Assembly: GCA_022340615.1 (NCBI GenBank)
Contig: JAJDNO010000030.1
Coordinates: 41,624 to 105,623 of the forward strand
Source of the DNA: Gallionella sp.
GTDB lineage: Bacteria > Pseudomonadota > Gammaproteobacteria > Burkholderiales > Gallionellaceae
Direction: 5' to 3'
Length of the DNA: 64,000 bases
Shown in pieces: positions 1 to 64,000 of the stretch. A program made the translations under genes and the position numbers. The notes beneath the pieces are model-generated. The model was not told where the DNA came from. It ran no database searches and saw only the letters and a program-made list of their open reading frames with translations. Positions within the stretch are counted from its first letter, which is position 1. The number at the start of each line of letters is the position of its first letter.

Positions 1-921
1 CAGGCCGACCAGATGTCGCAGCCGGACAACAGCGCGCTGCATCAATTTTTTGAACAGGATTTCACACCCTATCAGGTATACAACCCGGACGGCACCTCAC
101 AGGGATTGTTCACCGGTTATTACGAACCGAAACTGTATGGCAGCCCGGTCAAGACCGCGCGCTTCCGTTATCCACTGTATGGCGTACCGGATGATTTGCT
201 GACCATAGATCTGGGCGATGCGTATCCGCAACTGAAGGATCTGCGCCTGCGCGGCCGGCTGCAGGGAAACCGCGTCGTGCCCTATTACAATCGCAGCGAA
301 ATCGACAGCGGAGAGGCGCCGTTGAAGGGACACGAACTGTTCTGGGTGGACAACGCAGTCGATCTTTTCTTCCTGCAGATACAGGGCTCGGGCCGTATCG
401 AACTGCCGGATGGCAGCGTGGTCAAGGTCGGCTATGCCGACCAGAACGGCTACCCCTACACGTCCATCGGCAAGAAGCTGGTCGAAATGGGCGGAATAAA
501 ACTCGAAGATGCCTCTATGCAGGGCATCAAGGATTGGGCCGCACAACACCCAGACCAGATGGACAGCCTGCTGGAACAGAATGCCAGCTATGTGTTCTTC
601 CGGATATTGCCCGACTCGCTGCCAGCTCCGCTCGGTGCGCTTGGGGTCCCGCTGACCGACCAGTACAGCCTGGCAGTGGATCCGCGCACCATTCCGCTGG
701 GTGCACCGGTTTTCATTTCCACCACTTACCCGAACTCCACCCAGCCGTTGAACCGCCTGATGCTGGCGCAGGATACCGGGGGCGCAATCAAGGGCGCGGT
801 GCGCGGCGATTTCTACTGGGGCTTCGGCGCCCAGGCCGGCGCCCAGGCAGGGAGCATGAAACAGACCGGCGAGATGTGGGTGCTGTTTCCGAAGGGCGCC
901 GAACCCACGCCCAGTCCGTAA
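1..921 (+). CDS. mltA: Membrane-bound lytic murein transglycosylase A (5' truncated by window edge)
   Basis: FTGYYEP, FFLQIQGSG, YADQNG, AQDTGGAIKG..R.DFYWG motifs of the MltA/3D domain; frame is open from base 1. Confidence 0.93.
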   Translation, partial: QADQMSQPDNSALHQFFEQDFTPYQVYNPDGTSQGLFTGYYEPKLYGSPVKTARFRYPLYGVPDDLLTIDLGDAYPQLKDLRLRGRLQGNRVVPYYNRSEIDSGEAPLKGHELFWVDNAVDLFFLQIQGSGRIELPDGSVVKVGYADQNGYPYTSIGKKLVEMGGIKLEDASMQGIKDWAAQHPDQMDSLLEQNASYVFFRILPDSLPAPLGALGVPLTDQYSLAVDPRTIPLGAPVFISTTYPNSTQPLNRLMLAQDTGGAIKGAVRGDFYWGFGAQAGAQAGSMKQTGEMWVLFPKGAEPTPSP

Positions 922-1068
922 CAACACTTTCCATCTGCAGCAACCTGCCTGACTCCACGGCTGTCTGGCTCGCGCAGTTAACGCGCACGGATCTGCCACA
1001 ATACAGCCGATCTCTGTAAATTTTCCCCTTTACATTCAAACCCTTCATGTCGACGGACTAAAGACCAC

Positions 1069-1097
1069 TTGACAGGTATGGCCATATAACCTAATTT
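1069..1097 (+). promoter_or_regulatory. Candidate sigma70 promoter for the small ORF at 1244
   Basis: TTGACA at 1069-1074, 17 bp spacer, weak -10 TAATTT. Confidence 0.35.
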
Positions 1098-1243
1098 CAC
1101 CCTGCAGTCTGTATGGTTTTATGTTCCGGCAAACCCTTTCATTGAGATCGGTTCAGGTAACGACAGTCATCGAATTGAATCTTTCTGACCGGCATGCCCC
1201 CTGATCGTTGGGATAACGATTTCTTCATTAAAGGAGATCGAAT

Positions 1244-1387
1244 ATGAGTGCTCAAAGTATCAGCAATACCCCAGATAACAGATCCGCTGACGCAAAGGGC
1301 AGATTGTTGATGATTGTCCTAGCAATTATTGCAGCTTTGCCCATATTAATCGGCTTCTGGGCATCCCAAACTGGCGGGGCACTTTAG
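1244..1387 (+). CDS. Unannotated 47-aa single-pass membrane protein
   Basis: AAGGAG at 1231-1236, ATG at 1244; MSAQSISNTPDNRSADAKGRLLMIVLAIIAALPILIGFWASQTGGAL; followed by an intrinsic terminator. Confidence 0.65.
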   Translation: MSAQSISNTPDNRSADAKGRLLMIVLAIIAALPILIGFWASQTGGAL

Positions 1388-1414
1388 TTTAATAAGGCAA
1401 GTTGCAGAAATATC

Positions 1415-1440
1415 AAAGCCGGCGACAAGCCGGCTTTTTT
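1415..1440 (+). terminator. Rho-independent terminator
   Basis: AAAGCCGGC-GACAA-GCCGGCTTT followed by a T run. Confidence 0.8.
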
Positions 1441-1543
1441 ACGGATACGCAAACCGTTCATAGATTAAATTCAATTACGTCAATCCGGACCTGTTCTTGC
1501 CGCAAAAAATTCAGGCGTCCGGCAGTAATCCAGCTGTATTTGA

Positions 1544-2269
1544 TTATTGCTTGTTGTCCCGATTGTGATGTGCGCGAACACTTGCAGCGGTCTGTCCAAA
1601 CAGATTTTTCCTGCTTTCCTCGTTCATTTCGGGTGGTTTCGCATAAGCCTGTGCGACGGCATAGGCTTTAATCGTAGCTGGCCGCCTGCTGATCGCATCG
1701 AACCATCGCTTCAGGTTTGGAAAGTCCTCCAGATTCTGCTGCTGAATCTGCCAGGGTACGATCCAGGGATAGGTTGCAATATCCGCAACCGTGTATGCAT
1801 TTCCCGAAATGAATTCCCGTCCATCCAGCCTGTGATCGAGTACACCATACAGGCGGTTGGTCTCGTTCACATAACGGTCGATCGCGTAGGGAATTTTCTC
1901 GGGAGCATATCGGGAGAAGTGGTGATTCTGCCCGGCCATCGGCCCGAGGCCGCCAACCTGCCAGAACAGCCATTCGAAAGTAGTCTTGCGGCCGCGCAGA
2001 TCATCGGGCAGCAGTTTCCCGGATTTCTCGGCCAGATAGACGAGAATTGCGCCGGATTCGAATACCGCCAGTGCATCGCCTGCGTCCGCCGGCGCGTGAT
2101 CGACGATCGCGGGCATCTTGTTGTTTGGGCTGATTTTCAAAAACTCCGGCTTGAATTGATCGCCTGCCCCTATATTTACCGGGATGATCCGGTACTCGAG
2201 ACCGGCCTCTTCCAGAAACAGGGTGATTTTGTGCCCGTTCGGCGTGGGCCAATAGTAAAGATCGATCAT
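1544..2269 (-). CDS. Glutathione S-transferase (YfcG/GstI-like)
   Basis: MIDLYYWPTPNGHKI, ISPNNKMPAI, FESGAIL, GLGPMAGQNHHF. Confidence 0.9.
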   Translation of the reverse strand: MIDLYYWPTPNGHKITLFLEEAGLEYRIIPVNIGAGDQFKPEFLKISPNNKMPAIVDHAPADAGDALAVFESGAILVYLAEKSGKLLPDDLRGRKTTFEWLFWQVGGLGPMAGQNHHFSRYAPEKIPYAIDRYVNETNRLYGVLDHRLDGREFISGNAYTVADIATYPWIVPWQIQQQNLEDFPNLKRWFDAISRRPATIKAYAVAQAYAKPPEMNEESRKNLFGQTAASVRAHHNRDNKQ

Positions 2270-2350
2270 GGCTCCTCCCTAGATTCTGTCACTTACGTAA
2301 AATCGGCGGCTAATCTCCGTGTAGCACAAACACACCGCCCAAACCAGCCG

Positions 2351-3262
2351 CTAATCGGCGATATGTACCCGGTCGCGTCCGCCGTGCTTTGCGGCCAGCA
2401 ATTGCTGATTGGCCAGTTCGATGAGCATGGTTTCGGTGGTATCCCGATTAGGCACGTGAAATATTCCGCCGATACTGACTGTGACCAAGCCGTGCGGGGA
2501 ATCGCTGTGCGGAATATTGAGTCCGCGCACGCGCTCGCACAGTCTTTGCGCGTAGAGGCGTAATGCATCTGCACCGGGGAAAAATGCCACAACGGAAAAT
2601 TCTTCCCCGCCGTAGCGGGCGACGCAATCCGACGCGCGGACGAACGATTTGGCAATACAATCTCCCACCATGCGCAAGCACTCGTCTCCCGCCGCCTTCC
2701 CGTATCGCTCGTTGAACTGGCTGAAATGATCCAGGTCTATCATCAACACCGATATCCCGCTGCGGATGTGCTGCGAAACATCCAGCAGATCGGCAAAGCG
2801 CTTGTCGAAAAAACTGCGGCTGGCAACGCCGACCAGCGAGTCGCTGCTGGCGGGAAGTTCTGGCTTATTTTCTGTCTGGCCTGTTTCCGTTGCGTTCCTC
2901 AGGATGCCGATGAAGTGCGTCAGCACGCCCTGCGCGTTATGAAGGGGAATAACGCTGAATTCACCCCGGAACATCGAACCGTCCTTGCGGTAATTGCGCA
3001 ACGTCACGACACAGCCGGTACCTTTGGCGATCGCGGAAAGCATTAACGTGATTTCGGGCTGATTGGTATCGGTTCCCTGCAGGATGCGGTAATTCTTTCC
3101 GATCACATCGGCACTGCCATAGCCGGTCAACCGGGTAAAGCCATCGTTGACATAGCGCACCGGAAAATCGGGTTGCTGGACATCTACGATAGCGACGCCC
3201 TCGCGAGCCCCGATCAGCGAATTGACCAGCAGGCTCTGGTTTGTGTCTTCACCCGGAATCAT
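2351..3262 (-). CDS. PAS (degenerate LOV-like) plus GGDEF diguanylate cyclase
   Basis: VNDGFTRLTGY..VIGKNYRILQG..NYRKDG; RASD I-site and RYGGEEF. Confidence 0.85.
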   Translation of the reverse strand: MIPGEDTNQSLLVNSLIGAREGVAIVDVQQPDFPVRYVNDGFTRLTGYGSADVIGKNYRILQGTDTNQPEITLMLSAIAKGTGCVVTLRNYRKDGSMFRGEFSVIPLHNAQGVLTHFIGILRNATETGQTENKPELPASSDSLVGVASRSFFDKRFADLLDVSQHIRSGISVLMIDLDHFSQFNERYGKAAGDECLRMVGDCIAKSFVRASDCVARYGGEEFSVVAFFPGADALRLYAQRLCERVRGLNIPHSDSPHGLVTVSIGGIFHVPNRDTTETMLIELANQQLLAAKHGGRDRVHIAD

Positions 3263-3990
3263 GACATGCCTTGCTTTTCCTTCGGCGCGTTCAGGTTCTT
3301 TTCAAGTTCTTCTGCCGGCAGGTATCCCGGCGCCTGTATGCCATTGCCAAATATCAGGTTAGGCGTACCGTTGACATGGAGCTTCTGGCCCAATGCCATG
3401 ACTTTGTCGGTCTGGGTTTTGCAAACCGCATTCGCGGGCCTGATTTTCTTCAGCATCCAGTCTTTCCATGCCTTGACCGGATCGCTGGAGCAAAGCACGT
3501 TGCGCACGATTTCATGCGAGCCCGGAAATATCGGGTACAGGTACAGATACAGCGTGACATTGGTAACGCCGCTCAATTCCTTTTCCAGCCGTTTGCAATA
3601 TGGGCAATTCGGATCGGTGAATATGGCCAGCTTGCGCTTGCCGTTGCCCTTCACTTCTTTCACCGCAAGGTCAAGCGGCAATTTGTCGAAGTCGACCGCA
3701 AACAGCACGCGGCGCCTCGCCTCGCTCAGGTCGCGGCGGGTTTTTGCATCGATCACGCTGCCGTCGAAAATGTATTCGCCCTTTTCGTCGGTATACAGGA
3801 GCTGGTCTCCGATCACGACTTCATACAGCCCCGCATAGGGCGTCTTGACGATGTGTTCGATGTTGCCTATACCGGGAAATTTGCTTTGCAGGGACTGGCG
3901 AATCTCATTCACGCCGGCGTGGGCGGCGGACGACAGGATCAGCAGCACGGCGATCAGCGCGGACATGCCAGGAACAGATAATTTCTTCAT
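3259..3990 (-). CDS. dsbC: Thiol:disulfide interchange protein DsbC
   Basis: Signal peptide, FTDPNCPYCK, VNGTPN. Confidence 0.88.
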   Translation of the reverse strand: MKKLSVPGMSALIAVLLILSSAAHAGVNEIRQSLQSKFPGIGNIEHIVKTPYAGLYEVVIGDQLLYTDEKGEYIFDGSVIDAKTRRDLSEARRRVLFAVDFDKLPLDLAVKEVKGNGKRKLAIFTDPNCPYCKRLEKELSGVTNVTLYLYLYPIFPGSHEIVRNVLCSSDPVKAWKDWMLKKIRPANAVCKTQTDKVMALGQKLHVNGTPNLIFGNGIQAPGYLPAEELEKNLNAPKEKQGMS

Positions 3991-4024
3991 TGAGTATTCT
4001 CGATTTTATTTTGGTAGCGGCAGT

Positions 4025-5200
4025 TTAATGCAAGGCATGCTGCATCAGCATTTTTTTCAGCGGAGCGATGCGGTTGACTGAATCCAGCCCGAAATTGCGC
4101 GCGGATCGCAACACCGGAGCTTCGTTATTGAACAGATGTTTCAATCCGTAAGTCGTTGCCTGCATGGTATAGATATCTTCCTTGCGCTTTCGTTCGTAGC
4201 GGCGCAACAACATCGCGTCACCGCAGTCGTTTTGCGCGCCCCGCTCCAGAAGTATCTCCGCCAGCTGGCGCGCGTCGCGGAAGCCGGTATTCACTCCCTG
4301 CCCTGCCAGCGGGTGCATGTTGTGCGCGGCATCGCCGATCAGAGCGACGCGCGGCGCGCTGATATGCGGCAATACCAGCAGACGCAGTGGGAATGCGGCG
4401 GGCGGGGTGACCAGCTTCAGTTCGCCAAGGCTGTGCCTCGATGCGGCAGCGACTTGCCCGCACAGTTCAGGATGCGGCATTGCCAGCAGGCTGTCCGCCC
4501 GCTCCGGACTGACCGACCACACCATGGAAACCCGGTTGCCTGGCAGCGGCAGCAAGGCAAGGATACCGTCCGTCTGGAACCACTGGTATGCGATGCCGCG
4601 GTGGGGCAATTCGCATGAAAAGTTTGCCACCACCCCGTGTTGCCGGTAATCCAGCGGCGCCGCGCTGATACCCGCCTGCTTGCGCACCCATGAGTCCCTC
4701 CCATCGGCGCCGACAACCAGCTTTGCATCCACGGTGCGGCCATCTTCGAGTGTCAGCGTGGCGGAATCTGCGGCAAATTTCAGTGCGGCGCATCGCGCCG
4801 GGGCTAACAGGGTCAGATTCTCCTGCTGGGCTGCGACCTGCCACAGCGCATGGTGCAGGGCGCGGTTTTCAAGTATGCACGCCAGTTCGGCCACGCCCAT
4901 CTGATACGCGCTGAATTCCAGTTCAGCGCCGCTGTCGCCGAACACACGCATTGCTTCCACCGGCGCAATGCGGTCGGCATCCAGCAACGGCCAGGCGCCC
5001 GATCGTTCAAGGAAACCGCGGCTGCCCGGGCTGATCGCGTATATCCGGTTATCCCAGTCCGTTTCGCTGGCCGGCGAGATGTGCGGCATGAGCGAGGGCT
5101 GACTCTCCACGATCGCGAGCGATAGTCCGCTTTGCTTCAGCGCGGCAGCAAGACTGGCCCCGACCAGTCCCCCGCCTATGATAACGACGTCGAATTTCAT
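4025..5200 (-). CDS. UbiH/UbiF/VisC-family FAD-dependent ubiquinone biosynthesis hydroxylase
   Basis: DVVIIGGGLVG, VGADGRDSWVR, LIGDAAHNMHPLAGQGVNTG; start taken at MKFDVV. Confidence 0.88.
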   Translation of the reverse strand: MKFDVVIIGGGLVGASLAAALKQSGLSLAIVESQPSLMPHISPASETDWDNRIYAISPGSRGFLERSGAWPLLDADRIAPVEAMRVFGDSGAELEFSAYQMGVAELACILENRALHHALWQVAAQQENLTLLAPARCAALKFAADSATLTLEDGRTVDAKLVVGADGRDSWVRKQAGISAAPLDYRQHGVVANFSCELPHRGIAYQWFQTDGILALLPLPGNRVSMVWSVSPERADSLLAMPHPELCGQVAAASRHSLGELKLVTPPAAFPLRLLVLPHISAPRVALIGDAAHNMHPLAGQGVNTGFRDARQLAEILLERGAQNDCGDAMLLRRYERKRKEDIYTMQATTYGLKHLFNNEAPVLRSARNFGLDSVNRIAPLKKMLMQHALH

Positions 5201-5277
5201 GCAGAGAATAATAGCATGCCGCCAAGATTCATTTATAATCCCTCCCCCTCGCATTGACTCTCTAATTAAATATCAGG

Positions 5278-6285
5278 ATGCGCATCGGTCCGTACCAATT
5301 GACAAACAATCTCATCGTCGCGCCGATGGCGGGGGTGACCGACCGTCCTTTCCGCATGTTATGCAAAAGCCTGGGCGCAGGCATGGCGGTTAGCGAGATG
5401 GTGTCTTCAAATTCGCTGCTGTACGGATCGGAAAAGACAAAACGGCGCGCCAACCATGAAGGGGAGGTCGATCCGATCTCGGTGCAGATCGTCGGCGCCG
5501 ATCCAAAAATGCTCGCGCAGGCCGCGCAATACAATGTGGACAACGGCGCGCAGATCATCGACATCAACATGGGCTGTCCGGCCAAAAAGATCTGCAACGT
5601 GATGGCCGGTTCCGCGCTGCTGCAGAATGAACCGCTGGTGGCCCGGCTGCTGGAGGCCGTGGTCGGCGCAGTCAAGGTGCCGGTCACGCTGAAAATCCGC
5701 ACCGGGTGGGACAAACAGAACCGCAATGCAGTGCGCATCGCCAGAATCGCCGAATCCAGCGGCATACAGGCGCTTGCCATCCATGGACGCACCCGCGCCT
5801 GCGCCTATACCGGTGACGCCGAATACGACACGATCGCCGCAGTCAAAGCCAGCGTGAATATCCCCATCATTGCCAACGGCGACATCACCACACCGGAAAA
5901 AGTCAAGTATGTGCTGGCGCACACCGGCGCGGATGCAGTGATGATAGGGCGGGCTGCGCAGGGCCGTCCGTGGCTGTTCCGTGAAATCAGGCATTATCTC
6001 GATACCGGCAAGCACCTGCCGGCACCGCAGGTCGGCGAGATCCATCGCGTGTTGCGCGATCATGTGCATGAACTTTATGAATTCTATGGAGAACACACCG
6101 GATTGCGCGTGGCGCGCAAGCATATCTCCTGGTATACCAAAGGACTGAGCGGGTCGGCTCATTTCAGACATCATATGAACCAGCTGGAAGCACCTGACCA
6201 GCAGCTGGCGGCAGTGGACGATTTTTTTGCGGAGCAATCGCAGCGTGGGGCACGACTGCATTACATCGAGGAACTGGCGGCATGA
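5278..6285 (+). CDS. dusB: tRNA-dihydrouridine synthase B
   Basis: APMAGVTD, IDINMGCPAKK, IHGRTR; directly upstream of fis. Confidence 0.93.
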   Translation: MRIGPYQLTNNLIVAPMAGVTDRPFRMLCKSLGAGMAVSEMVSSNSLLYGSEKTKRRANHEGEVDPISVQIVGADPKMLAQAAQYNVDNGAQIIDINMGCPAKKICNVMAGSALLQNEPLVARLLEAVVGAVKVPVTLKIRTGWDKQNRNAVRIARIAESSGIQALAIHGRTRACAYTGDAEYDTIAAVKASVNIPIIANGDITTPEKVKYVLAHTGADAVMIGRAAQGRPWLFREIRHYLDTGKHLPAPQVGEIHRVLRDHVHELYEFYGEHTGLRVARKHISWYTKGLSGSAHFRHHMNQLEAPDQQLAAVDDFFAEQSQRGARLHYIEELAA

Positions 6286-6533
6286 CTGAAATTGTAGTGA
6301 ACGAAAACGATATGGCGCGCTATGTGCGCAAGGCGCTCAGGGAATATTTCAGGGACCTCGACGGAGAAGAACCCTGCTGCGGGATGTACGACATGGTGAT
6401 GTATTGCGTCGAAAAGCCGCTGCTCGAAATGGTGCTGGAACACGTCGGAGGCAACCAGACCCGCGCGGCGGAAATGCTCGGCATCAACCGCAACACCCTG
6501 CGCAAGAAAATGCTGCTGCACTGCATCGAGTAA
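6282..6533 (+). CDS. fis: Fis-family DNA-binding protein
   Basis: VEKPLLE..GGNQTRAAEMLGINRNTLRKK HTH; dusB-fis synteny. Confidence 0.92.
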   Translation: MTEIVVNENDMARYVRKALREYFRDLDGEEPCCGMYDMVMYCVEKPLLEMVLEHVGGNQTRAAEMLGINRNTLRKKMLLHCIE

Positions 6534-6615
6534 TCTCCAGTCCTTCCGGCAGGCCGGATTTTTGTAATCCACACCGTCGCAGGCTTACCCACATATACTT
6601 TTCATCGGAATCATC

Positions 6616-8181
6616 ATGGCAGCCATCAAACAAGCACTCCTCAGCGTGTCCGACAAATCCGGCGTTCTTGAATTTGCCCGGGGCCTGAACCAGCTCGGCG
6701 TAAAAATCCTCTCCACCGGCGGCACCGCCAAGCTGCTCGCCGACAACGCCATCCCGGTCACCGAGGTGGCGGATTACACCGGTTTCCCCGAAATGCTGGA
6801 CGGGCGCGTCAAGACGCTGCAGCCGAAAGTCCACGCCGGCATCCTGGCACGGCGCGATCTGCCGGAACATGTCGCCACACTGAAGAAACATGACATTCCG
6901 ACCATAGACCTGGTGGTGGTCAACCTGTACCCGTTTGCTGCAACGATCGCCAAGCCCGGCTGCTCGCTGGAAGACGCCATCGAGAACATCGACATAGGCG
7001 GACCGACCATGGTGCGAGCGGCGGCGAAGAACCACGGCCATGTCGCGATCGTCACCGATCCGGCCGATTACGCGGATGTGCTGGCCGAGATGCAAACCAA
7101 CGATTCCTCGGTGAGCGACACAACGCGTTTTGACTTGGCGAAGAAGGCCTTCTCGCACACCGCCGCCTACGATTCCGCAATCAGCAACTACCTAACCGCG
7201 ATCAATGCGGACGGCACGAAAAGCGCGTTCCCCGCTCAAATCAATTTCAACTTTGCCAAGGTTCAGGAAATGCGCTATGGCGAGAACCCGCACCAGAACG
7301 CCGCGTTCTACCACGACCTCATCCCGGTACCGGGCGGCATCGCCGACTACACCCAGCTGCAGGGCAAGGAACTCTCCTACAACAATATCGGCGATGCCGA
7401 TGCGGCATGGGAACTGGTCAAGACTTTCGACCAGCCAGCCTGCGTGATCGTCAAGCACGCCAATCCGTGCGGCGTCGCGATCGCCGAAACCCCGCTCGAA
7501 GCCTACAAGCTGGCCTACGCAACCGACCCCACTTCCGCGTTCGGCGGCATCATCGCGTTCAACCGAGAACTTGATGCAGACAGCGCGGCGCAGATCACCG
7601 CCAACCAGTTCGTCGAACTGATCATCGCGCCTTCGGCAAGCGATGCCGCGCTCAAGGTCACTGCGGCAAAACAGAACGTGCGTGTGCTCTCGGTGCCGCT
7701 TTCCAACGCCCACAACCAGTTCGACTTCAAACGCGTCAACGGCGGGCTGCTGGTGCAATCGCCGGACACGCTCAACGTACAGGCGGCGCAACTCAAGGTC
7801 ACAGGCAAGACTCAGCCGACCGGCGAACAACTGCAAGACCTGCTGTTCGCGTGGCGCGTGGCCAAGTACGTGAAATCGAACGCGATCGTGTTCTGCAAGA
7901 ACGGTCGCACGCTGGGCGTCGGTGCCGGGCAGATGAGCCGCGTGGACAGTACGCGCATCGCCAGCATCAAGGCGCAGAACGCGGGCCTGAGCCTGGCCGG
8001 ATCGGTGGTTTCCTCGGATGCCTTCTTCCCGTTCCGCGACGGTATCGACGTGCTCGCCGCGGCGGGTGCAAAAGCCGTGATCCAGCCCGGCGGTTCGATG
8101 CGCGACGAGGAAGTCATTGCGGCAGCAGATGAGCACGGGATTGCGATGGTGTTCACCGGCTTCCGCCATTTCCGCCATTAG
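6616..8181 (+). CDS. purH: AICAR transformylase/IMP cyclohydrolase
   Basis: [49 protein letters not shown]. Confidence 0.97.
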
Positions 8182-8386
8182 GCCTGCTGCGCTCGGCATA
8201 ACTGAGTTGTTCAAGGATTCAAAATGCGGGATCGCGAAGCGATGAACAGGAAGTACATTCCGCTTTTTGCGAGTTGGTCGGCAAACCGACCATCCCTGCG
8301 AGACCCGCTTCATCCTTTCACGTCTTGTTCTGCCTTTGCTCGTAACGGCCTAACCGCACCAAGTAGTTAGAAAGGCTTACTATTCT

Positions 8387-9679
8387 ATGAAGATTTTAGT
8401 CATCGGTTCCGGCGGTCGCGAGCATGCGATGGCCTGGCGACTGGCGCAGGGTGCCAGGGTCCAGAAAATCTATGTTGCGCCGGGCAATGCGGGGACGGCG
8501 CTGGAAGAAGGGATGGAAAATGTCGCGATCACCGCAATCCCGGAGTTGATCGCATTCGCGCAGCGCGAGGACATCCACATGACCATCGTCGGCCCTGAGG
8601 CGCCACTGGCGGCAGGTATCGTGGATGCATTCCGCGCCGCCGGACTGAAGATATTCGGCCCCACCAAGGCTGCCGCGCAGCTCGAATCCTCCAAGGATTT
8701 CGCGAAGCGGTTCATGGTACGGCACAGAATTCCGACCGCCTTCTTCGAAACCTTCAGCGAGATCGAACCGGCAAAGGCGTATGTCGAAAAACACGGCGCG
8801 CCGATCGTGGTCAAGGCCGACGGCCTGGCGGCAGGCAAGGGCGTCGTGGTTGCAATGAGCAAGGACGAGGCTCTTGCCGCGATCGACATGATGCTCTCGG
8901 ACAACAAGCTGGGCGATGCCGGCGCGCGCGTTGTGGTCGAGGAATTCCTGGGCGGTGAAGAGGCCAGCTTCATCGTGATGGTGGACGGCAAGAACATATT
9001 GCCGATGGCGACCAGCCAGGATCACAAACGACTGCTGGATGGCGACCGGGGACCCAACACCGGCGGTATGGGCGCTTATTCGCCCGCGCCGGTGGTCACC
9101 CCCGAACTGCATGCGCGCGTGATGCGCGAGGTGATTCAGCCGGTCGTGCGCGGCATGGAAAAGGAAGGGATCAATTTCACCGGGTTTCTGTATGCCGGCC
9201 TGATGATTTCGCCGGACGGCGGCATCAAGGTACTGGAATTCAACTGCCGCATGGGCGACCCGGAAACCCAGCCCATCATGCTGCGCCTGAAAAGCAATTT
9301 TGCCGCCATCGTCGAACACGCGATCAACGGCACGCTGGACCAGGTGGAGGTTGAATGGGACAGGCGCACCGCGCTCGGCGTGGTCATGGCCGCCGCCAAT
9401 TACCCGGACACGCCGCGCAAGGGCGACGTGATCACCGGCCTGCCAGACATTAAAACTGGCGGCAAACTTGAAGACGCGCATGTGTTCCATGCCGGAACCG
9501 CACTGCATGACGGCAAAGTGGTCACCAGCGGCGGCCGTGTGCTGTGCGTGACCGCGCTGGGAACGATGGTCAAGATGGCGCAAATGCGCGCCTATGAAAT
9601 CGCCGATGGCATCCATTTCGACGGCTGCCAGATGCGCCGCGACATCGGCTACCGGGCGATCGCCGCCAACAGGAAATAA
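8387..9679 (+). CDS. purD: Phosphoribosylamine-glycine ligase
   Basis: GSGGREHA, KADGLAAGKGV, GPNTGGMGAYSP, EFNCRMGDPETQ. Confidence 0.97.
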   Translation: MKILVIGSGGREHAMAWRLAQGARVQKIYVAPGNAGTALEEGMENVAITAIPELIAFAQREDIHMTIVGPEAPLAAGIVDAFRAAGLKIFGPTKAAAQLESSKDFAKRFMVRHRIPTAFFETFSEIEPAKAYVEKHGAPIVVKADGLAAGKGVVVAMSKDEALAAIDMMLSDNKLGDAGARVVVEEFLGGEEASFIVMVDGKNILPMATSQDHKRLLDGDRGPNTGGMGAYSPAPVVTPELHARVMREVIQPVVRGMEKEGINFTGFLYAGLMISPDGGIKVLEFNCRMGDPETQPIMLRLKSNFAAIVEHAINGTLDQVEVEWDRRTALGVVMAAANYPDTPRKGDVITGLPDIKTGGKLEDAHVFHAGTALHDGKVVTSGGRVLCVTALGTMVKMAQMRAYEIADGIHFDGCQMRRDIGYRAIAANRK

Positions 9680-9717
9680 AGCATTCCATCGGAACTGCAA
9701 ATTTTCAGGTCAACTTA

Positions 9718-10275
9718 ATGCTGCGCGCACCGTCCTCGTATCGCCGCATCGCCGCACACCTCAGACGCGGTGGCCTGATCGCATATCCCACCGAATCGTG
9801 CTACGGGCTGGGTTGCGACCCCGACAACCGCAACGCTGTGCTGCGCCTGCTCAGGCTCAAGCAGCGCCCTCAGCACAAGGGGCTGATCCTGATCGCGGCG
9901 GACTACACCCAGGTCGAGCGCTATCTGCATCCACTGACACAGGAAGAACAGAAGCGCCTCAGAATTGCCGGTGCGCAGGCCGTCACCTACCTGATGCCGG
10001 CCCGGCCTTCCGCGCCGCGCTGGTTGCGCGGCAGCCATGACACACTGGCGATACGATTGACCGCGCATAAACAGGCCGCGCAGCTCTGCCGCGGCGTGGG
10101 CAGCGCACTGGTGTCGACCAGCGCAAACCGCAGCGGTCAGCGCCCCGCAAAAACCTGCGCGCAGTGCCGCCGCCTGTTCGGGTGCAGGGTGTGGGTGTTG
10201 CCTGGCCGCGTGGGCAAAAACAGGAAACCTTCGACCATCGCAATGTGGGCTGATGGTAAAATCATCCGCAGCTAA
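9718..10275 (+). CDS. tsaC: L-threonylcarbamoyladenylate synthase (YrdC/Sua5)
   Basis: [36 protein letters not shown]. Confidence 0.88.
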
Positions 10276-10292
10276 TCAACACCGGGAAAATC

Positions 10293-11198
10293 ATGAGTGG
10301 TTTCAATTCCGCAGCGGTCAGGGAATATCTGACCGAACTGCAAGAGCTGATCGTCGACCGCATGGAGCAGGTCGACGGCAAAAAATTCCTGCGCGACAGC
10401 TGGGACCGGCCTGAAGGCGGCGGCGGCAAAAGCTGCATACTCGAGGAAGGCAACGTGCTGGAGCGCGGCGGCGTGGCGTTTTCACATGTCAAAGGCGAAA
10501 AGATGCCGCCCTCCGCAACCGCGCACCGTCCCGAGCTGGCGGGCCGCCGCTGGGAGGCAATGGGCGTGTCGCTGGTATTTCACCCGCGCAATCCCTATGC
10601 ACCGACGGTGCACATGAACGTGCGCATGTTCGTCGCGATGAAGGACGGGGCCGAGCCGGTGTTCTGGTTCGGCGGCGGCATGGACCTGACCCCGTATTAC
10701 GGTTTTGCGGAAGACGCGGTGCATTTCCACCAGGCCTGCAAGAATTCGCTTGCGCCATTCGGTGCGGAATTGCACCCCAAATACAAGAAATGGTGCGACG
10801 AGTATTTCTTCATCAAGCATCGCAATGAGCCGCGCGGCGTCGGCGGGATCTTTTTCGACGACCTGAGCGCGCCTGATTTCGACACCGCATTCGCAATCCA
10901 GCAAAGCGTGGGCGACCATTTCCTGTCCGCCTATGTGCCTGTGCTGGAGCGCCGCATGAACACCCCTTACACCGAACGCGAGCGGGATTTTCAGCTGTAC
11001 CGGCGCGGCCGCTACGTCGAGTTCAACCTGGTGATAGATCGAGGCACCATATTCGGGCTGCAGTCCAACGGGCGGACCGAATCCATCCTGCTGTCGATGC
11101 CGCCGCTGGTCAAATGGCGCTATGACTGGCAACCGGAAAAAGGCACGCCCGAGGCGGAACTATACGAAAAATTCCTTGTTCCAAAAGAATGGATCTGA
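10293..11198 (+). CDS. hemF: Oxygen-dependent coproporphyrinogen III oxidase
   Basis: [35 protein letters not shown]. Confidence 0.96.
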
Positions 11199-11255
11199 TT
11201 CACAATCCGCGCCCGCTCGGTATTTGTGCAGATAAACTGAATTAATTCTAATACC

Positions 11256-11876
11256 ATGCAGCCAAAAGACCATTGGGAAAAAGTCTACGCCAACAAGGCA
11301 ACCAACGCGGTGAGCTGGTTCCAGCCACATGCCGACACCTCCGTCGGCCTGATCAAGGCCACCGGCGCTGCCCTTGACGCATCCATCATCGACGTGGGCG
11401 GCGGCGCTTCGACACTGGTCGACGACCTTCTGGCGCTGGGTTATACCAATCTGACAGTGCTGGACCTGTCCGCGGCGGCACTCGCTGCGGCGCGCCAGCG
11501 TCTGGGCAGCAAGGCATCCGGCGTGCACTGGATCGAAGCGGATATCACCCGGGCCAGCCTGCCCGACCGCGAATTCGATATCTGGCATGATCGCGCCGTG
11601 TTCCATTTCCTGACTTCGCCGGAAGAGCGTGCCGCCTATGTGCAGGCCGTATTTCGCGCCGTCAAGCCCGGCGGTCACGTCATCGTCGCCACCTTCGCCG
11701 AGGACGGCCCGAACCAGTGCAGCGGTTTGCCGGTCATGCGCTATCGCCCCGATGAATTGCATGCCGAATTCGGCGAGGCATTCACGCTGCTGAAACACGA
11801 GAAAGAAGCGCATCACACCCCGTCCGGCACCGTACAGCAATTTGTTTACTGCTATTGCCGCAGGATGGGCACCTGA
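11256..11876 (+). CDS. Class I SAM-dependent methyltransferase
   Basis: IIDVGGGASTLVD, WHDRAVFHFL. Confidence 0.88.
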   Translation: MQPKDHWEKVYANKATNAVSWFQPHADTSVGLIKATGAALDASIIDVGGGASTLVDDLLALGYTNLTVLDLSAAALAAARQRLGSKASGVHWIEADITRASLPDREFDIWHDRAVFHFLTSPEERAAYVQAVFRAVKPGGHVIVATFAEDGPNQCSGLPVMRYRPDELHAEFGEAFTLLKHEKEAHHTPSGTVQQFVYCYCRRMGT

Positions 11877-12033
11877 CCGAGGCCGGACCGGCCGGGCAAT
11901 CTGAACACAGATGCAGTCTGTGCATTGAATTTGTTCGTTCCTGCAACCGCCGGAAGCGGTTACGGTGGCAACGCTCATGGGGTAGACTTTGCGAAGTGCG
12001 TGCCTCGGTGCGAATATTCCCTGATTATTTTCG

Positions 12034-14385
12034 ATGCGATTGATACTTTATTTTCTGTTGCTTTTTCTGTTTCTGATCACGCCGCCCGCCCTGGCCGCCC
12101 AGTCCACCGGAGAGTCCCCGCGGCACGGCAAAACTGCCCCGGCCACTGCCGGTGATGCGGATTTCCTTGCCGCGCACGACGCCTATCTCGCCGGCGATAC
12201 GGTCAAGCTCGGACGCTTTGCGCAGCGCCTGAAAACCTCGCCGCTGGAAGTGTACGTCAGCTACTACCAGCTGAGCCTGGCCCTCAAGAAAATCGGCCAG
12301 AAACCAGTACCGAGTTCACTCGACAACGCGGTCAGGCGCTTCCTGTCGCGCCCGGAAGACACCCCGGTGATCGACCTGTTACGAGGTGAATGGCTCAAGG
12401 TGGTCGGCGAAAGACAGCAATGGGATGAATTCGATGCCGAATACCCGCACCTGCGCAACGGGGACAGCGAACTGGCCTGCTATGCACTGCAATCGCTTCG
12501 CCGCAACCAGGAAACGGAAGCGCTGCGCGGGGCGCGGAAATTATGGTTCATCGGCAAGGAGCTGCCGGACAGTTGCGATGTCCTGTTCAAGGCTGCGTTG
12601 TCCGCCGGAATCATCAGCAAGCAGGATATCGGCCGTCGGCTGCGCCTGGCCCTGGAGGCAAACAATGTGTCCTTCGCGATCCAGTTGTCCGCACAACTGG
12701 ATGAGCAGTACGCGGGTTTGCCAGCGATGCTCAGAAGCGCGGCCGCGGATCCGGACCGATACCTGAGAAAACTGACCTCTGGCAATTTCAGTTCAGCGAA
12801 CATGCCGGCTGCGCAAACGCCGATCAGCGCATCGACCGAAGCGTCTGCTGCAAACGACGAAGCAGAAACAACTGCTTCCGCGGTGGCTGCGGTATCCGCG
12901 GCCGATGCAACGTCTACCGCTCCACCACCGGAACTGTCTGGCTGGCGCAGCCTCTTGTCCCAACTTGGCTTCGGCAGCGCTTCGAGTGCCGAATCAGCAG
13001 ATGCGGATGCCGCATCGGCGGCGTCCTCTGCCGGTAGTTGCGATGGTCCCTGCGCCGCTATCTACGACGACGTTACCATTCCGGTGATGGGATGGAATGC
13101 CCGATTGGCCAGCAAGGGCCAGCGCGTTGCGGCGATATTTGCCGTTGAACGGCTGGCCAAGCAATCCTCTGATCTGGCTGCAGCGCACTGGACGAAGATC
13201 GCGGGATATTTCCCGCCAGCGGAGCAGCATTATTGCTATGGCCGCCTTGCCTACCAGGCGGCACGCAACCTGGATGAACGTGCGCTGCAATGGTACAGCG
13301 ACGCGTCGGACATGCCGCTCAACGAAAAACAGTCTGCATGGCGTGTCCGCGCCGCGTTGCGCGCGCATGACTGGCCCGTTGTGCTGGCAAGCGTGAACGC
13401 GATGAGCGAAGATCAGCAGCAGGAATCCGCGTGGCTGTACTGGAAAGCACGCGCGCTGGAAGCGCTGGGCAAAACGGTCGAAGCGAGGAAAATTTTCGCG
13501 CCGCTTAGCGAGGAATTCAGCTTTTACGGTCTGCTTGCAGGCGATGAGCTGTCCGGTACTCCAGTGCTAAGCCAGGCCGACCCGGTCTACAAACCTGACA
13601 GCCAGGCCATTGCCGCAGTTTCCGCGATGCCGGGTGTGCAGCGCACGCTGATCCTTTACCGCATCGGCATGCGCAGCGATGCGCTGGAGGAATGGCGCTG
13701 GGTGGTGAACAACCTGACTGACCGGCAACTGCTGACCGCGGCAGAAATCGCGCGGCGCAACAAGATGTACGACCGTGCGATCGGCGCGGCGGACTTGACC
13801 GTATCCGAGCACGATTTCAGCATGCGCTACCCTGCCCCTTACCGGGCCGACCTACAGGTACATCTTCGCAAACACGGTCTCGATGAGGCCTGGGTATATG
13901 GGCTGATGCGCCAGGAAAGCCGTTTTGCGACCAGCGCCAAATCCGAAACCGGGGCAGCGGGATTGATGCAGATCATGCCGAGCACAGCGCGCTGGGTCGC
14001 AAGAAAACTCGGACTGAAGAGTTATCGAAAAGCGCTGATCCACCAGCTCGACACCAATTTTAGGATCGGAACCTATTACATGAAATCGGTGCTGTCCCGC
14101 TCCGAAAACAACCCGGTGCTGGCTTCGGCGGCATACAATGCCGGACCGATGCGGGCGTTGCAGTGGCGGGGCGACAAACCGCTCGAAGGTGCAATCTATG
14201 CCGAAACCATCCCATACCAGGAAACCCGGGACTATGTGGAAAAGGTGATGAGCAATACCGCCTTTTACGCCGATCAGTTCGGCGACCCGCCGCACTCGCT
14301 CAAGAAGCGCCTTGGCATCGTGCCGGGCAAATCCTCGGATAATCCGACTGCGGACAACCGCCAGACCAGCGCCAATGGCAACTGA
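12034..14385 (+). CDS. slt: Soluble lytic transglycosylase Slt70-like, with internal low-complexity insertion
   Basis: Signal peptide; C-terminal MRQESRF, GAAGLMQIMP, AAYNAGP, ETRDYV. Confidence 0.9.
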   Translation: MRLILYFLLLFLFLITPPALAAQSTGESPRHGKTAPATAGDADFLAAHDAYLAGDTVKLGRFAQRLKTSPLEVYVSYYQLSLALKKIGQKPVPSSLDNAVRRFLSRPEDTPVIDLLRGEWLKVVGERQQWDEFDAEYPHLRNGDSELACYALQSLRRNQETEALRGARKLWFIGKELPDSCDVLFKAALSAGIISKQDIGRRLRLALEANNVSFAIQLSAQLDEQYAGLPAMLRSAAADPDRYLRKLTSGNFSSANMPAAQTPISASTEASAANDEAETTASAVAAVSAADATSTAPPPELSGWRSLLSQLGFGSASSAESADADAASAASSAGSCDGPCAAIYDDVTIPVMGWNARLASKGQRVAAIFAVERLAKQSSDLAAAHWTKIAGYFPPAEQHYCYGRLAYQAARNLDERALQWYSDASDMPLNEKQSAWRVRAALRAHDWPVVLASVNAMSEDQQQESAWLYWKARALEALGKTVEARKIFAPLSEEFSFYGLLAGDELSGTPVLSQADPVYKPDSQAIAAVSAMPGVQRTLILYRIGMRSDALEEWRWVVNNLTDRQLLTAAEIARRNKMYDRAIGAADLTVSEHDFSMRYPAPYRADLQVHLRKHGLDEAWVYGLMRQESRFATSAKSETGAAGLMQIMPSTARWVARKLGLKSYRKALIHQLDTNFRIGTYYMKSVLSRSENNPVLASAAYNAGPMRALQWRGDKPLEGAIYAETIPYQETRDYVEKVMSNTAFYADQFGDPPHSLKKRLGIVPGKSSDNPTADNRQTSANGN

Positions 14386-15628
14386 AGCAAAAATCTATTG
14401 TGTGGGCGGCGCGGTGCGCGACCGATTGCTGGGGCTGCCCGTCCAGGACCGCGACTGGGTCGTGGTGGGCAGCACTCCGGAACGAATGGTCGCGCAGGGA
14501 TTCCAGCCGGTCGGCAAGGATTTCCCTGTGTTCCTGCACCCTGAGACGCACGAGGAATATGCGCTGGCGCGAACCGAGCGCAAAACCGCGCGCGGCTATC
14601 AGGGATTTGCCGTTCATGCCGCGCCGGATGTCACGCTGGAACAGGACCTGATGCGCCGCGATTTCACGATCAACGCGATCGCCCAGGAATTTGATGACAA
14701 GCACGGCGACGGCAAACTGATCGATCCCTATAACGGCGTTGCCGACTTGCGCGCGGGCATATTGCGCCATGTCAGCGCGGCATTCGGCGAAGACCCGGTG
14801 CGCATCCTGCGCGCGGCGCGTTTTGCGGCGCGCTTCGGCTTCGTCATCGCGCCCGAAACGCTGCAGCTGATGCGCGGCATGGTGGACAACGGCGAAGTCG
14901 ACGCGCTGGTCGCGGAGCGCGTCTGGCAGGAACTTTCGCGCGGCCTGATGGAGAAAACCCCGTCGCGCTTTTTCGAGACACTGCGCAGCTGCGGCGCGCT
15001 GGCAAGAATCATCCCCGAGGTCGATGCGCTGTTCGGTGTGCCGCAACCGGAAAAATACCATCCCGAAATCGATTGCGGCGTGCACACCATGCTGGTGGTG
15101 GATGATGCGGCACGTCACGGCTACACGCTGGAAACGCGCTACGCCGCGCTGACACATGATCTGGGCAAGGCGACCACACCTGCAGATTTATTGCCGCGCC
15201 ATACCGGACACGAATTGCGCAGTGTGGAACTGGTCCGGCAGCTCTCGCAGCGCCTGCGCGCATCGGGCGAATGCCGCGACCTGGCCCTGCTGGCCGCGCG
15301 TTATCACGGCGACATTCATCGCGCCAATGAACTGCGCGCCGATACCATCATCAGGCTGTTCCAGTCGACGGACGCATGGCGCAGGCCGGAACGCTTCGCA
15401 CAGCTGCTGCAAGCCTGTGCCTCGGATGCGCGCGGCCGCACCGGCCACGAAAATGATGCCTATCCGCAGGAAGAATATCTGCTGCAGCTGTTAAGCGTCG
15501 CGCGTGCGGTGGACGCGGGTGAAATCGCAAGGCAATGCCAGGACACGGGAGCCATCGCCGATGCGGTGCAGCGGGCGCGCACCGATGCGATAACCGGACT
15601 GGTCGAGCAACAGCGCAACTCAGCCTGA
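14375..15628 (+). CDS. cca: Multifunctional CCA tRNA nucleotidyltransferase with HD domain
   Basis: VGGAVRD, DRDWVVVG, DLMRRDFTINA, EDPVRILR, ALTHDLGK. Confidence 0.94.
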   Translation: MATEAKIYCVGGAVRDRLLGLPVQDRDWVVVGSTPERMVAQGFQPVGKDFPVFLHPETHEEYALARTERKTARGYQGFAVHAAPDVTLEQDLMRRDFTINAIAQEFDDKHGDGKLIDPYNGVADLRAGILRHVSAAFGEDPVRILRAARFAARFGFVIAPETLQLMRGMVDNGEVDALVAERVWQELSRGLMEKTPSRFFETLRSCGALARIIPEVDALFGVPQPEKYHPEIDCGVHTMLVVDDAARHGYTLETRYAALTHDLGKATTPADLLPRHTGHELRSVELVRQLSQRLRASGECRDLALLAARYHGDIHRANELRADTIIRLFQSTDAWRRPERFAQLLQACASDARGRTGHENDAYPQEEYLLQLLSVARAVDAGEIARQCQDTGAIADAVQRARTDAITGLVEQQRNSA

Positions 15629-15636
15629 CGCCTGGC

Positions 15637-16809
15637 TTACAGCAGGCGCGTCAGATCACCGTTGGCGAATCCGGATAGCGGGTTCGTCATTTTCTTCCCC
15701 AGCGCGATCACCTTGAACAGCTCGCCCATCTCGGCCGGGCTGGTGAGTTTCTGCAGCTGCGCCGAAAGCGGCAGGTAATCGCGCAGGTTTTCCGGCGAGG
15801 TCTCGCCGATCAGATCGGTGATGCCGCAGTTGATCAGGAATAACGCCTGCGAGGTGTAGCCGAGCAGTTCCAGGCCCGCATCGATACCGCATTCCGCGAT
15901 ATCGGTGAAGTTCACGTGTGCGGTGATGTCCTGCAGGCCGGGCAGGAAGAACGGGTTGTCGTGCGCATGATGGCGGTAGTGGCACATCAGCGTGCCGCTG
16001 CGGCGCTGCGGGTGGTAATACTCTCGCGCGCCGAAACCATAGTCGACAAACAGCATCGCACCCTGCTCCAGGCTTTGCGCAAGGCTGTTGACCAGCCCGC
16101 GCGCAGCGAGGCATATTTCGCTGATGTAATCATCCGGCACGGCAATCTGCTGGGCGGCATGAAGCAATTCCGGATCGATGGTTGCGCGCTCCTGCCAGAT
16201 GAAACCGTCCGCATCGGCAGCAACGCCGCGCTCGGTGATCGCGCTGTCGCGCCAGTGCAGCAGATGCACCGGCAGCGCATCGAGCACTTCATTCGCAACG
16301 ATCGCACCGCTGAATCGTTCCGGCAACGCATCCAGCCAGCATAACCGGTCCAGCAGATGCGGCAGACGTTCGCGTACCAGGTCCTGCTGGCGCGCGCGCA
16401 AGTCTGCGCTGACCTCGAGGATCGCATAGCTGTCCGGAAGACGTTCCAGTCGTTCCAGCTCTGCGAGCAAATCAACCGCCAGTTTGCCGCTGCCTGCGCC
16501 CAGTTCCAGGATATGCGGCGCGCTTTCCGCGGTGATCTCGGCAACCTGCCGCGCCAGCGTCCGCCCGAACAGCGGCGAGAGTTCCGGCCCGGTGATGAAA
16601 TCGCCCGCGTCGCCGAACTTGTGTGCGCCGGCCGCGTAATAGCCGAGTCCCGGCGCATATAGCGCCAGATCCATGAAACGCGAGAACGGAATCCATCCGC
16701 CCCTGGTTTCGCGATCGTAATGGGCAGCGATGTCGCGCCGGATCGTTTCTGCCAAGGTTATGCTGTGCCGCGCGGCTGCAGCGGTGGGCTCGGGTAAAGT
16801 AGCGGGCAT
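15637..16809 (-). CDS. SAM-dependent methyltransferase, MidA/NDUFAF7 family
   Basis: FMDLALYAPGLGYY, GDFITGPE, ELGAGSG, DYG, DITAHVNF. Confidence 0.88.
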   Translation of the reverse strand: MPATLPEPTAAAARHSITLAETIRRDIAAHYDRETRGGWIPFSRFMDLALYAPGLGYYAAGAHKFGDAGDFITGPELSPLFGRTLARQVAEITAESAPHILELGAGSGKLAVDLLAELERLERLPDSYAILEVSADLRARQQDLVRERLPHLLDRLCWLDALPERFSGAIVANEVLDALPVHLLHWRDSAITERGVAADADGFIWQERATIDPELLHAAQQIAVPDDYISEICLAARGLVNSLAQSLEQGAMLFVDYGFGAREYYHPQRRSGTLMCHYRHHAHDNPFFLPGLQDITAHVNFTDIAECGIDAGLELLGYTSQALFLINCGITDLIGETSPENLRDYLPLSAQLQKLTSPAEMGELFKVIALGKKMTNPLSGFANGDLTRLL

Positions 16810-16876
16810 GGTCAGGTATAATTCCCGTAACGGCGGGATGTAACGGTATATGCTGGTTTAAAGGAGCACGAGTCTA

Positions 16877-17629
16877 ATGGAACAGGGCATGCAGGGCAAA
16901 GTGGTATTGGTGACGGGAGGCGCAAAACGCGTCGGCGCGGCGATCTGCCGGCGCCTGCACGCGGCCGGCGCACAGGTCGCCATACACTACCGCAGCTCAA
17001 GACAGGAGGCGCTGGCTTTGCAGGACGAACTGAATGCGCTACGCCCGGACAGCGCGGCGGTGTTCAAGGCCGATCTGCTCGAGCTGCAAGCGTTGCCGGA
17101 AATGTTCCAGGAAGTCTTGCTGAAATTCCGGCAGCTCGACGCGCTGGTCAACAATGCGTCCAGCTTTTACGCGACACCGCTGGAGGATATCGACGAGCGG
17201 CAATGGCAAGACCTGCTCGGCACCAACCTGAAAGCCCCGCTGTTTCTGGCCCAGGCTGCAGCGGCCGAACTGCGCCGCCACCGTGGCTGCATCGTGAACA
17301 TCGCCGATATCCACGCGGAACGCCCCATGCACGGCCATCTGCTGTACAGCACCGCGAAGGCCGGCCTGGTCGCGCTGACCAAAGCGCTGGCGCAGGAGAT
17401 GGCGCCGCATGTGCGCGTCAACGCAGTTGCCCCGGGCGTCATCGTGTGGCCGGAAACCGAGGTGTGGATGGACGAGGAAGAACGCCGCAAGATCATCGCG
17501 CATACCCTGCTCAAGCGCGAGGGCGAACCGGATGACATCGCCCGAACCGTCGCCTTCCTGATCCAGGACGCGCCGTACATCACCGGGCAGATAATTTCCG
17601 TTGACGGCGGACGCAGCGTCAACCTGTGA
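16877..17629 (+). CDS. Pteridine reductase (FolM-like SDR)
   Basis: VTGGAKRVG, LVNNASSF, YSTAKAGL, VRVNAVAPG. Confidence 0.85.
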   Translation: MEQGMQGKVVLVTGGAKRVGAAICRRLHAAGAQVAIHYRSSRQEALALQDELNALRPDSAAVFKADLLELQALPEMFQEVLLKFRQLDALVNNASSFYATPLEDIDERQWQDLLGTNLKAPLFLAQAAAAELRRHRGCIVNIADIHAERPMHGHLLYSTAKAGLVALTKALAQEMAPHVRVNAVAPGVIVWPETEVWMDEEERRKIIAHTLLKREGEPDDIARTVAFLIQDAPYITGQIISVDGGRSVNL

Positions 17630-17648
17630 ATAGTCTCCCTCTTTCCTG

Positions 17649-18509
17649 ATGAATATGAACGACCTGACCCAGCCCATACATTTCGAACGCCACTCGACCA
17701 ACTTCAACCGCCTCAAGGGCCGGCTGGAGCACATGGTCGGGCAGGCAATCGCCGATTTCAACATGATAGAGGAAGGCGACAGCGTGATGGTGTGTCTGTC
17801 CGGCGGGAAGGATTCCTACACGCTGCTCGACATACTGCTCACACTGCGCAAGCGCGCGCCGATCGACTTCCGCATCGTTGCCATGAATCTCGACCAGAAG
17901 CAGCCCGGCTTCCCGGCCGATGTGCTGCCGGCTTACCTGAAAAAGCTCGGTGTCGAATACCACATCGAAACGCAGGACACCTATTCCATCGTGAAGCAGA
18001 AAATACCCGAGGGCAAGACCACCTGCTCGCTTTGCTCGCGGCTGCGGCGCGGCATCATCTACCGCGTGGCGGGCGAACTCGGCGCAAACAAGATCGCGCT
18101 GGGACATCACCGCGACGACATGATCGAAACGCTGTTCCTGAACCTGTTTTTCGGCGGCAAGCTCAAGGCGATGCCGCCCAAGCTGCTCACCGACAGGGGC
18201 GACCACATCGTGATCCGGCCGCTGGCCTACTGCCCGGAGAAGGACATCGCGCGCTATGCGCGCGGCATGGAATTCCCGATCATCCCGTGCAACCTGTGCG
18301 GCGCGCAGGAAAACCTGCAGCGCCAGAACATCAAGGAAATGCTCGCCGCATGGGAGCGCGAATATCCGGGCCGCAGCCAGACCATCTTTACCGCCATGCA
18401 GAGCATCGCGCCGTCGCATCTGCTGGATGGCGATCTGTTCGATTTCATGAATATCCAGCCGGGCGACAAACTGGCGGAAGGCGATACCGCATTTGACCCC
18501 GGTCTGTAA
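17649..18509 (+). CDS. ttcA: tRNA 2-thiocytidine synthetase
   Basis: SGGKDS PP-loop, [15 protein letters not shown]. Confidence 0.94.
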
Positions 18510-18754
18510 TCGTTGAAAACCGCTGCCTGACGGAACCAGTCGGACGAAATCCGGTCTCTCGCTCAGCCTGTCCGCGCCCCATCACAGAAGATTTCCGGCC
18601 TGTTTTGGGTGTGAAATCCCTGTAATATGCTTGCCGGTACCAGATACAGGATTTATTTCAGGGGCAGCGCACAGTTTTCGTTTTTAGTTCCGGTTCAGTT
18701 CAATATAAAATGTACCGACCAACCCAGCATCGATTACCCTAAAGGAGTGAAGTT

Positions 18755-19351
18755 ATGTCATTGCGCCGTATTGTTCCCGCCAGTCTATTCGCCATCGGCA
18801 TCATGGCAACCTGCAGTACCTCGGCCCTTGCGGACACTGTCGACATCAACCTGCGTGATACCAGCGCTCAGTTCCAGTACATTTCCTCGCTGGGTCGCGA
18901 TCCGCTCGGCAAAACCAAATTCCATGTCGGCGTCCTTTACCACAATCGCAACAACATGCTGGGCGATTTCGGCCTGGTTGTGCAGGATGAACTGGGCGAC
19001 AATGCACCCGGATTTTCCGTAGGGGTCGGGATCAAGGGTTTGGTCGCCAAGGTAGCCGGCGACACCCGCATCGTAAGCAGAACTTCCGCGATGGCGCTTG
19101 GCGGGCTGGTGCGCTATTCTCCTCCTGAGGCTCAGCGCTTCGGCGTAGTCGGGGAAATATACATGTCTCCCAACATCGTCACGTTTGGCGATGCAAACCG
19201 ATATGTTCAGTCCAATGTCCGCGCGGAATACGAAGTCATCCCGCAGGCGGTTGCGTATCTCGGTTACCGGAGAATCGAATTCGGCATCAACAACCGGCCC
19301 AACGAAATCCTCGACGAGGGTGTCTTTCTGGGCGTAAGGATCTCGTTCTAG
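18755..19351 (+). CDS. YfaZ-family outer membrane beta-barrel protein
   Basis: Signal peptide, beta-strand pattern, YLGYRRI, C-terminal Phe. Confidence 0.7.
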   Translation: MSLRRIVPASLFAIGIMATCSTSALADTVDINLRDTSAQFQYISSLGRDPLGKTKFHVGVLYHNRNNMLGDFGLVVQDELGDNAPGFSVGVGIKGLVAKVAGDTRIVSRTSAMALGGLVRYSPPEAQRFGVVGEIYMSPNIVTFGDANRYVQSNVRAEYEVIPQAVAYLGYRRIEFGINNRPNEILDEGVFLGVRISF

Positions 19352-19363
19352 GCGGCAAGCCTG

Positions 19364-19819
19364 CTAACCGGCTCCGACCGCGATTTTGAAAACCGCCTTG
19401 CGTATAAAGCCGTTGCTGACCAGCGGCGCATGCGCATCCTCGGGGAAGAATATGCAGAAATGACCCGGCGGCGTGGCGATCCATGCCGCGGGTTTATCAT
19501 CGAAGAACCGGATGTCCTTCCCGGCGTCGTAATCATCCGCCGGATAGCGGCAATCGGGCAGTGATTTCCAGCCCATCTCGTCCACACCTTCCAGCACATA
19601 CTGAATATCGATGTAACGGCGGTGGCATTCCAGTTTTGCCTCGGCCCGGGTCCGCCCTTCCTCATGTTCGACGATAGCGAACAGATTGTCGCCTTCGATG
19701 TCGTGGTGCCCCGGTGCAAGTGCGCGCAAATCAGTATGGCGGATAAATTCGAATGCGCGAAAGAACAGCGGATGCAATTTGCTGTAGCGGCCCGCGTTGG
19801 CGAGGTTGGAAAATATCAT
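19364..19819 (-). CDS. YhcH/YjgK/YiaL (NanQ-like) family protein
   Basis: ECHRRYIDIQY, IFFPEDAHAP; start at MIFSNL. Confidence 0.88.
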   Translation of the reverse strand: MIFSNLANAGRYSKLHPLFFRAFEFIRHTDLRALAPGHHDIEGDNLFAIVEHEEGRTRAEAKLECHRRYIDIQYVLEGVDEMGWKSLPDCRYPADDYDAGKDIRFFDDKPAAWIATPPGHFCIFFPEDAHAPLVSNGFIRKAVFKIAVGAG

Positions 19820-19820
19820 G

Positions 19821-21158
19821 TCAGAGAAATCTCGCCACCATGCCTTTGGCGAACTCGCCCTGCAAGGGTATGCGCACGTAGTGCCCGCTGCCCGGCGCAA
19901 CGTCCATTGCAGCGCCATCGGGGCCGTGCATCTCGGCGAGTTCGACGATACGGTTTCCGGATGGATGGATGATTTCCAGCCTGTCGCCAACCGAAAACCG
20001 GTTCTTCACTTCGATCTCGGCGAATCCGTTCGCGCAGGCCACGATGTCGCCGACATATTGCTGGCGCGTGCTCTCTGAATGGCCGCGCAGGTAATTCTGC
20101 TGTTCGTGGGTATGATGGCGTTCGTAGAAACCGTCGGTGTAGCCGCGGTTCGCGAGCGCATCCAGCGCGCCGAGCAGTGAATAATCGAACGGCCGGCCCG
20201 CAACCGCATCGTCAATCGCCTGGCGGTAAACCTGGGCAGTGCGCGCGACATAGTAGACCGACTTGGTGCGGCCCTCGACCTTCAGCGAGTCGATGCCGAT
20301 TCTGACCAGCCGCTCGACATGCTCGACCGCGCGCAGGTCCCTGGAATTCATGATGTAGGTGCCATGCTCGTCTTCCAGCACCGGCATCAGTTCACCGGGA
20401 TGATCCTGGCGCGAGATCAGGTAGGCGCGGTCGGCCAGCGGATGGCGCGGTTGAGAACCGCAATCGGAGAGCGCGCTCCGGCCCAGCGCCTTGTCGAAAT
20501 CGAAATCGATTCTTTGTATGTCGCCGGTGCCGTTCTCTTCGGCATTTTCCACCTTGTAATCCCAGCGGCAGGAATTGGTGCAGGTGCCCTGATTCGCGTC
20601 GCGGTGGTTGAAGTAACCGGACAGCAGGCAGCGCCCGGAATAGGCGATGCACAGCGCGCCGTGCACGAACACTTCCAGTTCCATGTCGGGGCACTGCTGG
20701 CGTATCTCCTCGATCTCGTCGAGCGACAGTTCGCGCGACAGGATCACGCGCGTCAATCCCAGCGATTGCCAGAATTTCACCGCCGCATAATTCACGGTGT
20801 TGGCCTGCACCGAGAGATGGATCTCCTGCTCCGGCCAGCGCTCGCGCACCATCGCGATCAAACCGGGATCGGCCATGATCAGCGAATCCGGCTGCATCGC
20901 GATGACCGGCTCCATATCGGCCATGTAGGTCTTCACCTTGGCGTTGTGCGGCATCAGGTTGCTCGCGACGAACAGTTTCTTGCCCAGCGCATGCGCTTCG
21001 GCAATTCCGGTCTGCAATTCTTCCAGCTGGAATTCATTGTTGCGCGCGCGCAAGGAATATCGCGGCTGACCGGCATACACCGCGTCTGCGCCGAACGCAT
21101 ATGCGGTGCGCATTTTTTCCAGCGTTCCCGCCGGCAGCAACAATTCCGGCGCGCGCAT
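19821..21158 (-). CDS. trhP: U32-family tRNA 5-hydroxyuridine modification protein (YegQ/TrhP)
   Basis: PELLLPAG, ADAVYAG, HLSVQAN, VHGALCIAYSGRCLLS, GTCTNSCRW, LKVEGRTK; ATG overlaps metF stop. Confidence 0.85.
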   Translation of the reverse strand: MRAPELLLPAGTLEKMRTAYAFGADAVYAGQPRYSLRARNNEFQLEELQTGIAEAHALGKKLFVASNLMPHNAKVKTYMADMEPVIAMQPDSLIMADPGLIAMVRERWPEQEIHLSVQANTVNYAAVKFWQSLGLTRVILSRELSLDEIEEIRQQCPDMELEVFVHGALCIAYSGRCLLSGYFNHRDANQGTCTNSCRWDYKVENAEENGTGDIQRIDFDFDKALGRSALSDCGSQPRHPLADRAYLISRQDHPGELMPVLEDEHGTYIMNSRDLRAVEHVERLVRIGIDSLKVEGRTKSVYYVARTAQVYRQAIDDAVAGRPFDYSLLGALDALANRGYTDGFYERHHTHEQQNYLRGHSESTRQQYVGDIVACANGFAEIEVKNRFSVGDRLEIIHPSGNRIVELAEMHGPDGAAMDVAPGSGHYVRIPLQGEFAKGMVARFL

Positions 21159-21988
21159 CAGAGCCCCAGCCGCTTCCAGATTTCCAGCGACGGGCCAGCA
21201 TGGTTCAGTGTATAGAAATGCAGGCCCGGCGCGCCGCCGGCGAGCAGCTTCTCGCACAGTTGCGTGACGACATCGAGGCCAAAGGCCTGAACCGCTTCGG
21301 TGTCATCCCCGTAACCTTCCAGTGTCTTGCGCATCCAGCGCGGGATTTCCGCGCCGCAGGCATCGGAAAAGCGCGCCAGCTGCGCAAACTTCACGACCGG
21401 CATGATGCCCGGCACGATCGGAACGGTGACGCCCAGCTTGCGGCACCCATCGACAAAGCGGAAGTAGCCATCCGCATTGTAGAAGTACTGGGTAATCGCG
21501 GAATCCGCGCCGGAATCGACCTTGCGCTTGAAGTTGAGCATGTCCTGTTGCGCGGATCTGGCCTGCGGGTGGAATTCAGGATAGGCGGCCACCTCGATAT
21601 GAAAATGGTCGCCGGTCTGCTCGCGGATGAACGCCACCAGTTCGTTGGCGTAGTGGAATTCGCCGATGCTGTGCATGCCGGAAGGCAGGTCGCCGCGTAG
21701 CGCGACGATGCGCTTGACACCCATATCCTTGTAGGTATTCAGGATTGCGACAATGTTCTCGCGAGTGGAACCGACGCAGGACAGGTGCGGCGCGGCGTTA
21801 TGGCCTTCGGCCTTGATCTGCCTTATGGTTTCCAGAGTGCGGTCCTGCGTGGAACCGCCCGCACCGAAGGTGACGGAAAAAAATTCCGGATTGAGCGGCG
21901 CCAGTTGCACGCGCACAGCCGCAAGCTTTTTTACCCCTTCCGGAGTTTGCGGCGGATAGAATTCGAAACTGAAAAGTCGACGGGTCAT
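21158..21988 (-). CDS. metF: 5,10-methylenetetrahydrofolate reductase
   Basis: SFEFYPP, SVTFGAGG, ALRGDLP, ITQYFY, LHFYTLN. Confidence 0.95.
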   Translation of the reverse strand: MTRRLFSFEFYPPQTPEGVKKLAAVRVQLAPLNPEFFSVTFGAGGSTQDRTLETIRQIKAEGHNAAPHLSCVGSTRENIVAILNTYKDMGVKRIVALRGDLPSGMHSIGEFHYANELVAFIREQTGDHFHIEVAAYPEFHPQARSAQQDMLNFKRKVDSGADSAITQYFYNADGYFRFVDGCRKLGVTVPIVPGIMPVVKFAQLARFSDACGAEIPRWMRKTLEGYGDDTEAVQAFGLDVVTQLCEKLLAGGAPGLHFYTLNHAGPSLEIWKRLGL

Positions 21989-21995
21989 GACAGCC

Positions 21996-22361
21996 TCATT
22001 GCTTTCTGATCAATTGTGCGGCCGCCGATGACAGCGCCCAGGAAAAAATACTGTAAAGCACTGCACCGACCACGCCGGACCAGAAACTGTCGACGACAAA
22101 TCCGCGCAGCACCGAGCCGACCAGCCAGAACAATGCACCGTTCACGACGAAGATGAAAAGCCCAAGCGTGATCACCGTGACCGGCAGCGTCAGCAGCAAC
22201 AGCAACGGGCGCAGCAGCGTATTGACCAGCCCGAGGAAAAACGCCGCGATCAGCGCCGCGCCAAAACCGGCCACGTGTATGCCCGGCACGTAGTTCGCGA
22301 CTGCGAACAATGCGAGCGCATTGAGCACCCAGATCAACAACAGCTGCAATTGCATATTCAT
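21996..22361 (-). CDS. Phage-holin-like 4TM membrane protein (YvlD/DUF360 family)
   Basis: ALFAVANYVPGI, GLVNTLLRPLL..LTLP..TLGLFIFVVN. Confidence 0.8.
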   Translation of the reverse strand: MNMQLQLLLIWVLNALALFAVANYVPGIHVAGFGAALIAAFFLGLVNTLLRPLLLLLTLPVTVITLGLFIFVVNGALFWLVGSVLRGFVVDSFWSGVVGAVLYSIFSWALSSAAAQLIRKQ

Positions 22362-22720
22362 TTGCTTGCTCCTCTGGCGGGCTTGGCTGCTTTTGCACGC
22401 AATGCCGAACCATATGCGGATTGGCACCAGTCGCTCATCTCCGCCGGCGAATCGAGGCTAGCAGGCGGCGCCGACCAATACGACAACTGCACGGCTCTGT
22501 TCCGGTTATGATAAACATAGGGGTGGCTGCCAGCCCGCTCGAACCGCGCCAGATTCTCGGCGTCGGTCTTGAAGAACAATTCGTCTTCGGCGATCAGCGC
22601 GAACATCAGCCCTTCGCGGTACAGGCCATGGCCCCCGAACATCCTGCGCGCCGACACCTCAGCCCAGCCCGCCATGAGTTCCACCACATAGTTGACGAAT
22701 TCATTGCGGGTAGTGGACAT
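22358..22720 (-). CDS. TfoX/Sxy N-terminal domain protein
   Basis: RRMFGGHGLY, FALIAEDELFFK, SYW. Confidence 0.85.
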   Translation of the reverse strand: MSTTRNEFVNYVVELMAGWAEVSARRMFGGHGLYREGLMFALIAEDELFFKTDAENLARFERAGSHPYVYHNRNRAVQLSYWSAPPASLDSPAEMSDWCQSAYGSALRAKAAKPARGASK

Positions 22721-22735
22721 GGCGGGCCTGCTTCG

Positions 22736-24148
<1,413 letters not shown>

Positions 24149-24176
24149 CTTAAGCTCCATTCATAAGTGGTAAATG

Positions 24177-24261
24177 AATGGGTGCAGTTGAAACGTGAAA
24201 ACCACTGCCTCCGAGCCTGGCGGGGGACTGAATCCAGCCCCGCTGCAGCACCCCTCGGAGT
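24177..24261 (-). ncRNA. SAH riboswitch
   Basis: RNA sense CUCCGAG-GGGUGC-UGCAG-[P2 hairpin]-CCAGG-CUCGGAG...AAC-UGCACCC: P1 stem, conserved CCAGG and pseudoknot GGGUGC/GCACCC, directly upstream of ahcY. Confidence 0.9.
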
Positions 24262-24268
24262 GTGGTGT

Positions 24269-24440
24269 AAATTTGTTGTGTGGGCGAATCGCGGTGTCGC
24301 GTGCTCGCTCACTCCTCGTCTATCTGTGCGATATGTCTCGTCGTTCGCTGATGATACTACTAGCCATTCGACTAAGCCCGCAAGCGGGCAAGTCGCTGGT
24401 TATGCGCGGCTCCTTGCGCCTCATCCCACACAACAAATTT
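24269..24440. mobile_element. MITE-like palindromic element with perfect 16-bp terminal inverted repeats and a nested hairpin element
   Basis: AAATTTGTTGTGTGGG (24269-24284) is the exact reverse complement of CCCACACAACAAATTT (24425-24440); core shared with the 38672 repeat. Confidence 0.65.
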
Positions 24441-24464
24441 CAGAGGTGTTTTCTACGAATTGAT

Positions 24465-25628
24465 TTACTTGCCGGCATCCTCGCGCAGCACTTCGGCGCG
24501 ATCCGCGGCTTCCCAGGTGAAATCCGGCTCTTCCCGGCCAAAGTGGCCATAGGCAGCGGTGTTTTCATAGATCGGGCGCAGCAGATCCAGCATCTGAACG
24601 ATGCCTTTGGGACGCAGATCGAAGTGTTGCATCACCAGCTCGGTCATTTTTTCGTTCGAGATCTTGCCGGTTCCATAAGTGTCCACCATGACGCTGGTCG
24701 GTTTCGCCACGCCGATCGCATAGGAGATCTGCACCAGGCACTTGCTCGCCAGACCGGCGGCGACGATATTCTTGGCGACATAACGGCTGGCATAGGCAGC
24801 GGAGCGATCCACCTTGGACGGGTCCTTGCCGGAGAATGCGCCGCCGCCGTGCGGCGCGGCGCCGCCGTATGTGTCGACGATGATCTTGCGTCCGGTCAGT
24901 CCGCAATCGCCCTGCGGTCCGCCAACAACAAAGCGTCCGGTCGGGTTGATCAGGTAGTTGATATTGCCCTTGACCAGCTCCTTCGGCAGTATCGGCTTGA
25001 TGATCTCCTCGATCGCGGCCTCGCGGATCTGCTCGAGCGTCATTTCCGGCGCATGCTGGGTGGAGAGCACCACGGTATCGATGGAATCAGGCTTGCCATC
25101 CAGATAGCGGATCGTCACCTGCGACTTGGCATCCGGACGCAGCCACGGCAAGCGTCCGTCGTGGCGCAACTCCGCCTGGCGTTCCACCACTCGGTGCGCC
25201 AGGTAGATCGCCAGCGGCATCAGCGTCGGGGTTTCATCGCAGGCGTAGCCGAACATCAAGCCCTGGTCGCCTGCGCCCTGATTCAGGTAATCGTCGGATG
25301 CGCGGTCCACGCCCTGCGCGATATCCGGGCTTTGCTTGTCATAGGCGACCAGCACCGCGCAACCCTTGTAGTCGATACCGTAATCGGTGTTGTCGTAGCC
25401 GATGCGCTTGATGGTATTGCGCGCCACCGTGATGTAGTCGACATTCGCGGTGGTAGTGATCTCGCCCGCCAGGACCACCAGTCCGGTATTGGTCAGCGTC
25501 TCCGCCGCCACCCGCGCATACGGGTCTTGCGCTAGAATGGCGTCCAGAATCGCATCGGATATCTGGTCTGCGACCTTGTCCGGATGGCCCTCGGATACGG
25601 ATTCGGACGTAAACAAATAATCACTCAT
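24465..25628 (-). CDS. metK: S-adenosylmethionine synthetase
   Basis: [43 protein letters not shown]. Confidence 0.98.
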
Positions 25629-25694
25629 GGTTCCCAGTTCAAATTAAGAAAAATCAAAGGCGCGCATTGTATCAAATAGTTCGCCTGACCGCAG

Positions 25695-26573
25695 ATGACC
25701 TCACTACTGTTCAAATCGATCTTTCGCCTGCTGTCCATCCTGCCGCTGCGGTGGCTGCACGCTCTGGGCGCGCTGCTCGGCCGCATTACCTATGCGGCAT
25801 CCGGAGAATATGCCGCGCGCACCCGTGAAAACCTGCGGCAGTCGAAACTGGCCGGCAGCGAAGCCGATTTCACCGGGCTGCTCGAACAGGCCATAGACGA
25901 AGCCGGCAAGGGCATGACCGAGCTTCCCTGGCTGTGGCTCAGGCCGTTCGAACAGGTCTGCGCAACCGTGCGCAGCTGCCAGGGATGGGAACATGTCGAG
26001 GCTGCCGATGCGCAAGGCAACGGGATCATTTTTCTGACTCCGCACTGGGGCTGCTTCGAAATTACCAGCCTGTATATTGCACAGCACCTGCCGCTGACCA
26101 ACCTGTACAGCTCGCCGAAGCAGGACTGGCTGGAACCGTTGATGCGCAGCGGTCGCGAGCGCGGCAAGGCACGCCTAGCGACCGCGGACATGACCGGCGT
26201 ACGCATGCTGTTCAAGGCACTGAAACGCGGAGAGGCGATCGGCCTGCTGCCCGACCAGGTTCCAAGCAAGGGCGAAGGCGAATGGGCGGATTTCTTCTCG
26301 CGCCCCGCTTACACCATGACGCTGGGCGGCCGTCTTGCCCAGTCCACCGGCGCTGCCGTACTGCTGGTGTATGCCGAACGCCTGCCGAAAGGCGCGGGAT
26401 ACAAGCTGATTTTCGAGCCGCTGGCGCTGGACTTCTCCACATCCGTGCCGCAACAGATCAATGCGGCGCTGGAACGCGTGATTGCGATTTCCCCGGCGCA
26501 GTATCTGTGGAGCTACAACCACTACAAGGTCCCGCTTGGCGTGGCACCGCCCGCTTCGGGAGAACCGGCATGA
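25695..26573 (+). CDS. Lipid A acyltransferase (LpxL/LpxP family)
   Basis: TPHWGCFE catalytic motif, LLPDQVP, QYLWSY. Confidence 0.85.
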   Translation: MTSLLFKSIFRLLSILPLRWLHALGALLGRITYAASGEYAARTRENLRQSKLAGSEADFTGLLEQAIDEAGKGMTELPWLWLRPFEQVCATVRSCQGWEHVEAADAQGNGIIFLTPHWGCFEITSLYIAQHLPLTNLYSSPKQDWLEPLMRSGRERGKARLATADMTGVRMLFKALKRGEAIGLLPDQVPSKGEGEWADFFSRPAYTMTLGGRLAQSTGAAVLLVYAERLPKGAGYKLIFEPLALDFSTSVPQQINAALERVIAISPAQYLWSYNHYKVPLGVAPPASGEPA

Positions 26574-27442
26574 TAGCCAGGCTGGGCGTATTCATTTTAT
26601 GGCTGCTGCACTTCCTGCCGTTCCGCGTTCTGGTGTGGATCGGCACCAGCCTGGGCTCGCTGCTTTATCTGGTCGCCGCAGAACGACGCAGGGTCGGCAC
26701 CATCAACCTGAAACTGTGCTTCCCCGAACTGGGCGATCAGGCGCGAACGAAACTGCTGCGCAACCACTTCAGAATGTTCACCCGCGGCCTGATCGAGCGC
26801 TGCATCCTGTGGTGGTCCAGCGCGGAATACATCAACAGCCTGATCCGTGTCGAGGGCGCCGAACATTTCGAGGCGATTCAGGGCAAGCCCGCGATCCTGC
26901 TCACGCCGCATTTTGTCGGCATGGATGCCGGCGGACAGTGGATCGCGCAGCACACCGACACGGTATGCATGTACGCGAACCAGAAGAACGTCTACCTGAC
27001 CGAGCTGCTGCTGCAAAAGCGCGCGCGCTTCCGCAACCAGCACCTGTACTCGCGCCAGCAGGGGTTGCGGCCTATCCTGAAAGGGATGCGCGCCGGCATG
27101 CCGTTCATCTATCCGCCGGACCAGGACCAGGGCATCAGGGACGGCGCATTCATCCCGTTCTTCGGCGTGCCTGCCGCGACGATGACATCGGTGCCGCGCA
27201 TCGCGCAAATGACCGGCGCGAAAGTGCTGCCATGCATCACGCGGTTGCTGCCGGGCGGCGCTGGTTATGTGCTGACCTTTTATCCGGCCTGGAATAATTA
27301 TCCGAGCGGGGACGATATCGCGGATACGCGGCGCATGAACGAATTCATCGAACAGCGCATACTGGAAATGCCGGAACAGTATTTCTGGCTGCACAAGCGC
27401 TTCAAGACACGCCCGCCCGGCGAAGAGAGGTTCTACAAATGA
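26570..27442 (+). CDS. Second lipid A acyltransferase (LpxL family)
   Basis: [27 protein letters not shown]; ATGA-coupled to the upstream gene. Confidence 0.88.
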
Positions 27443-28902
27443 AATATGACGACCTGCGCGACTTCATTGCACAACTGGAAAAGCTCGGCGAACTAAAGCG
27501 CGTCAGCGCAGCGGTTTCTCCCCATCTTGAAATGACCGAAATCTGCGACCGGGTCCTGCGCGCGCAAGGCCCGGCGATCCTGTTCGAAAACCCGACCGGG
27601 CACAGCGTGCCTGTCCTCGCCAACCTGTTCGGCACGCCGCGCCGCGTCGCGCTGGGCATGGGCGAAGAATCCACCGCGGCGCTGCGCGAGGTAGGCAAGC
27701 TGCTCGCCTACCTGAAGGAACCCGAACCGCCCAAAGGCCTGAAGGATGCATGGGAAAAATGGCCGGTGCTGAAACAGGTGATGACCATGTCGCCGAAGAT
27801 TCTGTCACGCGCCCCTTGCCAGGATGTCGTCTGGGAAGGCGGCGAAGTCGATCTGGGCAGGCTGCCGATACAGACCTGCTGGCCCGGCGATGTCGCGCCG
27901 CTGATCACCTGGGGCCTGGTGGTCACCCGCGGGCCGACCAAGTCGCGCCAGAACCTCGGCATCTACCGCCAGCAGGTGATCGGACCGAACAAGGTCATCA
28001 TGCGCTGGCTCGCGCAGCGCGGCGGCGCGCTTGATTTCCAGGACTGGAAGAAGACCCATCCCGGTGAGCCCTTTCCGGTTGCGGTGGTGATCGGCGCCGA
28101 TCCGGCTACGATACTCGGCGCGGTCACCCCTGTGCCGGACAGCCTCTCCGAATATCAGTTCGCCGGACTGCTGCGCGGCAGCAAGACCGAACTGGTGAAA
28201 TGTATAGGCAACGATCTGCAGGTGCCGGCCAGCGCCGAGATCGTGCTTGAAGGCGTGATCCATCCCGACGAGATGGCACTGGAAGGACCGTACGGTGACC
28301 ACACCGGCTACTACAACGAACAGGACCAGTTCCCGGTATTCACGATAGAACGCATCACGATGCGCCGCGATCCGATCTACCACTCGACCTATACCGGCAA
28401 GCCGCCCGACGAGCCGGCGATGCTTGGCGTTGCGCTGAACGAGGTGTTCGTGCCGCTGCTGCAGAAGCAGTTCCCCGAGATCGTGGATTTCTATCTGCCC
28501 CCGGAAGGTTGCAGCTACCGGATGGCGGTGGTCAGCATCCGCAAGCAGTATCCAGGACATGCGAAGCGCGTGATGTTCGGCATCTGGAGTTTTTTGCGCC
28601 AGTTCATGTACACCAAGTTCATCATCGTGGTGGACGACGACATCGACGCGCGGGACTGGAAGGAAGTGATCTGGGCGATCACCACGCGCGTCGATCCGGT
28701 GCGCGACACCCTGCTGGTCGACAACACCCCGATCGACTACCTGGATTTCGCGAGCCCGGTGTCGGGACTGGGCGGCAAGATGGGGCTGGATGCGACCAAC
28801 AAATGGCCCGGTGAAACGCAGCGCGAATGGGGCACACCTATCGTGATGGATGCGGCGGTGAAAGCCAAGGTTGATGCGATGTGGAGCGAGTTGGGATTGT
28901 AG
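27439..28902 (+). CDS. ubiD: 4-hydroxy-3-polyprenylbenzoate decarboxylase
   Basis: [38 protein letters not shown]. Confidence 0.96.
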
Positions 28903-28947
28903 CTATCGGGGAAACTGCGTTTCAACGCCCCGGTTTCCCGGAACTGA

Positions 28948-29772
28948 TCAGAACGCTGCCCCTAGCCCGATCCTGACCGTCGTGTACTTTGTGCTGCTGT
29001 CCGGCTCCCATCCGTAATACCCACCTCCAAGCGGATACAGCGCGCTGATGCCATAGTTGAAGCTTGTATATTCAATATCCAGCGTCGCGTGCAAGTTTTG
29101 CACAAACGCATAGTCTGCAGCCGCCCCGACCCTGAACAGAGCGGAATTCCCGAGAGGGCCCGAGAATGCGCCATTGATCGCGATGTTCGAACCAAACGTA
29201 TGTCCGAACGTCGCACGGGCCGAAAGCACCGTCCTGTTTGCAGGGGTGTACTGAGCCAGCACACCTATCCCGTAATAATTGTGGGTATACAACTCGCCCA
29301 TATTCACAGCCCTGTCCCATTCGTGATGACCGAGCTCCAGGTAGGGTGTCAGCATGAACTGGTCATTGACCATAAAGCCGGCACCGTAACGTGCACTGAA
29401 ATTCGTCAATGCTGCGCCGGAAGTACTGACGACTGAACCATACGGCGTCGGAGGCGGGCCAAGCAAACCGCCCATATATTTGGTGTTGCCGCTGGCATGG
29501 TCGTACTCCGCTTCGATATAGTCATTGCCCAGCCAAAGATCATGCATTGTTGAAACCGACAGCGCATAGCCGGGCACGGGGCCCTTCTCTGTATCCAGCG
29601 TTCCGGGCGGGATTAATACCCCATCGCCTGTTTCGGTGTAATCGACATAAGTCGATACAAGCTGAAAGCCGACCTGGTTGTTGGCTGCCTTGATATCTGA
29701 CGTGTCCGCAAACGCAGTTGATATACCGGAAAGAACAGCGATTGCCATCAGCGCCAACGGGATTTTCTTCAT
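28948..29772 (-). CDS. Outer membrane beta-barrel protein (274 aa)
   Basis: Signal peptide, Tyr/Gly-rich amphipathic strands, C-terminal Phe. Confidence 0.7.
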   Translation of the reverse strand: MKKIPLALMAIAVLSGISTAFADTSDIKAANNQVGFQLVSTYVDYTETGDGVLIPPGTLDTEKGPVPGYALSVSTMHDLWLGNDYIEAEYDHASGNTKYMGGLLGPPPTPYGSVVSTSGAALTNFSARYGAGFMVNDQFMLTPYLELGHHEWDRAVNMGELYTHNYYGIGVLAQYTPANRTVLSARATFGHTFGSNIAINGAFSGPLGNSALFRVGAAADYAFVQNLHATLDIEYTSFNYGISALYPLGGGYYGWEPDSSTKYTTVRIGLGAAF

Positions 29773-29829
29773 GTCATCTCCGGACTGTATTAATACGCAC
29801 CCGTGCCTATCTGCTGCCGGGCAAACAAA

Positions 29830-30375
29830 TCAATAGAAATCGTAGACCACGCCCAGGGAGGCCGAAGACGCTTTCATTGGCGGGAAGAAATTGTCGAACT
29901 TCCCATAGCTGTCAAACAATGCACGCACACTGACCTGTGAATTGACGTGGAATTGCGCGCCCAAACCGAACAGCAAGTCGCCGCGTGTCCAGTTGCCGTA
30001 TCCATTTGATGCGTCCGAATAAGTTTCAGCATTGCTTGCCAGCCCCAGTTTGCCGATCAGGTCGAATTGCGAATTCAGCGGCATAATGGCCAGTGCCGAA
30101 AGCTGGAATGAAGTTGCAGAAATGACTGCAGGTCCGTAAACAGGATCAAGGTAGTTCGAATCGCCAAACATGGAATAGCCCATCTCGACCGCGAATACCG
30201 GGCTGAAATAAAAGCCGCCTGCAATTCGGATCACGTTCGGATTGGACCAGCCGGGCAAATTGCTATATGTGGCCGAACCGACATCAGCGGCCACATAGTA
30301 AGTGCCGGTATTGTCAGCCAGCGCCGGGGCGGCCGCAAAGGCAGATAGCAAAACGACAACAACAAGTTTTTTCAA
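29830..30375 (-). CDS. OmpA/OmpW-like 8-stranded beta-barrel (porin family)
   Basis: TTG start behind AGGAG; signal ..AAPALA; FAVEMGY, LLFGLGAQF. Confidence 0.75.
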   Translation of the reverse strand: MKKLVVVVLLSAFAAAPALADNTGTYYVAADVGSATYSNLPGWSNPNVIRIAGGFYFSPVFAVEMGYSMFGDSNYLDPVYGPAVISATSFQLSALAIMPLNSQFDLIGKLGLASNAETYSDASNGYGNWTRGDLLFGLGAQFHVNSQVSVRALFDSYGKFDNFFPPMKASSASLGVVYDFY

Positions 30376-30476
30376 GACGGGTCTCCTTCTCCAATTGATA
30401 CGATCAAATAGCAACAGTGTCATGCAGGCAGTCGGTGTTGTCGGCATGCTGCAGACGGATGAATCAGGCGCTCTGC

Positions 30477-30980
30477 CTAGAACTTCATAATTGCGCCTAA
30501 CGTCAGGCCGCCATAGTTGTTGAAGTTCAAGTCGGCTGATATCTGCGGCGTGACTTCATAACGCGCACCTACTGTAAGGTACAGACCGCCGGAATCAGCG
30601 CCTATTCCGAACGGCTGAGCCGGACCGCTCAACGTCGAATTCAGCGTGATCAGGCCCAGTCCCGCATAGGGGCTGATCCTGCTGTTGTTTTTGATTACCG
30701 GACCGAAATCATAGATCGCGGCAACACCGAGCGCGTTGTAGCTGTACTGATAGGTGCCCGCCGGCGTGCCATAGGACTGCGAGTAGTTTTTCCAGAACAC
30801 CTGGGCTGAAACAGGCGCCTTGTTGGACATCATCGAAGAAACGTCGAATTCGGCCTGGACGCCGAACACACCATTCAGGTCCAGCCCGTAATTGATCCCG
30901 ATACTGTTTTTGCCTTCCGCCGCAAATGCGGGAGTCGCGATAACAGTGGATAACAGCGCAGCGACAACGATTTTATTCAT
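30477..30980 (-). CDS. Small outer membrane beta-barrel protein
   Basis: Signal ..ATPAFA, SPYAGLGL, VGARY, C-terminal Phe. Confidence 0.72.
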   Translation of the reverse strand: MNKIVVAALLSTVIATPAFAAEGKNSIGINYGLDLNGVFGVQAEFDVSSMMSNKAPVSAQVFWKNYSQSYGTPAGTYQYSYNALGVAAIYDFGPVIKNNSRISPYAGLGLITLNSTLSGPAQPFGIGADSGGLYLTVGARYEVTPQISADLNFNNYGGLTLGAIMKF

Positions 30981-31085
30981 GACTTCAGTTTCCTTTTTGG
31001 TTGATTATGGTACGAACTGCCTGATGCATGTTTGCGATAGCTATCTATAGCTGCGTGGAACGGTAATTTCGCCGTTACAAACGGC

Positions 31086-32822
31086 TCATCCGGCATCCTG
31101 CTGCAGCCATTCGATCAGTGCATTTTGTGCCGGTTCCGCACGCGCGGCGTTGCGTCCGTTGACGATGAACACCACGATCCATTGCCTGCCGTCATGCGCT
31201 TTGACATAGCCCGCAATCGATTTAACGCCGTCCAGCGTGCCGGTCTTGAGGTGTGCATATCCCGCGATATCGCTATCCCTGAAGCGTTTCCTTACCGTGC
31301 CGTCGATGCCCAGGATAGGCAGCGAAGCTTCCAGCTCGGCATGGAACGGGCTGTTCATCACGCGCTGCAGCAGTTCGGCGATATGCCGGGCGCTGATGCG
31401 GGCCTTGCGCGACAGACCGGCGCCGTTATCCAGAACCAGTTCCGGGAAGTGCAGTTGCTGCGTCGCCAGCCATTGCCTGATCACCGCAATGCTGCGCGCG
31501 ACGTTGGCTGCAAGAGGGTCGGCGCCTGCGTCAAGACCGACCGAAGGACGAGTGTCTGGCGGCGTCTCCTTTACGGGGGTAAACGGAGGGGCACCCACTG
31601 GAGTATCCCTCGCGGGTGCTCCCGAAATGTCGTCCGTTGTGGCGGCAACGCCTGAAGCGGGTTGCTGCAGCGCAGCGGGCTGGATATCCCCGGCTACCTC
31701 GCTTTCATCCTGGGCGGTCGGATCCGGCTGCGATGCGGCATCCTCTTCCGTACCCGCAATATCCCCGCCTTCCTGCCTGGTCTGCAGCGAACCGGCCATC
31801 AGCGCCTGGGGGCCGTCATTGTCGTTTGCGGCGAGCAGGCCATTCGCATCCGCCCAGTCTGCCGTCCCCAGGGTCAGGAACAGTTGCCGCGCCATCGTGT
31901 TATTGCTGAACTTGTTGATGTCGCGTATCACTTCCGCCAGCGGCGGCGAAACATAGCGTGAGTAAGGTGCCTCGCCTGCAGGCGCAATTCCGTCGCGCAG
32001 CCTGCCCTGCACGGTGCCGCCCAGTTCCTTCCATAATGCGCTGAACACCGCGAAGAAGTACTGATCCTGCGGCAACAGCGAAAAATATTCGTCCGACTCT
32101 CCGCAGCCGGCCGGAATGCGGCCTTCCAGCACGATGTCGTGCCCTTTCAGGCGCGCCTGCCAGGTATCCCTCATCCAGCAGTGCAGTCGTGTTGAAGTGG
32201 TGATGCGGTTGACCACCGTGTATCCGTCCAGGTCGGGATCCATCAACGCCCTGGTCCCGTGGCCGTCCGGAATCAGGTGCAGGTGCAGCGCATTGAAGTT
32301 CAGCAGCAGCGCGTTGGTGCCGACGTTATAGGCACGGGTGGGGTCATTATCAAATGCCCCCGGATCCTGTTTGACCGACTCGAAAAAACTGTGGTCCAGC
32401 ACGATGTCGCCGCGTATCTCGCGCAGCCCGCGCTGGCGCAATTCGTGCAGCCACAGCCAGAATTGCTCGATGGTCAGTTTCGGGTCGCCATAGCCTTTGA
32501 ATACCAGGTTGCCCTGCAGCACACCGTTTTCCAGCTTGCCGTCGAGATACGCCTCGGTCTTCCAGCGGTACGCCGGGCCCAGCGTTTCCAGCGCGGCGAT
32601 CGTGGTGAGCAGCTTCATCGTCGATGCCGGGTTGATTGCGCGGTCGGCGTTCAGGCTGATCAGCGGCCGTTGAGCATTCGTCTGCTGCACCAGGATGCTT
32701 ACCCGGGACAGAGGAATGTGTGCGTGCCTGAGCGACGCCCTGACCGGCTCGGGCAGGGTCGATGCAACTGCCCGGGTCGTGATCAGGCAGAGCAGGAACA
32801 GGCTGAAAAGAAATAATCTCAT
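31086..32822 (-). CDS. dacB: D-alanyl-D-alanine carboxypeptidase/endopeptidase PBP4, with acidic insertion
   Basis: PASTMK (SxxK), KFSNN (SxN), KTGTL (KTG), GYGDPKL. Confidence 0.92.
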   Translation of the reverse strand: MRLFLFSLFLLCLITTRAVASTLPEPVRASLRHAHIPLSRVSILVQQTNAQRPLISLNADRAINPASTMKLLTTIAALETLGPAYRWKTEAYLDGKLENGVLQGNLVFKGYGDPKLTIEQFWLWLHELRQRGLREIRGDIVLDHSFFESVKQDPGAFDNDPTRAYNVGTNALLLNFNALHLHLIPDGHGTRALMDPDLDGYTVVNRITTSTRLHCWMRDTWQARLKGHDIVLEGRIPAGCGESDEYFSLLPQDQYFFAVFSALWKELGGTVQGRLRDGIAPAGEAPYSRYVSPPLAEVIRDINKFSNNTMARQLFLTLGTADWADANGLLAANDNDGPQALMAGSLQTRQEGGDIAGTEEDAASQPDPTAQDESEVAGDIQPAALQQPASGVAATTDDISGAPARDTPVGAPPFTPVKETPPDTRPSVGLDAGADPLAANVARSIAVIRQWLATQQLHFPELVLDNGAGLSRKARISARHIAELLQRVMNSPFHAELEASLPILGIDGTVRKRFRDSDIAGYAHLKTGTLDGVKSIAGYVKAHDGRQWIVVFIVNGRNAARAEPAQNALIEWLQQDAG

Positions 32823-34189
32823 GTGCTCAATTCATCGACGATGTGCCGTGTCCGGTCGACCAGCAGATCCATCTCCGATTTGCCGATTATATACGGCGGC
32901 ATGAAATAAATCGTGTTCCCGACCGGGCGCAGCAGCAGTTCATTATCCAGCGCAAGCGCGAAGCAGCGCCGGGAAAAGTCGCGATGCCGGGTATCCACCT
33001 CGAAGGCCCAGATCATCCCGGTATTGCGCCAGTTGCGCACCGCGCGATGCTCGCGCAACGGTGCAGATATCCCGTTAAGGTATGCCGCCTTGCTGCGGTT
33101 CGCGGCAAGTACATCGTCGCGTGCAAAGATATCCAGCGTCGCAAGCGCCGCGCGGCAGGCCAGCGGATTGCCGGTATATGAGTGTGAGTGCAGAAATCCG
33201 CCGGCCATCTCGTCGCCATAGAATGCCCGGTAAATTTCGTCGCGCGTCATCACCACCGACAGCGGCAGATATCCGCCGGTAATTCCTTTCGACAGGCACA
33301 GAAAGTCCGGCGTAATTCCAGTCTGGACTGTTTCCTGGCCGGCAGACGAAGCGGCCGGCGCCTGTTCGCAGGCGAACATCGTACCGGTCCGCCCCATGCC
33401 GACGGCAATCTCGTCCGCGATCAAGTGCACCTGGTACTCGCTGCAAAGCTGCCGCGCGCGCTGCAGATAGGCGGGGTGGTACATCGCCATGCCTGCCGCG
33501 CCCTGTACCAGCGGCTCGATGATGAAGGCGGCCAGCTGCGCATGATGCTGCTGCAAATACCGCTCGAGCGCTTCCGCGCAGCGTAGCGCATAGGCCTCCG
33601 CGCTTTCGCCCGGCGCGGCGTTGCGCCAATCCGGGCTGGGCACCGTGGCCTGCTGCCGGATCAGTTCGCCATAGGCACTGCGGAACAGCGCGACGTCGGT
33701 CACCGACAACGCGCCCAGCGTTTCCCCGTGATAGCTGTTTTCCAGGCTGATGAATAGTGTCTTGTCCGTTCTGCCGCTGTTGCGCCAGTAATGCGCGCTC
33801 ATCTTGAGTGCGATCTCTGTAGCCGACGCCCCGTCTGAAGCATAGAAGCAATGGCCAAGACCCGCGGGCGCCAGTTCGCGCAATCGCTCCGAAAGCTGCA
33901 CCACCGGCTCGTGGGTAAAACCCGCCAGCATTACGTGTTCCAGTGTTTCCAGCTGGTCGCGCAATGCGGCGTTGATGTCCGGGTTGCAATGGCCGAACAG
34001 GTTTACCCACCAGGAGCTGACCGCATCCAGGTAGCGCTTGTTGTCGTAGTCATGCAGCCAGGCCCCTTTCCCGCCCGCAATCGGCAACAGCGGAAAACTT
34101 TCGTAGTGTTTCATCTGCGAACAGGGATGCCACACGGCAGAGAGGCTGCGTGCCAGTAGATCGGTATTGCCCAGCGGTCGATTTGTCAT
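32819..34189 (-). CDS. bioA: Adenosylmethionine-8-amino-7-oxononanoate aminotransferase
   Basis: WHPCSQM, DAVSSWW, YHGETLGA, LIADEIAVG, LSKGITGG, HSHSYTGN. Confidence 0.94.
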   Translation of the reverse strand: MTNRPLGNTDLLARSLSAVWHPCSQMKHYESFPLLPIAGGKGAWLHDYDNKRYLDAVSSWWVNLFGHCNPDINAALRDQLETLEHVMLAGFTHEPVVQLSERLRELAPAGLGHCFYASDGASATEIALKMSAHYWRNSGRTDKTLFISLENSYHGETLGALSVTDVALFRSAYGELIRQQATVPSPDWRNAAPGESAEAYALRCAEALERYLQQHHAQLAAFIIEPLVQGAAGMAMYHPAYLQRARQLCSEYQVHLIADEIAVGMGRTGTMFACEQAPAASSAGQETVQTGITPDFLCLSKGITGGYLPLSVVMTRDEIYRAFYGDEMAGGFLHSHSYTGNPLACRAALATLDIFARDDVLAANRSKAAYLNGISAPLREHRAVRNWRNTGMIWAFEVDTRHRDFSRRCFALALDNELLLRPVGNTIYFMPPYIIGKSEMDLLVDRTRHIVDELST

Positions 34190-34278
34190 GGCCGGAATCA
34201 TAGCGTTTTTTGCGGCTTGCGCACGCCACCATCTTTGGCTAGCCTGCATCATTCACCTGTTCACCTCGGAACATTACA

Positions 34279-35178
34279 GTGCATATTCTCATCACCGGAG
34301 GAACCGGTTTGATCGGCAGACAGCTTTGCAAGGTGCTGCTGGCGGACGGGCATGCATTGACGGTGCTGAGCCGCAAGCCGGAAACAGTTCCGCGAAAATG
34401 CGGCGCAGCGGTGCGGGCGATGGCCAGTCTTGACGAATGGCAGCCCGAACTCAGTTTCGATGCGGTAATCAATCTCGCCGGAGCGCCGATCGTCGATGAA
34501 CGCTGGACGGCACGGCGCAAACAGGCCCTGTGGGACAGCCGGATAACCCTGACCGAAACCCTGGTGAGCCGCATCGCAGCCGCCCGGACAAAACCGGCTG
34601 TGCTGTTGAGCGGCTCCGCGGTAGGCTATTACGGCAACCGCGGCGATGCGGCACTGGACGAAACAGCCGAGCCCGGCAGCGATTTCCCCGCCCGGTTATG
34701 CAAGGCATGGGAAGACGCCGCACTGGCCGCGGAACAATCCGGCGTGCGCGTTTGCCTGCTGCGCACCGGCCTGGTATTGAGCTGCAGAGGCGGACTGCTG
34801 GGGAAAATGCTGCTGCCGTTCAGACTCGGGCTAGGCGCGCGCCTTGGAGACGGAAAGCAGTGGATGAGCTGGATACATATCGATGATTATGTCGCGATGC
34901 TGTCCGGATTAATGCGCGACTCACAGGCCGGCGGTCCGTACAACATGACCGCACCGCAACCGGCAACCAACCGTGAATTCACCGCAACCCTGGCAAAGGC
35001 GCTGCATCGCCCGGCTCCGTTCGCGATGCCGGCATGGTTGCTGAAATCGGTCATGGGCGAGCGCGCCTGCCTGCTGCTGGAAGGACAGAAAGTGCTGCCC
35101 GAAAAGTTCTCGGCTGCCGGTTATCGCTTCATTTTTGCAAGCCTGCCGGAAGCGCTGAATGACTTGCTGTGCAAGTAG
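34279..35178 (+). CDS. TIGR01777-family NAD-dependent epimerase-like oxidoreductase
   Basis: ITGGTGLIG, INLAGAPI, LLRTGLVL, WMSWIHIDD. Confidence 0.9.
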   Translation: MHILITGGTGLIGRQLCKVLLADGHALTVLSRKPETVPRKCGAAVRAMASLDEWQPELSFDAVINLAGAPIVDERWTARRKQALWDSRITLTETLVSRIAAARTKPAVLLSGSAVGYYGNRGDAALDETAEPGSDFPARLCKAWEDAALAAEQSGVRVCLLRTGLVLSCRGGLLGKMLLPFRLGLGARLGDGKQWMSWIHIDDYVAMLSGLMRDSQAGGPYNMTAPQPATNREFTATLAKALHRPAPFAMPAWLLKSVMGERACLLLEGQKVLPEKFSAAGYRFIFASLPEALNDLLCK

Positions 35179-35323
35179 TTCTGGCGGTTTATACCCATGA
35201 CGCAGAGCTTGCTTTGCTTTCCGTATCCCACCGTTTGTGGCATCCTTCGCAATCTACATGTTGTTACACAGAATATTCCGTCACTTTTGACTAAACCTTA
35301 AGGACGGCCGGAGGAAGGCAGTA

Positions 35324-36574
35324 ATGAAACGAGTTGATGATTTCCGCTTGCGCTTCGGCAAGCGCGAGCTGGTGCCGATCATAATCGGCGGCATGGGTGT
35401 GGATATTTCCACACGCGAACTAGCCTGGGAAGCCGCAAGACTGGGCGGAATCGGGCATATTTCCGACGCGATGCTGCCGACCGTCACGGACCGTCTCGAC
35501 AACACCAAATTCGTCAGCCGCAAGCAAAAGCAATACAAACTCAACGTCAAGGAAACCAACAAGGCGATCGTGCAATTCGACCTCGCCCAGGTTGCCGAGT
35601 CGACCCGTTTGCATGTCAGCAAGACCATGGAAGCCAAGCGCGGCGACGGGATGATCTTCGTGAACTGCATGGAAAAACTGACCATGAATGCGCCGCGCGA
35701 AACTCTGCGCGTGCGGCTGGGCGGCGCGCTGGATGCCGGGATCGACGGCATCACGCTGAGCGCGGGGCTGCATCTTGGGTCTTTCGCACTGATGGAAGAC
35801 AACCCGCGTTTCCGCGATGCCAAGCTGGGAATCATCGTTTCATCGCTGCGCGCGCTGCAGCTGTTCATGCGCAAAAACGCCCGGCTGAACCGCCTGCCCG
35901 ACTATATCGTGGTGGAAGGGCCGCTGGCCGGCGGCCACCTGGGGTTCGGCCTGGACTGGGCGAAATACGACCTGCATACCATCGTGGCCGAAATCGTTGC
36001 CCACCTGAAGGCGGAACAGCTGGATATCCCGGTGATCGCGGCGGGCGGCATATTTACCGGCAGCGATGCGGTCGAGTACATGGAGATGGGCTGCGGTGCG
36101 GTGCAGGTGGCTACGCGCTTTACCGTTGCGCATGAATGCGGCATCCCTGAGAAAGTCCAGCAGGAATACTTCAAGGCTGACGAGGATGACATCGAGGTCA
36201 ACATGATCTCGCCGACCGGCTACCCGATGCGCATGATCAAGAGCAGCCCGGCGATCGGCGCCGGCATACGCCCCAATTGCGAGGCATTTGGTTACCTCCT
36301 TGACGCAAATGGGCATTGTGATTACATCGATGCCTACAACCGCGAAGTGGCGCTGCATCCCGATGCGAAAAAGATTTCCGTCAAGGACAAGACCTGTCTG
36401 TGCACCCACATGCGCAACTACGATTGCTGGACCTGCGGCCATTACACCTACCGCCTGAAGGATACGACGCACCGCAATCCCGACGGCACTTACCAGATCC
36501 TGACCACCGAGCACATATTCAAAGACTATCAGTTCAGCACTGACAACAAGATCGCCCTCCCCCCGCAAAAATAA
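35324..36574 (+). CDS. Nitronate monooxygenase-family flavoprotein with Cys-rich C-terminus
   Basis: IIIGGMGVDIS, VEGPLAGGHLG, IAAGGIF, VQVATRF; CLCTH..CWTCG. Confidence 0.8.
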   Translation: MKRVDDFRLRFGKRELVPIIIGGMGVDISTRELAWEAARLGGIGHISDAMLPTVTDRLDNTKFVSRKQKQYKLNVKETNKAIVQFDLAQVAESTRLHVSKTMEAKRGDGMIFVNCMEKLTMNAPRETLRVRLGGALDAGIDGITLSAGLHLGSFALMEDNPRFRDAKLGIIVSSLRALQLFMRKNARLNRLPDYIVVEGPLAGGHLGFGLDWAKYDLHTIVAEIVAHLKAEQLDIPVIAAGGIFTGSDAVEYMEMGCGAVQVATRFTVAHECGIPEKVQQEYFKADEDDIEVNMISPTGYPMRMIKSSPAIGAGIRPNCEAFGYLLDANGHCDYIDAYNREVALHPDAKKISVKDKTCLCTHMRNYDCWTCGHYTYRLKDTTHRNPDGTYQILTTEHIFKDYQFSTDNKIALPPQK

Positions 36575-36588
36575 ATTTTCACCCCGCC

Positions 36589-36615
36589 CTTGAAATCGGC
36601 CGGGGTCGCCCCGAT
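36589..36615 (+). promoter_or_regulatory. sigma32 (RpoH) promoter of groESL
   Basis: CTTGAAA-N13-CCCCGAT. Confidence 0.75.
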
Positions 36616-36617
36616 TG

Positions 36618-36644
36618 TTGGCACTCGAAGATGGAGAGTGCTAA
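36618..36644 (+). promoter_or_regulatory. CIRCE element (HrcA operator)
   Basis: TTGGCACTC-N9-GAGTGCTAA, one mismatch to TTAGCACTC-N9-GAGTGCTAA. Confidence 0.9.
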
Positions 36645-36691
36645 ACTCCGCCTCCGCAATTTTTTAACCCCTTGTATTAGGAGACATCAGT

Positions 36692-38670
<1,979 letters not shown>

Positions 38671-38671
38671 T

Positions 38672-38793
38672 TGAACCTGCTGCGCGATTCGATTGCTGTG
38701 TTGCGCGGTGCTCACTTCCTCGCCTACCCCAAAAGGTATGTCTCGGTCGTTGCGCTCCCTGCGCCTTGCACTCGAACCGCTCGCTACGGTTCA
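38672..38793. repeat. 122-bp imperfect palindromic (ERIC-like) repeat
   Basis: TGAACC...GGTTCA ends; central CCTCG-CC-TACC-loop-GGTA-TGTCTCG hairpin shared with the 24269 element. Confidence 0.7.
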
Positions 38794-38803
38794 CACTGAA
38801 AAC

Positions 38804-38836
38804 AACAAACCCCGCTTCGGCGGGGTTTGTTATTTG
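38804..38836 (+). terminator. Intrinsic (possibly bidirectional) terminator after groEL
   Basis: AACAAACCCCGC-TTCG-GCGGGGTTTGTT-ATTT. Confidence 0.85.
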
Positions 38837-38860
38837 GCGGCGTATCGGTATAATGCGCGG
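38827..38860 (+). promoter_or_regulatory. sigma70 promoter of tRNA-Phe with GC-rich discriminator
   Basis: TATAAT at 38849-38854 followed by GCGCGG; weak -35 TTGTTA. Confidence 0.6.
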
Positions 38861-38918
38861 CTTCCCGAGTTGGCTGAACCTGTTCAATTTCGGCTTGGGT
38901 AAGCAAACAAGCAGCAAT

Positions 38919-38994
38919 GGCCTGGTAGCTCAGTCGGTAGAGCAGAGGATTGAAAATCCTTGTGTCGGTGGTTCGATTCCGCCCCGGGCCACCA
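38919..38994 (+). tRNA. tRNA-Phe (GAA)
   Basis: GGCCTGG/CCGGGCC acceptor stem, AGCTCAGTCGGTAGAGC D arm, TTGAAAA anticodon loop, GTTCGATTC T loop, encoded CCA. Confidence 0.98.
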
Positions 38995-39002
38995 GCATCT
39001 AG

Positions 39003-39030
39003 AAAGCTCGCAGCATTGCGGGCTTTTTTA
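39003..39030 (+). terminator. Intrinsic terminator after tRNA-Phe
   Basis: AAAGCTCGCA-GCAT-TGCGGGCTTT followed by a T run. Confidence 0.8.
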
Positions 39031-39076
39031 TTTTTTGTCCCTGTTGCTGCGCTTCAAATCCCGCCGCTTTCTCGAT

Positions 39077-40063
39077 TCAATCCATCACCAGCACCGCCGC
39101 GCCGCGTATCCGGCCTTCGCGCAGACGCGCCAGCGCCTCGTTGGCCTGTTCCAGGCGGAAGGTTTCAACTTCGGTCCTGATGTTCGCCCTGGTCGCGATA
39201 TCAAGAAATTCCTCGCCGTCGCGGCGGGTCAGGTTCGCAACGGAGCGGACCGTGCGTTCGCCCCACAGGATGGAATAAGGGAATCCGGGAATGTCGCTCA
39301 TATGTATGCCCGCGCACACCACGGTGCCGCCTTTTGCGGTGTGGCGCAGCGCCTCGGGTATCAGCGCGCCGACCGGCGCAAACAATATCGCCGCGTCCAG
39401 TTGTTCGGGCGGTGCTGCGGTGGAATCCCCTGCCCATGCCGCGCCCAGTTCCATCGCAAAGCGCTGCCCGGCCAGGTCGCCGGGCTTCGTGAACGCGAAC
39501 ACCTTGCGTCCCTGCCAGCGGGCGACCTGCGCGATGATGTGTGCGGCGGCGCCGAAGCCGTAGATGCCGATACGCTGCGCATCCCCGGCGGCGGCCAGTG
39601 CGCGGTAGCCGATCAGTCCGGCGCAAAGCAGCGGCGCGGCTTCTGCATCGCCGTAACCGTCCGGCAGCGCAAAGCAATATCGCGAGTCGGCCACTGCATA
39701 TTCCGCATAGCCGCCGTTCAGCGTGTAACCGGTAAAGCGCGCATCGTCGCAGAGATTCTCGCGTCCGCTGGTGCAGTAGCGGCAATGCCCGCAGGTGCGA
39801 CCCAGCCACGGCACACCGAGCCTTTGGCCGATGCTGAACCGTTGGACCCGATCGCCCTTCGCGACCACGGTGCCGACGATTTCGTGTCCGGGTATCAGCG
39901 GCAGCTTCGGCGCGGACAGCTCGCCGTCCAGTATGTGCAGGTCGGTGCGGCACACGCCGCAGGCGCGCACCCTGAGCAGGATGTCGTCGGCGCCGCATAC
40001 CGGCAGCGGCAGCTCGACTTGCCGCAGCGCCGATCCGGATGCTTCCAGTACCATTGCGCGCAT
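39077..40063 (-). CDS. Zinc-dependent alcohol dehydrogenase family protein
   Basis: CGVCRTDLH, PGHE, CGHCRYCTSGRENLC, PLLCAGLIGY. Confidence 0.92.
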   Translation of the reverse strand: MRAMVLEASGSALRQVELPLPVCGADDILLRVRACGVCRTDLHILDGELSAPKLPLIPGHEIVGTVVAKGDRVQRFSIGQRLGVPWLGRTCGHCRYCTSGRENLCDDARFTGYTLNGGYAEYAVADSRYCFALPDGYGDAEAAPLLCAGLIGYRALAAAGDAQRIGIYGFGAAAHIIAQVARWQGRKVFAFTKPGDLAGQRFAMELGAAWAGDSTAAPPEQLDAAILFAPVGALIPEALRHTAKGGTVVCAGIHMSDIPGFPYSILWGERTVRSVANLTRRDGEEFLDIATRANIRTEVETFRLEQANEALARLREGRIRGAAVLVMD

Positions 40064-40167
40064 GATGTGCCCCTGATTTGTTACAACAAATTATCCCGGT
40101 TGTTCCGGCAAGCTTCAACCCGCTAAAATGACCTGCTCTTATTGCCCTGCCCGATATTCGCCTCCAG

Positions 40168-41004
40168 ATGAATTCAACCCAACCCGAAACACTCGACGGA
40201 TTTGCGATCAACACGTCCGCGCTGACGCGGCGATACGGAAAACTGACCGCCGCTGACTGCATCGAGCTGCGCATTCCATATGGGGAAATCTTCGGCCTGC
40301 TCGGCGCGAACGGCGCCGGCAAGAGCACGCTGATCAAGATGCTGACCACGCTGCTGTCGCCGACCTCCGGCACGGCCGAGGTCGGCGGATACGACATCAT
40401 CAGGTCGCCGGGAGAAGTCCGGCGGCGCATCGGCTATGTGTCGCAGTTGGTGTCGGCCGATGGCGCGCTGAACGGCTACGAAAACCTGCGCCTGTCGGCC
40501 AAGCTCTACGGGCTGCCGGCTGCGGAACGGGAAAACCGCATCGCGAATGCGCTGGAATTCATGGGTCTCGCCGACTCTTCGCGCCGGCTGGTGCGCACCT
40601 ATTCGGGCGGCATGATCCGCAGGCTGGAACTCGCCCAGGCCATGCTGCACCGCCCTTCCATCCTGTTTCTCGACGAGCCGACGATCGGACTCGATCCGGT
40701 TGCGCGCCGCCTGGTGTGGGACCGGCTGCTGAACCTCAGGCGCGACCTGGGCATGACGGTGCTGATCACCACGCACGACATGGAAGAAGCCGAGATGCTT
40801 TCCGACCAGCTTGCGATCATGCATGCGGGACGTATCAGCGTGATCGGCAAACCGGATGAATTGCGCGCGGGCCTCAGCGCCGAACAGGGCACCGAGGCAA
40901 CGATGGACGACGTGTTCGTGCATTATGCGGGCGGCCTGATACACGAAGGCGGCACATTCAGCGGGGTCGCCCAGACCCGCAGAACCGCCCAGCGCCTGGG
41001 CTGA
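40168..41004 (+). CDS. ABC transporter ATP-binding protein (DrrA-like)
   Basis: GANGAGKST, YSGGMIRRLELA, LFLDEPT. Confidence 0.92.
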   Translation: MNSTQPETLDGFAINTSALTRRYGKLTAADCIELRIPYGEIFGLLGANGAGKSTLIKMLTTLLSPTSGTAEVGGYDIIRSPGEVRRRIGYVSQLVSADGALNGYENLRLSAKLYGLPAAERENRIANALEFMGLADSSRRLVRTYSGGMIRRLELAQAMLHRPSILFLDEPTIGLDPVARRLVWDRLLNLRRDLGMTVLITTHDMEEAEMLSDQLAIMHAGRISVIGKPDELRAGLSAEQGTEATMDDVFVHYAGGLIHEGGTFSGVAQTRRTAQRLG

Positions 41005-41013
41005 GGACGACGG

Positions 41014-41784
41014 ATGAAACGGCTGATCCTCGAAAGTGCGGCGATTGTGCAGGTGGAAATGGTCAAGCTCGTCCGCGACCCGACCGAAGTCATCTCCCGC
41101 GCAATACAGCCGGTGCTGTGGCTGGTGGTGTTCGGGCAGGTGCTCGCGCAGGTGCGCGGCATCCACACAGGCCAGCTGAGCTACCTCGCGTTCATCACCC
41201 CCGGCATACTCGCGCAGAGCGTGCTGTTCAGCGCGATCTTCTACGGCATCGCGGTGATCTGGGAGCGCGATCTCGGCGTGGTGCACAAACTGCTGGTGAG
41301 CCCTGCCCTGCGTTTCTCGCTGGTGTTCGGCAAGGCTGTCGCGGCAGGATTTCGCGGCATCCTGCAGGCCGTGGTCATTTTCCTGCTCGCGATCGTGATG
41401 CACGTTTCGCTGAATGCCGATCCGTTCGCAATCCTCGCGGTGCTGGCCAGCGTGATGCTGGGATCGGGCATATTCGCAACCTTCTCGCTGATCATTGCCT
41501 GCATCGTGCGAACCCGGGAACGCTTCATGGGCATCGGCCAGCTGCTGACCATGCCGATGTTTTTCGCGAGCAACGCGATCTACCCGCTGGACATCATGCC
41601 GCCCTGGCTGCGCGTGATCGCGCAGATCAACCCGCTCACCTACCTGATTGACGCGTTGCGCGGACTGATGATCAAGGGCGGTGTAAGCGTGCACGGCTAC
41701 GCCGTCGATTTCTCGGTGATGCTCGGCGTGTTCGCTTTCCTGCTGTTCGTTGCGGTGCGGTTGTATCCGACGCTGGCGGAATAA
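41014..41784 (+). CDS. ABC-2 type permease
   Basis: Multiple TM helices, IWERDLG, NPLTYLIDALR. Confidence 0.9.
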   Translation: MKRLILESAAIVQVEMVKLVRDPTEVISRAIQPVLWLVVFGQVLAQVRGIHTGQLSYLAFITPGILAQSVLFSAIFYGIAVIWERDLGVVHKLLVSPALRFSLVFGKAVAAGFRGILQAVVIFLLAIVMHVSLNADPFAILAVLASVMLGSGIFATFSLIIACIVRTRERFMGIGQLLTMPMFFASNAIYPLDIMPPWLRVIAQINPLTYLIDALRGLMIKGGVSVHGYAVDFSVMLGVFAFLLFVAVRLYPTLAE

Positions 41785-41829
41785 GTTCATTTGCCCGGCG
41801 CCGAATTTTTTCCGGGCACCCTGTCCGAA

Positions 41830-41858
41830 TTGACTATCCGATTCTGCCATCGTATATT
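41830..41858 (+). promoter_or_regulatory. sigma70 promoter upstream of uORF/EamA
   Basis: TTGACT-N17-TATATT. Confidence 0.7.
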
Positions 41859-41866
41859 CCCGTCCC

Positions 41867-41962
41867 ATGAACACGCAACAACTCATCGTATCAACATCCA
41901 TCCTCTCCAAACGACTGTGGCGCGGGAAGCTATCCCGTTTCCGCAGCACGCTCACGTTCTGA
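41867..41962 (+). CDS. Putative near-leaderless leader peptide (31 aa)
   Basis: MNTQQLIVSTSILSKRLWRGKLSRFRSTLTF; ATG lies 9 nt after the -10 box; no SD. Confidence 0.45.
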   Translation: MNTQQLIVSTSILSKRLWRGKLSRFRSTLTF

Positions 41963-42071
41963 CGCAATAATTTTTAACCGGGCAACTGCGGGTCTGATTA
42001 CAAGGATTCGTTAGGCCTCACTGCCCCACGTCAACCCAGGACCCGCACCGCACAACTTCAGGGTCTGGCTC

Positions 42072-43007
42072 ATGCAAACTTCAGCAACTTCGGCAACCGG
42101 CGTTTCAATCAATCGCGATGTGATATTCGGCGTGATCTTTGCGCTGCTCGCGGCAATCGGCTTCTCGGCCAAGGCGATCCTGGTCAAGCTGGCCTATCGC
42201 GACCATGTGGACGCGATCACGCTGCTGGCACTGCGTATGGCATTCTCGGTGCCGTTCTTCATCGGTATCGCGATCTGGTCGAAAATCCGCCACGCCGAGC
42301 CGCTTGGCAAACAGGACAAGCTGCTGGTTCTGGCGCTGGGCCTGATCGGCTATTACCTGTCCAGCCTGCTGGATTTTCTCGGGCTGCAATACATCACCGC
42401 GGGCCTCGAGCGGCTGATCCTGTTCCTGTACCCGACCATGACGGTGCTGCTCACCGCGCTGATTTACAGGCGCCCGATCGGCGGCAAGGTACTCATCGCG
42501 ATGGGACTGAGCTATGCGGGCATCGCGCTGGTGTTCCTGCACGCTGCGGGCGTGCGGGAAGGCGGCAGCGTGGTGCTGGGCGGGTTTCTGGTGTTCCTCA
42601 GCACCCTGTCTTACTCGACCTACCTGGTCGGTGCCGGCCATGCGATCGCGCGGATCGGCGCGGCGCGTTTCACCGCCTATGCGATGGTGGTGGCTTGCGC
42701 GGCCAGCCTGATGCAGTTCGCCGTGACGCGTCCGATGAGCGCGCTCGACTTGCCGTTGACGGTGTACGGTTACTCGATCGCAATGGCGCTGTTTTCCACG
42801 GTGCTGCCGGTATTCCTGCTGTCCTATGCGATCCGCCGCATCGGTTCAGGCAGCGCTTCGTTGATCGGTTCGATCGGTCCGGTCAGCACCATAGCCATGG
42901 CTTATTTCTTCCTCGGCGAACAGCTCTCGCTGCTGAAAATCATCGGATCGGCGCTGGTGGTGGCCGGCGTGCTGATCGTCAGCCTGACTTCGAAGAAAGA
43001 AAGGTAG
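42072..43007 (+). CDS. DMT/EamA family transporter
   Basis: Ten TM segments in two EamA repeats, GLQYITAGLERLILFLYP, IGPVSTI..FLGE. Confidence 0.9.
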   Translation: MQTSATSATGVSINRDVIFGVIFALLAAIGFSAKAILVKLAYRDHVDAITLLALRMAFSVPFFIGIAIWSKIRHAEPLGKQDKLLVLALGLIGYYLSSLLDFLGLQYITAGLERLILFLYPTMTVLLTALIYRRPIGGKVLIAMGLSYAGIALVFLHAAGVREGGSVVLGGFLVFLSTLSYSTYLVGAGHAIARIGAARFTAYAMVVACAASLMQFAVTRPMSALDLPLTVYGYSIAMALFSTVLPVFLLSYAIRRIGSGSASLIGSIGPVSTIAMAYFFLGEQLSLLKIIGSALVVAGVLIVSLTSKKER

Positions 43008-43075
43008 CCAGTTAAAAGTGGGAGGGGAATGGGTTAAACTCGCCCATCTTCCAACCGCAACCCAGATATACAGCC

Positions 43076-44740
43076 ATGGCTCAATATGTAATGTCGATGC
43101 TCCGCGTGAGCAAGATCGTTCCGCCCAAGCGCCAGATCATCAAGGACATCTCTCTCAGCTTCTTCCCCGGCGCCAAGATCGGCCTGCTCGGCCTGAACGG
43201 TTCCGGAAAGTCCACGGTGCTGCGCATCATGGCCGGCGTCGACAAGGAATACGACGGCGAAGTACAGCACCTGCCGAACATCAGCATCGGCTACCTGCCG
43301 CAGGAACCGCAGCTCGACCCGGACAAGACCGTGCGCCAGGAAGTCGAGTCTGCATTGGGCGAGATCATGCAGGCGCAAAAGAAACTCGACGAGGTGTATG
43401 CCGCGTACGCCGAAGAGGATGCCGACTTCGACGCGCTGGCCGCCGAGCAGGCGCGACTGGAAAACATCATTGCCGCGGGCGGTGCGGATTCGGAACACCA
43501 GCTCGAGATCGCAGCCGATGCGCTGCGCCTGCCGCCCTGGGACGCGGTGATCAAGAATCTTTCCGGCGGCGAGAAGCGCCGCGTCGCATTGTGCAAGCTG
43601 CTGCTCGAAAAACCGGACATGCTGCTGCTGGACGAGCCGACCAACCACCTCGACGCGGAATCGGTGGACTGGCTGGAACAATTCCTGGTGCGCTTCCCCG
43701 GCACCGTGGTCGCAGTCACCCACGACCGCTACTTCCTGGACAACGCCGCCGAATGGATACTCGAACTCGACCGCGGCCACGGCATCCCGTGGAAGGGCAA
43801 CTACTCAAGCTGGCTGGAGCAGAAAGAAGCGCGCCTCGAACAGGAAAACAAGCAGGTCGACGCGCACATGAAGGCGATGAAGCAGGAACTGGAATGGGTG
43901 CGGCAGAATCCGAAAGGACGCCAGGCAAAATCCAAGGCGCGTATCGCCCGCTTCGAGGAACTGAATTCGCAGGAACACCAGAAGCGCAACGAGACCCAGG
44001 AGATTTTCATCCCGGTCGGCGAGCGGCTCGGCAACGAAGTCATCGAATTCGACGGCGTGAGCAAGTCCTACGGCGACCGGCTGCTGATCGACAACCTCAG
44101 CTTCAAAATTCCGCCCGGCGCGATCGTCGGCATCATCGGCCCGAACGGCGCCGGTAAATCCACGCTGTTCAAGCTGATCACCGGCAAGGAAAACCCGGAC
44201 TCCGGCGACGTGAAGATCGGAAGCACCGTGAAGATCGCGCACGTCGACCAGGCGCGCGATTCACTGCAGAACGACAAAACCGTGTTTGATGCGATCTCCG
44301 GCGGCAACGACATCCTGACCGTTGGCAAATACGAAACGTCGGCGCGCGCCTACATCGGCCGCTTCAACTTCAAGGGCGGCGACCAGCAGAAGATCGTCGG
44401 CCAGCTCTCCGGCGGCGAACGCGGGCGGCTGCACCTCGCTCAGACGCTGATCTCGGGCGGCAACGTGCTGCTGCTCGACGAGCCGTCCAACGACCTCGAC
44501 GTTGAAACATTGCGCGCGCTGGAAGATGCACTGCTCGAATTTGCCGGCTGCGTGCTGGTGATCTCGCACGACCGCTGGTTCCTCGACCGCATCGCGACCC
44601 ATATCCTCGCGGCCGAAGGCGATTCGCACTGGAACTTCTTCGACGGCAACTACCAGGAATACGAAGCGGACAAGCGCAAGCGTCTGGGCGAAGAAGGTGC
44701 GAAGCCGAAGCGGATACGCTACAAGCCGATCGCCCGATGA
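43076..44740 (+). CDS. ettA: Energy-dependent translational throttle ABC-F protein
   Basis: AQYVMSMLRVSK, FFPGAKIG, two ABC cassettes, KRIRYKPI C-terminus. Confidence 0.96.
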   Translation: MAQYVMSMLRVSKIVPPKRQIIKDISLSFFPGAKIGLLGLNGSGKSTVLRIMAGVDKEYDGEVQHLPNISIGYLPQEPQLDPDKTVRQEVESALGEIMQAQKKLDEVYAAYAEEDADFDALAAEQARLENIIAAGGADSEHQLEIAADALRLPPWDAVIKNLSGGEKRRVALCKLLLEKPDMLLLDEPTNHLDAESVDWLEQFLVRFPGTVVAVTHDRYFLDNAAEWILELDRGHGIPWKGNYSSWLEQKEARLEQENKQVDAHMKAMKQELEWVRQNPKGRQAKSKARIARFEELNSQEHQKRNETQEIFIPVGERLGNEVIEFDGVSKSYGDRLLIDNLSFKIPPGAIVGIIGPNGAGKSTLFKLITGKENPDSGDVKIGSTVKIAHVDQARDSLQNDKTVFDAISGGNDILTVGKYETSARAYIGRFNFKGGDQQKIVGQLSGGERGRLHLAQTLISGGNVLLLDEPSNDLDVETLRALEDALLEFAGCVLVISHDRWFLDRIATHILAAEGDSHWNFFDGNYQEYEADKRKRLGEEGAKPKRIRYKPIAR

Positions 44741-44782
44741 CAACGATCAGAACCTTCATCTGCTCCAGATCAGCCTGAATAC

Positions 44783-45955
44783 ATGAGCCTGGACCCCCGC
44801 ACCCTGCTGTTCTCGTTGATCCTGACCTACGGCTTGTCGATGATGGGCATATACGTTGCCTCAGCCGGCCGCAAGAGCAGAAAACCGGACGGAATGAGGA
44901 AATGGGCGGCGGCGATGTTCCTGGAAACGCTGTCCTGGGCGCTGATTGCGGCCCGCGGCAAGATTCCCGATTTCTTTTCGGTGGTTGTCGCCAACGGCTT
45001 CCTGTCCGCTGCACTGGCATTGATACTGGCCGCGGTTTATGAATTCCAGCAGCGCCGATTGCCGCGCTGGCAGTATCTGGTGCCGGTCGCGCTGACGGTG
45101 CTGATGGCGGCCGTACTGCAGGAACACATCCGCAGCCGCTTCGTCTGGGAAGGCCTGATCTACGGCTTCCAGATCGTGCTGATCGGGCGCGCGCTGATAT
45201 CCGACACGGATACCCGCTCCGGGAATGCCTGGCGGCTGCTGTTCGGCGGCATCGTGATACTCCTGCTGATTCTGATATCGCGGGCCGGTTTCGGATTGTT
45301 CGGCGAAATCCAGTTGGCCCAGCCGCAAAACACCCTGGAGATCCAGCCGATCCAGCTCATCGCGTATATCGCAGCCATGTCGACTGCGCTGCTCGGTTCT
45401 TTCGGCTTCCTGCTACTGGTCAAGGAACGCACCGACCGGGAATTCATGCACCTGGCAATGACCGACAGCCTTACCCAGATTCCCAACCGCCGCGCGCTGT
45501 CAGAATATGCCGAGCGCTCGCTTGCCCGGCGCACCGGCTTGCCGATGGCGCTGCTGATGATAGACGCGGACCACTTCAAGCTCATCAACGATACCCACGG
45601 CCATCAGGTCGGCGACGAAGTACTATGCAAGCTAGCCTCTCTGCTTTCGGCAAGGCTGCGCGGACATGACCTGATCGGACGCTTCGGCGGCGAAGAGTTC
45701 ATGGTGATCGCGCCGGAAACCGGTGTCGAAGGCGCACTGACACTGGCCGAATCGCTGCGCAAGATCATCGACTCCACTCCACTGGTCACCGCCAAAGGGA
45801 TTATCCCTTTGGCGGTGAGCATCGGCATATCGAATTGTGCCGCCACTGCCAATCGCGAACTGAAAGATATGCTGGCAGAAGCCGATGCCGCGCTCTATGA
45901 TGCAAAACAATCCGGCCGCAACAAGGTAGTATGTTTCGGCGGCGCGAACGCGTAG
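44783..45955 (+). CDS. Membrane-bound diguanylate cyclase
   Basis: About seven TM helices, TDSLTQIPNRR, RGHD I-site, RFGGEEF. Confidence 0.9.
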   Translation: MSLDPRTLLFSLILTYGLSMMGIYVASAGRKSRKPDGMRKWAAAMFLETLSWALIAARGKIPDFFSVVVANGFLSAALALILAAVYEFQQRRLPRWQYLVPVALTVLMAAVLQEHIRSRFVWEGLIYGFQIVLIGRALISDTDTRSGNAWRLLFGGIVILLLILISRAGFGLFGEIQLAQPQNTLEIQPIQLIAYIAAMSTALLGSFGFLLLVKERTDREFMHLAMTDSLTQIPNRRALSEYAERSLARRTGLPMALLMIDADHFKLINDTHGHQVGDEVLCKLASLLSARLRGHDLIGRFGGEEFMVIAPETGVEGALTLAESLRKIIDSTPLVTAKGIIPLAVSIGISNCAATANRELKDMLAEADAALYDAKQSGRNKVVCFGGANA

Positions 45956-46043
45956 CCATTTCAATCGCCACACGCAGCCGGGCGATAAACACAAACAACA
46001 GGCCAGAGTTGCGCTATTCCAAAATCATCAAGGAGTCCGCACC

Positions 46044-46400
46044 ATGAATCTTGCTGAATTGTTCCAACATGAAACCGGTTTGCTTGACCTTCCTTCATGC
46101 GAGACCCTCTTCAAGGAAGGCGACCCCGGCAAGGTGATGTATGTACTGATGTCCGGCACTGCCGACATCATCGTGCGCAACCAGGTGGTCGAAACCATTG
46201 AGCCGGGCGCCATCGTCGGCGAGATGGCGATGATAGACGAAGGGCCGCGTTCCGCGACCATCATTGCGAAGAGCGACTGCAAACTGTTGCCGATCGATAA
46301 AAAGCGCTTCGACTTCCTGGTCCAGCAGACGCCCAATTTCGCGGTCCACGTGATGCGCGTGATCGCGACGCGTTTGCGCAGGACGGATAGTTTGCTGTGA
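46044..46400 (+). CDS. Stand-alone cyclic nucleotide-binding domain protein
   Basis: LFKEGDPG..MYVLMSG, VGEMAMIDEGPRSAT phosphate-binding cassette; AAGGAG SD. Confidence 0.88.
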   Translation: MNLAELFQHETGLLDLPSCETLFKEGDPGKVMYVLMSGTADIIVRNQVVETIEPGAIVGEMAMIDEGPRSATIIAKSDCKLLPIDKKRFDFLVQQTPNFAVHVMRVIATRLRRTDSLL

Positions 46401-46422
46401 TTCACACTCGAAAGGTGAACTC

Positions 46423-46716
46423 ATGAAATACAAAATCAATCAGAACGAAAACGGCATCGATATTTCAGTCACCGATGCAAAGAACGACAAGCAGAAATTG
46501 CTGGATGCGTTCCGCGAGTGCCAGGAGGGACGTTGTTCCTGCCCGACGGATGAATACAAGAAGCTGGCTTCGCTTGAGGTTGCACAGGATGAAGAAGGCA
46601 TTCAGTTGCGCCTCAAGTCGAAGGACGGCAAGGTCATCGACAAATCCGAGATCGAGAAATGCCTGGCCTACACTTCTGGGCGAGTGAAGGACAAAGGCCA
46701 GCAACAATCTCGTTAA
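46423..46716 (+). CDS. Small Cys-motif protein of unknown function
   Basis: 97 aa, AAAGGTG SD, CQEGRCSCPTDEY. Confidence 0.75.
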   Translation: MKYKINQNENGIDISVTDAKNDKQKLLDAFRECQEGRCSCPTDEYKKLASLEVAQDEEGIQLRLKSKDGKVIDKSEIEKCLAYTSGRVKDKGQQQSR

Positions 46717-46722
46717 TCTTCA

Positions 46723-46815
46723 TCTTCCCCCTGCGCATCCCGTCGCGCTGCGTCGCTCCGTTCGCAATACACCCAACAAATCGCGCCCTGCCCCGCCGAA
46801 GGCTCCGTCGGGGCT
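46723..46815. repeat. About 95-bp degenerate direct repeat, copy 1
   Basis: Shares TGCGCATCCCGTCGCGC, ACAAATCGC and CGAAGGCT blocks with 47443-47536. Confidence 0.7.
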
Positions 46816-46986
46816 GCGCTCGCAGAGGCAATTCTGGAGAGGTCGTCCATTAAATCAATTACGCGTCAACTCATGCTGCATGAGTCGAGCCGCGCAGTTG
46901 AACCTAATCGGCAAAAGTTTACCTAAATGATCAAGCATGCTGGTTCTGCACTGGCAAATCCATTTGAATAGATACGGAGGCTGATC

Positions 46987-47373
46987 ATGTTTACACCCAT
47001 CACGATTCCTTTTGGCGCGAAGATGCTTTTCAATACCGTGAAACTCAAACCTGGCGTGGAGATGGAAGATGTCGAAATGGCCTTGGGCGAGATGTGCAAT
47101 GTTGTGAAGGATCATTACGGTGACGAAAAGGGTGGATTCATCGCCGGGCAGGTGTACCAGTTTTCGGGGTTCATTTCTGACGAAGGTTCGTTGAGCGACT
47201 CGAAGAAGGCGGAAAGTCATGTCGCAATCGTCACTTTCTGGCAATCGTTTGAACAGCACGAGAAATCCCATGCCGATAAGGCATTCAAGGACAAGTTCGA
47301 AGCCCTCGGCAAGCTATGCACGGACAGCAAGGAACTGGGGTATGACATGCTCTGGCAGGGCGTACCGGAATAA
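46987..47373 (+). CDS. 128-aa sulfur oxygenase reductase (SOR)-like single-domain protein
   Basis: GGAGG SD; C37, TFW-x5-H91-E-x2-H95, E116-x2-Y match the recalled SOR catalytic Cys and 2-His-1-carboxylate triad. Confidence 0.65.
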   Translation: MFTPITIPFGAKMLFNTVKLKPGVEMEDVEMALGEMCNVVKDHYGDEKGGFIAGQVYQFSGFISDEGSLSDSKKAESHVAIVTFWQSFEQHEKSHADKAFKDKFEALGKLCTDSKELGYDMLWQGVPE

Positions 47374-47398
47374 ATGAAAGCAAATGCAATAGAACAAT

Positions 47399-47437
47399 TA
47401 GGGGGCAGACCACCCTTTTAAATCAATCTGTCCTCTA
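47399..47437. repeat. REP-like imperfect inverted repeat
   Basis: TAGGGGGCAGA...TCTGTCCTCTA; GGGGCAGACCAC recurs at 50016-50027. Confidence 0.5.
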
Positions 47438-47442
47438 GTCGC

Positions 47443-47536
47443 TCTTCCTTTGCGCATCCCGTCGCGCAGTGATTAACTCCCGCCCGAACACACCCCTGAC
47501 AAATCGCACCCGACCCTGCGAAGGCTGTGTCGTGCG
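47443..47536. repeat. About 95-bp degenerate direct repeat, copy 2
   Basis: 17-bp exact match plus collinear blocks with copy 1. Confidence 0.7.
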
Positions 47537-47604
47537 TTACTGACAAGCCAATGGGATCGGTGTTGTATTATCCGGCCTCGCGGCGTATACAGAGCAGATG
47601 AACC

Positions 47605-47721
47605 AAGGCTACAGGCATCATCCGGCTTCATCGCGTGCCCAAGACAAAACCGGAGCACATCTACAAAGCGTTTCCCGACGCGAACGCAATCATACTAAAG
47701 GGGCCAGCCCCGCATTACTGA
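47605..47721 (+). pseudogene. 5' remnant of an SRPBCC/AHSA1-family gene
   Basis: Reads (K)ATGIIRLHRVPKTKPEHIYKAFPDANA, like the IRLHRV..T.PE.IY.AF.D N-terminus; start codon appears as AAG; truncated after about 27 codons. Confidence 0.6.
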
Positions 47722-47766
47722 ACAGCGAATCCTAACCAAAGGAGCCAGGCTCGAATATTTCATCGC

Positions 47767-48645
47767 ATGAAATATCTGTTGCTCAAATCTGTAGCCATCC
47801 TGGTGGTTTCCCTGCTGGTTTGCTTCCAGGCCAAGGCAGATGAAGGGGCTACTCCGACGAAAGAGGAGTTAGCCCAGCGGAACCGCATTGCGCTCGTCAG
47901 CGGCGAGCTGCTGGTGGGCTGGTATGGCGCCACCCACTGGTGGAAGGATGGCCTGAGCGGGGATTTCCAGACCGTCAACGAAGGCTGGTTCGGACCCGAC
48001 ACCTATACCGGGGGCGCGGACAAGTTGGGTCATCTTTTCACCGGTTATGCGGGCACGCGCCTTCTCGCGCGCGGCTTCGAGCGGCTGGGCAATTCGCCCG
48101 ACGATGCGCTCTGGCTGGGTGCTGCAACCACACTCGGCACCCTGACGGCCATCGAGACCCTGGACGGATTTTCCCCAAGATGGCGTTTCAGTTATGGGGA
48201 TATGATCATGAATATTGCGGGTACTGCTCTGGGCGTGTATCTCGAGAAATCTCCCAGACTTGACGCGATATTCGATTTTCGCCTGTTGTACTTGCCGTCG
48301 AGCCGGGCCGGGCAGCAGAAGTCGTTTGACCCTATCGGCGACCATTCGGGCCAGACCTTCCTGCTGGTCGCAAAGGCTTCCGGCGTACCTTCCTTGCGCA
48401 GCCATTCAGCATTGCGCTATCTGGAGCTGGCTGTGGGCTATGGAACGCGCGGCTACGGCGAGGGCGCAGCCGTGCAACCCAGCCGCAATGTCTATGTCGG
48501 AATCTCTCTGAATCTGTCCGAGCTGCTGGATAGCTCCTTGTTCAGCGATGACCGAAACAGTGAATCCGCCCGCGCCAGCCGCACTGCGCTGAAATTCTTC
48601 CAGGTGCCGGGCACCGCCGTTGCGATCGGCCACCATTCGTTCTGA
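47767..48645 (+). CDS. DUF2279/YfiM-like exported protein
   Basis: Signal peptide, GGADKLGHLFTGY, E..DGFS, FS..DMIMN, GQTF. Confidence 0.72.
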   Translation: MKYLLLKSVAILVVSLLVCFQAKADEGATPTKEELAQRNRIALVSGELLVGWYGATHWWKDGLSGDFQTVNEGWFGPDTYTGGADKLGHLFTGYAGTRLLARGFERLGNSPDDALWLGAATTLGTLTAIETLDGFSPRWRFSYGDMIMNIAGTALGVYLEKSPRLDAIFDFRLLYLPSSRAGQQKSFDPIGDHSGQTFLLVAKASGVPSLRSHSALRYLELAVGYGTRGYGEGAAVQPSRNVYVGISLNLSELLDSSLFSDDRNSESARASRTALKFFQVPGTAVAIGHHSF

Positions 48646-48698
48646 CAGTCACATAAAGGACTGAAGCTATCGTTATCGGCACCGGCGCTGGCGTTGCA

Positions 48699-49355
48699 CT
48701 AAGCCAGCAACACCGCCACTATTCCGCTGATGAATATCCCGTCGAAGCTGCCTGCGCCGCCGATCGATGCGAACGGCGTGCCCATCTTCCGGATGTCCTT
48801 GAGGTGCATCAGGTCGGCGCCAATCAGCACACCCAGTGTGCCGCTGATGAAGGCCATGGATGGGGCATTGGCCGGATCGAGCGCGACGGAAACCAGCGCT
48901 GCCAGCACAGGGGCAAACAGTATCGGCATGCCCATGCCGATGCCGGGCACGCTGCGGCTGGTCTTGAAGCTCAACAGTGTGACGGCGGCAACCGCCAGCG
49001 CCACGTAGAAAATATTCAGAGGGTGGTGCACCAGCAGGTAAAGGCAGAATGCGGCCGGCACCACACAGCCGCCGACGTTGGCCATCACGACGGTCTTGCC
49101 GTTGTACGGCATATTGCGATACAGCTCGCGCAATTGCGGCGGGATTTCCTCCAGATTCGGCGGTTCGCTTTTCATGCTGAACAGCGGCAGGTTGATCAGG
49201 CTGCCGCCCAATATGGTGATGAACAGCAGATAAGCGGAGTCGGCGGAAAGGTTGAGCTTTTCGAATGCCACCGTCAGCAGACCGTACTGGATCGCCGTGA
49301 CGAGCAGTGCCAGCGCAACGATCAGCAGGATAAAACGGGGCGGGATCTTCGGCAT
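48699..49355 (-). CDS. DUF1614-family membrane protein
   Basis: ANVGGCVVP, GTLGVLIGADLMHL, SIGGAGSFDGIFISG. Confidence 0.8.
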   Translation of the reverse strand: MPKIPPRFILLIVALALLVTAIQYGLLTVAFEKLNLSADSAYLLFITILGGSLINLPLFSMKSEPPNLEEIPPQLRELYRNMPYNGKTVVMANVGGCVVPAAFCLYLLVHHPLNIFYVALAVAAVTLLSFKTSRSVPGIGMGMPILFAPVLAALVSVALDPANAPSMAFISGTLGVLIGADLMHLKDIRKMGTPFASIGGAGSFDGIFISGIVAVLLA

Positions 49356-49465
49356 GCGATATTGTGGCCTTAATGGAAGGGTTCAATGAAGCTGCATGGA
49401 ATCGTTCATGCACGCGCCTGGAATGAGTGAAACAGAAATCGACTTCGGCGCGAAAGAGCAGACTT

Positions 49466-49954
49466 TCAATGGCTCGCTGCTTTGACCTTTGCAAGTGATT
49501 CGTCGATCGCGTCCAGCAGGAAGGCATAATAAAAATCGACGGTCGTCAGTCCTTCCAGGAAGGTCAGCATTTGCCCGTTGCTGTCGAACAGCATCACATT
49601 GGGCACGCCACTGACATTGTGCTTGCCGGAGAATTTTCGGTAGGTCGTGGGCGTGCCGTCGAAATCGATGAGCTTGCCTTCGCTGCTGCTTTCGATCTGG
49701 CGCAGGATCACCTTGTTGTCAAATTCCGGGTCGCGCTGCATGGGTTGCAAAAAATCTTCCGAAACGGTTTTGCAGTACCCGCAGTCTTCATCCATAAACA
49801 GGACAAGGATGGGAACCCCCTTGCTTTTTGCATCCCTCGCTTCCACCCTGAGATCTTTCACGACCGGCAGGCCTGCTGCATAAGACATCGAGCCAAGGCC
49901 GAAGGCAGCAGCAAGGAGAAAAACGTTTGATACCTGTTTGAGCGCAGATTGCAT
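49466..49954 (-). CDS. Exported thioredoxin-fold protein (SoxW-like)
   Basis: Signal peptide, DCGYC CxxC, VSGVPNVMLFD cis-Pro loop. Confidence 0.78.
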   Translation of the reverse strand: MQSALKQVSNVFLLAAAFGLGSMSYAAGLPVVKDLRVEARDAKSKGVPILVLFMDEDCGYCKTVSEDFLQPMQRDPEFDNKVILRQIESSSEGKLIDFDGTPTTYRKFSGKHNVSGVPNVMLFDSNGQMLTFLEGLTTVDFYYAFLLDAIDESLAKVKAASH

Positions 49955-50189
49955 ATCTGTATGGCTGCCAATTCAAAGTGATTATGATGGAATTATATGA
50001 CCAATTCAGCGATTTGGGGCAGACCACAATTACGAATCCAAACCCCGGGTGGCGCCAATCGGCGCCGAAGGAAAATTATATAACTGGTAATATGGAAGCA
50101 GCGCCGAATAAATATCATCCGCATGTTATTGTTCCGGTAGCAGGATTAGCGCTTCTCTTTAACTTCACTTTCTAACCGAGGAGACTGAA

Positions 50190-50765
50190 ATGGAAACAGT
50201 CAAAAAAGCAGCAACCAGGAAACCAGCCGCCAAAAAGCCTGCAGCCAGAAAACCAGCCGCCGGAAAAACTGCGGCTGGAAAAACTGCCGCCGGAAAACCG
50301 GCCGCCAAAAAAACGGCGGCCAGGAAAACGGCAGTCAGGAAAACAGCAGTCAGGAAAACAGCAGACCATAAAGCGGGAGCCGATATCATGGCAGCGGCGA
50401 AGAAGGCGGTTGCCGAGATCATGGCCGTTGCCAGAAAGGCCGGTGCGGAGTTCAAGCCGGTAGCCCAGAAGGCAGGAGCCGAAATCATGTCTGCAACCCG
50501 AAAGGAAGCAGCCAAGATAAAACCGGCAGCAAAAAAGGCGGGAGCCACTATAAAACCGGCCGTCATGAATGCCGAGCGCCAGATTGAGGCTGCAGCAAAA
50601 AAGGCGGGTATCTCGCTGGAGGAAGCTGCCAAGAAGGCTGGGGCGCAAATAATGGCGGCGGCCAATAAAGCGGGAGAAAATATAAAGGCGGCAGCCCGGC
50701 ACACGATGCCCGAGAAGGCAAAGCCTTCAGCCAGCAAAGCGGCGGCCAGGAAAACCACCAAGTAA
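50190..50765 (+). CDS. Lys/Ala-rich repeat protein: H1-like 5-mers plus amphipathic 11-mers
   Basis: GAGGAG SD; ten xK(P/T)Ax pentapeptides followed by ten KAGAxIxxAAK-type 11-mers. Confidence 0.8.
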   Translation: METVKKAATRKPAAKKPAARKPAAGKTAAGKTAAGKPAAKKTAARKTAVRKTAVRKTADHKAGADIMAAAKKAVAEIMAVARKAGAEFKPVAQKAGAEIMSATRKEAAKIKPAAKKAGATIKPAVMNAERQIEAAAKKAGISLEEAAKKAGAQIMAAANKAGENIKAAARHTMPEKAKPSASKAAARKTTK

Positions 50766-50913
50766 TTACTCCACTAATGGCGTGGACATCGAAATCGTTT
50801 TCAGAAAGCTGGTCGGCTTAACCAGATTCAGCTTTCAGTAAACACCAGAGTCGGTATTTATTGCTCGCGTGGTTTTTCAGGAGAGATTGTGCCGGCTCAA
50901 GATCGGGCCAATG

Positions 50914-51618
50914 CTAATCAGGCAATCTGCTTCGCAGCACATCCCGGTCAAACCACCATTTGTCGCCGACGATGGCGTCCACCACCATTGCCATACGCGG
51001 CAGAAACACCTGCGGATCACGCAGCTCCAGCTTGTCCAGCCACAGGTTCATTTCATCCTGGTCCTGCACCTGGCCATGGCGCTTGGCCACCATTGCAATG
51101 AGGTTATCGACGAGGAAGCAAAGGCTCTCGTGCTTGTCGTCCCCGGCACGCAGGTCGACCACATAGCGCCCGGTGATCGCCGCCACTGCGGCACCGTCTG
51201 CGTCATCCGGCATTTCGTCTATCGCGTGGACCAGCATGGCCACCGTCAGTTCCGGATCGACCGGAAAGGTGATGGCAAGCCAGATGCCCATGCCCAGCAC
51301 CGCGATCGATTCTTCCTGGTCGGCCTGGTAAAGCACGTTGCACGCCTCTACTGCATCCTGCCAGGATTCCTGCTGCAAGGACAACAAAAATGCCTCGTGC
51401 GCAATATCCCACGCTTCTTTCCTGCGTTCCAGAGCAATAAGGATTTCGGCGATATCCATCTGCAGCCGGGCGCGCAGCACCGGGTCGGATTCCTCCAGAG
51501 CGGTTAGCTGCTGTATTTTTTCCGACAGCTGTATTTTCAGCCCGAGTTTCTCCTCGGCAGTAAGTCCGTCCTTCGCGGCCTTGACCAGCGAACCTACGTT
51601 GATAATTTCTTCGGTCAT
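50914..51618 (-). CDS. Conserved alpha-helical protein of unknown function (234 aa)
   Basis: Typical codon pattern, acidic helical sequence, WQDAVEAC, WLAITFP, WWFDRD; start at MTEEII. Confidence 0.75.
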   Translation of the reverse strand: MTEEIINVGSLVKAAKDGLTAEEKLGLKIQLSEKIQQLTALEESDPVLRARLQMDIAEILIALERRKEAWDIAHEAFLLSLQQESWQDAVEACNVLYQADQEESIAVLGMGIWLAITFPVDPELTVAMLVHAIDEMPDDADGAAVAAITGRYVVDLRAGDDKHESLCFLVDNLIAMVAKRHGQVQDQDEMNLWLDKLELRDPQVFLPRMAMVVDAIVGDKWWFDRDVLRSRLPD

Positions 51619-51849
51619 GTGATTGTCTGTATTTGATTTATGAAGGGCGCCTGTGAAATTGCGTTGCCCGGTTTCACTGTATGATAGCTTTCGCCAAATG
51701 ATAGCAGGTTGATTCTGATATTTCAGGATCAAAAGCGGGTAATATAATCGTGGGCAGGCCACGATTCCTGGGTACTGAATCGTATTCTTTCAGGAAGTTA
51801 TTCACGCAAGGGACGACGGGGATGAACAAGTATACAAGAATGCAAATTA

Positions 51850-52524
51850 ATGATTGGCAAGCTGCTTGCATTCGGCGCTGTCACCGGTACCTTGCTGGTC
51901 GGTTGCGGGGGTGGGGGCGGAGGACCTGCAGCTACCGTTGGCGGGGTATACATCAGCGCAGGCGTAAGCCCGATGCCAGCGCCCAGCACATCATATAGCG
52001 GCGTGGTCTCTCTAAATGTCGACAATCCCAGCGGCGCGCCGATTTCGAATGCAACGGTAACGATAAATAACGTGCTACTGACCTATAACTCAGGTCTTAA
52101 CTATTACGGAAATACCTCAATTGCGCCGGATGGTTCGGGAAACTTCACTCTTTCCGTAACGGCAAATGGAACAACGATTACAGCCACTGAAAGCCCATTT
52201 TCCTGGACTTCAAATCTCACCGTGCAATCTCCATTCACTGCAAATCAAAAAAATGCGATCTCATGGTCTCCAGCCGCGGCGACATTAACAGGCAGTAGCA
52301 TGAATTACGATTTGCGAATAGATGACTCATCAAATGCAATCGTGTATTCGACTCCACCGACGAGTGGCACGAGCATCATGGTCCCGCCGAATACATTGGT
52401 TGCCGGTAGTTATAGCGCGACGATAGATACTTGCCAAATGGGCCCCCAAATCGCCAATGCGGCGACCGGCAGCAATTTCACTTTTTCGATCAGTGCTACA
52501 CCACATGGTTTTACTGCACAGTAA
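51850..52524 (+). CDS. Putative lipoprotein, Ser/Thr-rich beta-sandwich domains
   Basis: LLVGC lipobox, poly-Gly linker, AT-richer DNA than flanks. Confidence 0.7.
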   Translation: MIGKLLAFGAVTGTLLVGCGGGGGGPAATVGGVYISAGVSPMPAPSTSYSGVVSLNVDNPSGAPISNATVTINNVLLTYNSGLNYYGNTSIAPDGSGNFTLSVTANGTTITATESPFSWTSNLTVQSPFTANQKNAISWSPAAATLTGSSMNYDLRIDDSSNAIVYSTPPTSGTSIMVPPNTLVAGSYSATIDTCQMGPQIANAATGSNFTFSISATPHGFTAQ

Positions 52525-52785
52525 AAGTTGAGATTAATCGGGCACGGTCCGCGATTTTTTGAATCCAGGCAATTAGCCGTGCAGTAACCACGCCCTAACG
52601 CTCAACTTTGAGCAACACATCCGAGATAATTACAACCATAGGCTGCGCACATTGCCGCAAGCCTGCATCTCTCGACCGCCCTGCGAGACATTTCCGATAT
52701 CGTGCCAGAGATGATGCCCTTAACCTATAATGGTTATATTTGGCACTTCTGATTCGATGGCATACATGGAAAGGAGCATCTGGAA

Positions 52786-53271
52786 ATGAGCAACAAGGCA
52801 GACTTCAGGAAAATCGGCAGATCATCGGTGTGCTCGGAAATCACCGAGGACGAAGCCAAAATCCTGGCGGGGATCATGGGGGTGCGCGAGCTGAAGGACG
52901 GCGAGTTGCTCGTCAACGAGGGCGAAGCCGATCACACGCTGTACATACTCGCCGACGGCAAGCTTGGCGTGATCAGCGCTACGGCTGACGGCAAGCAGAA
53001 TCTGGTGCACACCATGACGGCGGGCGAATGCGCCGGCACCCGCGCGTTTGTCGACCGCTCGCCGCGCAAGGCAACCTTGCGTGCGCTCGGAGATGCGACG
53101 GTCTACATGCTTACTCCGGAAGCCTTCGACACGGTAGTGGATGCCCACCCGCGTCTGGCCTATAAAGTGATGCGCGCTTTGTTCCGCGTCACCCACTCAA
53201 ACCTGATGCGGATGAACCAGGAAACCCAGCAGCTTTCCAATTACATCAACAAAACCCAGGGACGCTATTGA
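52786..53271 (+). CDS. Stand-alone cyclic nucleotide-binding domain protein (atypical cassette)
   Basis: AAAGGAG SD; LVNEGE..LYILADG; AGTRAFVDRSPRKAT. Confidence 0.82.
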   Translation: MSNKADFRKIGRSSVCSEITEDEAKILAGIMGVRELKDGELLVNEGEADHTLYILADGKLGVISATADGKQNLVHTMTAGECAGTRAFVDRSPRKATLRALGDATVYMLTPEAFDTVVDAHPRLAYKVMRALFRVTHSNLMRMNQETQQLSNYINKTQGRY

Positions 53272-53278
53272 CGATTCC

Positions 53279-53623
53279 GTGATCCGTCTCGCTAAATCGT
53301 TGCGCGCCTGGGGCAGCGCCGACTTCAAGGCCATACTCAAACGCGAGGTCGAGGAACTCGGCGCGGACCATTTGCCGCTGCAACAGGGATTGTCGGTCAG
53401 CAGCCATGTCGCCGAAAGCCCGATCACGATAATGATCCACCGCGTTGCCGAAACGGAAAATGCGATCCGCATCAGGGCCGGAATTTTCTATCATGGGATC
53501 ATCGCCGGCTGCAGTTGCACAGACGACCCAACGCCCGCCAGCGAAAACAACGAATACTGCGAAGTGCTGTTGGACATCGACAAGACAACCGCGGCGACCG
53601 AGGTTGCACTGATAAATATTTGA
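53279..53623 (+). CDS. Small Cys-motif protein of unknown function
   Basis: 114 aa, GIFY.GIIAGCSCTDDP, EYCE; GTG start 8 nt after upstream stop. Confidence 0.72.
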   Translation: MIRLAKSLRAWGSADFKAILKREVEELGADHLPLQQGLSVSSHVAESPITIMIHRVAETENAIRIRAGIFYHGIIAGCSCTDDPTPASENNEYCEVLLDIDKTTAATEVALINI

Positions 53624-53645
53624 TTTTTTATTAAAGGGGAAAACC

Positions 53646-54179
53646 ATGAAAACAGGGAACCTGCTTTTGAGTGCAGCCGCGCTGTTCGTGCTGCTTACCG
53701 GTACCGCTTTGGCGGAACCCAGGAACGGTTTCGGCCTGAATGCGGGTCTGGCCAGCCACAACCGGGATTGCGGGGGTTGTATCGGATCGAGCACCACCGG
53801 CTTGAGTATCGGTCTGGATTACCAGTTCGCGCTATCGAATAAATTTTCGATCAGCCCGTTCCTGATGACCTCGGGGGAAACCAGCAGCAATGTCTCCGGG
53901 ATTGCGGTAAATCACGGCATTGTTGGCGCGGAACTCAGGTACTGGGTCGGCGATGCGTTCTTTGGTGGTCACCTGGGCTCATATTCTGAGGTGTTCTCGA
54001 GCGGAGGTGTCTCGCTGACCGGCAACGGCGGCGGCGCGGGGCTGGTGGCAGGCTGGGAAAAGCCGGATGGCGGAATGTATTTCATGGGGCAGGTTGATTC
54101 CGCAACGATAAGATTCTCAGGTTTTCAGGACGTCAAATTGGCCGCTTTCCGTCTCAGCATGGGATATCGCTGGAAATAG
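53646..54179 (+). CDS. Outer membrane beta-barrel protein
   Basis: Signal ..TALA, GLDYQF, GLVAGWE, MGYRW. Confidence 0.7.
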   Translation: MKTGNLLLSAAALFVLLTGTALAEPRNGFGLNAGLASHNRDCGGCIGSSTTGLSIGLDYQFALSNKFSISPFLMTSGETSSNVSGIAVNHGIVGAELRYWVGDAFFGGHLGSYSEVFSSGGVSLTGNGGGAGLVAGWEKPDGGMYFMGQVDSATIRFSGFQDVKLAAFRLSMGYRWK

Positions 54180-54293
54180 AATTGCGCCGGCAGGGCTGCA
54201 AAACCGGGCGCGGCGTGACGATCGCTTGCTGAGCGCTGCGCAGGACTGACGGCCAGGTAATGTATCTGCCAGGGTCGCTCACGGGAGGAAAAC

Positions 54294-54548
54294 ATGATCC
54301 CGCTGCACGAATTGCTGAGCCGCATCCAGTGGGACACCGAGTTCGGGCGCGGCGAATTCTGGATAGGTTATCTCGACCATGCGCGCGGTGAGCTGGTGCA
54401 TGTTCCGCTGAAGGAAGTACGCCACGATCCGGACAGCCACTTCTGTTTCGATGTTACCGATGAAGAGGGTATCGCGCACAGCGTGCCCTACCATCGCGTC
54501 AAGGAGGTGTGGAAGGATGGCGCGCTGATCTGGCAGCGGTTGCATTGA
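54294..54548 (+). CDS. DUF504/MJ1316-domain protein
   Basis: GGAGG SD; LLSRIQWD, IGYLD, VPYHRVKEV..DG.LIW.R. Confidence 0.78.
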   Translation: MIPLHELLSRIQWDTEFGRGEFWIGYLDHARGELVHVPLKEVRHDPDSHFCFDVTDEEGIAHSVPYHRVKEVWKDGALIWQRLH

Positions 54549-54604
54549 ATCCCGGTAGAATGGGCGCAGATCAATGTCGATCAAGCACTGCGGTTCCAAG
54601 AACG

Positions 54605-55324
54605 ATGTGTTTTTCCGCAACAGTCAGCTATGGTGCCACCGCCGTGCTGGTTACCACCGGCATGTATGCCGTCCAGCAGGGCAGGCGTATGCCTCCCGCA
54701 TATCTTATGTGGGCGCTGATTCCTGTTTTCTTCGGTTTGCAGCAGGCATTCGAGGGGCGGGTATGGCAGGAACTCGATGCCGGACATGCCGGCGCGGCGG
54801 TGCCTTATGCGCTCGGATTCCATTTCTTCTCGCATTTCCTGTGGCTGTGGTGGATTCCGCTGTGCTGCTATCTGGTCGAGCCCCGGCTGGCCGGTACGGC
54901 AGCCATGCTTCGCAGGAAGGTGATGGCCGGCTGTGCGATGTTCGGTGCTTTCGCCGGCACGCTGGTCTATTCCACATTACTCTTCCATCCCGAATGGATG
55001 TCGGTTTCGGTTAAGCTGCATTCCATCGTCTACGATATTTCCGTCCCCTTTCCCAGCCCCTTCCACCTGCCGGTCACGCCGGCCGCGCTGTATGCGCTGA
55101 CCATCCTGGTGCCGCTTTTCATCTCCAGCCACATTTTGATCCGGATCTTCGGGGTGCTGGTCGTGTTCTCGATGGTATTCGCATCCGATTTCTACGGCTA
55201 TGCCTATGTTTCGGTCTGGTGCTTCTTCGCAGCGGTGCTCTCGCTGTACATCGTCTACATGACCCCCCGCCTTGCAACATCCGGGCATGATGCAGACAGG
55301 TTGTCCGCGCCTAGCGAAGGCTGA
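54605..55324 (+). CDS. DUF6629-like multi-pass membrane protein
   Basis: MCFSAT.S, P.FFGLQQAFEG.VW, SVWCFFAA. Confidence 0.72.
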   Translation: MCFSATVSYGATAVLVTTGMYAVQQGRRMPPAYLMWALIPVFFGLQQAFEGRVWQELDAGHAGAAVPYALGFHFFSHFLWLWWIPLCCYLVEPRLAGTAAMLRRKVMAGCAMFGAFAGTLVYSTLLFHPEWMSVSVKLHSIVYDISVPFPSPFHLPVTPAALYALTILVPLFISSHILIRIFGVLVVFSMVFASDFYGYAYVSVWCFFAAVLSLYIVYMTPRLATSGHDADRLSAPSEG

Positions 55325-55544
55325 TCGGGCATCGTTCCACCGGATGAACGCCATGTCCATCATCCTCGTTGATCTGGCAAGGCCATGGAAAATCGTCGCA
55401 CTGGTTAATGGTGCTGGAACGGATCGCTGAAAGCGCTTGTCTCACCGCTGAAACATAATTAAGGCAAGAATGGCAAGATTGACGATTCAGCACACCAGCC
55501 AAGATATAATCCAGCATGACCGCTTTCCTCGCACGACATAATAA

Positions 55545-57908
55545 ATGAAGCTGCCATCCCTGTTCCGGAATAAACCGCTCACCCAGTCCAGGTTCCGCGG
55601 GCCGCTGCGCCTGGTTGCGTTGCTGCTGTTGCTGGTGTTCTCCGGCTACATCTACTATCTGGACGTAACCATCCGCGATGCGTTCGACGGCCGCAAGTTC
55701 GCATTGCCGGCGCGCGTCTATGGCCGTGACCTGGAGGTGTACCCTGGACTCAATCTGACGCGCGCGCAGTTCCTTGGCGAGATCAAGACCCTCGGTTATC
55801 ACGAGAATCCGGAGCCGGACCGGCCGGCAACCTACAAGAACACGCTGAACGGCTTCGACTTCACGACGCGCGACTTTGTATTCGGCGATGGGCCGCAGCC
55901 TTCGCAGCACCTGCGCGTCGAATTCGCCGACGGCAAGGTGTCACTGCTGCAGGTGCGCGGCAGCACCGACACCGACCTGCCGCTGCTGCGCATGGAGCCG
56001 CCGCTGATCGGCGGCATCTATCCAGGCCATAACGAGGACCGCGAGTTGGTCAGGCTCGACCAGGTGCCGAAGATGCTGACCGCCGCGCTGATCGCGACCG
56101 AAGACCGGAAATTCTATACGCACTGGGGCATCGATCCTCGCGGCATCGCGCGGGCGCTGTACAAGACCGTGACCGGCCAGCGCATCGAGGGCGGCAGCAC
56201 GCTGACCCAGCAGCTGGTCAAGAATTTTTTCCTGACTCCGGAACGCACGCTGACGCGCAAGGCGAACGAGGTGCTGATGGCACTGCTGCTCGAATTGCAC
56301 TACAGCAAGGACGAGATACTCGAGACCTACCTCAACGAGGTGTTTCTCGGCCAGGATGCCAACCGCGCGATCCACGGTTTCGGGCTGGCCAGCTATTTCT
56401 ATTTCGACCGCCCGCTGAACCGGCTGGAGCCACAGGAGATCGCGATGCTGGTTGGCATGGTCAAGGGGCCGACGGTGTATGACCCGCGCAGGCATCCGGA
56501 ACTGGCGCTGAAGCGGCGCAACGTGGTGCTGAAGGAAATGGCTGGCCAGAGCGTGATCACCCAGGCGCAGTTCGTCGAGGCGCGCCGCAAGCCGCTCGGC
56601 GTCGTGAAGCGCGCGCCGTCCGGCACCTCGCCTTACCCTGCCTTCCTGCAGTTCGTCCATCTGCAGCTGCAGCGCGATTATCGCGAAGAGGATCTGCGCA
56701 GCGAAGGGTTGCGCATCTTCACCACGCTGGATCCGTTCGTGCAGCATGAAGCCGAACATGCCCTGGCGTCACGCCTCACCGCGCTCGAGAGGTCGCACCG
56801 GCTGCCCGCGAATTCGCTGGAGGGCGCGGTGGTGGTCAGCACTACGCAGACCGGCGAGATTCAGGCGATGGTTGGCGGTCGCGATGCGCGCTACGCCGGA
56901 TTCAACCGCGCGATCGATGCACAGCGCCAGATCGGTTCGCTGATCAAACCCATCATCTACCTGACTGCGCTGGAAGATCCCCAGCACTACACGCTGATCA
57001 CGCCGCTGGACGACAGCCCGCTGGTGTGGAGCCAGCCGGGCACGCCGGACTGGAAGCCGAACAACTATGACCGCAAGTTCCACGGCCAGGTCCAGCTGCG
57101 CACCGCGCTGGCCGAATCCTACAATGTCGCGACCGCGCGTCTCGGTATTTCACTCGGCGTACAGGGCATACTCGACAAGCTGCCGCTGTTCGGCATCCAG
57201 CAGCAACCCCCGCCGTTCGCGTCGTCGCTGCTCGGTGCATTCGGTCTGTCGCCGGTCGAAGTGTCGCAGCTCTACCAGACCTTTGCCGACGGCGGCTTCC
57301 GCACGCCGCTGCGCGCGATCCGCACCATCGTGACCGCCGACGGCAAGACGCTGCAGCGCTTTCCGCTGAATGTAGAGCCGGTTGCACCGCCGGGACCGGT
57401 GTATCTGCTGACCGCTGCGCTGCAGGGCGTGGTGCGCGAAGGCACCGCGCAATCGCTGAGCAACTGGCTGCCGGCGGACCTGAATGTGGCTGGCAAGACC
57501 GGCACCACAGACGACCTGCGCGACAGCTGGTTCGCCGGATACACCGGCGACCGCGTCGCGGTGGTCTGGGTCGGCCGCGACGACAACACCTCCACCGGCC
57601 TGACCGGCTCCTCTGGCGCGATGACGGTCTGGGGCGAAATGATGAAGAACATCCAGCCCGTACCGCTGAACCCCGAGATGCCGGACAATGTCGAGATGGT
57701 GAATGTCGGACCGGTCACCGGCCTGCGTTATGATATAGGTTGCAAGTCGGGCATGATGCTGCCGTTCATCAAGGGTTCCGCACCGACGGAAATTTCGCCC
57801 TGCGATACCTCGGCTGCCGACGTAACGGCTGCCAAGGCCGATGCGAAAGCCGCGGCGGGCAAGCAGGACAAGGGCAAGAAAAACTGGTTCCAGAGGTTAT
57901 TCAATTGA
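55545..57908 (+). CDS. mrcB: Penicillin-binding protein 1B
   Basis: TM anchor, UB2H-like region, EDRKF, GGSTLTQQLVKN, RKANE, SLIK (SxxK), SYN, KTG. Confidence 0.94.
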   Translation: MKLPSLFRNKPLTQSRFRGPLRLVALLLLLVFSGYIYYLDVTIRDAFDGRKFALPARVYGRDLEVYPGLNLTRAQFLGEIKTLGYHENPEPDRPATYKNTLNGFDFTTRDFVFGDGPQPSQHLRVEFADGKVSLLQVRGSTDTDLPLLRMEPPLIGGIYPGHNEDRELVRLDQVPKMLTAALIATEDRKFYTHWGIDPRGIARALYKTVTGQRIEGGSTLTQQLVKNFFLTPERTLTRKANEVLMALLLELHYSKDEILETYLNEVFLGQDANRAIHGFGLASYFYFDRPLNRLEPQEIAMLVGMVKGPTVYDPRRHPELALKRRNVVLKEMAGQSVITQAQFVEARRKPLGVVKRAPSGTSPYPAFLQFVHLQLQRDYREEDLRSEGLRIFTTLDPFVQHEAEHALASRLTALERSHRLPANSLEGAVVVSTTQTGEIQAMVGGRDARYAGFNRAIDAQRQIGSLIKPIIYLTALEDPQHYTLITPLDDSPLVWSQPGTPDWKPNNYDRKFHGQVQLRTALAESYNVATARLGISLGVQGILDKLPLFGIQQQPPPFASSLLGAFGLSPVEVSQLYQTFADGGFRTPLRAIRTIVTADGKTLQRFPLNVEPVAPPGPVYLLTAALQGVVREGTAQSLSNWLPADLNVAGKTGTTDDLRDSWFAGYTGDRVAVVWVGRDDNTSTGLTGSSGAMTVWGEMMKNIQPVPLNPEMPDNVEMVNVGPVTGLRYDIGCKSGMMLPFIKGSAPTEISPCDTSAADVTAAKADAKAAAGKQDKGKKNWFQRLFN

Positions 57909-58420
57909 AAAACATCTACGCTGTAATTTTCGTCTCGGCAGCGCTGCTTGCCGGATGCGCCGCGGTGACGCCACCGCCATCGGCGCCGGTGGCCGGAGCC
58001 GCGCCAGGCCCCGCCGGGATAACCGTGAAACCCGTGCCGAACTCGGCAATGTCAAACAACAAGGCGGTGATCGCGCTGCTGGATCAGGCGCAGACCGACA
58101 ATGGCGCAGGGCATCGCGCATCGGCCGACTCTTCGCTGGAGCGCGCGCTGCGCATCGAGCCGCGCAATCCCTGGCTGTGGCACCAACTTGCGCAATTGCG
58201 CATCGACCAGGGGCAGTACGCTCAGGCAATCACGCTGGCCCGCAAATCGAACAGTTTTGCCGGAAACCATAGCGGCGTGCTGGCGGCAAACTGGCGGCTG
58301 ATCGGCCAGGCGCGCGTCGCGCAGGGCGACTCGGCAGGCGCCGAGGACGCATTCAAACGCGCCGCGGATTTTGCGCAGCAGGACAAGGCGGCGCAGGATC
58401 CCGGATTGAGCCTGCCATAA
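57905..58420 (+). CDS. TPR lipoprotein, LpoP-like PBP1B activator candidate
   Basis: TTG start overlapping the mrcB stop, LLAGC lipobox, Pro-rich linker, LERALRIEPRNP TPR. Confidence 0.72.
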   Translation: MKNIYAVIFVSAALLAGCAAVTPPPSAPVAGAAPGPAGITVKPVPNSAMSNNKAVIALLDQAQTDNGAGHRASADSSLERALRIEPRNPWLWHQLAQLRIDQGQYAQAITLARKSNSFAGNHSGVLAANWRLIGQARVAQGDSAGAEDAFKRAADFAQQDKAAQDPGLSLP

Positions 58421-58501
58421 GCGCAATAAAATGCCGAAGATCAGTTTGGGCAAGCTGCAGAAACCGGCGCGAATCCGCATTTGATCTGAAAGGAGCATCC
58501 G

Positions 58502-58864
58502 ATGATCAACATATCTCCGGAAAGCAATGGAAAAATCCTGATAATCAGCGCGACGGGAAAGCTCACCGACAAGGACTATAAGGAAGTGCTTATCCCGCGC
58601 CTGGAAAGGATCATTCAGGAGCATGGCAAGGCCCGGCTGCTACTGGATATGGGGGACGAGTTTCATGGCTGGGAAGCCGCGGCAGCTTGGGACGACGCCC
58701 GCTTCGGGCTTGCGCACATGAACGATTTCGAAAAGATGGGCGTGATCGGCGGCCCCAGATGGGTAGAGTGGTGTTTGAAGATCGGTGCGGTCGTAATAAG
58801 CGGCGAGATAAAAAATTTCCCCGCAAGCGATCGAGACGAAGCAATGCGCTGGATCAAAAGCTGA
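58502..58864 (+). CDS. STAS/SEC14 (SpoIIAA-like) domain protein
   Basis: ATGKLTDKDY, LLLDM..F.GWE..AAWDD, F...DEA..W. Confidence 0.85.
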   Translation: MINISPESNGKILIISATGKLTDKDYKEVLIPRLERIIQEHGKARLLLDMGDEFHGWEAAAAWDDARFGLAHMNDFEKMGVIGGPRWVEWCLKIGAVVISGEIKNFPASDRDEAMRWIKS

Positions 58865-58915
58865 GTTGACGAATAAGGCTGCCGCAGGTCAATTTTGAAT
58901 CCGCATCAGAATGCC

Positions 58916-59182
58916 ATGATGGAAATGAAGAAGATCAGTTCGGGTAAGTTGCGCGCGATCGGCTACGATGCCCGCGCCCGCGTGCTGCAGGTACAGCTCG
59001 ACGACGGGAGCACGCTTCAATACAGCGGCGTGGGCGAGGACACCTGGCGCCGCTTCAGCAGTTCGGGCGCAGCCTGGAGTTTCTACCGCGACAACATCGA
59101 GGAAGAATTCGCCGCGAAGCGCGTGTCCGGCAGCGCCCCCGCCGGCAGGAATCCACTTGACGATCTGTTCAGAAAAACCTGA
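58916..59182 (+). CDS. KTSC domain protein
   Basis: SSG.LRAIGYD....LQVQL..G...QY.GV, S.S...FY..NI. Confidence 0.82.
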   Translation: MMEMKKISSGKLRAIGYDARARVLQVQLDDGSTLQYSGVGEDTWRRFSSSGAAWSFYRDNIEEEFAAKRVSGSAPAGRNPLDDLFRKT

Positions 59183-59290
59183 TCGCCGGCGAAACAGAGC
59201 CGGTCCTGGCCGATTTCTCAAATTGCAGTTCCAGCAAGCGGCATTCCCACGGATTCAATCGCGCACTTGGCAATTTGGCTTTGATTCAAA

Positions 59291-59980
59291 TTACAGGTGC
59301 TTTTTGAAGAACGCCATGGTTCTGTTCCAGGCCAGTTCCGCGGCTTCTGCATTGTGCTTCAAATAGGGGAGGTGTTTCGAGTCGGCCTCTTCATTGGCAA
59401 AGGCATGCTTTGCGTCGTAGCGGAAAAACTCGAAGGAAACTGAAGAAGCTGTCAATTTTTTCTCCAACTCGTCAACGCCGCTTATGGGAAAGACATCGTC
59501 ATGACTTGCCCAGTGGCCCATGATGGGTGCTTTAATCTTCGTGGCATCAACATAGTCGAGGGGTGGGTAGCCATACCAAACCACCACGGCATCCAGCTCT
59601 GGCACAAAAACACTTGAAAGCAGGGTTAGCGCCCCGCCCATGCAAAACCCGGTGACGCCGACCTTTTGGCTGCCCAGCCCCTTTAAATATTGAACTGCGC
59701 CGCGAATATCCTGGCCGGCGGCATCGCCAAAATCAAGGCCGTTCATCAAATGTTTTGCTTCATTTTCTTCCAGCGCCAATTTGCCGCGATACAAATCAGG
59801 CACCAAAGCCTGGTAGCCCGCAACGGCCAATCTATCGGCAACGGCTTTGATTTGATCGTTCAAACCCCACCACTCCTGAATGACCACAATTGACGGGGGA
59901 TTTTCAATATTCTCCGGTTTGGCAAGATAAGCATTCGCGGTCTGGCCATCCGGCCTTTTGTAACTAATAATCGTGCCCAT
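59291..59980 (-). CDS. Dienelactone hydrolase family protein
   Basis: VIQEWWGLN, PDLY, GFCMGG, HAF, AW.RT..F. Confidence 0.9.
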   Translation of the reverse strand: MGTIISYKRPDGQTANAYLAKPENIENPPSIVVIQEWWGLNDQIKAVADRLAVAGYQALVPDLYRGKLALEENEAKHLMNGLDFGDAAGQDIRGAVQYLKGLGSQKVGVTGFCMGGALTLLSSVFVPELDAVVVWYGYPPLDYVDATKIKAPIMGHWASHDDVFPISGVDELEKKLTASSVSFEFFRYDAKHAFANEEADSKHLPYLKHNAEAAELAWNRTMAFFKKHL

Positions 59981-60367
59981 TACGTCTCCTTTGCGTTGGT
60001 CTGAATTGAACTTGCGGAATGACTTGGCAAGATCATGGGTGGAAAAACTGGAGAGAGGCGCCTTGCGACTGTTGTCGACCGGTCCTTGCCGGACACGCCG
60101 CCAGATTTATTGCAGATTCTAGGTCTTCTTTCGGGTTAAAGCCAGGCAGGAGCAACGCGGAAGATTCCGACGCGAAACCTCTGGATATCGTCCGCAACAG
60201 CGGAAGCCGCTCGTCCTTTTGCAAAGCACGGTCTGGTTGAATTATCCGCGAACAAATATATTTACTCATTTACAAACGCAATTGGCCAATTCAGACTAGT
60301 GTCGCCGAGCTGGAAGGAGACTGACTGCCTAGTCTCGGATTCGAGATTGATCTCGCAGGATAACTAC

Positions 60368-60412
60368 TGCGACCAGACAATTCGCGAACAGTTCACGAAT
60401 TGTCTGGTCGCA
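60368..60412. repeat. 45-bp near-perfect palindrome
   Basis: TGCGACCAGACAATTCGCGAAC-A-GTTCACGAATTGTCTGGTCGCA, one mismatch. Confidence 0.85.
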
Positions 60413-60429
60413 ACACAAGGGAGGAAATC

Positions 60430-61236
60430 ATGGACAATGATCCGATCGAGAAATTCAAGAACAAACAGCGCGAAACCTGGACGCTGGGAAACTTCGGCGA
60501 CATGGCGGTGTTCACGACGCCGGTGGCAGGCCATCTGGTCCGTTTTGCCAGGGTGACGGGTGGCCAGGCAGTACTTGATGTCGGAACTGGTACCGGCGTG
60601 GTTGCTATCACCGCGCGCAACCTCGGCGCGAAGGTGACCGGGCTGGACCTGACCCCGGCACTTCTCGAACAGGCCAGGGAAAGCGCTGCGCTGATCGGCC
60701 ATCACGATATCGCGTGGCACGAAGGCGATGCCGAAGCGATGCCTTTCCCGGATGGCGCTTTCGATGCGGTGCTGAGCCAGTTCGGGCATATGTTTGCGCC
60801 ACGGCACGATGTCGTGGTCAGCGAGATGCTGCGCGTGCTGAAACCGGGCGGAACGATTGCGTTCGCAACCTGGCCCGGCGAACAGCTGATCGGCCGCATG
60901 TTCGGCCTGAACGCAAAGTATGTGCCGCCGCCTCCCGGCATCGTTTCGCCGGTACAGTGGGGTGATGTCTCTATCGTGCGGGAACGTCTGGGAAACAGCG
61001 TGGCCCGCCTGCATGTCGAGCGCGGCATCATGGGCATCCCGGCGCTCAGCCCCAAGCATCTGCGCGTATTCCAGGAAGCCAAGACCGGTCCGTTCATCCA
61101 GACCGTGAAAGCGTTGCAGAACGATCCGGAAAAACTCGAAGCATGGCGGAACGAGATGGATGAAATGCTTGGCGAATACCTGCATGACAATGTGGTCCGC
61201 CACGAATACCTGCTGATCCGCGCGGTCAAGGTCTGA
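60430..61236 (+). CDS. Class I SAM-dependent methyltransferase (UbiE-like fold)
   Basis: GGGAGG SD; VLDVGTGTG, GLDLTP, GDAEAMPFPD..FD.V.SQFG.MFAP. Confidence 0.88.
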   Translation: MDNDPIEKFKNKQRETWTLGNFGDMAVFTTPVAGHLVRFARVTGGQAVLDVGTGTGVVAITARNLGAKVTGLDLTPALLEQARESAALIGHHDIAWHEGDAEAMPFPDGAFDAVLSQFGHMFAPRHDVVVSEMLRVLKPGGTIAFATWPGEQLIGRMFGLNAKYVPPPPGIVSPVQWGDVSIVRERLGNSVARLHVERGIMGIPALSPKHLRVFQEAKTGPFIQTVKALQNDPEKLEAWRNEMDEMLGEYLHDNVVRHEYLLIRAVKV

Positions 61237-61280
61237 TCCTTTCCCTCACCGCTCCTGCAGTTTCAACCGGAAACAGCCGC

Positions 61281-62249
61281 TCAGGCAACGCGATCGTGCG
61301 GTTCGCGCCCGGCCGCGATCGCGTCGAGATTGTCCAGTGCGCGGAAGCCCATCGCATCGCGAGTCTCGAACGTCGCGCTGCCGATATGCGGCAGCAGGAA
61401 GGTATTCTCCAGCTCCCGGTAACCGGGATGGATGTTGTCCGGCTCGCCGTTGAACACATCAAGCCCGGCCGCGGCAACCTTGCCCGAGCGCAGCGCGGCA
61501 ACCAGAGCATCATCGTCGACCACGCTGCCGCGCGCGGTGTTCACCACGATCGCGCCGTCGGGCAGCAGCGCGATGCGTTTGGCATTGAGCAGGTGATGCG
61601 TTTCCGGCGTGGCGGGACAATGCAGCGCCAGGTAATCGCAGTGCGGCAGCAGCGCCTCGACGGTATCGTAATAGGTCGCGCCCTTTTCCAGCTCGGGTGA
61701 CAGGCGGCTGCGGTTCGAATACAGGATGGTCATGCCGAAACCGCGGGCACGCTCAGCGGTGGCCTGACCGACCCGCCCCATGCCGATGATGCCGAGCCGC
61801 TTGCCGGTGACCTGTCTTCCGATCATGAAGGTCGGGCTCCACGATTTCCACTTCCCCGCGCGTATCAGGCGCTCGCCCTCGCTGGCGCGCCTCGCCGCAC
61901 CAAGCATCAGCAGCATCGCGATCTCGGCGGTCGCATCAGTCAGCACATCGGGGGTATTGGTCACGATGATGTTGCGCGCCTTCGCCGCGGCAAGATCGAC
62001 ATAGTCGACGCCGACCGAAAAACAGACGATGGCTTTTACGGATGCCGGCAGGCGCGCGATCACATCGGCGGAAAATTTTTCGGTATGGCAGGGAAGAATG
62101 ATGTCAGCGCCCTGCGCCAGCGCGATAAGTTCTTCGGCGCTGTAGAGCCGGTCTTCAGGATTGAAACGCGGCTGGTAATCGCGGCGCAGCCGCTCTTCCA
62201 CAGCCTGCGGCAGTTTGCGGGTGACCAGCACTTCCAGTTTATTGTTCAT
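61281..62249 (-). CDS. D-isomer 2-hydroxyacid (glyoxylate/hydroxypyruvate) dehydrogenase
   Basis: VTNTPDVLT, GIIGMGRVG, NTARG, AGLDVF, PHIGSAT. Confidence 0.92.
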   Translation of the reverse strand: MNNKLEVLVTRKLPQAVEERLRRDYQPRFNPEDRLYSAEELIALAQGADIILPCHTEKFSADVIARLPASVKAIVCFSVGVDYVDLAAAKARNIIVTNTPDVLTDATAEIAMLLMLGAARRASEGERLIRAGKWKSWSPTFMIGRQVTGKRLGIIGMGRVGQATAERARGFGMTILYSNRSRLSPELEKGATYYDTVEALLPHCDYLALHCPATPETHHLLNAKRIALLPDGAIVVNTARGSVVDDDALVAALRSGKVAAAGLDVFNGEPDNIHPGYRELENTFLLPHIGSATFETRDAMGFRALDNLDAIAAGREPHDRVA

Positions 62250-62380
62250 CGATAACCCCTTGCGTGACTATTAGCCAGGACCGCAATATTAGCAACATTG
62301 GCGCGTCGAACACAGCACCGCGATGTTATGTTTAAATGCAATTTGATTATCCATATAATTATTTCTGGAGGGAGTCCATC

Positions 62381-63352
62381 ATGCCACACGCGATCAGGGT
62401 TCATAAGACAGGCGGTCCCGAGGTATTGCAATGGGAAGCAGTCGATGTCGGCCCTCCCGGTGCCGGACAGGTCAAGCTGAAACAAACTGCCGTGGGACTG
62501 AATTATATCGACGTCTATCAACGCACCGGACTCTACCCGCTGCCGCTGCCCTTCGTGCCCGGAATGGAAGGCGCCGGCACCGTTGAGTCGGTCGGCAGCG
62601 GCGTGACCCACCTGAAAGCGGGGGACCGCGTCGCGTATGCCATGGTAATCGGCGCCTATGCCGAAACAAGGCTGATCGCGGCGGATCGGGTGGTCAAGCT
62701 GCCGGACAGCATAGACGACCGCACCGCTGCAGCGATGATGCTGCAGGGCATGACTGCGCGCTACCTGATCCGCGACATCTACAAGGTCGGGCCTGGAGAC
62801 ACGATCCTGATACACGCCGCGGCCGGCGGGGTCGGGCTGATTGTCTGTCAGTGGGCCGCCGCACTCGGTGCGACCGTGATCGGCACCGTGTCCAGCGACG
62901 AGAAAGCCGCGCTTGCCAGGGCCAACGGCTGCCACTATCCGATCGTCTATACCCGCGAGGATTTCCAGGAGCGGTTGCTCCATATCACCGGCGGCGAAAA
63001 ATTGCCCGTGGTCTACGATTCGGTGGGCAAGGATACCTTCATGAAATCGCTGGACTGCCTGCGGCCGCGCGGCATCATGGTGCTGTTTGGCGCATCGTCG
63101 GGCCCGGTACCGCCGATGGATCTGTCGCTGCTGTCGCAGAAAGGTTCGCTGATGGTCACGCGGCCCACGCTCGGCACCTTCGTCGCAACACGGCAACTGC
63201 TCGAGGAAAATTCGGAGGACCTGTTCTCTGTGGTCGGGTCGGGCGAGGTTAAGATCCACGTCAACCAGACCTATCCACTGCAGCAAGCGGCGCAGGCACA
63301 CAGCGACCTCGAGGCGCGCAAGACCACCGGATCGACCGTACTGACCGTCTGA
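62381..63352 (+). CDS. qor: NADPH:quinone oxidoreductase
   Basis: GGPEVL, GLNYID, HAAAGGVG, VYDSVG, GSLMVTRPTL. Confidence 0.9.
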   Translation: MPHAIRVHKTGGPEVLQWEAVDVGPPGAGQVKLKQTAVGLNYIDVYQRTGLYPLPLPFVPGMEGAGTVESVGSGVTHLKAGDRVAYAMVIGAYAETRLIAADRVVKLPDSIDDRTAAAMMLQGMTARYLIRDIYKVGPGDTILIHAAAGGVGLIVCQWAAALGATVIGTVSSDEKAALARANGCHYPIVYTREDFQERLLHITGGEKLPVVYDSVGKDTFMKSLDCLRPRGIMVLFGASSGPVPPMDLSLLSQKGSLMVTRPTLGTFVATRQLLEENSEDLFSVVGSGEVKIHVNQTYPLQQAAQAHSDLEARKTTGSTVLTV

Positions 63353-63361
63353 GGCGGCAGA

Positions 63362-63670
63362 TTATTTTTCCGCGTTGATGTCGCCCATCTTCACCCGGAC
63401 GACCGAAATGGCCTTGTCCATTTTCCTGAATCTCTTCGCACCGAACCACACGGTCAGTATCCCGCTTGGCAGGCAGATGAATCCCATCGCGGTAAACCAG
63501 CGCTCGTGCGAGAAATGAATGATTGATATCCCGGCGATGAACAGCGCGACGCCCGAACGCAGGTAAGACAGCAGGGTGCGCTCGTTCGCCAGCAGGGTAC
63601 GGTCGATAGCCAGCTGGTCCCTGAGGATCAGTTCTGCACTGTCGAATTGTGTGTAAGGATTGTGTCCCAT
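63362..63670 (-). CDS. DUF202/YidH-family membrane protein
   Basis: RDQLAIDRTLLANERTLLSYLRSG; start at MGHNPY. Confidence 0.85.
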   Translation of the reverse strand: MGHNPYTQFDSAELILRDQLAIDRTLLANERTLLSYLRSGVALFIAGISIIHFSHERWFTAMGFICLPSGILTVWFGAKRFRKMDKAISVVRVKMGDINAEK

Positions 63671-63782
63671 TGAGTTTGTTTCCGATCTTTCTATTGATGG
63701 CAAAGGCAAATATCCGATTGCATGGATAAGCATATTCTAATCTAACGGACGGTGGCGGTGTACCCGAAACGACAAGCCTGCA

Positions 63783-64000
63783 TTACTCGCCGATCGCGAT
63801 TTCCAGTTCCAGCCAGCTTTCCTCCAGTTCCGCCACTTGCGCTTCCAGCTTCGCATGCGCTGCATTCAGTTCGGCAATCCTGGCGCGGTCTGGGCTGGCA
63901 TAGGTGGCAGGGTCGGCGAGTTGCCGGTTGACCGCGGCGAGCTCGGCCTGAGCAGCGGTCAGCGCGGTTTCGAGCCTGCCCTGTTTCGACTGCAGCGCCT
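63783..64000 (-). CDS. C-terminal coiled-coil of an ABC-F ATPase (Uup/YheS-like), cut by window edge
   Basis: ..LADPATYA....LEESWLELE..GE stop. Confidence 0.7.
   Translation of the reverse strand, partial: ALQSKQGRLETALTAAQAELAAVNRQLADPATYASPDRARIAELNAAHAKLEAQVAELEESWLELEIAIGE

Follow-up and report, generated by a model that had tools for sequence, protein, structure and literature searches.

Does the 128-aa protein encoded within a 64,000-nt stretch of Gallionella sp. DNA (the whole stretch analysed, called the window below) represent a half-size relative of sulfur oxygenase reductase (SOR) that carries the catalytic residues of this enzyme in a single domain? To our knowledge, all SORs described so far are large, caged enzymes of two domains, and they come from only a few thermophiles and acidophiles. 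An earlier note, made from the DNA letters and the translated open reading frames, had claimed that the protein seems to keep the full SOR active site in one ferredoxin-like domain, and had guessed at a lithotrophic host. The residues on which this claim was built are found where it placed them: in the translation we located N16, L20, K21, G34, C37, H43, G50-F51, Q55 and C111 as well as the stretches TFWQSFEQH91EKSH95 and E116-LG-Y119. The SOR residues named there for comparison agree with the literature, according to which the Fe ligands are His86, His90 and Glu114, Cys31 is indispensable and the loss of Cys101 or Cys104 cuts the activity about tenfold (PMC7398979).

The gene and its upstream region

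The positions of the gene, its putative catalytic codons and the neighbouring features are listed in Table 1. The Shine-Dalgarno sequence was invariant across 8 aligned orthologous upstream regions, and the palindrome was partly kept in the closest orthologous upstream regions, along with a GTTGAACC...AAAGTTGAC block. By consensus scans we observed neither a sigma-70 promoter nor a plus-strand terminator at the 128-aa ORF. A sigma-54-like reading of TGGCAA-N5-TTTGA was dropped, as it lacks the GC at -12.

Table 1. Features of the locus (positions in the window)
Feature	Position	Strand	Basis and remarks
CDS, 128-aa single-domain SOR-like ABM protein ('type 1' subfamily)	46987..47373	+	ATG start, stop codon included; ORF list and sequence
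Shine-Dalgarno sequence GGAGG	46976..46980	+	6 nt 5' of the ATG; read from the sequence
Cys37 codon, putative SOR Cys31 counterpart, helix α1	47095..47097	+	invariant in alignments A1 and A5
H91-E-K-S-H95 codons, HExxH on helix α2, SOR H86/H90 counterpart	47257..47271	+	conservation and profile alignments
Glu116 codon, middle of strand β4, proposed SOR Glu114 counterpart	47332..47334	+	invariant (58 homologues)
Perfect 7-3-7 palindrome ACTCATGctgCATGAGT	46869..46885	+	about 100 nt upstream of the CDS; possible operator
Gene c3, about 281 aa	50914..51762	-	no more than 4 kb from the ABM gene in 10 of 87 loci; arrangements vary
97-aa protein with CQEGRCSCP motif	46423..46716		
Exported thioredoxin-like protein with DCGYC	49466..49954	-	Thioredoxin_7/2

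Predicted fold of the protein

The AlphaFold2 model, based on a 41-sequence alignment (pLDDT 87.5, pTM 0.79), predicts a β-α-β-β-α-α-β topology with strands at residues 12-20, 51-58, 78-85 and 111-120 and helices at residues 26-44, 88-96 and 98-108. Using this model as a Foldseek query against the PDB, 161 matches were obtained at E<=0.001. All of the top 50 belong to the ABM/dimeric α+β-barrel type (best E 6e-7, probability 1.00, TM up to 0.83 on the target) and include FasU, DR_2100, SnoaB, YgiN, IsdG and IsdI; SOR is absent from these top 50. As judged from the model, membership in the ABM/dimeric α+β-barrel superfamily is certain, and the single ferredoxin-like domain that had been read from the sequence is confirmed by both the model and the structural matches. 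The fold alone cannot decide on a relation to SOR, because Foldseek returned generic ABM proteins. In ABM domains the ligand pocket is lined by α1, α2 and β4. The model places C37 on α1, H91 and H95 one turn apart on α2, and E116 in the middle of β4.

Relation to sulfur oxygenase reductase

Single-sequence searches with the window protein in Pfam, NCBIfam and the PDB gave nothing usable. The Pfam SOR family (PF07682), against which the earlier note had proposed to check its claim, did not match the window protein at E<=10, and a scan of the whole genome of the organism with PF07682 gave 0 matches at E<=1. We then compared family profiles with the 177,635 sequences of the PDB. With the 41-sequence profile, SOR 6m35 ranked first with an E-value of 0.14. 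With a profile of 58 diverse homologues, comprising both subfamilies described below (alignment A5), SOR 6m35 was again the top match (E 0.0024) together with eight more SOR sequences, and no ABM protein other than SOR was found. The profile of the type-2 subfamily (A6) matched SOR with E 2.5e-5 and 26.9 bits, residues 14-138 of the query covering residues 6-132 of SOR. The only non-SOR matches of similar rank were to triosephosphate isomerases of Plasmodium, proteins outside the ABM group whose similarity is limited to a helical stretch, and the lone canonical ABM structure in the PDB profile matches was 4dpo (E 0.6). In the Pfam searches all 19 of the 19 type-2 members matched SOR, which was their commonest family, all of them below the threshold of 25 bits; the best Pfam SOR score in any relative was 21.8 bits (E 9.5e-5). 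Because no member reaches the Pfam SOR threshold, we regard the protein as a remote single-domain relative and not as a SOR.

The alignments allow the putative active-site positions to be compared one by one. The A5 alignment is collinear, with query residues 14-98 on SOR residues 7-94, and places N16 on N9, K21 on K14 and G34 on G27. H91 and H95 were aligned to SOR H86 and H90 in this and in every other profile alignment. In the ungapped HMMER alignment of A5, C37 falls one residue off C31, while hhalign puts the type-2 Cys directly on SOR Cys31 with a 3-residue gap after it. The E..Y pair of type 2 aligns with E114..Y117 of SOR 6m35; for type 1 (alignment A2), hhalign placed E128, not E116, at SOR E114. 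We propose the equivalence of type-1 E116 and SOR E114 as a transitive one only, via the type-2 paralogue. C111 aligns to C101, the first Cys of the C101/C104 pair in SOR, and the 128-aa protein has no counterpart of the second. What had been called the full SOR active site is thus supported at the sequence level for the conserved Cys/His/His/Glu set, which aligns with C31, H86, H90 and E114, and overstated for the C101/C104 pair, of which there is a counterpart of C101 only, with C111 conserved in less than 90% of the 58 homologues.

For better evaluation of these similarities we used hhalign with an alignment of 12 gammaproteobacterial SORs as the target. Three family profiles scored probabilities of 58%, 65% and 46% (E 6e-5 to 2e-4). 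When SOR was split, its N-terminal half was matched with 84% (E 7e-6) and its C-terminal half with 0.4%, and the two SOR halves matched each other with 51%. As a control we aligned 22 canonical ABM proteins from related genomes; this alignment reached 51-61% with the family and 80-93% with the SOR halves. From these control scores it follows that the family, the SOR halves and the canonical ABM proteins are remote members of one superfamily. As the family scores 46-84% on the N-terminal half of SOR and 51-61% on canonical ABM proteins, hhalign alone is not discriminating. In hmmsearch, however, both family HMMs rank SORs above canonical ABMs, and the W-x5-H-x3-H spacing, which is as in SOR, is absent from the 22 canonical ABM proteins. 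On these sequence comparisons, no characterised protein is closer to the family than the N-terminal catalytic half of SOR, whose catalytic positions it conserves, and the kinship to SOR suggested in the earlier note holds in this sense.

Both proteins accordingly fall into the ferredoxin-like α+β barrel superfamily (SOR: PF07682; PDB 2cb2, 6m35, 2yav, 7x9w) and both occur in sulfur oxidisers. They share the Asn of β1, a Cys on α1 (on C31 or one residue off it, depending on the alignment), GF at β2, TxW at β3, the W-x5-H-x3-H pattern, the first Cys after α3 (C101) and the E..Y of β4 (E114/Y117). Unlike SOR, with its ~308 aa and two fused domains, the window protein is a single domain of 128 aa below the Pfam threshold; its α1 Cys is shifted by one residue or by a 3-residue insertion, there is no C104 counterpart and no second domain, and the elements that build the 24-mer cage cannot be assumed. 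SOR itself assembles as a hollow sphere of 24 subunits and disproportionates S0 with O2. Compared with SOR as a family, the protein therefore differs in profile score, in size (~300 aa for SOR), in the number of domains and in the second Cys, and the iron ligands H86/H90/E114 have their counterparts at the sequence level only.

Size and conservation of the family

A word-indexed protein search with the window protein yielded 4,338 homologous clusters. The nearest relatives are 95-98% identical, and the best 120 of the 4,338 clusters, which share 79-95% identity, come from Gallionella, Gallionellaceae and Sulfuricella denitrificans (SCD_n01370). Members of these best 120 clusters are annotated as 'hypothetical', as 'ABM domain-containing' or, by JGI, as 'heme-degrading monooxygenase HmoA', and none of the 120 carries a precomputed Pfam domain. 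An exhaustive phmmer search over 1.84 billion representatives found only 238 clusters (50% identity level). We count at least 588 species-level genomes with the family, a figure that sets the minimum, and its metagenomic protein clusters number in the thousands. Across the 58 homologues of A5, C37, F51, G54, T83, W85, F104, E116, Y119, W123 and G125 are invariant, and N16, H91, E92, S94 and H95 are conserved in at least 90%. Because this pattern is conserved across 58 homologues and the profiles rank SOR at the top, the residues listed in the earlier note do not reflect chance. In literature searches we found no description of a half-size SOR; the gene is conserved, has no Pfam family and has no name. 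The 'ABM' gene Alvin_1688 of Allochromatium vinosum is no more than a candidate lead.

Searches with divergent members uncovered a second subfamily ('type 2') of about 150 aa, which is 34-38% identical to the window protein and annotated as 'hypothetical' or 'ligand-binding protein SH3'. It was found in Thioalkalivibrio, Thiohalobacter, Thiolapillus, Thiotrichales, Chromatiales and Thermocrinis. Type 2 shares with the window protein the conserved Cys, HExSH, the E..Y pair and the link to Dsr genomes, but differs in its N-terminus and in a Lys/Ala-rich C-terminal tail; it is also more widespread than type 1 and nearer to SOR in profile searches. As some genomes hold both types, they are probably not redundant. 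Type 2 is kept in two genomes of 1.1 Mb. In 8 of 20 loci it lies downstream of Hsp20 and DegP-like genes, a context that points to stress rather than sulfur, and in a few of the 20 loci it is near QmoA-like and CbbQ/O-like genes.

Co-distribution with Dsr-type sulfur oxidation

The genome of the organism (2.27 Mb, 57% GC, 99.5% complete) carries TauD, TusA, DsrC-like and Cas6-like genes together with dsrABEFHCMK on a contig other than that of the window, which bears out the guess of a lithotroph. We analyzed whether this association extends to the relatives by counting carriers of the family and DsrB-positive genomes at three taxonomic levels. In the genus of the organism (55 genomes), 11 carriers and 36 DsrB-positive genomes were observed; all 11 carriers have DsrB (p 0.01) and 0 of the 19 DsrB-negative genomes carry the family. 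Among 201 genomes of the taxonomic family, 62 are carriers, 121 have DsrB and 55 have both (odds ratio 8.7). In a sample of the class comprising 400 genomes from 321 genera, 63 of the 72 carriers are among the 121 DsrB-positive genomes (contingency table 63, 9; 58, 270), which gives an odds ratio of 33 and p 1e-29. These statistics treat genomes as independent, and the even sampling over families lessens, but does not remove, shared ancestry. For type 1 only, all 21 carriers in the class sample have DsrB (p 3e-12). A true SOR was present in 13 genomes, 8 of which also carry the small family (p 5e-4). The phyletic link to dsr that the earlier note had proposed to look for is thus present: the family is almost confined to Dsr-type sulfur oxidisers.

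Gene neighbourhood

We further compared 87 loci, comprising 80 species-level genomes (drawn from the scan that found at least 588) and others. The neighbouring ORFs were filtered by GC3, although clusters c14, c33, c47 and c49 are still artefacts. No neighbour is common to more than 16% of the 87 loci, and in most genomes the ABM gene does not adjoin any sulfur gene. About 13% of the loci adjoin a TusE/DsrC-family gene or a dsr operon. A TusE/DsrC/DsvC-family gene (TIGR03342 above cut-off) lies directly upstream in 11-12 of the 87 loci in two arrangements, either as a same-strand TusE-type gene ending PKPTGCV, in Gallionella, or as a divergent Cys-free type ending GLPESLRKGGY. In about 10 of the 87 loci the ABM gene is located 2-3 kb upstream of dsrAB, beside TusA and DsrE2; one of the loci (L103) shows the order TusA ... 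DsrC-like(-), ABM(+), Cas6-like(-), c3(-), TauD(-), dsrABEFHCMKL. The recurrent neighbours point to sulfur. The most recurrent one is c3 (Table 1), which has no match in Pfam, NCBIfam or the PDB and is a possible but unproven partner.

The earlier note had linked the gene to a nearby Cys-motif protein and an exported CxxC thioredoxin. Both exist in the window (Table 1), but each is a singleton among the 87 loci, and we rejected them as partners; the Cys-motif protein, DUF2279, DUF1614 and the thioredoxin are neighbours in the window only. Rhodanese-like neighbours, observed in 6 loci, were likewise rejected, since they are lipoproteins for export that lack the active-site Cys and adjoin the gene in only 2 loci.

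Possible function and alternative explanations

Our preferred reading, which we put forward tentatively and at a little short of an even chance, is that of a homodimeric cytoplasmic barrel with an Fe site and a persulfide on Cys37, which would act on sulfane sulfur, probably with O2. The protein is a cytoplasmic one-domain ABM protein, remotely homologous to the N-terminal catalytic half of SOR, and would dimerise as other ABM proteins do, so that two sheets close the barrel. Such a homodimer would mimic the SOR subunit, itself pseudo-dimeric, and have two equivalent pockets. Between α1/α2 and the sheet, His91, His95 and Glu116 may hold a mononuclear non-haem iron, and Cys37 may carry the sulfane sulfur as a persulfide. 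The substrate would be cytoplasmic sulfane sulfur, probably delivered by carriers of the TusA, DsrE or TusE-DsrC type; most likely it would be oxidised to sulfite in an O2-dependent reaction, with no 24-mer cage such as SOR has. The role of the protein might then be that of a side branch or a safeguard of the Dsr route.

Three other explanations have to be weighed against this reading. The protein could be a haem or sirohaem protein of the IsdG/HmoA kind, which binds, degrades or chaperones a tetrapyrrole by means of an Asn16/Trp85/His95 triad. IsdG, IsdI, HmoA and MhuD are likewise single ferredoxin-like domains of similar size that dimerise into a barrel, with an Asn on β1, a Trp on β3 and, ten residues on, a His on α2. 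The triad of IsdG/IsdI is Asn6/Trp66/His76 with the His on α2, and barrels of the ABM superfamily also bind sirohaem (PMC4835899). The spacing of 10 between Trp and His is therefore that of the IsdG/IsdI triad, and candidate ligands exist in the sirohaem(-amide) of DsrAB and the haems of DsrMKJOP; the co-distribution with Dsr would then be accounted for as well. In addition, several members bear the JGI name 'heme-degrading monooxygenase HmoA', and the IsdG and IsdI structures occur among the Foldseek matches with E 3.5e-6 to 2e-5. A haem-binding ABM match, which the earlier note had regarded as speaking against SOR, was weakly approached by the NCBIfam models of IsdG/IsdI (NF009839/NF009840), which matched residues 54-109 with E 0.013-0.016; these matches score 15.4-15.7 bits and remain far under the cut-offs of 115-119. 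Moreover, N16, W85 and H95 occupy the same positions in SOR, so that the triad is not discriminating. The PDB profile searches returned no IsdG-type protein as against 9-12 SOR sequences, three of the conserved residues, the invariant C37 and E116 together with H91, are without a role in IsdG, and the family has no link to iron-uptake genes and co-occurs with Dsr. We therefore consider a haem or sirohaem protein unlikely.

If the protein were an ordinary ABM enzyme or a stress protein with no connection to sulfur, for instance a cofactor-free quinol or small-molecule monooxygenase, its likeness to SOR would come down to shared superfamily ancestry and its link to Dsr to shared lifestyle. Canonical ABM proteins (PF03992; ActVA-Orf6, SnoaB, YgiN) have the same fold and provide the best structural matches (E ~1e-6), the best Foldseek matches FasU, SnoaB and YgiN being cofactor-free; hhalign was nearly as good against canonical ABM proteins as against the N-terminal half of SOR, many family members show weak matches to PF13826 and PF03992, and the Hsp20/DegP-like context of type 2 described above fits a stress protein. 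PF03992 (threshold 23.1 bits) gave no match to the window protein, however, and 19.7 bits in the best relative, and the genome of the organism holds two canonical ABM genes elsewhere. The canonical proteins also lack the HExxH/Glu/Cys set as well as W-x5-H-x3-H, the family profile prefers SOR, the association with DsrB over 321 genera is very strong, and the gene is retained in 1.1-Mb genomes. We consider this explanation unlikely as well. A non-catalytic sulfur carrier or sensor, in which Cys37 would take up a persulfide in a TusA/DsrE/DsrC relay or report sulfane sulfur or redox state, with the His/His/Glu metal structural or sensing and no oxygenase chemistry, would suit the small size, the variable genomic location, the co-occurrence with Dsr and the adjacency to TusE/DsrC-family genes, which includes Cys-free and possibly regulatory forms. 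We regard it as quite improbable, as a 2-His-1-carboxylate set on an HExxH helix and a strand is what characterises the iron site of catalysis in SOR (PMC7398979), the ABM fold has no DNA-binding element, and at least 15 conserved positions lining one pocket better suit an enzyme than a shuttle.

The iron/persulfide reading can be extended to the origin of SOR. The family might be the living single-domain form of the SOR ancestor, from which SOR would have arisen by duplication and fusion, and its members would be homodimeric, cage-free 'mini-SORs' with two iron/persulfide sites that oxidise or disproportionate cytoplasmic sulfane sulfur and form a hitherto unrecognised O2-dependent branch beside Dsr in thousands of bacterial species. 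As a whole, this extended scenario appears improbable to us.

Taken as a whole, the locus encodes what appears from its residues to be a half-size relative of SOR with the same catalytic residues, which is widespread yet nameless and a good candidate for a new sulfur enzyme. Should its ligand prove to be haem or sirohaem instead, Dsr-type metabolism would still gain a new accessory factor. If Fe-binding and turnover of sulfane sulfur prove true, the protein would fill in a cytoplasmic step that is missing from the main pathway of bacterial sulfur oxidation, reveal how SOR evolved, and offer a small, tractable model of SOR chemistry.

Sequence elements and genes around the ABM gene

We found a perfect 7-3-7 palindrome, ACTCATGctgCATGAGT, upstream of the ABM gene, which encodes the single-domain SOR-like protein of the window. 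The palindrome is kept in part by the closest orthologous loci and is adjoined by a conserved block, GTTGAACC...AAAGTTGAC, and it may be a regulator site. Directly downstream of the ABM gene, a convergent gene for an RND-type efflux transporter was observed in 5-6 loci, including the one listed in the table (L061).

The unnamed gene c3, a recurrent neighbour in varying arrangement, lies less than 4 kb from the ABM gene in 10 of the 87 orthologous loci compared, and in one lineage it is flanked by the ABM gene and dsrA. Its protein, of ~240-280 aa, has no match in Pfam, NCBIfam or PDB. For the CQEGRCSCP protein of the window we obtained only faint matches, to HxsD-like and Leptospira N-terminal-domain proteins, and across the 87 loci it is an orphan. 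The Lys/Ala-rich repeat protein scored 39.5 bits against PF07382, slightly below the cut-off of 40. Both stand-alone cyclic-nucleotide-binding domain proteins lack an output domain; a GGDEF diguanylate cyclase gene (44783-45955) was seen near both of their genes.

Coordinates of features in the window, in its own genome (contig C46) and in two orthologous loci (L061, L103)
Feature	Location	Strand	Remark
RND-type efflux transporter gene	L061 5396-8620	-	~1,075 aa
c3	window 50914-51762	-	unnamed protein
c3	L103 11099-11821	-	
97-aa protein with CQEGRCSCP	window 46423-46716	+	no family
191-aa Lys/Ala-rich repeat protein	window 50190-50765	+	like histone H1-like nucleoprotein HC2
Stand-alone cyclic-nucleotide-binding domain protein	window 46044-46400	+	118 aa
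Stand-alone cyclic-nucleotide-binding domain protein	window 52786-53271	+	161 aa
Cas6/Cmx6-family gene	C46 ~2995-3576	-	TIGR02807
Cas6/Cmx6-family gene	L103 10416-11093	-	TIGR02807
Palindrome	window 46869-46885		~100 nt upstream of ABM gene

Type-2 paralogues and the dsr neighbourhood

Two strongly reduced genomes (G187 and G347; 1.1 Mb, 31% GC) keep a 147-aa type-2 paralogue with every conserved residue (loci L112 and L121), and dsrB is likewise kept in both. In 7 of the 20 type-2 loci compared (L106, L110, L111, L113, L118, L123 and L124) a DegP/HtrA-like protease gene lies directly 5' of the type-2 gene on the same strand; counting L115, where such a gene is nearby with other genes between, makes 8 of 20. 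At many of these loci an Hsp20 gene, also on that strand, lies ahead of the protease gene, and in several of them CbbQ/NorQ-like, vWA and QmoA/HdrA-like genes follow 3' of the type-2 gene.

Just upstream of dsrA we observed a solo Cas6/Cmx6-family gene, with TusA, DsrC-like and TauD-like genes alongside. Its TIGR02807 score of 126 bits exceeds the cut-off, and no CRISPR context was seen around it in C46 or L103. The solo gene is an odd yet conserved part of the dsr neighbourhood.

Follow-up and report, generated by a model that had tools for sequence, protein, structure and literature searches.

A Gallionella repeat protein with an exactly periodic 11-residue core between two basic tails

Results

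Gene and upstream region

The window analysed here is a stretch of 64,000 nucleotides from a contig (JAJDNO010000030.1) of a Gallionella sp. genome, itself 2.27 Mb in size and 99.5%-complete. It holds a gene for a small, very basic protein in which a long array of 11-residue repeats is enclosed by Lys/Ala-rich tails. The features of this gene, with the basis for each, are as follows.

50085..50093, + strand: promoter-like extended -10 element TGGTAATAT, about 97 nt 5' of the ATG (upstream alignment of 7 orthologous loci)
50094..50177, + strand: conserved 5' leader (82% mean column identity, 7 orthologous loci)
50178..50183, + strand: Shine-Dalgarno sequence GAGGAG, 6 nt 5' of the ATG (read directly; AGGAGA is invariant among orthologues)
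50190..50765, + strand: coding sequence, 191 aa, 19.4 kDa, pI 10.8, stop codon TAA (ORF translation; dN/dS 0.10-0.36)
50190..50366, + strand: basic N-terminal tail, residues 1-59, net charge +17 (repeats, charge, AlphaFold2)
50217-50366, + strand: ten [RKG]K[PT]A[AVD] pentapeptides, residues 10-59 (lag-5 self-identity)
50367..50696, + strand: core of ten 11-mers, residues 60-169, [KR]-K-A-G-A-[ED]-I-[MK]-[AP]-[AV]-A (periodicity, hydrophobic moment, AlphaFold2)
50538..50552, + strand: predicted hinge AGATI, residues 117-121, in repeat 6 between Pro112 and Pro123 (AlphaFold2 helix break)
50697..50762, + strand: basic C-terminal tail, residues 170-191, net charge +6 (charge, AlphaFold2)

Pairwise comparison of the 330-nt core among eight members of the family (28 comparisons, dS 0.3-1.2) gave dN/dS values of 0.10-0.36. 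Based on these values and on the GAGGAG motif 6 nt before the ATG, 50190-50765 is a real gene under selection, read in its correct frame. The long antisense ORFs that run across it are by-products of its Ala/Lys codon (GCN/AAR) composition.

Upstream of the gene, a TGnTA[AG]TAT block at window positions 50085-50093 has been kept across the 7 aligned orthologous loci, as has a leader of about 95 nt. A consensus promoter scan did not call this element and found no -35 match; from its conservation we infer that it is a promoter-like extended -10 element of the 11-mer gene. RNAalifold found only weak structure in the 5' leader, without covariation support. A structured leader RNA was therefore rejected: the sequence is kept among the loci, yet no covariation backs any fold.

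The longest apolar run in the 191-residue protein is 5 residues, so that both a signal peptide and a membrane segment are absent. From its sequence we propose that the protein is cytoplasmic.

Basic tails

The N-terminal tail contains, in order, the pentapeptides RKPAA, KKPAA, RKPAA, GKTAA, GKTAA, GKPAA, KKTAA, RKTAV, RKTAV and RKTAD. Self-identity over residues 10-59 reaches 0.78 at lag 5, compared with 0.0-0.2 at the other lags, and Tandem Repeats Finder (TRF) reported DNA periods of 15, 30 and 45 nt at 50204-50364, which confirms the ten exact 5-mers given in a preliminary description of this DNA. The same description had recognised the tail as KPAA-type, and this is borne out by the [RKG]K[PT]AA units; KPAA repeats have been shown to bind DNA, polyphosphate granules and RNA in AlgP and PhaF (PMC9239181, PMC12818456).

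Acidic residues are virtually absent from both tails. In the AlphaFold2 model the tails have pLDDT values of about 45-55, and the N-terminal tail is without secondary structure up to residue 48. Among family members the N-terminal tail consists of 19-59 residues of KKPAA-type units, the window protein having the longest, while the C-terminal tail consists of 5-81 residues with KKPA[AT] units. Because basic tails occur at both ends of the core, the family design is a sandwich and not simply a reversed PhaF; of the "reverse PhaF" order first suggested, the N-terminal placement of a KPAA-type tail stands, but the family also has a basic tail at the C-terminus.

The 11-mer core

The 11-residue periodicity of the core is far beyond chance, with self-identity of 0.48, 0.47 and 0.45 at lags of 11, 22 and 33 against 0.05-0.2 elsewhere. 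Ten uninterrupted 11-mers had been placed at residues 61-170; the ten gap-free repeats hold, and the register of 60-169 used here differs by a one-residue choice. TRF found no 33-nt DNA repeat under the core, indicating that the 11-mers are old and have diverged at the DNA level. More than 35 relatives carry the same repeats at the corresponding positions.

Summed over the 110 residues, the hydrophobic moment is greatest at 98 degrees (z 5.6-6.6 relative to shuffled sequences) and is unremarkable at 90, 120, 160 and 180 degrees. Its size is modest, about 0.28 for the whole block, with a range of 0.23-0.42 among 18-residue windows. On an 11/3 wheel, where the positions follow the order 1, 5, 9, 2, 6, 10, 3, 7, 11, 4, 8, the apolar arc is made of positions 10 (A/V), 3 (A), 7 (I), 11 (A), 4 (G) and 8 (M/K/E), and the opposite side carries Lys/Arg at positions 1 and 2 and Glu/Lys at position 6. 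The resulting Ala/Ile/Met stripe is weak: each 11-mer supplies one Ile, and overall hydrophobicity is very low. The helical-wheel and moment analyses thus agree with the amphipathic 3-11 periodicity proposed for these repeats at the outset.

Across nine species, stripe positions 3, 7, 8, 10 and 11 are the best conserved (0.90-0.98) and polar positions 1, 2 and 5 the least (0.72-0.78). Orthologous repeats share 78% identity, compared with 44% between repeats within one protein, so every repeat holds an identity of its own that has been maintained. The most basic repeats are 5 and 6, at and just before the predicted hinge, and repeats 7 and 8 (MNAERQIEAAA, KKAGISLEEAA), just past it, are acidic; both features are kept across species.

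Predicted structure and hinge

AlphaFold2 was run on the window protein with a 10-sequence alignment and on a 12-repeat homologue with a 20-sequence alignment. The first model has helices at residues 49-116 and 122-171 (pLDDT 78-89), and the second at residues 34-113 and 119-175, giving arms of 80 and 57 residues. Long helices are thus predicted in both proteins, as had been expected of the 11-mer block. The relative orientation of the two predicted helices is of low confidence (pTM 0.45-0.46).

The helix of the 12-repeat homologue breaks at the corresponding repeat (K[KR]AGAxIKP), in a stretch bounded by two prolines that are spaced 11 residues apart. Since the break falls there despite arms of 80 and 57 residues, the predicted hinge is set by sequence and not by symmetry. 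The hinge repeat is also exactly the one that is missing from 9-repeat members. A Foldseek comparison with the PDB returned nothing significant (best E 0.39), the matches being only generic helical hairpins and coiled coils.

Family and distribution

More than 35 relatives were found, all of them in Gallionella/Sideroxydans-type metagenome-assembled genomes (MAGs) or on metagenome contigs; every named record is assigned to Gallionella or Sideroxydans or comes from an unclassified beta-/gammaproteobacterial or Burkholderiales MAG. Orthologues occur in other species of the genus and family, with twenty further ones on JGI metagenome contigs. A profile built from the core only gave strong matches in 17 of 301 genomes of the same family, in three genera, and none in 400 other genomes of the order (167 genera). 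A HMMER search of 1.84 billion representatives yielded compositional or periodic look-alikes only, at E 5e-9 or weaker, and no true homologue. These look-alikes were KPAA tails, other 11-mer proteins (KKAGGDVxTTV, HKVGExVxxAA) and one ankyrin protein. An exact-sequence cluster look-up found none of five family members. Judging from these searches, the 11-mer family appears so far to be restricted to some Gallionella-type iron-oxidising bacteria of the Gallionellaceae.

Most members have a core of 10 repeats, while some have 12 and some 9; across the family core length is nearly fixed and tail length is free. Two divergent members, L026 (G101:C29) and L027 (G251:C79), carry KKAGAKIKPVA repeats that are much more basic and partly homogenised. 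The repeats of L027 are 22-mer units that hardly differ from one another, suggesting that homogenisation took place recently in some lineages.

Locus and neighbouring genes

In one genome (G014) a segment of 848 bp with the 11-mer gene and its promoter sits between a DUF1614 gene and a gene for a 234-residue protein. In a close relative (G005) the same two genes (93% and 91% nucleotide identity) lie 102 bp apart, an empty site. This comparison indicates that the 11-mer gene is a dispensable single-gene unit. Neighbours differ among the family loci (DUF1614, the unknown 234-residue protein, a CheY-like regulator, an RsgA-like GTPase, a lipoprotein). No operon partner is thus shared by the loci, and the varying neighbours give no functional hint. 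Plasmid and phage collections contained no match to the 11-mer gene, and a mobile-element origin was discarded on that account.

Several further observations concern these loci. The sites of the presence/absence polymorphism are window 49367-50918, L044 1399-1502 and L002 1288-2137. In the window, a thioredoxin-like gene (49466-49954, - strand) also lies between the DUF1614 and 234-residue genes. The convergent downstream gene for the 234-residue protein (50914-51618, - strand) has no Pfam match; the protein is found in 25 of 61 genomes of the genus at 56-91% identity and so belongs to an unnamed conserved family. About 1.5 kb upstream of a 12-repeat member (L034), an ORF for an IS110-like transposase of 337 aa lies at 3384-4397 on the - strand.

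Genome background

Neither PhaC_N (PF07167) nor class III (TIGR01836) PHA synthase was detected in the 99.5%-complete genome, which excludes a PhaF-style PHA tether; the phasin models gave no match either. The PHA-granule tether considered in the preliminary description is thereby rejected. PPK1 is present in the genome, so polyphosphate granules are possible.

The genome also encodes a DUF2934 protein with a basic tail and two classical histone H1-like proteins. One of the latter, of 204 aa (C47:7267-7891, - strand), has KKPAAKKAVAKKPVA units and ends in PAATWPFPTPGIGKPN; the other, of 82 aa (C65:8482-8746, + strand), has KKSAAKKPAAKKSVA units. Orthologues were also seen elsewhere in the genus (L008, L005). 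With two ordinary H1-like proteins encoded elsewhere in the genome, the 11-mer protein is an extra and not the cell's main H1-like protein.

Comparison with known families and periodic look-alikes

The window protein scored 39.5 bits against Pfam HC2 (PF07382; cut-off 40), the score coming from the tails, 37.3 bits against NCBIfam Hc2 (NF038052; cut-off 135) and 25.6 bits against the Burkholderiales H1-like equivalog (NF038053; cut-off 80). All 10 family members tested came near the cut-off for Pfam HC2 only. Lys/Ala-rich short repeats are confined to residues 1-59 and 170-191, and the core alone gave no HC2 hit at E up to 1; the protein taken as a whole is thus no member of the H1-like family, a possibility that had been raised when the repeats were first described.

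The phasin model PF05597 did not match the window protein or 10 members at E up to 1-10, and LEA_4 (PF02987) gave no hit for the core or family members even at E up to 1. Apolipoprotein models stayed below cut-off, the best of 10 members reaching E 0.02 for ApoLp-III and E 0.11 for Apolipoprotein; in the test with PF01442, PF07464 and PF02987 a divergent member scored 25 bits against a cut-off of 90.

A PDB profile search with the core returned DARPin and consensus ankyrin chains at whole-sequence E values down to 7e-11. The per-domain E values are only 0.02-0.1 and the core has no 33-residue super-period, so these matches, which arise through "KAGADV" every 33 residues, are a periodicity artefact. 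The core also lacks a TPLH/hairpin motif, no Pfam Ank model matched the window protein or 10 members, and an ankyrin/DARPin identity was rejected.

Three unrelated proteins of the representative library (P0006, P0018, P0038) carry long "KAG" 11-mer arrays (KKAGGDVxTTV; HKVGExVxxAA) with sub-threshold ApoLp-III, Apolipoprotein, CsmC and LEA_4 matches. Amphipathic 11-mer repeats may form a broader class, probably one that arose by convergence. Type I antifreeze and "Maxi" ice-binding helices are likewise Ala-rich 11-mers, with an i, i+4, i+8 face; an ice-binding helix of that type was rejected here because the protein is polycationic, has DNA-binding-type tails and lacks an export signal.

Discussion

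We tentatively favour the view that the 11-mer protein is an accessory polyanion-binding protein, probably nucleoid-associated, whose helical core self-associates and cross-links DNA. The two disordered Lys/Ala/Pro tails would bind DNA by charge, and possibly polyphosphate or RNA, in the manner of the KPAA tails of AlgP and PhaF. The 110-residue core would fold as two long amphipathic 3-11 helices with a Pro-flanked hinge between them, and its narrow conserved Ile/Ala/Met stripe would be buried through helix-helix packing, either as a hairpin in one chain or between chains. Such packing could turn the protein into a multivalent, rod-shaped cross-linker by which the bound polyanion is bridged or condensed. 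We infer the DNA binding, self-association and bridging from the features described above.

Three features make us prefer cross-linking: the individual identity maintained by every repeat, the fixed hinge, and the basic and acidic repeats on its two sides. Repeat-specific conservation of this kind would fit specific packing better than generic surface coating and, together with the conserved hinge, favours helix-helix packing at least as much as generic lipid binding. Also in its favour are the Foldseek matches to long helical hairpins and coiled coils, the constancy of the hinge site whatever the arm lengths, the free tail length beside a near-fixed core, the dispensability of the single gene and the presence of two classical H1-like proteins. 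Against it stand the weak stripe and low moment (about 0.28), which are also typical of lipid-surface-seeking helices such as Plin4 (PMC5889406), the low-confidence helix orientation and the variable neighbours.

A second possibility, about which we are doubtful, is a tether that does not involve PHA. With DNA or polyphosphate held by the tails and the core lying flat against a surface, either an anionic membrane or another inclusion, the protein would anchor the nucleoid or polyphosphate granules there, as Noc, PhaF, PhaM and AlgP do. It is retained because the physical chemistry of the stripe also suits surface-seeking helices. The 3-11 periodicity, the Lys/Arg residues flanking a small-residue apolar face, the Pro-punctuated helix segments as in apolipoproteins, the noise-level periodic similarity to the ApoLp-III and Apolipoprotein models and the presence of PPK1 are all consistent with it. 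HeliQuest-style D values range over 0.55-1.94 and lie for the most part within the band that HeliQuest treats as "possible lipid-binding". There are also precedents: Noc recruits DNA to the membrane through an amphipathic helix (PMC4331003), PHB granules of Ralstonia eutropha are linked to the nucleoid by PhaM (PMC3556143), the DNA-binding tails of AlgP are needed for polyphosphate granule spacing (PMC9239181), and the very long, weakly hydrophobic 11-mer helix of Plin4 can coat a lipid surface (PMC5889406). However, the genome has no PHA synthase, the apolipoprotein, phasin and LEA models are all far below cut-off, hydrophobicity is very low, and inclusion or membrane-remodelling genes are absent nearby. 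Generic surface binding, moreover, needs neither repeat-specific conservation nor a fixed hinge.

In its most developed form, which we consider unlikely, the family would correspond in bacteria to the giant 11-mer amphipathic helices, only weakly hydrophobic, that are found in perilipin 4, synuclein and apolipoproteins. With H1-like tails on both sides, it would reversibly fasten the nucleoid or condensates of polyphosphate to an interface, be it the anionic inner membrane or a different one, in some iron-oxidising Gallionellaceae. If that were true, it would be a new chromosome-to-surface tether, born by repeat amplification and gained or lost as a single gene.

It is improbable, in our judgement, that the protein is an RNA-binding post-transcriptional regulator in which the KPAA-type tails recognise transcripts and the core serves as an oligomerisation or scaffold module. 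The basis is purely analogy: KPAA repeats bind specific mRNAs and activate translation, as the PhaF tail of P. aeruginosa, homologous to that of AlgP, binds specific mRNAs (PMC12818456), and the architecture of a helical domain with a KPAA disordered region is shared. However, the tails vary 3-fold or more in length among close relatives, which fits non-specific binding better than transcript recognition, and the presence or absence of the gene is patchy.

We give still less credence to a LEA-like or hydrophilin-type stress protectant, with disordered Ala/Lys-rich 11-mers that become helical on drying or freezing and shield DNA or membranes. The 11-mer periodicity and the "KAG" signature resemble those of group 3 LEA repeats, LEA_4 is weakly matched by one distant 11-mer protein (P0038), and the relatives come from uncultured environmental genomes and metagenomes. 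Yet neither the core nor the family members match LEA_4 at E up to 1, the conserved Ile/Met stripe is untypical of LEA3, AlphaFold2 predicts stable helices, and Gly, at 5%, is under the usual hydrophilin criterion. A degenerate ankyrin-repeat protein, suggested by the DARPin profile matches and by the ankyrin protein (P0019) listed in the representative search, is rejected as practically inconceivable given the artefactual nature of those matches and the continuous long helices in the AlphaFold2 model.

AlgP, PhaF and PhaM are emerging as organisers of the bacterial cytoplasm: they place polyphosphate and PHA granules on the nucleoid, and one of the three also acts as an activator of translation. 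The 11-mer family would add a different design, in which a long amphipathic helix, exactly periodic and hinged at a fixed place, carries a tail at either end, in organisms that lack the PHA pathway and are uncultured or hard to grow. At 19 kDa, repetitive and truncatable by repeat, the protein could serve as a model for how tail and helix length relate to DNA bridging, condensates and membrane tethering. A composition-based "histone H1-like" annotation would hide its distinct central domain. Should it prove to be merely another non-specific nucleoid coat, its interest would be modest.

Among known systems, the chlamydial Hc2 and Burkholderiales H1-like proteins (PF07382, NF038052, NF038053) share the Lys/Ala-rich pentapeptide composition of the tails; they differ in that the window protein scores below their cut-offs and has a 110-residue core without an HC2 hit. 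The apolipoproteins (PF01442/PF07464), perilipin 4 and group 3 LEA proteins resemble the core in their uninterrupted 11-residue periodicity, in a straight 3-11 helix of more than 100 residues, and in a weakly hydrophobic small-residue face with proline-punctuated repeats. Unlike these eukaryotic 11-mer helices, the window protein is strongly cationic, bacterial and, as predicted, cytoplasmic, with H1-like tails and individually conserved repeats. Because the HMM similarity is at noise level only, the likeness is probably convergent.

PhaF (PF05597) and PhaM likewise join an amphipathic helical module to a KPAA/PAKKA-type nucleic-acid-binding tail, and in them the module and tail act as a granule-nucleoid tether. 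The 11-mer protein differs in the absence of a phasin match and of a PHA synthase, in having tails at both ends and in its exact 11-mer core. AlgP, with a 124-residue helical N-terminal domain and a KPAA tail, binds the polyanions DNA and polyphosphate granules (PMC9239181). The two have in common a predicted helical domain with a disordered KPAA-type region, a variable repeat number, a cytoplasmic location (predicted for the window protein) and a very basic character. Beyond the tails no sequence similarity to AlgP was detected, the HMMER search of the 1.84 billion representatives having given no non-repeat homologue of the core. AlgP has a non-repetitive N-terminal helical domain and one long C-terminal tail, whereas here a central 11-mer array is flanked by tails on both sides and the distribution is limited to Gallionellaceae. 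Taken together, these comparisons suggest that the 11-mer family is a lineage-restricted variant of the AlgP/PhaF/PhaM architecture, in which a helical module is combined with a polycationic disordered region.
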